A stretch of 64,000 bases of DNA from Macrostomum hystrix (lineage: Eukaryota > Animalia > Platyhelminthes), in the NCBI GenBank assembly GCA_950097015.1, contig CATNEN010000024.1, forward strand, positions 1,984,001 through 2,048,000. The letters run 5' to 3'. The position numbers were made by a program, and so were the translations under genes. This document shows, one piece after another, positions 1 to 64,000 of this stretch. How positions within the stretch are numbered: position 1 is the stretch's first letter; each line of letters starts with the position of its first letter. The notes under the pieces were generated by a model. That model searched no databases, was not told the origin of the DNA, and saw only the letters and a program-made list of their open reading frames with translations.

Positions 1-49
1 CCATTGCCCGCAGCCCTCCTGCAATTATTATTATTATTATTATTATTAT
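1..49 (+). mobile_element. 3' end and (ATT)n tail of the tRNA-derived SINE family (truncated by window start)
   Basis: ccattgcccgcagccctcctgcaattattatt... matches, with 1 mismatch, the reverse complement of the SINE 3' end at about 12113-12153. Confidence 0.8.
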
Positions 50-591
50 CCTGACACTCTTCGTACAACCCTTTGCTGACACTCTTCGTATGACCCTGTG
101 CTGACACTCTTCGTATGACCCAATCCTGACACTCTTCGTCTGACCCTGTCCTGGCACTCTTCGTATGACCCTGTCCTGACACTCTTCGTACAACCCTGTG
201 CTGACACTCTTCGTATGACCCCATCCTGACCTTCTTGCATGACCCTATCCTATCCTTCTTGTCTGACCCTATCCTGACCTTTTTGTATGACCCTATCCTG
301 ACCTTCGTGTATGACCCTATCCTGACCTTCTTGTCTGACCCCATCCTGACCTTCTTGTCTGACCCTATCCTGACCTTCGTGTATGACCCTATCCTGACCT
401 TCGTGTATGACCCTATCCTGACCTTCGTGTATTACCCTATCCTTACCTTTTTGTATGACCCTATTCTGACCTTCTTGTCTGACCCCATCCTGACCTTCGT
501 GTCTGACCCCATCCTGACCTTCGTGTATGACCCTATCCTGACCTTCTTGTATGACCCTATCCTGACCTTTTTGTATGACCCTATCCTGACC
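50..591. repeat. Minisatellite, 24-25 bp unit (gaccctatcctgaccttcgtgtat), ~22 copies
   Basis: Direct tandem periodicity; the unit drifts from a 25-bp form (…ctgacactcttcgtat) to a 24-bp form. Confidence 0.95.
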
Positions 592-1524
592 TCACAGGAC
601 CATGTAGTCATCAATGATGGAACTCGGTGTGAAATGCATTGCAGTCTAATAATTGAAAGTAATAACTATACACTGTTGTTTTGCTGTACCAGTTGCACTA
701 ATTTGTCATGAACAATAAGTAAAGCCTATTTGGTCAGCCAAAAAATCTAGTTTTTGTTTTTGATTTTGTAATTATTCGGAAGTTTCTGCTATTTTTTATA
801 TTTTTTCATGCCGATTCTCATATTTTCGTGTGTTTTTATGTTACATTGTGATCAAATTGAATGTTTTGCTATCTGTCTGCACTAAATTGAATGCTTCTTT
901 CTTAATTATTTTACGAGTACTTATCTATTAAAAACCTTGTTTTTTGTTTTTCAATACATATCGGCTTACTGTGGGCTTTGAATTTTGTACTACAACAGCA
1001 GCACGCGTTGTTTTTGGGTACTTATGTATATAAAATCTTAGCTTCAACATGTTCTTGTCCAAAGAAGATTTTAATTTCGTGATTTCAATCAACTCGTGCT
1101 TTGCTAATTATGGTTTAGCTTCTGGGGTTGGTGATTTTTTAATCTAACACAAATTCTTACTCTGTTCAGATTGGCAGGTAGATTAGCCTTAGTTTGTTAA
1201 TTTTATTCGCCAATATTGTATAGTCACACAGCGTAAGCATTAAATTTTGCACAGGAAATTGTCAAACTTGTTTTGTATCCCTGTACAAAGTATTTGTTGA
1301 CTATTTTTGCATACTGTGCGAAGAATTTCACTTAATAATATAATGTCAGAATGTTTTTATTTTTTTTATCAGTGGCAATTACTATCTTCCTCCTGTCTTC
1401 TTCTTTGACATTAGTTGATAGAAATGCTTCTTGTTACTTTTTAGAATTGGAATTAGATGTGGCAAATTTCTGTTTGCTTGTTTTTTAGAGGCTGTATACA
1501 GGCTGTAGAAATATTTCAAGCTCA

Positions 1525-1700
1525 AAGGTCAAGGGTTCGATTCCCGACTTTAGAAAATGTGCGTCTTTTAGCAAGACACTTGACTCTGCGTTGCTTCAGT
1601 TCGCCCAGCTGTTAAATGGGGATTAGCATTACTTCGGGCTTTGATTGAGGATGGGTGTGGCGTCTCCCCAGTCCATGGACTGAACAGCGCAATAGCTGCA
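1525..1700 (+). mobile_element. Decayed SINE-like relic of a second family (B-box, then CORE-like segment)
   Basis: ggttcgattccc (pol III B-box), then gcaagacacttgac...cagctgttaaatgggg resembling a SINE CORE domain. The 3' part shares exact 16-bp and 13-bp words with 57602-57657. Confidence 0.45.
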
Positions 1701-1987
1701 ATTAGGGCGGGTGTAAGCTGTCATGGTTATTACTTCACAGGCAGTGTAGGCAGACTGCAGTCATGTCTGTACACAGATTATTTAGCTAGTACACAGACCC
1801 TTGCGCCCCATCTCCGCAGTTGCAGCACACCAGATCTCACCTGTGGCGCTATTGCTGGCGGCGTCACTTTGCTAGCGCCCATAGAAGCTCAGCGAATAGC
1901 GGCGGCGCCAAGGATGACAGAAGTGCAGGTGGCCACCTGCAGCACCTTGGCCCGCTGAGTGAGACCACGGTCAACTCAGACAGTTGG

Positions 1988-3577
1988 ATGCACAGGGCCC
2001 TGTACAATGGGGTCAGATTTCGTATGCGCTACTATCTCAGCCCCGTGTCTGGCAATCGGCACACCAAGCCTCACGCCATATTCGTCCTGCTGGCCCCGTT
2101 CGGCCAGGGCTACGCCGAGGTTGAAGGCCTCGGCCGCTGTCTGGAGGCCGCCGGCCACCGGGTGCTCCTGCCGCTCTGGCCCAGCCACGGCTCGCCTGGC
2201 TGCAGCTCCAAGGACGAGCGGGTGAGACTGGCCGTGTGCTCGGAATCGATTTGAATACTGACCTCTGACCCACTGACCTCTAACCCACTGACCTCTGACC
2301 CACTGACCTCTGACCCACTGACCTCTGACCCACTGACCTCTGACCCACTGACCTCTGACCCACTGACCTCAAACCCACTGACATCTGACCCACTGACATC
2401 TGACCCACTGACCTCTGACCCACTGACCTCTAACCCACTGACCTCTGACCCACTGACCTCTAACCCACTGACCTCTGACCCACTGGCCTCTGACCCACTG
2501 ACCTCTAACCCACTGACCTCTAACCCACTGACCTCTAACCCACTGACCTCTAACCCACTGACCTCTAACCCACTGACCTCTGACCCACTGACCTCTAACC
2601 CACTGACATCTGACCCACTGACCTCTGACCCACTGACCTCTGACGACCCACTGGCATCTGACCACTGACCTGTGACCCACTAATATCTCATCCAAATTTT
2701 TTACTGATTAACTACTGACCCAGTTTTCACCTGGCGCTCGTCACCGCCGCCTTCCTTGTGCCAGGTGTTCTCCTACTCGGCCATGGAGAACGCCATGCTG
2801 CTGCGTCACCTGCTGCAGTCCCGGAGCCTCCGCGCACTGCCCTCCCGCCCGTTGCTGGTTGTGGCCTCCGGTCAGGCCTGCTGGCCTGCAGTGGCCCTGG
2901 CCGCCCTGTCCCCGGAGCTGCTGGCTGGCGCTGTACTAGTCTCGCCTGGCAGCCCGGACCCGCTGCCCAGCAGGTCCGCCCTGTGGCTACTGGCCGACCT
3001 CACCGCGGGCCTGTGGTCGCACGCCATGCTGTGGCCTATCGCCGCCGCTGCCATAACCCTATCGATGCCGTTTATCAACTGGCCGCCTCTGATTGGTCCG
3101 CAGCGTTTGCGCCTGCGAGCCTATCATCTGATGGGCCTGCGGCACCGCGAATCGGACAATGGGCGCGCATTGGCCAGGTCGATTCGCTGCACCACAATGC
3201 ACATTGCCGCCCTGGCGGCCGAGCGCAGCCAACTGCTGCCGGTGCTGCCAGATGAGCCGGTGAAATGGAGCGACAATCCGCAGCAGCTCCTGATGCTGTC
3301 CAATAGGCTGGCTGTCACTGGCTGGCCGCATCCGGCTGGCTCATTTGGTCCCAGCGTTCGCTTCGCCAACTTCCTCACCCGGCTAGCCGTGCACTGCGGC
3401 AGGAGCGCCGGCTCCACCGCTGCCGCTGCGGCCAACTCGCTGGCTTCGATCAATCAGAGCGCTTTTGCCGCAGCAGCCGCTTCCGCCTCCGCTGCCACCG
3501 CGGCCGCTTCTGCTTCCACCGCGAACTCAAAATTCACTAGCACTAATATTAAGCGGACTTCTTCTAGCGCTGCTTAG
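1988..3577 (+). CDS. Alpha/beta-hydrolase-fold protein (ABHD-like, divergent), ~348 aa, exons 1988-2221 and 2765-3577
   Basis: Phase-0 GT..AG intron joins PSHGSPGCSSKDER|VFSYSAMENAMLLRHLL, the usual GHGxS...YS...A.D..LL region. It is followed by LVVASGQACWPAVALAALSPELLAGAVLVSP (strand-elbow-helix-strand). The start may lie further upstream. Confidence 0.7.
2257..2681. repeat. Intronic minisatellite, 15-bp unit (ctgacctct[g/a]accca), ~28 copies
   Basis: Tandem periodicity; fills most of the 543-nt intron 2222-2764. Confidence 0.95.
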
Positions 3578-3675
3578 CAACAGCTTATTGCTTGATCTTC
3601 TCTGTTCTATATTTAATATTGTCAAGGAATGATTTTCGCTATGTTGTTCGATGACTACAGTAGCCTCTTTTCCGC

Positions 3676-4290
3676 TCTCCGCTGTCCGCTTTGGGATTTC
3701 CCTTCATTCCCCTTTCGGCTGTCCACTTTAGGATTTGCCTCCATTCCCCTCTCCGTTATCTGTTTTGGGATTTCCCTTCATTCCACTCGGCTGTCCACTT
3801 TGAGATTTCCCTCCATTTCCGTCTCCACTATCCGCTTTGGGATTTTCCTCCATTCCACTCGGCTGTCCACTTTGAGATTTTTCCTCCATTCCACTCTCCA
3901 CTATCCGCTTTGGGATTTTCCTCCATTCCACTCGGCTGTCCACTTTGAGATTTTTCCTCCATTCCACTCTCCACTATCCGCTTTGGGATTTTCCTCCATT
4001 CCACTCGGCTGTCCACTTTGAGATTTTTCCTCCATTCCACTCTCCACTATCCGCTTTGGGATTTCCCTCCATTCCACTCTCCACTATCCGCTTTGGGATT
4101 TCCCTCCATTCCACTCTCCACTATCCGCTTTGGGATTTCCCTCCATTCTTCTCTCCACTATCCGCTTTGGGATTTCCCTCCATTCCACTCTCCACTATCC
4201 GCTTTGGGATTTCCCTCCATTCCCCTCTCCACTATTTGCTTTTGGATTCCCCTCTCCGTTTCCTTTCCCTTTCCCCTCTCCGCTGTCCCT
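3676..4290. repeat. Minisatellite, ~36-37 bp unit (tccactatccgctttgggattttcctccattccactc) with variants
   Basis: Tandem periodicity just downstream of the hydrolase stop codon. Confidence 0.9.
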
Positions 4291-4789
4291 GGGATATTTT
4301 CGCACGCCTGTTTTCTTTTTGAGTTGTAGTTGGTTGTCCTGAAACTGATGTTATCAATATAGTGTTATATATTTCTAGATAAGAGACTGTGCATTCTAGG
4401 TAAATAATTAAATTTAGCCTGCAGATTTACATTTTAGAAAAGCCGAGGCCATTTAGAAAATGGTTTCATTTTTTCTTCTGCTCAACCGCAAGTTTATTCT
4501 CGTGTCGTTGCGCAAAATATTTGTCTTATATAATAAAATTGTTCTGGCCTGACGAAAATAAAACAGACCCTGCAGTGAAATAAGCGCATTTTTATGCTGT
4601 TTCTTAGTGTCACATCAAGAATCTTATTGTCTTCCTTGTCTTGTTTGAAGATGACATACTGAATGATTTACCACCTTTTATTTAACACCTGCTTCATTTA
4701 ATTTCCCTTCATTCCCTCTCGGCTGTCCGCATTTGGATTTCCCTCAATTCTTCTCTGCCTCACACCACTCGCTTCAGAGAATTAGGGCT

Positions 4790-5580
4790 CTCACCTCACG
4801 CCCTGCCCCGCCCCCACTCCAGTCGACGCCTTTGTACATTCTATCCACTTCAATTCTACCGATCTCAGCACCCACCTCACGCCCTGCCCCGTCCCCACTC
4901 CAGTCGACGCCTTTGTACATTCTATCCACTTCGATTCTACCCATCTCAGCACCCACCTCACGCCCTGCCCCGTCCCCACTCCAGTCGACGCCTTTGTACA
5001 TTCTATCCACTTCAAATTCTACCGATCTCAGCACCCACCTCACGCCCTGCCCCGTCCCCACTCCAGTCGACGCCTTTGTACATTCTATCCACTTCGATTC
5101 TACCCATCTCAGCACCCACCTCACGCCCTGCCCCGTCCCCACTCCAGTCGACGCCTTTGTACATTCTATCCACTTCAAATTCTACCGATCTCAGCACCCA
5201 CCTCACGCCCTGCCCCGTCCCCACTCCAGTCGACGCCTTTGTACATTCTATCCACTTCGATTCTACCCATCTCAGCACCCACCTCACGCCCTGCCCCGTC
5301 CCCACTCCAGTCGACGCCTTTGTACATTCTATCCACTTCAATTCTACCGATCTCAGCACCCACCTCACGCCCTGCCCCGTCCCCACTCCAGTCGACGCCT
5401 TTGTACATTCTATCCACTTCGAATCTACCCATCTCAGCACCCACCTCACGCCCTGCCCCGTCCCCACTCCAGTCGACGCCTTTGTTCATTCTATCCACTT
5501 CGATTCTACCGATCTCAGCACCCACCTCACGCCCTGCCCCGTCCCAACTCTAGTCGACGCCTTTGTACATTCTATCCGCT
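4790..5580. repeat. Tandem repeat, 81/82-bp unit, ~10 copies
   Basis: Unit starts at 4869, 4950, 5032; each copy contains gtcgac and usually tgtaca. Confidence 0.95.
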
Positions 5581-5936
5581 TTATCTGGTTTTCTTTCCTA
5601 CCCCTCACAACACCCATCCAACGCCCTATAGCCTTGCCATGGTTGGCGCCTCACAATGGAGAGCAGAAGCAAAAGAAAATCTAAATATTGATAAAAAATC
5701 TTACTAACTTTCGTGTTTAATTTGGAATGTCATCGCTTAAAGTCGAAAGATATTAGGATGATTATAGTAAGGATCATGCACATTTGTCGGCTTATCAATT
5801 TAAATTTAAACAAAGAGCTTGGTATATTTCGCTAGTAAAACACTGGACACTCAAAGAGCACTTTCGAAATGCGTCTATTAATGAGCACAATAGGTTTAAT
5901 AAATCGAATGGCCCCGATAAAAGTAAACTGATTAGC

Positions 5937-8900
5937 CTAGATCAGCGGTGGAACATCGGGGTCGTCAACAAAATCAGCGGAGTTTGGCCGCTCCTCAGCA
6001 GCCGCAGGCCGCTGCGGGCCAGCTCGGCCTTTTCTGCCTATATCGGCGACGCCATCCACGGGCAGCACACGAAGATCGACGCCGCCGCGCCGGCTGGACT
6101 CGTCAACCTCGAGGTAGGCGCGCTGCTGCCCGCTGGTCGGCTTAGCGTCGACATCGGCCTTCGGCGCAGGCGGCTTGGAGGCCTTCGAGGCTGGCGGATC
6201 GAGCTTCTTCTTCAGCGCTTCTCCGTGCGCCTTCGGCATTGTGACCAGCAGGTGGCCGGTGGTGGTAGATCTCGAGGCCGATGACTCGCCAGTGCGGACT
6301 TCACCAGGCAGGGCCAGCTGCAGCAGGTGGCCCTTGACGGTGACGCGCACGTACTGGGGCTGAACGTCGCAGTCGATAAGGCTGGTGTCCATGTGCCTGG
6401 GCGGGCGAGTGCGGCTGCAGACTCAGATCCCATCCAACTCCCTCAGATCCCCTCCAACTCTCTCAGATCCCCTTCAACTCCGTCAGATCCCATCCAAGTC
6501 ACTCAAATCCCATCCAACTCCCACAGATCCCATCCAACTCACTCAGATCCCCTCCAACTCCCTTAGATCCTATCCAACTCTCTCAGATCCCCTCCAACTC
6601 CCTCAGATCCCATCCAACTCCCTCAGATCCCATCCAACTCCCTCAGATCCCATCCAACTCCCTTAGATCCCATCCAACTCCCTCAGATCCCATCCAAGTC
6701 CCCCAGATCCCATCCAACTCCCTTAGATCCCATCCAACTCCCTTAGATCCCATCCAACTCCCTCAGATCCCATCCAAATCACTCAGATCCCCTCCAACTC
6801 CCTCAGATCCCATCCAACTCACTCAGATCCCATCCAAGTCCCAAACATCCCACCTAAACTCCCTTACAAATCCACTTACTTAAACACAGCAACGTCAAGC
6901 ACGTAGGCATTGTTCTCCTCATCGTCGGTGAGTGTGAAGTCAAGCCTGCGCGATTTGGTTCAGAATGGCGTTATTAACAATGTGATAATTTAGCTAATCT
7001 CGGTTACTAACTTACTTCGCTTCGTTGATGTTGTAGGGTCGGCCGTCAGGAAAGAACAACGGGTGTTCTTTGGGAGCCGGTTTCTCGCTGCAAGGGAAAT
7101 ATGAAGTTCTGAAAATACGAGCTTAGAAATTGCCTTCGAGATCGCGAATCGCGAATTTGAACTCGCAAAACTCACGGCTCCGGATTCTCTCGGCGCCGCT
7201 TCTCCTGCATGAACTCGTGCGTCTCAATGCGCGACTCTGGCGTGTAGGCCACCTTCTCTTGCATGAACCTGCGGTATGTTAAAACAGCACTGCTTTTTGG
7301 AGGGATGGTGGTGGCGGGGGGCAGAGGCTAAAGTAGACTGGTAAAATCTCTAAGCCGAGTCCCCCTACAGCCGAATCCTACTCACTGCTCATCCAGAGCG
7401 GCCCCGGCAGCCTTGAGTCGGTCCCGTTCTCTCTGCCTATCAGCTGCTTCGAGTCGCTCAGCTTCGCGCTTTCGCAGCCAATCACTTTGGGCCTGCACCG
7501 TGCGCTCGTAGATAAACGGATAGTTCTGCGGTGGGGGAGACGACAGAATCGATTTCTGATCATTTTGCGCACATCTGTGTCTGAATTGCATTTGTAAAAA
7601 TCTGTACAAAATGCATCTGCTTGCTTATAAGGTGAGACTGGGGTAGTGGCGAAATGGCAGCGGCGCAATTGGGGATTTGGGAGCGCAACTAAGGATTTGG
7701 GAGTTCCACAAAATATTTTGGAAGCACAACTGGAGGAGTGTCACTTGGGGGGTTTAGGAGCGAACTGGGGATTTGGAAGTGACACTTGGGATTTGGAGCG
7801 CCACTCTGGATTCGGAAGCGCCCTTTGGGATTTAGGAGCGCCACTGGGACTTGGGAGCGCCACTTGGGGGGTTGGGAGTGAACTGGGGATTTGGGAACGC
7901 TACTTGGGATTCGGGAACGCCACTGGGGGGTTGGGAGTGAACTGGGGATTTGGGAACGCTACTTGGGATTCCGGAACGCCACTGGGGGTTGGGAGTGAAC
8001 TGGGGATTTGGGAACGCTACTTGGGATTCCGGAACGCCACTGGGGGTTGGGAGTGAACTGGGGATTTGGGATGGGAGTGCCACTTGGGATTTGGGAACGC
8101 CACTGCGGGGTTGGTAGTGAACTGGGGATTTGGGAGTGATACTTTGGATTTGGGAACGCCACTGGGGGGTTGGTAGTGAACTAGGGATTTGGGAGTGCCA
8201 CTTGGGATTTGAAAGTGACACTTTGGATTTGGGAGTGCCACTTGGGATTTGAAAGTGACACTTTGGATTTGGGAGTGCCACTTGGGATTTGAAAGTGACA
8301 CTTTGGATTTGGGAGTGCCACTTGGGATTTGAAAGTGACACTTGGGATTTGAAAGTGACACTTTGGATTTGGGAGTGCCACTTGGGATTTGAAAGTGACA
8401 CTTTGGATTTGGGAGTGCCACTTGGGATTTGAAAGTGACACTTTGGATTTGAAAGTGACACTTGGAATTTGGAGCGCGACTCTGGATTCGGAAACGCCCT
8501 TTGGGATTTGGGAGCGCCACTTGGGCTTTCGGAACGCCACTGGGATTTGGGAACGCCACTGGGGGGGTTGGGAGTGAACTGGGGATTTGGGAGCGCCACT
8601 TGGGATTTGAGAGCGCCAAAAGACCCGGCCCCGGACCGAAGAGACCCGAGCTCGAATCTCGGGTCAAAGAGATCAATGAAAACTGCTGCAGCTTCACCTG
8701 CTGAGTTGTGACGCGCTCTGATCGGCTGATCTCTTCGCCGTCGAGATACTGAAATTCGGGTGGGTTTTGAGCTCGGAAACATTCTTAGATGATTTGCCAA
8801 TTATTTGAAGGAAAAAAACTGGAAATCTACAAGTCACCTTGAGCTGCGGCAGAGTGCTAATTACGAAATCCCGATAGGAGTCGAACTGAGCACACGGATT

Positions 8901-9666
8901 GCCAGTCAGGTAGAGTTCCCGCAGGTTAATCAGATTCTTCAAGTTGGCCAGAGACAGAATGTCGCCAATGAAGTTCACAGTTAGGTCTAGTTTGGTCAGC
9001 GACTCGCAACCCTCCAGATTCTCGACCCGTTCGATGTTGTTCAGAGCCAAGTTTAGGTACTCCAGCTTCTTAAGTCGGCCTACATTTTCTGTCAGGATTA
9101 AAAAGTCACAATAGATATTATGCTTGAGCTCCATTTCAGCTTTTTTAATTAAGCTGGTGTTTTTTAACTCTAATTCATTTAACTACGACTGTTGCTCTTC
9201 TCATAGTAGTATGTGAAGGACATTAGAGTGCAAAAGCCTGCAGAATCAATTTATTTTAAGTTTGGTCGCCATGAACACATTCTAAAGCCGATGAATAAAA
9301 ACCAATATTGCTAAAAAGGCCTCACCGATTTTGCCAATAAGATTGCTCTGCAGATAAAGTATCTTTAGATCGCGGCACCATTTATCGAGGTGTTCGATTC
9401 TAAAATTATATATATTTAAGTTAAATTGAGCAGCACAGTTTATTTATTTTGTTTGTTCAAAACTTTTAGAAAGAAATATTTTGCTCTGCTCACTTCTCAA
9501 TATCCTGTTGATGAAGCGAGAGTTCCTCGAGGGTGCAAATCTGGCATTCATTGTGCTCGGCTCTTCTCCTTACCAGATCCTCTGTAACTGCATGTAAATA
9601 TATAAACTATAGAAGACTTAAACTGTAAAACCGATTTACGCAATTCAAAAACTTACTTCGCACCAT
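5937..9666 (-). CDS. LRRC6: Dynein axonemal assembly factor 11 / LRRC6, 436 aa. Exons (minus): 9666-9657, 9587-9494, 9399-9326, 9088-8838, 8748-8698, 7525-7386, 7268-7176, 7087-7016, 6945-6880, 6396-5937
   Basis: All introns are GT-AG and the summed CDS of 1311 nt is in frame. The translation [108 protein letters not shown] matches LRRC6 hallmark motifs (LRRs, CS domain, C-terminal VPPLI). Confidence 0.96.
6422..6850. repeat. Intronic minisatellite, 20-bp unit (cagatcccatccaactccct), ~21 copies
   Basis: Fills most of the last LRRC6 intron (6397-6879). Confidence 0.95.
7668..8612. repeat. Intronic complex minisatellite, ~20/40-bp units (cacttgggatttgggagtgc / gaaagtgacactttggattt)
   Basis: Fills most of LRRC6 intron 7526-8697. 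Confidence 0.9.
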
Positions 9667-12112
9667 CGTAGGAATATTTTATTGTAGTTTGTTTGCTGGA
9701 ATGTGGAATAAATGTCAATTAAGTTCTCAATTTAAATAGCACAAACGCATGTAGTCATTTTTTGCATTAGGGTGTAGCTAAATGAATAGCAAAAACATCT
9801 AAATTAAATATAAAGTGTTAACTATATATTTAATCTATGGATATATAAATGTCTGCAACACAATATTGCTACTACTCAATATCGCTTATAAAAACTCTTG
9901 GTTAAGGTAAAACCGCTATAAACTTTCCACGATTCTACATATCTAGTCTAATAATTTTATTGTTATCCTCAAATCATTTGTCATAAACAAAGCTGATTTT
10001 TTACTTTGACAATATCAAAGTCAGCAGCAAAAATGAATTGTAAATGAAAGCTTGTAGCTAAAAAACACAGATACTGGATTTGTACAGACAAAACTTTAAA
10101 TTTTTTATATTTTCATAGCAAAAAAAAATTAACTTCTTAGACTCACTTATGAATTTGCTTTAGCTATTACTACTTTTATATTTTAGTTCGGTTATTTGAA
10201 ACTAGCTAATAATTTTTTAACGGTTTCCATTCCCCGGTGAAGGAGTTTTTTGGATTCAAAAATTACAGATTGACATTTCAACAGACTTTTAGATGTAAAG
10301 AATTCTTAGATATATTGAAAATCTACAAATTTTGTGTGGCTTTAAACTTTTTATTTAAACCTATCTTTACATCATAAAATTACGTAAAACAGCGGTAAAA
10401 TTGCAGCAAAAAACTTAGGTACAAGTTTTCATAATTATTCTTCGCTAGTATAAAAGCGGCCCAAAAAAGCAGCACCACGATCTAAAAATTCCAACAATTT
10501 CACATAAGTTGAAATGTCACACGAAATCAATCATTTATTTAAATTCAAGAATTGTGTTCTGAACTGACAAAAATGATTGAAAATATTATAACATTTAACT
10601 TAAGCACTGATCAAAACTTTTTTAAAACATACGCATACATATTTTTTGTTAAAGCGTTGGCTGGCGCAAAAAAATCCGGATTTAATCTGTGCATTTATTT
10701 TTTGCGCTGAACCCACTGTTACCAGTCAGTATTCTGTCATATATCATCGAAAAAATCTACCAAACCGTGTTTTCTTATTTTGCGCAAATTTTTATTAGAT
10801 TTTGAGCTAATTTCAAATCGTTTGGTTTCGTTTCTAAATGGAGCGTTTATTAGAGCAAGAACACGTGGGAATTCCATAGTGCAGCACAAAGCGCAGCTTT
10901 TATTTCCGGTTTTGGTCAAATTCCAATTCAATACAATGCATGAAATTACTTGATATACTTCTTTAAGTTTATTCTTAAGCTTAATTATATATGTGTATTA
11001 TTCAGAAAGAGCAAACGATGACAGCATGCGTGTAAATAGACATATTCGTCAAAACTATACGAGTTAGAAATTCGCATTACAGCAGAGCATAGGAAAGCTA
11101 AATATAGACGAGGCAGAGAGTGTGAAAAATAAATACAAAAAACTAAGATACTAAAGAAATTATAACAAAATCCATATATGTGTCGACAATGAAAGGAAAC
11201 GAATTGGGTGTAATCCATTGGATTACCGAAATATTCATTTGCGTCAAATAAAGTTAACGAATTATTACAAGGCACAGTCTGTAGATACTATATAGTATAG
11301 GAAGTTTTTTAAGCGTATTGAATACCCGTTCAGACGCGAGGCGAGGCCCATTTTATTTATACTACGCTTGTACTCGTCAAACGCATAGCTGCATGCATTG
11401 GCCACAATAATAAGTTATTTGTACTTTTAGCTACACCAGCATGCAAAGATTTCAATGTTGCCCTTTTGAAACGTAGTGGTTAAAATAATACCGCGTATAT
11501 TGCAGCATTCTATACTATGTTCTAAAATATAGGATTTCAAAGTCATTAGACTTGTTCACGCGTCTGGATGCAATAGTCGAATTCTAACAACTGTAGGAAA
11601 TGTAAATATTTTTATGACCGCGTATTAAAGCAAGCTGTAAAAGTTTTGAAATCTTTGAAGAACAACTGGCAAGTATTGCTGCGACTATTGATGATGCTAT
11701 CGACTGAAATGTCCGACTTCCACCGCTGCAGTGCCACCAGAAAATATTAAGAAGCCATCCTGCAGCTCTAGACCTTGCTTGCTGGCTTAACACACGTCAA
11801 AGGATCGAATAACACGATCAGTTTCCTGGCGAATCCCTGCGAAAAGCCATCCGCCTGACTGCTTGTCAGTAGCTGCATGGCTGTGCGACACTGAATTCAG
11901 CAAGAATGACACGCGCACTGACCTCGAACTGACAGAAATGCGTCAGCTAATGCTGTTCGAGGGCAAGAGAATGTACTTTTAGTTTCTCGGCCGCAAGGTG
12001 ACACGAGAGGAAGCAAGACAAAGTGGGAAAATCTGAAAAAAAAACTCGATTGAAATTAGATCTTGGTCGGTTGAAACTTGGTACAAGAAGTGGATAAAGT
12101 ACAATTAGGATA

Positions 12113-12478
12113 ATAATAATAATAATAATTGCAGGAGGGCTGCGGGCAGTGGCACATCACTTAGTGACACTAGACCCGCAGCCAGCGAGGAGGCAATTCT
12201 GCCCATTTCGCTGACTCCTGAGCACACACGCACACAGATACTGTACGCAGGCATACGCTCACACAGGTGTGTACATCTGCCCTGACTTTCTTATTGTCAG
12301 GCAGTGTACATTTCACTGTGCCTTGGAGGTTGGCCCTCAAGGGCGTAAATTGCACGACAAGCCCCCAAGCCTTCTCTCCGCGGCTGTGCCCAAAATAAAT
12401 GTGGCCTCGCCGTGGAATCGAACTTAGGGACCGTGGTGCGAGAGGCAAACGCGATAACCGCTCTGCCATCGACCCCCT
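12113..12478 (-). mobile_element. Full-length tRNA-derived SINE (~365 bp) with (ATT)n tail and 14-bp TSD
   Basis: On the minus strand: A-box TGGCAGAGCGG, B-box GTTCGATTCC and an (ATT)n tail. Identical flanks gtacaattaggata at 12099-12112 and 12479-12492. Other copies at 1-49, 40495-40690 and 61668-61760. Confidence 0.9.
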
Positions 12479-14584
12479 GTACAATTAGGATATTTGTAAG
12501 TATAGTCAGAATAATTGGGATTTCAATTTTCCAGGACTTCTGCTTCCTCAGACAGGTTTTGGCGATAAGAACTTCGAACCTCCTCACATGAACTGTCTGG
12601 CATTATTTCTCTTTAATTAATTATCTCAAACTCCATATGTAATTCTGTTCATTTCTTACATGTAAGTCCTTGCAATGCACTGAGACACTGCGAGTGGGAG
12701 AGAAGCCTACCGGGTACTCAGCTTTGATTACTTTCCCCTTTCTGGCCATCGCAGGCCGTCCAAATTCTCACGGTGCTTTTCTAATTCATCAATTCCAATT
12801 TCAGCGCTGTATGCTTAACACGGACTCAACAGCTAGGACTCAGTGACAAAATCTAAAAGCAGATTCTCAAGTGCATTTCAACCTCAGACCAGAGAAACCA
12901 GTTCTAGGCTGTGCTTAAATCGTATCTGTAGGTCAACCGGTGACGAGAGTGAATCAGAATTCTTAACAATGTCCTCGAGCTCGGAATTAACAATAGAAAC
13001 GTGCGCCCTAGTGAACAATCGAAATCTCTCTTGTGTCTCTCTATAATAGGTCCTCCTGAAGGGCGTCTTCTTCGCTACCTCCGAAAGATAACGGATAACT
13101 CAGATCAATCAATCAATAATCCTCTAAGAATGTATCCTAGGAAACAAGGAGGCCTTTCTTAAATGTATCGACGATTTGCGGCTCTCGTAAACCTAGTTCA
13201 ATTCAACAACTATTGCTAGCAATAAATAACTCTGGCTAGTAAAGCGCTTGCCACTTGTCGTTCCCTCAGAGATGGGTCCTCTTCTTCGTAAGCTATTTTG
13301 AAGTCCGGTGGACCGCTCCGAGTCTGAATTTTCAGCTCGGATTTTCGCTTGTATTTATAGTAAAATTTTAGGGCAAACCGGTTTAGGACCGGGTGTTTAC
13401 ATTGGGCATACATGTTTGCACAGTGAGGTCAAACTTGTTTGTTCAGCTGCGTTTCGGGGTTTTTCAGGTGAACATTACCATATTTGGAATTCAAGCAAAT
13501 ACAGCTGTCGAGAACCGGTTCTCCGGTTTCATGTCACATGACTTTGCTTCTAAAAATAGCGCATGACTCATTTCTAAAAATAGATTAAACGTTATGGTTA
13601 AGGTTTCCTTGTGACATTACTTTAAGTAGTGCGTTAAGCAAAAAGCATATTTTACTACTCTCTACATTGAGTCTTTAAATAATGTCTAAAGCGAGCTTCA
13701 CTACCGAAAAACCATGGATTGTCCATGGCAAAACCATTTTTAGTAGCATTCAGATGCCTTCAGCAGATAGACTTCACCATTTGCAATAGAAAGACCACAC
13801 TGTTTACCCCCACTGGGGGCCACTACCCACTGCCGAATTCACGGTAGCTCCAAACCAAATGACCGATTTTCGTGAAAGTCCTCCAAAATTTTCCGCCTTT
13901 TACGACGAACTAACTTTCAAAGCCGTCCGATGTGAGCATTGTCGAGATATTCAGCGATTCGTGTCAAAGACCCTGGTGACAAGGACAAGTAACATTGTTC
14001 TGTATAAGCCTCTATGATGAATCCGTATTGTTCAATAATCTGAGTCCATCTGTCGTAGGAAGCTTTGTTCTCAGAATCCCAGGCACCAGGGTCCCTTCAT
14101 CACCGTCTGGAGCATTGAAGGCGACCGTCCGGACCGGTCCGGAATTTTTAATTTTTATTAACTTATATTGATTTTTATTAATTTTTAATTACACCTTGGT
14201 CTTTCTACTGTTAAAATACATTTATTTATAGAAAAAGGGGGCACTGATTTTCAGAATTCTTTGCCTTCATATTGTGTTATTCGTCAATTTAAGCTTTTGA
14301 ATCCCAGCCAACATTATATGGATTAACACACAGTTGCTGGATTAAGCACGAAAGCGTGAAGCTGTGATCTGATTGGTCGTGGAAATTTCGGTCCAATGGG
14401 GTAGGGACAAAGCACAAGTCATGCAGATCCAGAGCGTCTATGCCGCACTGGCAGACTATCTTCGAACAACAGAATCAGATCGGAGCAATTCTGACATTTC
14501 ACGAACCTGTTCGGCAGCAGGAGCGGGTAAACTGTCGCTCCCTAAGACTGCAAGCCGCTTATCAGGCGCAGCCGTCTGGCAGTG

Positions 14585-17500
14585 ATGGATCCGCAGCGCA
14601 GGCGACGAGCGATGCTTTGGGGCTACGTCAACAACTTCACCAGCGGCACCACAGCGCACGGCTTCAGCCGGACCAACGCCAGCCAGAGCTGGGTCCGCAT
14701 GGTCTGGGTCGGCATTGTGTCCTGTGCCTCATTGGGCGCGATCTTTCACGCTACAAAGCAGGTGACAACATACCTGCAGTATCCGGTGTCCAGCACCAAC
14801 CGTCAGGAGCCCAACTCCTTCGAGTTTCCCGACTTGACATTCTGCGACCCGCTAAACAAGCGGTTCTTTCACAAGACCAGCAGCGAGCTGGCCAAGCAGG
14901 CGAACCGGATCGCCGAGCAGGTCATCACCTACAGTCTAGTGTACAGCCACTTCGGCACCGAGACTGACTGGCGGAAGGAGCGGAAAGCCATCGAAATGAT
15001 TTACACCACCTGGGAGCACCTGCTCAACATCACGAAAGCGAATATCCGGCCGCTGGACATGGTTCTCTACTGCACGTTCGACGGAGAGCCATGCAACCAT
15101 CTCCAATTCCAGGTGTTCTATCACCGGCTCTACACCAACTGCTTCACTTTCAAGCCGCCGGCGCGGCACCTACGCAGCAGCGGTATGGACCGTGGTCTCT
15201 TCCTGCTGCTCTATGTGCCGTCGGCGGATCCCAGCTTCCGGGTGGACAGCCTGGCCCGACTCGCCTCCGGACTGGAGAACAACGGCATCCGGTTCCAGAT
15301 CCACCAGCGGGACACCATCCCGCACCCGCTGGAGTACGGCATCATGGCGCCGACCGGCACGCTGACGGCAGTCGGCCTCGAGCAGGTGAAAACGTCGCTG
15401 GCTAACACGCCGACGCATCCGTGTGTCCCTGACCTTCAGATCGAGCTGTACGACAATCAGTTTAACTTCACCCGACGCTACGACCGACAACTGTTCGACT
15501 GCATCAAGGCCGAATATCACAGAGAAGTGAACGAGCTCTGCGGCTGCCTGCTTGAGAGTCACGTCATCCTGGAGCCTGGCTTCGACGGCATCGTCGAGAA
15601 CTTTTGTCACGACCTGATTGGCATGATGACCCCGGGCAGAGTTGAGTGGGTCAAGGAGGTGTACAACCGCTCACTGGCTAGCCTCGGCAAGCAGCCAGAA
15701 AGTCTCGCAGACTACATCAAGATCGGCCTGCTGATGCGTAGCATGGACCCCAGCCTGGAGGTGCCGCTGAACCGCATGATGTGCGCAGACAATGTTTCGG
15801 AGAACGCCGTGAAGCCGGAGCGCTGCTACGACTCGTGCAACTACAACAAGTACTCGTACAGCCTGTCCCAGTGCCCCTGGCCAGAGGACTCCTTCGAGGT
15901 GCGCAACGCGCAGATTCAAATGATCAAGATCGCCCAAATGTTGGATGAATACGATCGCCTTCACGGCGACGAAGAGCCAATGTCGGCGCTGGCGAGGTCC
16001 ATGAGGCACCACAACCTGAACACCAACAGCTGCCAGACGCACAGCACGCAGAACATGACAGTGCCGGAGCCGGATGGGTGCCACCGGGTGCAGCTGTTCG
16101 TGCGCAGGTCCATTGTGCAGCTGCGTGTCTACCCGGAGACGCTCACGGTGCGGCACAACATCGAGGAGCGGAGCTACGAGCTGGTCAACCTCTGCTCCGA
16201 TATGGGAGGTCAGTGCGAGGCAAAATGTAGTGCAGCGCAAAACCTAGTTTTTTAGGTTACTGACCTAGTCTAAGAACTGGCATTGTCCGTAACTAGAGGA
16301 AGTTATGGATCGATCTTCTTCCCCCGGTTTGTGTGTTCACATGCCGACTGGAGTGGCTACGATTGGACATACTTTCGCTTGACCTCAACGCTTGGGTGCA
16401 AATGTAGGCATTGCTAAGCAGATTTTCGATAAGAAATTTCTTACGCTAATTAACTTCAGCGACTCTTTAAAGCAATCCGGAAAAATTAGTTTGTCAGTTT
16501 AGTCAAGCAAGTAGGTAGCGATTGGGTATTTTTGAGAGGTCTAGCGTGCAAGTGTCATTATTGCCCTAATAGATTAAATGGGGTTATTCGCTTCTTTGGA
16601 ATTCTGAGTTAAATATAGTCTAAAAATGCCTTTCGTTTAAGTGTGAAACAGAGGCTTACTATACGACTTACGACAGAGCTGCACGAATAGACAGTTTAAG
16701 GTAATAAATAAAGGATCTTCTATACAAGAGTAGGCTCGGAGTTGGCTATGGCACAAAATCCCGAAATGTCACTCTACAACAGGGGTAGGCAAACTTATTT
16801 GCTGGCGGGCCAAAGAGAGAACCTAATAGACGACACCGGGCCGCATTGACTGTATAAATATGAGATAGGGGAGAGATGAGACACGGGAGAGATGAGACAC
16901 GGGAGAGATGAGACACGGGAGAGATGAGACACAGGAGAGATTAGACACGAGAGCGATGAGACACGGGAGATATGAGACACGCGAGAGATGAGACACGCGA
17001 GAGATTAGACACGGGAGAGATGAGACACGGGAGAGATGAGACACGGGAGAGATGAGACACGGGAGAGATTAGACACGGGAGAGATGAGACACGGGAGAGA
17101 TTAGACACGGGAGAGATGAGACACAGGAGAGATTAGACACGAGAGCGATGAGACACGGGAGAGATTAGACACGAGAGCGATGAGACACAGGAGAGATTAG
17201 ACACGGGAGAGATGAAACACAGGAGAGATTAGACACGGGAGAGATTAGACACGAGAGAGATGAAACAGGACACTATAGATGTCAGAAGGTGCAACGGGCC
17301 GGATTTGGGAGCTTCGAGGGCCGCATCTGGCCCGCGGGCCGGAGTTTGCCGACCCCTGCTCTACAAGCTGATATCACAACTTAGAACTCGTCAAGGTCGT
17401 TCTAAATAACATTTAACATAAAATGATGAGAGTAACTTGTCCTTTAGTTTCGAAAATATTAGCGCACGTGACGAGTGCGTGGTTCAAGGTCACGCAATGC

Positions 17501-20500
17501 TATAAATAGAAACATCGAGTGCAATTGGTGACTCATCCTTTTTAAAGTCCAACCAAACTGAATGAGATATCTGTCTAATTGCGGAGAAGGCATCAAGATT
17601 TGAATTTAAAACATAGAGCCTGCTTACTATACTCAGAGTTTTTTACTTTAAGCTCATTTGATCTCTGAGTCTACTTGGAGTGAGACTTTGGAGTAAGAAT
17701 TGAACCTTTTGCTTCTTTTTAGTTTCCATATGGGGAATTATGGGGCATAAAATAAGTCAATTGGCATGGTAAATCAGTTGCAAAAACCCAAAAAGGCATC
17801 TTTAAAAAGACCCCCCCTAACTTTACATAATGTTCTGGTGCACTACCTAATGAGCTACGGCTGTACCTAATAGGCTAGTGCTGTACCTAATGGGCTAGTG
17901 CTGTACCTAATGGGCTAGTGCTGTACCTAATGGGCTAGTGCTGTACCTAATGGGCTAGTGCTGTACCTAATGGGCTAGTGTTGTACCTAAATGGGCTACT
18001 TCTGTACCTAATAGGCTAGTGCTGTACCTAATAGGCTAGTGCTGTACCTAATAGGCTAGTGCTGTACCTAATAGGCTAGTGCTGTACCTAAATGGTCTAG
18101 TGCTGTAGCTAATGTGCTGGTACTCTACCTACTGGGCTAGTGCTGTACCTAATAGGCTAGTGCTGTACCTAAATGGTCTAGTGCTGTAGCTAATGTGCTG
18201 GCACTCTACCTAATGGGCTAGTGCTGTACTTAACGGGCTAGTGCTGTACCTAATGTGCTGGCACTCTACCTAATAGGCTAGTGCTGTACCTAATGGGCTA
18301 GTGCTGTACCTAATGGGCTAGTGCTGTACCTAATGGGCTAGTGCTGTACCTAATGGGCTAGTGCTGTACCTAATGGGCTAGTGCTGTACCTAATGGGCTA
18401 GTGCTGTACCTAATGGGCTAGTGCTGTACCTAATGGGCTAGTGCTGTACCTAATGGGCTAGTGCTGTACCTAATGGGCTAGTGCTGTACCTAATGGGCTA
18501 GTGCTGTACCTAATGGGCTAGTGCTGTACCTAATGGGCCAGTGCTGTACCTAATGGGCTAGTGCTGTACCTAATGGGCTAGTGCTGTACCTAATGGGCTA
18601 GTGTTGTACCTAAATGGGCTACTTCTGTACCTAATAGGCTAGTGCTGTACCTAATAGGCTAGTGCTGTACCTAATAGGCTAGTGCTGTACCTAATAGGCT
18701 AGTGCTGTACCTAAATGGTCTAGTGCTGTAGCTAATGTGCTGGTACTCTACCTACTGGGCTAGTGCTGTACCTAATAGGCTAGTGCTGTACCTAAATGGT
18801 CTAGTGCTGTAGCTAATGTGCTGGCACTCTACCTAATGGGCTAGTGCTGTACTTAATGGGCTAGTGCTGTACCTAATGTGCTGGCACTCTACCTAATGGT
18901 CTATTTTGTTACCTAATGGTCTATTAAATCTAAGCCATTTGATAATGGCTTAGATTTGACCATGCAAAAGATGATTCTGCAGCAAAGTTGGCAAATCAAA
19001 AACCATTTCGGCTTCATAAATAATTCGCGCGCAGGGAAAGAGAAGAGTTGCTGGCTCACTTGAGCTCCGCTGAGACCTTCGGCATCACGGCATAAGATTT
19101 CGACAGACGGGCAGCCTAATCTAGGAGAGATTTATGGCTTTCAGCTTTTCCAGACAGTCCTATCAACTCCTTCTGTAACTCTGCTTATCGCTGCGTTTTC
19201 CGACTGGTCTATATCAAGGTGGTTATTTCTTAAAAAAAGTGGCTATTTTCGGACATCTTTCTGCGGGATGACAGTTTGCTTTGAGCCTGGGGGTTAGGAG
19301 ACAGGACAGATAGGACAGAAACCTATTGGACTGAGGATAATTAGCCCACCATATGCTAATAAAGTTTTAGAATTTGAGCACAGCTCCATGTCTGCTATTG
19401 TATTCTTGGAGTAGATATTTTGTCATGTCTGAGGAGATTATGCCGGAGCACAACGACATACCACTAAATCCGAATTAGGAAGTCTTACTGCGGTAAGACT
19501 ATCATACAGTGAGTCATTAATTTACCCACCTGGTCAATCATGCAGTGAGTCATTAATTTACCCACCTGGTCAATCATGCAGTGAGTCGGTAATTTACCCA
19601 CCTGGTCAATCATGCAGTGAGTCGGTAATTTACCCACCTGGTCTATCATGCAGTGAGTCGGTAATTTACCCACCTGGTCTATAATGCAGTGAGTCGGTAA
19701 TTTACCCACCTGGTCTATCATGCAGTGAGTCGGTAATTTACCCACCTGGTCTATCATGCAGTGAGTCGGTAATTTACCCACCTGGTCTATCATGCAGTGA
19801 GTCGGTAATTTACCCACCTGGTCTATCATGCAGTGAGTCGGTAATTTACCCACCTGGTCTATCATGCAGTGAGTCGGTAATTTACCCACCTGGTCTATAA
19901 TGCAGTGAGTCGGTAATTTACCCACTTGGTCTATAATGCAGTGAGTCGGTAATTTACCCACCTGGTCAATCATGCAGTGAGTCGGTAATTTACCCACCTG
20001 GTCAATCATGCAAAGAGTCGGTAATTTACCCACTTGGTCTATAATGCAGTGAGTCGGTAATTTACCCACCTGGTCAATCATGCAGTGAGTCGGTAATTTA
20101 CCCACCTGGTCAATCATGCAAAGAGTCGGTAATTTACCCACTTGGTCTATCATGCAGTGAGTCGGTAATTTACCCACCTGGTCTATCATGCAGTGAGTCG
20201 GTAATTTACCCACCTGGTCTATAATGCAGTGAGTCGGTAATTTACCCACCTGGTCTATCATGCAGTGAGTCGGTAATTTACCCACCTGGTCTATCATGCA
20301 GTGAGTCGGTAATTTACCCACCTGGTCTATCATGCAGTGAGTCGGTAATTTACCCACCTGGTCTATTTTGCAGTGAGTCGGTAATTTACCCACCTGGTCT
20401 ATTTTGCAGTGAGTCGGTAATTTACCCACCTGGGCTATAATGCAGTGAGTCGGTAATTTACCGATAATTTGATTCATTCAAAGTCAGCTGGGGCAGGTAA

Positions 20501-23332
20501 GCAAAATTCTGCAGTGGTTGGCAAGCTGGCTCAGAGAGCTGACCACACCAATGCTATAATTCAGTGTGGCTTGTGTCATTTAGACACTGACTGTACTAAA
20601 TTGAACTCAATATAGGGATTTTCGCTTCCTATACAACAACTCGTTACAGTTTATCATTAATCACTGTATTGAGAATGCCATATACCGGCTAGTACTCGGG
20701 GCTTGAAGGCTTAACGAAATTACTCTATTGAGACAATGGGACAGAAATGAACAGACATGAAATTTATATCAATATTATAATATAGGGCTTATAACGGGTG
20801 ATAATGATATTGATATATTGAACAGCTCAAGTGCTCATAAGCCAAAAGCAGAAGCTCTGTGAGTGTGTGAGAGCTGCAGGGCAGCCTTCTAAACAATTCT
20901 AAAGACCTATATTCTAAAGGCTTCTATTCTTTAACTCCCAATGGTCACAGATTATTTTTTACGATATTATACTTTTTCAAAGTTACTCACACAGTGAGTT
21001 AGTTCATAGTGACTCAAAGTTTCTTTACCACTCTCTAATTGGAAATGATCCCCTTTTCAAGGGTGGGGAAGAGAGAATTGCATGCTCCGTGAGTGCGAGC
21101 TCTCTGCCTATCTCTCTGTGTCTCGTCACCATAATTGCTGCGACCGGGGCGGGCATAAATGCCATTATTGAGCCAGTTTGGATGTGCCTTCAGACTAGAT
21201 CATTTCTGACTGCGCGAGCATTCTTTGGACAGCGGTTTGTGTGACCGGTTAGAAATTATTTTTTAGGTGGGGTAAGTGGCGAAAGTTACTATAGCGCGTG
21301 CTGTCGCGGCTCGATTCTGGGGCCATTGGGCGATTGTGATCATCATGACAATGAGCATAATTAACAGCTTTTTGTAGTATAGCTACTATTCTGGGGTTCC
21401 AGCTACTATTCTGGGGTTCCAGCTACTATTGGGATTTTAGCTACTATTCTGGGATTCCAGCTACTATTGTGATTTCAGCTACTATGACCATGAGATTCCA
21501 GCTACTATTGGGATTTCAGCTACTATTGTGGGATTTCAGCTACTATTGGGATTTCAGCTACTATTGGGATTTCAGCTACTATTGGGATTTCAGCTACTAT
21601 TGGGATTTCAGCTACTATTGGGATTTCAGCTACTATTGTGGGATTTCAGCTACTATTGTGGGATTTCAGCTACTATTGGGATTTCAGCTACTATTGGGAT
21701 TTCAGCTACTATTGTGGGATTTCAGCTACTATTGGGATTTCAGCTTCTATTGTGGGATTTCAGCTACTATTGTGGGATTTCAGCTACTATTGGGATTTCA
21801 GCTACTATTGTGGGATTTCAGCTACTATTGTGGGATTTCAGCTACTATTGTGGGATTTCAGCTACTATTGGGATTTCAGCTACTATTGTGGGATTTCAGC
21901 TACTATTGGGATTTCAGCTACTATTGGGATTTCAGCTACTATGACCATGAGATTCCAGCTACTATTGGGATTTCAGCTACTATTGTGGGATTTCAGCTAC
22001 TATTGGGATTTCAGCTACTATTGGGATTTCAGCTACTATTGGGATTTCAGCTACTATTGGGATTTCAGCTACTATTGGGATTTCAGCTACTATTGTGGGA
22101 TTTCAGCTACTATTGTGGGATTTCAGCTACTATTGGGATTTCAGCTACTATTGGGATTTCAGCTACTATTGTGGGATTTCAGCTACTATTGGGATTTCAG
22201 CTTCTATTGTGGGATTTCAGCTACTATTGTGGGATTTCAGCTACTATTGGGATTTCAGCTACTATTGTGGGATTTCAGCTACTATTGTGGGATTTCAGCT
22301 ACTATTGTGGGATTTCAGCTACTATTGGGATTTCAGCTACTATTGTGGGATTTCAGCTACTATTGGGATTTCAGCTACTATTGGGATTTCAGCTACTATT
22401 GGGATTTCAGCTACTATTGTGGGATTTCAGCTACTATTGGGATTTCAGCTACTATTGGGATTTCAGCTACTATTGGGATTTCAGCTACTATTAGGATTTC
22501 AGCTACTATTGGGATTTCAGCTACTATTAGGATTTCAGCTACTATTGGGATTTCAGCTACTATTGGGATTTCAGCTACTATTGGGATTTCAGCTACTATT
22601 GGGATTTCAGCTACTATTGTGGGGTTTCAGCTACTATGACCATGAGATTCCAGCTACTATGACCATGAGATTCCAGCTACTATGACCATGAGATTCCAGC
22701 TACTATGACCATGAGATTCCAGCTACTATGACCATGGGATTCCAGCAATTATGACCATGGGATTCCAGCAATTATGACCATGGGATTCGAGCTACTATGA
22801 CCATGGAATTCCAGCTACTATGACCATGGAATTCCAGCTATTATGACCATGGGAATCCAGCTACTATGACCATGGAATTCCAGCTACTCATACGGTGACT
22901 GATCACAATCAAATGGTCATTTTAGCCCCATGTTTGACCACTGTCTGCCAATCGTGCGCTCTGGCACTCATAAAAATGGTCAATCGTGCTTCCAACAATT
23001 CTAACTTGTTCTCACCAGGTGTCCTTGGCCTTTGGATCGGTTTCAGCATTGTTACCCTGTTCGAATTCGCCGAATTACTAATCGTGTGCGCGTCATACTA
23101 CTGGTACCGGTTAATAAGCAGTTTCTCCCGAGTGAAGCGGCACCCAATGCGCATACCGAAGCTGTTACCCGGCGGCTCAACCAATCAGAACGAGCTCCGA
23201 GAGGTGGAGCTGTTCGTGAACGCCTCCATGTGCACATCACCGTCTATTCTGAGCGCGCAGTCGAGAACAACGGCCGTTGGCGGCTCTGCCAACAACAGGC
23301 GGGACTCGCAGCTGCCGCAGACTTTCGCCTAG
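14585..23332 (+). CDS. DEG/ENaC (ASIC/FaNaC-like) amiloride-sensitive cation channel, 645 aa, exons 14585-16208 and 23019-23332
   Basis: N-terminal TTAHG (HG motif), TM1, FPDLTFC, CTFDGEPC, YTNCFTF, LCGC. The phase-1 splice joins LCSDMGG|VLGLWIGFSIVTLFE (TM2 and selectivity filter). Acceptor ctcaccag has a CTAAC branch point at 23001-23005. Confidence 0.93.
16780..17358. mobile_element. hAT-superfamily (Charlie/Buster-like) non-autonomous MITE, 579 bp
   Basis: 16-bp TIRs CAGGGGTAGGCAAACT / AGTTTGCCGACCCCTG (1 mismatch). Perfect 8-bp TSD CTCTACAA at 16772-16779 and 17359-17366 with central TA. Subterminal gggcc motifs. Confidence 0.92.
16863..17262. repeat. Minisatellite inside the MITE, 16-bp unit (gagatgagacacggga), ~25 copies
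   Basis: Tandem periodicity entirely between the TIRs. Confidence 0.95.
17838..18925. repeat. Intronic minisatellite, 20-bp unit (gtacctaatgggctagtgct), ~54 copies
   Basis: Tandem periodicity in the ENaC intron. Confidence 0.95.
19497..20470. repeat. Intronic minisatellite, 33-bp unit (gcagtgagtcggtaatttacccacctggtctatcat-like), ~29 copies
   Basis: Tandem periodicity; explains the spurious 330-aa repeat ORF. Confidence 0.95.
21380..22890. repeat. Intronic minisatellite, 18-23 bp units (gggatttcagctactatt[gt] grading into ctactatgaccatgagattccag)
   Basis: Tandem periodicity; ends about 130 nt before the ENaC exon-2 acceptor. Confidence 0.95.
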
Positions 23333-24284
23333 AAATTGTTCCAGGCGTATATTTTTGCGGAATTTAAATTCGCGCCAAAATAAAAAATAATATTTTCCTT
23401 TTTCTACCATAAAAAATCAAAAAATTTTTTATGAGGAATAGAACTGAAAATTATCTATTGATAACGGTAGCTACATAAAATTTGATTGGCTGAAGTGAGT
23501 CACGTGATTGGGTTGAAACTACTGCAGAGGTTTCCTAAAATATAAACAAAGCAATGAATCATCCCTGTTGTCCAATCAAATTTCCAAGGTCAGCTTTTAC
23601 TATATTTAAAGTGATATGCTCATAATGACATAGTGACATAATAAAGTGATATAAACAAATTTAGGCGCGAATTTGAATTCAAGAATATCGTTGGAGCCAG
23701 CGGCTGTATTGCTACCAGAAAGACTTCGTAATTTCATCCGGGTACATGCCTACAGGCCGTACATCCGGAAACATGCCTTAATGTTGTTGCTAGTTTTTCT
23801 CAATGCTCTAAAATTAAGTGAATTTTTATGCGACTTAGAAAAGCCATTAGCTGTGATTGACCTGTTCTGCGTCGCTTTAAATGACATTTTATCAATTTTT
23901 CAATAGTTCGCTTTTTGACCATTTTATTGCGTTCGACAGTAAACCAAATGACATGTCTTGTCCAAGCCTTCCCATTAATATAAGCAATTATTTTATTAAA
24001 TATTAGTGTTTTGCGATTCTGAACCTCTCATAGGTTGCTGTTTATGAGCTTATAACATAAACCGAATATTCAAGCGGATGAAAAGTAAATCTGAACTTTT
24101 ATATCTGAACTGTTAGTTAAACTTTTAAAGTTGAAGTAAATTGTAAGCCGTGAAAAAAGCTAATTGAACGGGATTCACATAGGAATACTATGAACTACCC
24201 ACTGACTTCTCTCTGATTGGCTCCTCAGAAGGAAAGCAACTTTATGCCATAGACAGTTTGTTTGGGAGAGATCTAAAATATGTC

Positions 24285-24520
24285 TGATCAGATCTAAAAA
24301 TAGATTATATCAGATCTAGAAATAGATTAGATCAGGTTAAAAAATAGATTTGATCATATCTAAAAATAGATTCGATCAGATCTAAAAATAGATTCGATCA
24401 GGTCTAAAAATAGATTCGATCAGATCTAAAAATAGATTCGATCAGATCTAAAAATAGATTCGATCAGATCTAAAAATAGATTCGATCAGATCTAAAAATA
24501 GATTCGATCAGATCTAAAAA
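24285..24520. repeat. Minisatellite, 22-bp unit (gatcagatctaaaaatagattc), ~10 copies
   Basis: Tandem periodicity. Confidence 0.9.
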
Positions 24521-25105
24521 AGGATCGTCCTTGCCAAGGACGATCAAATCACGGGTGTTTTGTTTACTACTTGGGCTACAATACTATATTATATTATAAC
24601 TTGCACCATACGTCTGATCAATGTGCTCCCGTTTTCAAAGCGCGGTTTGGAGTAAATGCGATACCAGACACCCATAGTGAGTTGAACATTCCTGACATCG
24701 AATTGTAGACACGGCTACCTCGATATCGAGAAGCTTCAACTGAAGTGGACTCGCTAATTTTTTTTTATGCCGTGGCGACAGCTTTACCACGGGACGGTAA
24801 TTATTGCTTTGAAGCCGTACTGACCCAGTGGCACTTAGGGAAGACTAAGAAGGTCCAGCATGGAAGGTAAGTCCGTCGGATGCAAATTTAGCATTTCCAG
24901 TCAGCCACTAGCTAACCAGGTGTAAAAAACTGCGCATTTCCTGGCTCTGCTATTACCGAAATGCAGAATCGTAAAAACAACTGATTTCTTAGATAAGAAA
25001 CTTTTTGCTTTAAAAATTTTACGTCCTTTCTTATTGTATCGCACTATTTACTCTGTCCCACTCAATACTAACCTAACAATATACTAACCTAAAATATAAA
25101 AACAT

Positions 25106-26240
25106 ACATCACACCCTGTGCCCATTCAACACCAATCTCACACTCATGTCACACCCTGGCCCCATTCAACACCAATCTCACACTCATGTCACACCCTGTG
25201 CCCATTCAACACCAATCTCACACTCATGTCACACCCTGGCCCCATTCAACACCAATCTCACACTCATGTCACACCCTGGCCCCATTCAACACCAATCTCA
25301 CACTCATGTCACACCCTGTGCCCATTCAACACCAATCTCACACTCATGTCACACCCTGGCCCCATTCAACACCAATCTCACACTCATGTCACACCCTGGC
25401 CCCATTCAACACCAATCTCACACTCATGTCACACCCTGGCCCCATTCAACACCAATCTCACACTCATGTCACACCCTGGCCCCATTCAACACCAATCTCA
25501 CACTCATGTCACACCCTGTCCCCATTCAACACCAATCTCACACTCATGTCACACCCTGTCCCCATTCAACACCAATCTCACACTCATGTCACACCCTGTC
25601 CCCATTCAACACCAATCTCACACTCATGTCACACCCTGGCTCCATTCAACACCAATCTCACACTCATGTCACACCCTGTCCCCATTCAACACCAATCTCA
25701 CACTCATGTCACACCCTGTCCCCATTCAACACCAATCTCACACTAATGTCACACCCTGTCCCCATTCAACACCAATCTCACACTAATGTCACACCCTGTC
25801 CCCATTCAACACCAATCTCACACTCATGTCACACCCTGTCCCCATTCAACACCAATCTCACACTCATGTCACACCTTGTCCCCATTCAACACCAATCTCA
25901 CACTCATGTCACACCCTGGCCCCATTCAACACCAATCTCACACTAATGTCACACCCTGGCCCCATTCAACACCAATCTCACACTCATGTCACACCCTGTC
26001 CCCATTCAACACCAATCTCACACTAATGTCACACCCTGTCCCCATTCAACACCAATCTCACACTCATGTCACACCCTGTCCCCATTCAACACCAATCTCA
26101 CACTCATGTCACACCCTGTCCCCATTCAACACCAATCTCACACTCATGTCACACCCTGTCCCCATTCAACACCAATCTCACACTAATGTCACACCCTGGC
26201 CCCATTCAACACCAATCTCACACTCATGTCACACCTTGTC
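25106..26240. repeat. Minisatellite, 40-bp unit (cccattcaacaccaatctcacactcatgtcacaccctgtc), ~28 copies
   Basis: Near-perfect 40-bp periodicity. Confidence 0.97.
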
Positions 26241-26816
26241 TAAATTTAGGCTTCAATTTGACAGTATCTGTTATATCAGTTATAAGCCGCAAAGCATCAG
26301 GGAAAATAGATAATTGCTGGCCGTTCTTTAACTGAAAAAATGCTCTTTTATCGGAACTTTCTCTAAAACTGTTCATCTACTAGACAGGGCCTAATTAATG
26401 CGTTGGCAGGAAAGCCGATAAACAGACGGACGAATTGGCAGCAGAAGGGTGTGAAAACACAGCTAAGGCGAAATCCCAATCCAATGATGCTTTCACTGCA
26501 AGCAGCAACAGCTTGGGCAGCGTTGCAAAAGTTCGCTCAGCCCTGCCATGGATAATGAATTTATCCTTTACATCAGTATCCGAAAGCAATGTTATTTATA
26601 AAAGTAACAAAATAGTATATATTAGAAATAATACATTATCGGGGCAAGCTAGCAGCTGTTTGCCTTCAATCAGTGAATGTTCAATGATGAATAAGAAACT
26701 TTACCAGTCCAACTCTTGTAAAGTGCAAAAGTACTAGCCACAACAGGCCATCTTCACGAAATTAGGATTATAATACTTTCAAAAAAACCACAATCAAAAC
26801 AATTATGCAGATAATT

Positions 26817-27710
26817 CTATGACCTCAGGATTCTGCAGCTACTATGACCTCAGGATTCTGCAGCTACTATGACCTCAGGATTCTGCAGCTACTATGACCT
26901 CAGGATTCTGCAGCTACTATGACTACAGGATTCTGCAGCTACTATGACCTCAGGATTCTGCAGCTACTATGACCTCAGGATTCTGCAGCTACTATGACCT
27001 CAGGATTCTGCAGCTACTATGACTACAGGATTCTGCAGCTACTATGACCTCAGGATTCTGCAGCTACTATGACTACAGGATTCTGCAGCTACTATGACCT
27101 CAGGATTCTGCAGCTACTATGACCTCAGGATTCTGCAGCTACTATGACCTCAGGATTCTGCAGCTACTATGACCTCAGGATTCTGCAGCTACTATGACCT
27201 TAGGAATCTGCAGCTACTAATGACCTCAGGATTCTGCAGCTACTATGACCTCAGGATTCTGCAGCTACTATGACCTCAGGATTCTGCAGCTACTATGACC
27301 TCAGGATTCTGCAGCTACTATGACCTCAGGATTCTGCAGCTACTATGACCACAGGATTCTGCAGCTACTATGACCTCAGGATTCTGCAGCTACTATGACC
27401 TCAGGATTCTGCAGCTACTATAACCTCAGGATTCTGCAGCTACTATAACCTCAGGATTCTGCAGCTACTATGACCTCAGGATTCTGCAGCTACTATGACC
27501 TCAGGATTCTGCAGCTACTATGACCTCAGGATTCTGCAGCTACTATGACCTCAGGATTCTGCAGCTACTATGACCTCAGGATTCTGCAGCTACTATGACC
27601 TCAGGATTCTGCAGCTACTATGACTACAGGATTCTGCAGCTACTATGACCTCAGGATTCTGCAGCTACTATGACCTCAGGATTCTGCAGCTACTATGACC
27701 ACAGGATTCC
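26817..27710. repeat. Minisatellite, 25-bp unit (ctactatgacctcaggattctgcag), ~35 copies
   Basis: Near-perfect periodicity. Confidence 0.97.
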
Positions 27711-28562
27711 AGGTATCCTAATTTTAGCATATGACCATCTGTTTCTAATGTGAGCCAGGCCAGCTGTGTGACTGCTAATGATCGATCATGGGACACAGCA
27801 GACAGTTCACCCGCAAAGCCAGTTTTCCCATGACGACAGCTCTTATTTCAAGCGAAAAAATCGTTCCAAATCTTTAAGTGTCCCTCTGAGAATTTCAGAG
27901 AATACACTGCTCGTTTCACACAAAGAGCGAATGAGATCGAGCTAAAGTCCCGGCAAACTAGTCTAGACCTCAGCATCTGCAACATCCGCCTGCAGTCCAT
28001 TCAGCTCTCCGCCGCTTGAATGAGCTTAGCAAATTATATCAGCCAACCACCCTAACTTACTAGGCCGAGAGGGAACTTTAGTTCCATTGGGCGGTCCGCT
28101 GGGACTGCTTATGGCAAATCGGATATTTGCAGTACACATGTAGCTAACTGCAGAACAATATGTTCCAAGCTTGTCCCAGAAACAAGGCCTAGACTCTCTT
28201 GCGCTCAGTTATCTCATATGTTTACCGAAGTCCTATCGTGAGCAACTGCTCCGAACTCTTGTTATATATAAAGATTATAAGTTCGAATAGATAATAGTTT
28301 GTGTTCAGTGAATTTTCGTGGAAATACGGCTATACAATGATTATAAAGACCACAAAAAGTTTACCGACCAATTTCAACTGCATGCTTAACGTTTTTAGGC
28401 CATCATGCAAACAACGACAATCGAGCCTAATAAATACACACAGACACTCAAGCAGTCTTGTTGTTGTACTCGCGACTCCCCGGAGGGGTGCCCCTAGGAG
28501 GGTCAGAGTACGCGGGCCCGTGCTGGCCTGCGTCAGGGCGCGAGTGTCCGCACGGGACCCTA

Positions 28563-28685
<123 letters not shown>

Positions 28686-28798
28686 TCAGGGTGACCCCTG
28701 GCTGACTACCTGGTCTAGTTCCCCCCGCCTTAGTCGGCGTCAGGACACACGGACGGTCGCAGCTACGGCCCACCCGAAATGAAGGAGACAAGGCAGTG

Positions 28799-29425
28799 AC
28801 TTACTTCACTTATAGCTGGCACTCGCGCGTGCAGTCAATTGCTTGCAGCTGACGTCTGTTTGCGGCTGGCAGACCGGTTGGTCAATGTTTATTGTTTGTG
28901 CGTGGGGGACGGGTTATTGAAACGGTAGTCAGGCGTTGTAGAGCGAGAACACCAGCACGGGGCAGCCACCCGCCCCCGGCCGCGCCTATATAGGCCACGG
29001 CTCACCCGGGGCCGGGGCCCCCCACGCCCCACCCCCACCCCACCACCCCAGTACAGCTACCCACCAGCCAATCACGGCGCAGCTGGGGGAGGGGCAGTCT
29101 GGGGCGAGGGCCACACAGGGCGGCCCAGCCAACCAGCGCGCAGACAACACAATGGCGGCTAAGCGGCTTACACCGCTGAGCCTCTAACGCCAAAAACAAC
29201 TGCGTTATGCCGCGTGGGGGGCGAGTGCACTTGAGCAGTGCCAGCGCACGTGCACAACATTGTTTCATCGTCGTGTAGTGTGTACCTCCCCCTGATTTGC
29301 GTACCCTGAGCCCCGAGCCGATTGGCTGGTCCTTTCCTTTCAGTCAGCCCCTGCAGCGTGGCTCTACCCCCATGCGCCAATCAGCTCCAGCCAGTTCTAC
29401 CCCCCGTGCCGCACGCGGATTGGCT
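28799..29425 (-). promoter_or_regulatory. Candidate pol II promoter (TATA + CCAAT + CACCC/GC boxes) with a downstream splice donor; orphan or LTR-like
   Basis: GCCTATATAGGC at 28984-28995. CCAAT/ATTGG at 29068, 29321, 29377 and 29419. CACCC runs at about 29020-29050. On the minus strand, AATAAA at 28893-28888 and GAA|GTAAGT at 28804-28799. Confidence 0.4.
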
Positions 29426-30066
29426 GGCGGTTTTAGATTTATCTCTCCCGCCGTTTGCTACGGGAATTGGAGCCGGATTCTCTGCCCTTATGCCACACTG
29501 TGGCAAATTCAAGACAGTCTTCTACGGCTTATTTAGACTCAAGTCTTAACCAAGAAAATTTTGGTGAGCAAAAATCGTAATCCCACAATGTCAGAAAGGG
29601 TTTTGTGAAATCGTTAGCATGCAGACTCAGTTAGTGTTTGGTCTCTATGCAAGGAAGAAACAAATATAGGGTTAGGACGAGCTAACGGAAGAACTACAGA
29701 AACTTAAGAATATTTCAATCGATATTTTATTAGAGTAGTGGCCATGAACAACCCACTCGAGTTTCTGTCGGCGTCGCTATTGGGATAAAAAAGCTGGCCA
29801 TTTTATGAAATATACTTATGAAAGAGAAAAAATTGAGACAGTCGCGCGCTAGGATGACAGGGACTGGGTCAGGGAATGGGAAATGCGGCAGACGCGAAAT
29901 AAGACCCAACGAGATACAAGGGAATGGCTAGGATTTCACGGAAAGGACGATAACAAATTATCGATTATCTATATTAAGAAAAATAATGTTGAGCTAAAAA
30001 CTGATTTTACAAAACGAAAGAATGAATTGGGCGGCGGGATTAACTAGTAGAGAGGGATACATGAAA

Positions 30067-31510
30067 CAGTGGGATAAACTGAACAGTGGGAGAAACTATA
30101 ACAGTGGGATAAACTGAACAGTGGGATAAACTGAACAGTGGGATAAACTGAACAGAGGGATAGACTGAACAGTGGAATAAACTGAACAGTGGGATAGACT
30201 GAACAGTGGGATAGACTGAACAGTGGGATAAACTGAACAGTGGGATAAACTATAACAGTGAGATATTTATATTTATATACTAATAGTTATAAACTGAACA
30301 GTGGGATAGACTGAACAGTGGGATAAACTGAACAGTGGGATAAACTATAACAGTGGGATAAACTGAACAGTGGGATAAACTGAACAGAGGGATAGACTGA
30401 ACAGTGGGATAAACTATAAATGTGAGATATTTATATTTATATACTAATAGTTATAAACTGAACAGTGGGATAGACTGAACAGTGGGATAAACTGAACAGT
30501 GGGATAAACTGAACAGTGGGATAAACTGAACAGTGGGATAGACTGAACAGAGGGATAGACTGAACAGTGGAATAAACTATAACAGTGGGATAAACTGAAC
30601 AGTGGGATAAACTGAACAGTGGGATAAACTGAACAGAGGGATAGACTGAACAGTGGAATAAACTATAACAGTGGGATAAACTGAACAGTGGGATAGACTG
30701 AACAGTGGGATAAACTGAACAGTGGCATAGGCTGAACAGTGGGATAAACTGAACAGTGGGATAAACTGAACAGTGGGATAAACTGAACAGTGGGATAGAC
30801 TGAACAGTGGGATAGACTGAACAGTGGGATAGACTGAACAGTGGGATAAACTGAACAGTGGGATAGACTGAACAGTGGGATAAACTGAACAGTGGGATAA
30901 ACTGAACAGTGGGATAAACTGAACAGTGGGATAAACTGAACAGTGGGATAGACTGAACAGTGGGATAGACTGAACAGTGGGATAAACTGAACAGTGGGAT
31001 AAACTGAACAGTGGGATAGACTGAACAGTGGGATAGACTGAACAGTGGGATAAACTGAACAGTGGGATAAACTGAACAGTGGGATAGACTGAACAGTGGG
31101 ATAAACTGAACAGTGGGATAAACTGAACAGTGGGATAGACTGAACAGTGGGATAAACTATAACAGTGGGATAAACTGAACAGAGGGATAGACTTGACAGT
31201 GGGATAAACTGAACAGTGGGATAAACTGAACAGAGGGATAGACTTGACAGTGGGATAAACTGAACAGTGGGATAAACTATAACAGTGGGATAAACTGAAC
31301 AGTGGGAGAAACTATAACAGTGGGATAAACTGAACAGTGGGATAAACTGAACAGAGGGATAGACTTGACAGTGGGATAAACTGAACAGTGGGATAAACTG
31401 AACAGTGGGATAAACTGAACAGAGGGATAGACTTGACAGTGGGATAAACTGAACAGTGGGATAAACTATAACAGTGAGATATTTATATACTAATAGTTAT
31501 AAACTGAAAA
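30067..31510. repeat. Minisatellite, 17-bp unit (tgggataaactgaacag), ~80 copies, with a thrice-repeated AT-rich interruption
   Basis: Tandem periodicity; the agatatttatat...actaatagttataaa insert occurs near 30260, 30425 and 31478. Confidence 0.95.
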
Positions 31511-32220
31511 TTGGTTTATAAACGGTTTGATAAAATGAAAAGGCAATAGGGTTACACGTCAAACAATTTGAAGAAGTTGCAAGAGTGCAGCAGACAGAAG
31601 AAGCTCTTTCTTAGAATCGCAAGTTCTCGCATCGAGTCGCAAAGTGCCAAAAAAGAGGCGAGGGGAAATCTAAATCGAGCGAAGTAAAAGGAATAAATCA
31701 GGTTCTGGGCTGCCAGTTCTCGTTAGCGCTTGTGTAGCCAGATCCCCGGAGACTAGGAGGAAGAAGCAGATAGCCCGCCCCGCTGTCCCAGGCGAGCCCC
31801 GATGGGGGATCGAATTTGAAGTTCACAAGGCAAACATGGCCAAGTTCGTCAGTGCTTTACTAGCTATAGAAACCGCAGACACTAAATGGCTCCTCAACAG
31901 CTGTACACAGCCTTTGGAAGCTTAGCTGCAGCTGTGTCACCGGCTCTACATCTGGCCCAACTGAATTAGCATTTTACCTATCATTATATCATTCAATTAA
32001 AGCTCTGCGATCTTTCTTAGTGAAGGTCTTCACTACACTACTAACTGAGTAGCAATGCAAGCTTCCAAAAATATATCAACGAATATAAAGATACTAATTG
32101 TTTTAGATGTAATCGTGCAAACAGCATCAAATCAAGCATGAAGGGTGGACTTTATTTTAAGTTGACTTTAATTGGATGATAAGGAAAAGTGATATGGAGA
32201 CCAGAAGCACACCTGTTAGC

Positions 32221-33523
32221 TCACAGGTAGCCCTGCTCGGCCAGCCAATCAATACCAGCCTCGGAGCCATCGCTGGGCCGGTACTCCAGTCCCACGCAGC
32301 CACTGTAGCCAGAGTCCGCAACCTGCCGCAGCACTGTTGCGTAATCAATGCTACCTGCCGAGTTTGGCTCCTGACGACCGGGCGCCTGAGCAATCTGGAC
32401 GTGACCAGCCAGTGGCAGGTAATTGGGCAACGATGCTAGAGAGCCTTCCAGCATCTGCAGGTGGAAAACGTCAAGCAATAGTCTCAGTCCGGGAACTTCG
32501 CCAACAATCTTCACGGCTTCGCTGTATGAGTTCAGATAATAGTCTGGGATGTTGCTAATTGGTTCAATCACACAGGTGACACCCAGCGGTTCCATTAGGC
32601 GAACAGCTTCGCGCAAACCCTCCAAGTAGGCGAAGCGAGTTTCTGGGCAGCTGCGCGCAGTGGACCGACCAGACATCACGTGCAGCGTCGGACAGGATAG
32701 GGCTGTGCACAGTTCGGCTGCTGCGGACAGGCCTGAGCGAAATTCTTCGCGTCTGGGTGTCGAATTTGGGGTGTTGGGGCTAGCGTGGATTCGATTATGT
32801 AATAATTTGGGGTGGTGGGGCTAGGGTGGGTTTTATAATCCGGGGGTGAAAATTGGGTTTGTGGGCTAAATTTTGATCTGATTAGTAGTGTTGATAGAGA
32901 GCCTGGGCTTCATTATCAGTCTGAAATTTCGGGTAGTGCTAGCTTTGGGTTTGAATAACGGGATTTTGAAATTAGTTTTGGTTTGATTGTCGGAATGTGA
33001 AGCATGTTCGGGTGGCACTCGGAGTACCCTTTAATTACCCGCATATTGCACAGGGTCAAAGGGTCAGGGTCTCTTTTGAGTGCTGTGCATGGTCTGCAAG
33101 CTGCAGGAGTCTTGGTTTACTCCCGATTCGCCGAAATTCCCGATTCGCTGAATTCCCGATTCGCCGAAATTCCCGATTCGCCGAATTCCTGATTCGCCGA
33201 TTCCCGATTCGCCGAATCGGGAGAAACCGGAGTCTTCACTCACGAACCCATGCTAACGAGCTTTGTCCTCACCTATCTAGCAGGGCTGTCAAGCCGAGGT
33301 CCCCAACTGGCGGTCGGCATGGCGGGGCATTGATCAGGGCGAAGCGAATATTGCCAGCGCGCTGACAGGCTTCAGCAAGGCTGACAGGAGTCTCGCCTCC
33401 TGCGTCCATGGCTTCAACATATCGAAAACCTCTCGCTGCAGCTCGACTTAGGCGATCCAAAATGCTCACCTGGTCGGTGAACAGCCAACTAAGATTGGCA
33501 GATAGACGGATAGCAGGTAAGGC
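32221..33523 (-). CDS. HYI: Hydroxypyruvate isomerase (xylose-isomerase-like TIM barrel), exons 33523-33273 and 32752-32221; 260 codons, start Met not encoded locally
   Basis: ALPAIRLSANLSWLF..GFRYVE..LINAPP..GLTAL..REEF..LHVMSG..CVIEPI..LLDVFHLQ..GHVQIAQAPGRQEPNSAGSIDY..GYSGCVGLEYRP matches the HYI family. Phase-2 GT-AG intron is in frame. Confidence 0.92.
33119..33215. repeat. Short intronic repeat (cccgattcgccgaatt-like), ~5 copies
   Basis: Tandem copies in the HYI intron. Confidence 0.8.
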
Positions 33524-33884
33524 CTGTAAAGTTTAGCATCTTTACAAATTACAATAATTTCAGTTCAAGAACTTCATGAATTAGACAAATGATTTGTAGC
33601 TATAAATAGGATAATTAGATGAAACAATCGATTTAAATGTGATCTTCTTATTTTATATTTATATTAATTTACAGTTCAAGATAAAATAAATAGTCGATGA
33701 CCAACAAAATATGAAGAATGATTCAAAAGCCAGTTTTATGGCAGTTTTATTAAGCAATTTTTCAAGCAAATATACATACTTCATACTTATTGTATTTATT
33801 GAAACTTTCTAACAGAAAAGGTTTGAACATTACAGTTTTAATTAAAATACTTTACTATTAAAATACATTACATTACGGATTATA

Positions 33885-34065
33885 TATTTTATAATATAAT
33901 ATAATATAATATTATATATAATATAATATATTATATATTATATAATATATTATTATATTATACAATATATTATTATATATTATATAATATATTATTATAT
34001 ATTATATATTATATAATAATATTAAATTAATTATATAATTATATATATTATATATTTATATATTT
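33885..34065. repeat. AT-only low-complexity tract (tata/taa)
   Basis: About 180 bp almost free of G and C, between KCNQ1 and HYI. Confidence 0.85.
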
Positions 34066-34663
34066 AAATGTATACTCTAGCTTCGTTAATATACTCATAT
34101 ATAATAACCAAGCTAGAGTTAACTTATAAAGCAACAAATTAAATATTTTTACTAATAGGTATTAAGGAACAAAATGGATGGGCTAATAAAGCATTTAGCT
34201 ATATTTCGAATTTCCTAGACTTTTAAATGTTAATAGTCTCGATTAAGGTAAAAAATTCAGTTTTTTGTGGTAACTCAACGGGTACTTATCTTACATGTGC
34301 GTTTTTTTTCTTAGAAAATGTTCATTTTAAAACCGCGCGAAAGAGCTAACTAATATTACACTCGTGTGAATATAATATTTTTTAAACGAATACTAGTTTA
34401 CTTCGAACAAGTAAATTTGAACTAAAGCACTCTAAAAAATTTTGTCCTCTACTTCAGTAGTCCTAGATATCTGCATGCCCAAGAACTAACACTGATATTT
34501 TGACTACTTCGTGTGGCAGGTCGCTTTCTTTCGGCTCTACTCGAGTCTGCGTGGCTCTATGTTAACCCCTTTAAAGATTACTAACGGACAATAATAATAA
34601 GTTAAATTTTAAAAATGAAACCGACACTCATGGATCCTTAAATTGCCTCTACCACGAAGCTCC

Positions 34664-34669
34664 TTTATT
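34664..34669 (-). terminator. Candidate KCNQ1 polyadenylation signal AATAAA
   Basis: First AATAAA seen on the minus strand, about 290 nt after the stop at 34955; usage not shown. Confidence 0.35.
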
Positions 34670-34954
34670 TCAGGTGAAACGATGCAAACAATGTAGAAAT
34701 CGCATTTCGTAAATAGACGATTCTAAAAGCAAGTTATATGTCTAATGTATATAAATACAAAAAATTATTAGGATAGACAACATTATTAAAGACGTTAAGT
34801 TCTATTGTTCATTACACAAGTAGTATTTTAATTTTTAGGTCTTCTCATAATGCGAGTAATTCTACGCGAACATTGTAGAATGGAATGTGTCACTTTCTAA
34901 AATACGCTGGTAGCAAACCGGAACCAGCCACCTGTTCTCATTGATCAGCCGACT

Positions 34955-54592
<19,638 letters not shown>

Positions 54593-54729
54593 GCCGAATG
54601 TGTTTGACAAGCCAGATGCTTCACTTCCTCACACAGTTTGCATTATATGCTTTGAGTAACTTCATTTCGAGACGTGCGAAGCCAAAGCGCATCGCGATTG
54701 GCTGGCTCGAATGTGAAAGTACCGTGAAT

Positions 54730-55135
54730 GAGGAGTGCCACTTCTAGAGACTGGGAAGTGCCACTTCTAGAGACTGGGGAGTGCCACTTCTAGAGACTGA
54801 GGAGTGCCAGTTCTAGAGACTGAGGAGTGCCAGTTCTAGAGACTGAGGAGTGCCAGTTCTAGAGACTGAGGAGTGCCACTTCTAGAGACTGAGGAGTGCC
54901 AGTTCTAGAGACTGAGGAGTGCCACTTCTAGAGACTGAGGAGTGCCAGTTCTAGAGACTGAGGAGTGTCACTTCTAGAGACTGAGGAGTGCCAGTTCTAG
55001 AGACTGTGGAGTGCCACTTCTAGAGACTGAGGAGTGCCACTTCTAGAGACTGAGGAGTGCCAGTTCTAGAGACTGAGGAGTGCCAGTTCTAGAGACTGAG
55101 GAACAAGGGAGTGCCAGTTCAGAGACTGAGGAGTG
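54730..55135. repeat. Minisatellite, 23-bp unit (gagtgccagttctagagactgag), ~17 copies
   Basis: Tandem periodicity about 140 bp upstream of the KCNQ1 ATG. Confidence 0.95.
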
Positions 55136-55749
55136 CCTCTGCAGCTTTGGTGAATGGTACATGCATTGAGCCTGAAGTAAACCAAGCCACGGTGTTATCA
55201 TTTTAAGCAGCAAGCGGCAACACGGAAACTACAGAAAATAATCAAGCGGCACCCTCTATTGTATATTTTTCTTTACTTTTTACCAAATAACATACGCAAA
55301 TGGACCAGTGCAAGTTAATCACAAACAGAAGCGAATAAGTTACTGTAAGTAATATCCGTAATTTTTTTGTTAATAAAAGTGTCCAAAATAGAATTTGGCC
55401 AATAAAACAAACTAGCTGGGCAATTAGTTAGAGAATACACTGAAACACTGTACTAGGCGAGGCGAGGCAACTGTGCTACAGTCAAAGCAAGAATTAGGCA
55501 AAATGTAAAGATTTTAAATTTTAATTGTCAGTGTGATCGCTAAAATTTTATGTAGTCGATGGGTCTAGCAAGCGTGCAACAGCTTCCGAAAAGTGCGAGC
55601 AATCAGCAAAACTTATCTAGCCTAAAACTCATTAGTGCAAAAGAGAAATAACAATACGATTGCGTGGCTTTAAATAAGAAATTGATACCACACAACCATG
55701 TGCATAGAGTTACTACGTAAGGAAACTGTGTACATATGCTTTAGTCAGC

Positions 55750-56425
55750 CGAGTGGGGTGCCTGGGGTTTGTGGGGTTGTTGATCAGCTGAGCGAGTGCA
55801 CTGGGTGCTTGGGGTTTGTGGGGTTGTTGGTCAGCTGAGCGAGTGCACTGGGTGCCTGGGGTTTGTGGGGTTGTTGATCAGCTGAGCGAGTGCACTGGGT
55901 GCTTGGGGTTTGTGGGGTTGTTGGTCAGCTGAGTGAGTGCACTGGGTGCCTGGGGTTTGTGGGGTTGTTGGTCAGCTGAGTGAGTGCACTGGGTGCCTGG
56001 GGTTTGTGGGGTTGTTGGTCAGCTGAGTGAGTGCACTGGGTGCCTGGGGTTTGTGGGGTTGTTGGTCAGCTGAGTGAGTGCACTGGGTGCCTGGGGTTTG
56101 TGGGGTTGTTGGTCAGCTGAGTGAGTGCACTGGGTGCCTGGGGTTTGTGGGGTTGTTGATCAGCTGAGTGAGTGCACTGGGTGCCTGGGGTTTGTGGGGT
56201 TGTTGGTCAGCTGAGTGAGTGCACTGGGTGCCTGGGGTTTGTGGGGTTGTTGGTCAGCTGAGTGAGTGCACTGGGTGCCTGGGGTTTGTGGGGTTGTTGG
56301 TCAGCTGAGTGAGTGCACTGGGTGCCTGGGGTTTGTGGGGTTGTTGGTCAGCTGAGTGAGTGCACTGGGTGCCTGGGGTTTGTGGGGCTGTTGGTCAGCT
56401 GAGTGAGTGCACTGGGATCCTGGGG
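55750..56425. repeat. G-rich minisatellite, 47-bp unit, ~14 copies
   Basis: ttggtcag at 55921, 55968 and onward. Confidence 0.95.
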
Positions 56426-56949
56426 CATATTAGTGCAACAATTGTACCAGGGTGAATCTAAAAACTAGTAAAGTGCAATTACAATTACAATTACATGCAA
56501 TTACATAAGCAGCTGATTAGCGGTAACATACTAATGATTATTTATTTTCATTTTAACGCAGATAAAATATAGAAACAGACGAATTATATCTTAACAGGCG
56601 ATTTAGCGAAGAAGACTAAATAACGTGCATGGTTTGGAAAAAGACAAATAAATAAGTTTACTATTTTCTAATATCGATAGACAACGATCGTGTACACAAA
56701 CGGCAGGCTTCCTTTGTGCTTTCGACTAGAGCAAAATAATTGCCTTTTTCTGAGTAATAAGTACATGAAAAGTATTAGAAAAGTATTACAATGAGAGTCT
56801 AACAGACTCTGACTCAAGCAGTCTAACAGACTCAAACAGATAAAATTCAATGGCGCATTGGTTGCAGCTGCAATAGCTTTATTTACTTTTATCCTTTGGA
56901 TGTGGTCAGCTAAGGATAAAAAATATTAGGTAGTCTGTGTAGTCCAGAT

Positions 56950-57135
56950 GGTTGGGGTTGGTCTGGATTGCCTGTACAAGCAGGTGGGGTTGGTCTGTGG
57001 TTGCGTGTAATTAGGGCAGGCGGGGTTGGTCTGGGTTGCCTGTACAAGCAGGTGAGGTTGGTCGGGGTTGCGTGTACATTAGGGCAGGTGGGGTTGGTCG
57101 GGGTTGCGGTGTAGATTCGGGCAGGTGGGGTTGAT
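56950..57135. repeat. Imperfect G-rich repeat (gcaggtggggttggtc...), ~5 copies
   Basis: Recurrent core seen by eye. Confidence 0.7.
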
Positions 57136-57769
57136 CGTGTACAGACAGGTGCTAATTAAGCGTGAACACTGGCTGGCGTTTGCCTTTGCTTACAACCAGA
57201 AAATGAAAAAATAACAAATCAGTGCATTGTAAAGTGAGAACTCATTCAAAATAGGCATCAAGATAGTCCACATGCATATGTATATATATATATATCAGTA
57301 TTTTGTAATACATAGTTTAAGACCGGATAAAAAGCTTAAAATAGCTAATAACTAGGGCGTACAACACTGTGAGTCAATGACAGACATGCTTCTGGCCCAA
57401 TTTCCACAATTTGATGCTTAAAATAATTCGAAGCAATGCAACAAATAACAGAAAAAGCCGGATGCAACAGAACAAAGAACATTTATTAATCTGCTATCAC
57501 TGCACTTCTAAGATCATCTCAGATTTACTAAAATTTGAACTATTAATTCAATTTACCCGCTGTAAAACAGGCATCAGATTGGCATATAGATCTGTGCAGA
57601 TGTCCATGGACTGAACAAGCTGTACACACCCTTTGGATGCTCTGCGCAATAGCTGCGACTGTGCGATTGGCTGTACATCTGGCCCAAGTGTTTGCAACCG
57701 CAATCAATATAATTTAGACAGATATATTACGTGGCAAAAATATAGTCAGTCATCTATTGTCAGCTTCTG

Positions 57770-60700
57770 TCACTGTGGATTAGCCAGTGAAGAGCTGCTA
57801 GACGAGGCGCCAAGCACTGGGTGGCCGTGGTCAAGAATGGCGCCCAGGTACTTGCCCAGGCTCAAGTCGGGCTCCTCTTCGTATTTCTTGGGAAAATCGT
57901 GCCGCATCAGACTCTCTAGGCCGACGCGTTCTTTGGGATTTTTGCGCAGGCAGCAGTCGACAAAGTCGCAGAATTCCTCACTGAATGCAAAGCTGGGCAG
58001 CTTAGGTGGCTGCTGATAGACAATATAGGACAGCAGCTCAAAGATTGCCATCTGCTTTGGTCCGCTCTGCGGCGCCTCCATGCCTGTTAGATATGGGATT
58101 TGCACTTTATTTTATCATCCCATTAGATTAAGGGAAGCCGAATTCTTGGTCCTCAAATCCTCAAACGAGGATCCTCAAATTTCAGGATCTAAAAGGTGCT
58201 CAAATCTGAGAATCTGAAAGGTGCTCAACTCTGAGGATCTGAGAGGTGCTCAAATCTGAGAATCTGAAAGGTGCTCAAATCTGAGAATCTGAAAGGTGCT
58301 CAAATCTGAGAATCTGAAAGGTGCTCAACTCTGAGGATCTGAGAGGTGCTCAAATCTGAGAATCTGAAAGGTGCTCAAATCTGAGGATCTGAAAGGTGCT
58401 CAACTCTGAGGATCTGAGAGGTGCTCAAATCTGAGAATCTGAAAGGTGCTCAAATCTGAGAATCTGAAAGGTGCTCAACTCTGAGGATCTGAGAGGTGCT
58501 CAAATCTGAGAATCTGAAAGGTGCTCAAATCTGAGAATCTGAAAGGTGCTCAACTCTGAGAATCTGAAAGGTGCTCAAATCTGAGAATCTGAAAGGTGCT
58601 CAAATCTGAGAATCTGAAAGGTGCTCAAATCTAAGTATCTGAAAGGGTGCTCAAATCTGAGAATCTTATATCCTGAGAATATAAATAGTGCTTGTGTTGC
58701 ATGACATTATGCTTGCCTAAAGAGATCTAGCAAAGATACAGAATTGCAACAATTAAGTCACCCAGTTAATCATGGGAACCAACGAACTCACATCTGAGCC
58801 GTTTGCCAATCCTAGCAGCCTCCATGTGCTCGCGCAGATTCTGCAGCCTGTCGCTACTAAAAATATTAGTGTAATCCCGGCTGTCTGGCTGCGGTATGGG
58901 ATAGCGACCGGTAGCCAGCTCGATCAGGCTGAGTCCCATAGACCAGATGTCAGATAGGATTGAGTATTCCTCGCCGTTTAGTCGCTCCGGGGCCATGTAG
59001 GACCGCGTGCCAACAAAGCTGTTGGCCATGCTGTCAATCAGCTGGCCGGAGACGCCAAAATCGCATAGCTTGCACTCGCCCTCCAGGTTCACCAGAATGT
59101 TGGACGGCTTTACATCGCTAAGGTGTGGCGAGAAACGGGCAAGATAATTGGTCAGGTTAAAAGATAACTTGGTCACATGCCAGGAAAAGATAACAAAATA
59201 ACAAGGTTACAAGATAACTAGTCACATGCGAAGATAATTGGTCAGGTGTCAAGATAATTGGTCAGGTGTCAGGATAATTGGTCAGGTGTCAAGATAATTT
59301 GTCAGGTGTCAAGATAATTGGTCAGGTGTCAAGATAATTAATTAGGTGTCAGGATAATTGGTCAGGTGACAAAATAATTAGTCAGGTGTCAAGATAGTTG
59401 GTCAGGTGTCTAGATAATTAATCAGGTGTCAAGATAATTAGTCACGTGTCAAGACAATTGGTCAAGTTTAAAGATAACTTGGTTACATGCCAGGACAAGA
59501 TAACAAAAAACAAGGTTACAAGATAATTTGTCAGGTGTCAAGATAACTGGTCAGGTGCCAAGATAATTGGTCAGGTACCAAGATAATTGCTCATGTGTCA
59601 AGATAACTGGTCAGGTGCCAAGATAATTGGTCCGGTGCCAAGATAACTGGTCAGGTGCCTAGATAACTGGTCAGGTGTCAAGATAACTGGTCAGGTGCCA
59701 AGATAATTGTTCCGGTGCCAAGATAACTGGTCAGGTGCCAAGATAACTGGTCAGGTGTCAAGATAACTGGTCAGGTGCCAAGATAATTGTTCCGGTGCCA
59801 AGATAACTGGTCAGGTGCCAAGATAACTGGTCAGGTGCCAAGATAACTGGTCAGGTGCCAAGATAACTGGTCAGGTGCCAAGATAACTGGTCAGGTGCCA
59901 AGATAACTGGTCAGGTGCCTAGATAACTGGTCAGGTGCCTAGATAACTGGTCAGGTGTCTGTTCTTCAGTTTATACACAGCTGCTCAACTCTCACCGGTG
60001 CAGACAGTTAATGTTCTGTCGCAGATAGATAAGGCCGCGCAGTACAGAGAAGGTGATCATGGAGACAATCGGCTCAGGCAGCCGGCCGGCCTGTTTTAAT
60101 ACAAGATCTAGCGAGCCAGCGTTCATGTATTCCATGCAGATGCTGATGGTGGCCGAGGAGTCCACAAAGAAAGCGCCAAAGTAGCCAACAATATAGGGAC
60201 TGTTGCACGAGTGCAGGACCTGCGGAGGGAAAATCCGTTGCCAATCAAACTAGCAAATCTCAAGGCAAAGATAAAGAAAATAAACTTGTATCCATGTGTG
60301 CTAACAGCAAAGGTTTTAAGCAGGGGAAGTAGGTTTTTTAGATTATTTATAAATCGTGACTGTTTTTTTAAATCGTTTGTAAAAATCGTTTAATAAGGAT
60401 TAGTTCTTTTTCCGAAAAACACTAAAATCCATAGACAACTTAGAAAATGCGCAGAAAGCCTAGAGAATTCACACAAACCCGGGAAAATTACGTAAACCCG
60501 GAAAATTTATGTAAACCCGGAACCTTTATGAAATTCTGTGAATGTACGCACTTTCTAACTTTTCAAATTAAATAAAACGAAAGTATTCAAATAATACTAC
60601 TATTGTTTTGAGCACGCTTCATAAATTGTTTGAAGGAATGATCTTATGGTTAGAAAGTGTTCGTCTGACCGTAAGTTCTCACCTCTAACTCTCGTATAAT

Positions 60701-61048
60701 CTGAGTCCGCACAGAAGGCTTAATCTCAAGGTGAATGAGCTTTCTAGCCATGATCTGCTGAGTCGGCTTATGCAGCACACGCTGCACAACACCTGACGAG
60801 CCGCAGCCAAGTTCCACAATGTTTGTGAAATCTTCGTTTTTCAATTCGCCAATTGTGTGCTTCTTTCTAACAAACTCAACCAGCTTCTGGCGCTGACAAT
60901 CGTCCAACTCTTCGCCTTGCTCGTCCATCTTTTTCATCACCCGTTGCACATCGACAACGCCTGTGGCGCTTTTCTGCTCAGAATCGCTACCGCTGCCGGC
61001 GGTTGGAATAGTCAGATTCATGAGGTTCTTTCGACCGGACCCTTCCAT
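57770..61048 (-). CDS. MAP2K1: Dual-specificity MAP kinase kinase MEK1/2, 409 aa. Exons (minus): 61048-60683, 60219-59996, 59117-58792, 58083-57770
   Basis: N-terminal D-site [43 protein letters not shown]|[19 protein letters not shown]|[53 protein letters not shown] of 1230 nt is in frame. Confidence 0.96.
58190..58670. repeat. Intronic minisatellite, 25-bp unit (ctgaaaggtgctcaaatctgagaat), ~19 copies
   Basis: In MEK intron 58084-58791. Confidence 0.95.
59150..59960. repeat. Intronic minisatellite, 20-bp unit (aagataactggtcaggtgcc), ~38 copies
   Basis: Fills about 92% of MEK intron 59118-59995. Confidence 0.95.
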
Positions 61049-61667
61049 GGTGTCGCTGAAGCTGGAGTGTTGCAAAATTGTCGTTGAATTGTTTTTTTAT
61101 CTATGGTTCCATAGATTTTTACAAGTGAGTAGGAAAGTAACAATAAGGATCAGAATTTCACGAGGAACACAATTGAAAAAATTGAATACTGGGCCTACTA
61201 AAAAATTGCAAACACTGTGAAGCGTATGGTGCCTAGATTGTCATGCTCCGGTGCGGAGCAGTGCTATTTTACTGTGTGTGTTTGCATATTGCACAGAACT
61301 ATTATTAAGCTAGTCCTATGCTTAGCTGATAATCATGCAGTATTCAGCAGTGCCAGATAGGGTAAGGAGCTAGGATAGAGATGATGTGGATTTGACAACC
61401 AGTTCCTTCCCTAGGGCAATAACGATGGAAAGCATGGCCTAACATGTAATAGCATTCGCTTAAAGCATTACTTGTTTGGTGAAACAAATACTGGAATAGT
61501 TTGTCATGAAAGTGTATCTGTCTGCAGAACAGAGTAGTTGAGCTAAGTAAAGAAGATATTCTACAATGCATATTCCAACTCAGCTAATAAAAAAAACAAA
61601 TATAAAAATATATAAAACCAAATTCATTTTTTACAATGAATCTTGTTTATTCGATGAGGGACGAAAG

Positions 61668-61760
61668 ACAGAGAGGTCTAACGCGTCTGTCTCTCGTCTC
61701 TGAGCTCGATTCCGCGGCGAGGCCACATTCGTTTGGGGCGCAGCAGCGGAGAGAAGGCCT
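61668..61760 (+). mobile_element. Degenerate 5' fragment of the tRNA-derived SINE
   Basis: gagctcgattccgcggcgaggccacatt...gcggagagaaggc matches the head of the 12113-12478 copy. Confidence 0.75.
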
Positions 61761-61914
61761 TCCATTTTCAGTTTGATAATCCTATATGATTAGCATTAAA
61801 GCATTGATTTTGATTGGCCTGGCTATTTTATATTTAAATTTTGATCTTCGCTTCATCATTAGTCTCCATTGACAACAAAAATAGTCACCGAACTGACCAA
61901 TTGGTCCACCTCAT

Positions 61915-62524
61915 GATCTAGCATGCACTTCATCATCTAGCCTCCACCTGATCATCTTGCATCCACCTCATTATCTAGTATCCACCTCATCATCTAGCAT
62001 CTACCTCACCATCTAACACCCACCTGATCATCTAGCACCTACCTGATCATCTAGCCTCCACCTCATTATCTAGTATCCACATATGCTTAGCTGAAAATCA
62101 TCATCTAGCATCCACCTCACTATCTAGCATCCACCTCATCATCTAGCATCCACCTCATCATCTAGCATCTACCTCGCCATCTAGCATCCACCTCACCATC
62201 TAGCATCCACCTCACCATCTAGCATCCACCTCATCATCTAGCATCCACCTCATCATCTAGCATCTACCTCACCATCTAGCATCCACCTCACCATCTAACA
62301 TCCACCTCACCATCTAGCATCCACCTCACCATCTAGCATCCACCTCATCATCTAGCATCCACCTCATCATCTAGCATCCACCTCACCATCTAGCATCCAC
62401 TTCACCATCTAGCATCCACCTCACCATCTAGCATCCACCTCACCATCTAGCATCCACCTCATCATCTAGCATCCACCTCACCATCTAGCATCCACTTCAC
62501 CATCTAGCATCCACCTCACCATCT
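61915..62524. repeat. Minisatellite, 19-bp unit (catctagcatccacctcac), ~30 copies
   Basis: Tandem periodicity. Confidence 0.93.
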
Positions 62525-62719
62525 TTTTGAGTCAAAGTAAGAAGTAGTTAAAGAAGTTCTGTGTAGCGATTTGTCATAAAAAGAAACAAAAATTGCCGAT
62601 ATCTATCTATTAGTAAATTATGACTGGACAATGACAATCGTCATTCAAATAAATGACAGCTATTTAGCCTGTGAATTTTTCTGAAAGCTGCGAAAAAAAT
62701 TTCAATTTAACGATGGCAA

Positions 62720-63860
62720 CACTGTGGCTGACTCATAAGTTTCTGTTGCACAACTTTTAATGTACACACTTTACCACCTTAAAAATGATTGAGTACACAT
62801 TTTCAGCCTTTGCGCTCTTGTCAATTTTTCCCAATCACTCTCCAAAGTCAATACTTCTTACCAAAGTGTACTTGCTCCAATGGAGCTGACAAACTGCAAC
62901 TTTTGTGCCATGATAGTTTACAAACAGCATCAAGGTCTCACACAAGAGCAATGCGTTGAAAGTTTACATACTGCCTTTGGAGACCAAGCCCCTTCATGTG
63001 CCACCATTTTTCTGAGGTACAGTGAATGCAAGTGGGGCCGGAGCAGCCTTGATTACGAGCATTGGTCGGGACGTCCAGCTTCCACTGTCATGGACAAAAA
63101 GATTGCTGCTGTCCGGAGAATCATTGACAAAGCCTGGCGAGTGACCTGTGCCAAGATCAGAGAGGTTCTTGGCATTAGATTGGCAGCAGTTACAACCATC
63201 CTACACAACAAACTGGGAGCCTCCAAGCGATGTGCCAGATGGGTGCCCCGCAACCTGACAGAGGACCAGAAAGCGGAGAGGGTGCAATTGAGCAAATTCA
63301 TGCTTGAAATATTCATCGGGAAGCAGATGGTGGCAACTTTCTTCAGCCAGGCTGGCCACCTGGCGACTGTAGCACTCCAAGACAGGCGTACAGTCAATGC
63401 CAACTGGTATATCAACCAGTGCCTGCCGCAGGTGTTTGATGCATGGCACAGACGCCAGCCATGCACTGGACTTTGTGGCCTGTTGCTGCACCACGACAAT
63501 GCCAGTGCACACACAGCTGCTGCAACATTGGCATTTCTGGCCGAAAATGGCCAAGAATGCTGAGATGCTCTGTTTGCCGAGGCCAAGAATCCGTCCAGCT
63601 GATGATGCATCCTGCATATTCGTCCTGACCTGGCACCCTGCAAATTCTTTCTCTTCCCTTTGGTGAGGAACCAACAGCATGGGACTCGGTTTAAGAGCCA
63701 TGAAGCAACAAGAATCGAGTTCAAGTGGGTTTCAGTAATGCCTGAAGAACAGTAGGCTGGAGCCTAGACACAGGGTGGTTTCACAGAATGAGGAAATGTG
63801 TACAAGCTGGTGGCAACTACTTTGAAAAATTGTGACAGAAAATTTGCCTCAGACACTTAA
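62720..63860 (+). mobile_element. Dead mariner (Tc1/mariner) transposon; transposase relic about 62880-63835, internally deleted and frameshifted
   Basis: HTH region with SGRP, CARWVPRNLT (WVPHEL-like), LLHHDNASAH, HPAYS.DLAPC.FFLFP and C-terminal KCV..GGNYFEKL. The segment with the first catalytic Asp is missing, with stops and frameshifts after 63563. Ends show only weak inverted similarity. Confidence 0.88.
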
Positions 63861-64000
63861 ATAATGATTTTTTCATCTTGGGGGGAAGCCTCTGATGTCA
63901 TTGACACAGGCGATAAAGAAGATGCCATGATATCCTGATATTGCTGGGATTGACATTTCCAAAAGTCAAACTAAATTTTTTGCACACAACCTGGACTTAA

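What the first reader, a model, noticed from the sequence alone, without database searches (positions are those of the whole stretch)
33518..33530. HYI has no start codon: a trans-spliced leader AUG may supply the initiator Met
The HYI frame starts at a clean acceptor (ctttacag|GCC TTA CCT GCT ATC CGT CTA TCT GCC AAT) in phase 0, with an in-frame TAA three codons upstream and no ATG before the conserved SANLSWLF. I found no ATG|GT micro-exon (no accat on +) between here and the KCNQ1 stop. Adding only AUG gives MALPAIRLSANLSWLF, matching the N-terminus of animal HYI (MAPLRFSANLSWLF). Flatworm spliced leaders end in AUG, which can serve as the initiator (established for schistosomes). That this gene depends on it is inference and assumes a flatworm source.
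Basis: partly seen in the sequence, partly recalled or inferred. Interest (0 to 1): 0.75.

Follow-up and report, generated by a model that had tools for sequence, protein, structure and literature searches.

The report
Spliced leader supplies HYI start codon
In this Macrostomum flatworm the hydroxypyruvate-isomerase-like gene has no start codon of its own, and RNA assemblies show the AUG-ending trans-spliced leader joined in frame right before its first codon; this is a confirmed new example of a mechanism already known in flatworms.

Summary
The HYI-like gene lies on the minus strand and has two exons (33523-33273 and 32752-32221). Exon 1 starts right after a TTACAG acceptor. An in-frame TAA lies three codons upstream, and there is no in-frame ATG before the conserved SANLSWLF motif.

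Spliced RNA contigs from four public runs in two studies remove the 520-nt intron. They then continue past 33524 into non-genomic sequence that equals the last 25 nt of the published Macrostomum spliced leader (SL). The junction reads ...UUGCAUG|GCC UUA CCU, which gives M-A-L-P-A-I-R-L-S-A-N. The SL is absent from the window.

All three M. lignano orthologous loci have the same acceptor before the same Ala codon and also lack an ATG. Their database proteins are Met-less or flagged "partial". The 37 aligned codons upstream of the first genomic in-frame ATG are under purifying selection (pN 0.15, pS 0.83), and an out-of-frame ATG comes before that Met.

Translation from the SL AUG is inferred, not shown. 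The mechanism has been known since 2006 in schistosomes. This scan has already confirmed it at other genes of this genome (CHMP6, NDUFA5, SFMBT, PPP2R3C), so interest is modest.

The parts
33524..33529 (-). Trans-splice acceptor TTACAG (AG = 33525-33524). The G at 33524 is the same letter as the last G of the SL, so contigs align through it.
   Evidence: It fits the M. lignano trans-acceptor motif [T/C]TNCAG (PMC8629364).
33533..33535 (-). In-frame TAA in the outron, three codons before exon 1. It closes the frame to any unspliced upstream start.
33273..33523 (-). HYI exon 1 (251 nt: 83 codons plus 2 nt). It encodes ALPAIRLSANLSWLF...LTALLD and has no ATG of its own at the 5' end.
33407..33409 (-). 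First genomic in-frame ATG (codon 39 of exon 1). It lies downstream of the conserved N-terminal strand.
   Evidence: selection test
33418..33420 (-). Out-of-frame ATG (28-codon ORF) that a scanning ribosome would meet before the in-frame Met.
32753..33272 (-). Intron of 520 nt, GT..AG on the minus strand, holding a 16/33-nt tandem repeat at 33121-33217.
   Evidence: Joint 32752/33273 in contigs of X4, X5 and X6; repeat
32221..32752 (-). HYI exon 2 coding part (AP_endonuc_2 TIM-barrel domain); stop TGA at 32223-32221.
32115..32220 (-). 3' UTR with AATAAA at 32156-32151. Contigs end between 32115 and 32150.
34955..35323 (-). Last coding exon of the upstream KCNQ-type channel gene (stop TGA 34957-34955), 1431 nt upstream of the HYI acceptor.
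   Evidence: The same gene order is seen in M. lignano loci L001-L003.

Best explanation
The HYI-like gene is transcribed as a pre-mRNA whose 5' part (the outron) is removed by spliced-leader trans-splicing at the AG at 33525-33524. The roughly 35-nt Macrostomum SL, which ends in AUG, is joined to GCC at 33523. The SL AUG is the first and only AUG upstream of the conserved N-terminus, and it is in frame. It therefore most likely serves as the initiator for a 261-aa enzyme that begins M-A-L-P-A-I-R-L-S-A-N-L-S-W-L-F. Shown here: the SL-exon 1 junction, its frame, the lack of a genomic ATG, the intron, the intact family residues, and the same arrangement in M. lignano. Inferred: that ribosomes start at the SL AUG, and that this is the only productive route to the HYI protein.
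For:: contigs of runs X4, X5 and X6 (884, 879 and 914 nt, 0-2 mismatches) splice out 32753-33272. They end at 33524 with the loose end CTGCGAAGACTCAATTTATTGCAT (minus-strand sense). X1, from another study, shows the last 15 of these letters. No contig covers 33575-33878; this string plus the shared G is the 3' end of the published SL of M. lignano, M. hystrix and M. cliftonense; the SL is not in the window, even allowing 3 mismatches; there is an in-frame TAA upstream, no ATG|GT micro-exon, and the first in-frame ATG is at codon 39, behind an out-of-frame ATG; exon 1 aligns from profile position 2, and from the Met column, of bacterial and animal HYI. M. lignano HYI entries start with APSLRLSANLSW (no Met) or are flagged partial; three M. 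lignano loci have ctgcag|GCT CCA TCT and no in-frame ATG back to a TAA; for codons 1-38 against M. lignano, pN is 0.148 and pS is 0.83; all 27 invariant columns of exon 2 are kept. Literature: the flatworm SL AUG acts as initiator (Cheng et al. 2006, as cited in PMC9851317, and PMC12582326).
Against: There is no ribosome-profiling or peptide evidence. The RNA evidence consists of assembled contigs, which drop rare isoforms and cannot give proportions, and the runs are only guessed to be RNA, although the excised GT..AG intron shows they are. An SL AUG is in frame by chance in about a third of trans-spliced mRNAs, so frame alone proves little. The AUG context has a weak -3 position (U).
Confidence: 0.9

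Rival explanations
1. A missed cis-spliced 5' exon with its own ATG, lying between the KCNQ stop and 33524 or further upstream, supplies the Met. The SL form would then be a minor or non-coding variant.
For: Six ATG...GT phase-0 mini-ORFs exist by chance in the 1.4-kb spacer. Contigs cannot exclude rare isoforms.
Against: In all four runs the only loose end at 33524 is the SL. No contig covers 33575-33878, where two of the six candidates lie. The three M. lignano loci have non-conserved upstream DNA but the same acceptor, and their gene models have no Met.
Confidence: 0.04
2. Translation starts at the first genomic in-frame ATG (33409-33407) and gives a protein that lacks the first 38 residues.
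For: It is the only genomic in-frame ATG in exon 1.
Against: The 37 aligned codons upstream of it are under purifying selection (pN 0.148 against pS 0.83). They hold the SANLSWLF strand, with A9 and N10 invariant among homologues. An out-of-frame ATG at 33420 precedes it. The SL AUG is the first AUG on the mRNA.
Confidence: 0.03
3. The HYI acceptor is also used in cis from a GT donor inside the last KCNQ exon. This would give a KCNQ-tail::HYI chimera or mark co-transcription of the two genes, alongside SL trans-splicing.
For: M. lignano UniProt model A0A1I8JS92 (P0022) joins ...GLT to APSLRLS, using ACG|GTGAAC at L001:1883. The window has a phase-0 CGA|GTGAAT at 35104 that would also join in frame (read). 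The gene order KCNQ then HYI is conserved.
Against: P0022 is a computed model. No such loose end is seen at 33524. The two candidate donors are not at homologous positions. The KCNQ exon was outside the stretch I laid reads on, so this was not tested.
Confidence: 0.1

Closest known systems
Flatworm SL 3'-terminal AUG used as initiator methionine (Schistosoma mansoni; Cheng, Cohen, Ndegwa & Davis 2006, J Biol Chem 281:733, as cited in PMC9851317 and PMC12582326); 'slORFs' in the sense of slORFfinder
   Same: The SL ends in AUG. It is trans-spliced to an AG acceptor directly in front of a conserved ORF that has no ATG of its own, and the AUG is in frame.
   Different: The lineage is different (a free-living macrostomorph) and so is the gene (HYI-like TIM-barrel enzyme). 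Here the dependence is shared by two Macrostomum species. Translation was not assayed here, whereas it was in schistosomes.
SL trans-splicing in Macrostomum (Wasik 2015; Wudarski 2017; Ustyantsev & Berezikov 2021, PMC8629364; Wiberg et al. 2023, PMC10468722)
   Same: The same 35-nt SL and the same acceptor motif [T/C]TNCAG. Wiberg et al. already note that the SL's final ATG is a likely start codon.
   Different: Those papers give genome-wide rates (10-30% of genes) and do not describe individual genes that depend on the SL AUG. HYI is not mentioned in the text I searched.
Hydroxypyruvate isomerase / 2-oxo-tetronate isomerase family (TIGR03234, NF043033; PDB 3NGF, 1K77 YgbM)
   Same: AP_endonuc_2 TIM barrel of about 260 aa, with all invariant residues kept.
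   Different: This is a eukaryotic copy with one intron. The exon-wise scores are below the equivalog cut-offs, so the substrate is not assigned.

Membership tests
SL-donated initiator AUG (flatworm type) | The organism's spliced leader ends in AUG | tested here: met
   The loose end ...TTATTGCAT plus the shared G equals the published Macrostomum SL 3' end.
SL-donated initiator AUG (flatworm type) | The SL is joined to this mRNA at a canonical AG acceptor and is not encoded nearby | tested here: met
   Four runs from two studies show it. The SL is absent from the 64-kb window.
SL-donated initiator AUG (flatworm type) | The SL AUG is in frame with the conserved ORF, with no stop between them | tested here: met
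   The junction reads AUG|GCC UUA CCU.
SL-donated initiator AUG (flatworm type) | No other AUG can give the conserved N-terminus | tested here: met
   TAA three codons upstream. The first in-frame ATG is at codon 39, behind an out-of-frame ATG. Codons 1-38 are under purifying selection.
SL-donated initiator AUG (flatworm type) | Translation is shown to begin at the SL AUG | not testable with these tools
   This needs ribosome profiling, N-terminal proteomics or a reporter.
Hydroxypyruvate isomerase / OtnI family | Xylose-isomerase-like TIM barrel domain (PF01261) | tested here: met
   Exon 2 scores 95.5 bits, E 5.5e-27.
Hydroxypyruvate isomerase / OtnI family | Reaches the NCBIfam equivalog cut-off (TIGR03234 353 bits; NF043033 325 bits) | tested here: inconclusive
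The exons were searched apart, giving 130.9 + 26.5 and 122.3 + 34.7 bits. Both sums are below the cut-offs.
Hydroxypyruvate isomerase / OtnI family | Family-invariant residues kept | tested here: met
   27 invariant columns in exon 2 (including H23, E62, D93, H96, Q98, HVQI116-119, E127, E155) and 10 in exon 1.
SL-resolved operon (KCNQ-HYI) | Same strand, downstream gene trans-spliced, repeat-adjusted spacer under 1 kb (criterion of PMC8629364) | tested here: inconclusive
   Same strand, and HYI is trans-spliced. Stop-to-acceptor distance is 1431 nt. With a putative KCNQ AATAAA at 34669-34664 and the 185-nt AT repeat removed, the spacer is about 0.9-1.0 kb, which is borderline. It is about 2 kb in M. 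lignano. No polycistronic RNA was examined.

The most novel reading that the evidence does not exclude
The HYI acceptor has two uses. It mainly takes the SL, making trans-splicing an obligatory and evolutionarily conserved on-switch for HYI translation. It may also take a phase-0 donor inside the last KCNQ exon. In that case the channel gene and the enzyme gene would be co-transcribed and could yield a KCNQ-tail::HYI chimera, as one M. lignano gene model proposes.
Probability: 0.1. Interest if true: 0.45.

Novelty: new member of a known kind. Interest (0 to 1): 0.3.

Why it matters
The finding adds a well-documented case, conserved across two species, of a housekeeping-type enzyme gene that cannot be translated correctly without trans-splicing. 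It also explains why public M. lignano HYI records are Met-less, flagged "partial", or fused to the upstream channel gene. Annotation pipelines for flatworm genomes should append the SL AUG at trans-splice acceptors. The mechanism itself is established, and this scan has already confirmed several other cases in the same genome, so the conceptual gain is small.

Tried and rejected
- **SL in the window:** I searched the window for the SL with up to 3 mismatches and found 0 hits, so the leader is not a nearby cis exon.
- **ATG|GT micro-exon:** I looked for one between 33524 and 34955 and found none. Six longer ATG...GT phase-0 candidates exist but have no RNA support in the part covered.
- **Exon 1 alone:** Pfam and PDB sequence searches gave no hit. 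NCBIfam did hit.
- **Last KCNQ exon:** Pfam gave no hit. PDB phmmer gave a weak KCNQ1 match.
- **Bacterial promoter/terminator scan of the spacer:** at chance level, and not applicable to a eukaryote.
- **P0001 contig look-up:** it failed. Cluster members P0017-P0019 gave the M. lignano loci instead.
- **Cheng et al. 2006:** the paper is not held, so it is cited through later papers.
- **M. lignano gene ids:** supplement searches for them found nothing.
- **Earlier scan notes:** none exist on HYI.
- All searches were exon by exon, by reference.

Full report
**Observation**

The finding's coordinates hold the start of a minus-strand exon. The minus strand reads TAA (33535-33533) ACT TTA CAG | GCC (33523-33521) TTA CCT GCT ATC CGT CTA TCT GCC AAT. 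The translation is *TLQ|ALPAIRLSANLSWLF....

- The nearest upstream ATG (33539-33537) is out of frame.
- ACCAT is absent from the + strand between 33524 and the upstream gene's stop at 34955, so there is no ATG|GT micro-exon.
- Inside exon 1 the first ATG (33420) is out of frame and opens a 28-codon ORF. The first in-frame ATG is codon 39 (33409-33407).

**Gene model**

- Exon 1 is 33523-33273 (251 nt).
- The intron is 33272-32753 (520 nt, GT..AG).
- The coding part of exon 2 is 32752-32221, with TGA at 32223-32221.
- AATAAA lies at 32156-32151.

The intron joint is seen directly in contigs of three runs. Exon 2 carries the xylose-isomerase-like TIM-barrel domain PF01261 (E 5.5e-27). Both exons hit the NCBIfam hydroxypyruvate isomerase and 2-oxo-tetronate isomerase models, and exon-1 residue 5-6 aligns to profile position 2. 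The closest solved structures are 3NGF and 1K77/YgbM, and exon 2 starts at their residue 85-89. Together these show that exon 1 plus one Met makes a complete N-terminus.

All columns that are invariant among the animal and bacterial homologues are kept, so the gene looks intact. Because exons had to be searched apart, the equivalog cut-offs were not reached. I call the product HYI-like and leave the substrate open. The joined two-exon protein was not built or searched.

**Source organism**

The best protein hit is Macrostomum lignano "putative hydroxypyruvate isomerase", 79% identical over exon 2. The window therefore comes from a Macrostomum species other than M. lignano. Earlier notes of this scan name M. 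hystrix; I did not verify the species.

**RNA evidence**

I laid four public runs from two studies on 32000-33878. The run kinds are only guessed, but the contigs lack the GT..AG intron and are therefore RNA-derived.

- In X4, X5 and X6 a single contig each (884, 879 and 914 nt, 0-2 mismatches) covers exon 2, skips 32753-33272, and covers exon 1 up to 33524.
- Each of these contigs then continues for 24 letters that do not match the genome. In mRNA sense they read CTGCGAAGACTCAATTTATTGCAT.
- X1, from the other study, shows the last 15 of these letters at the same place.
- The G at 33524 is both the G of the acceptor AG and the last G of the leader, so the mRNA reads ...TTGCATG|GCCTTACCT.
- This is exactly the 3' end of the 35-nt SL published for M. 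lignano (PMC8629364), and of the SLs assembled for M. hystrix and M. cliftonense (Table S3 of PMC10468722).
- The leader does not occur in the 64-kb window even with three mismatches.
- The acceptor TTACAG fits the M. lignano trans-splice motif [T/C]TNCAG.
- No contig covers 33575-33878, and no other kind of loose end is reported at 33524.

The SL holds a single ATG, its last three letters. The first AUG of the mature mRNA is therefore in frame with HYI and gives MALPAIRLSANLSWLF, in a product of 261 aa.

**Independent support from a second species**

- The M. lignano cluster has eight members. The UniProt entries start with APSLRLSANLSW and have no Met, and three NCBI entries are flagged "partial".
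- I fetched the three NCBI loci (L001-L003). All read ...caactgcag|GCT CCA TCT CTG CGC CTC TCC GCC AAC, with no in-frame ATG between the acceptor and an upstream TAA.
- The DNA upstream of the acceptor is not alignable between the species, while the coding part is.
- The KCNQ-like gene lies upstream on the same strand in all four loci.
- For the 37 aligned codons that precede the first genomic in-frame ATG, Nei-Gojobori counts give pN 0.148 and pS 0.83. This is as constrained as the rest of exon 1, where pN is 0.133 and pS is 0.58.

These codons are therefore translated, which a start at Met39 cannot explain.

**Mechanism**

- Shown: trans-splicing of the AUG-ending SL to 33523, in frame; no genomic alternative; conservation of the arrangement.
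- Inferred: that ribosomes initiate at the SL AUG. The inference rests on the scanning rule (it is the first AUG, 32 nt from the cap) and on the experimental precedent in Schistosoma mansoni. There, the SL AUG was reported in frame in 28% of trans-spliced transcripts, and more than 40 cDNAs needed it (Cheng et al. 2006, as summarised in PMC9851317; also PMC12582326, and PMC5832876).
- From established knowledge of N-terminal methionine excision, Met-Ala would normally lose the Met.

**Rivals**

- **A missed cis exon.** This is made unlikely by the uniform SL loose ends and the Met-less M. lignano models. Contigs cannot exclude a rare isoform.
- **A Met39 start.** This is contradicted by the selection test, by the conserved first strand of the barrel, and by the intervening out-of-frame ATG.
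- **A cis joint from KCNQ.** The M. lignano model A0A1I8JS92 joins the KCNQ tail to HYI through ACG|GTGAAC (L001:1883). The window has a phase-0 CGA|GTGAAT at 35104 that could do the same. I could not test this because the single reads call had been used on the HYI stretch. It would be an addition to the SL route, not a replacement for it.

Whether KCNQ and HYI form an SL-resolved operon is borderline by the 1-kb criterion of PMC8629364, and it was not tested.

**Novelty**

The mechanism is established, and Wiberg et al. already remark that the Macrostomum SL's ATG is a likely start codon. This scan has confirmed the same mechanism at other genes of the same genome. HYI is a new and well-supported member, with the added point that the dependence is shared by two Macrostomum species and explains faulty public gene models.

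Noticed in passing
L001:1883 with L001:3968 (M. lignano NIVC01001051.1); window 35102-35105: UniProt A0A1I8JS92 (P0022) is a chimeric model. It joins the KCNQ C-terminal tail to HYI through a GT donor (ACG|GTGAAC) inside the last KCNQ exon. The window has a phase-0 CGA|GTGAAT in its KCNQ exon that would also join in frame to 33523. It could be a real read-through splice or an annotation artefact.
   Followed up: partly
window 33121-33217: A 16/33-nt tandem repeat (TCCCGATTCGCCGAAT) sits in the HYI intron. It attracts many divergent RNA contigs at summed word depths of about 60-170, against 12-25 for the HYI exons, and these contigs have loose ends on both sides. The repeat family is therefore transcribed from other places in the genome.
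   Followed up: no
window 35872-39600 (also 35386-35613 and 31000-31481): There are very long arrays of 20-22-nt and 17-nt tandem repeats. The 20-mer array (GGATATCATAATTGTGTCAG) spans several kb upstream of the last KCNQ exon, probably inside a KCNQ intron, and produces spurious repetitive ORFs on the + strand.
   Followed up: no
window 33879-34064: A 185-nt AT-only microsatellite-like block lies in the KCNQ-HYI spacer. It matters for repeat-adjusted intergenic distance in operon calls.
   Followed up: no
window 34955-35323 (minus): The last exon of a KCNQ-type potassium channel matches KCNQ1 helix D (residues 560-621 of 7XNI) at E about 1e-3. The KCNQ-HYI gene order is conserved in three M. 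lignano loci.
   Followed up: partly
window 32149, 32322, 32430, 32715: Single-letter differences between the window and RNA contigs (A>G, C>T), each seen in one or a few runs. They are most simply allelic or strain variation.
   Followed up: no
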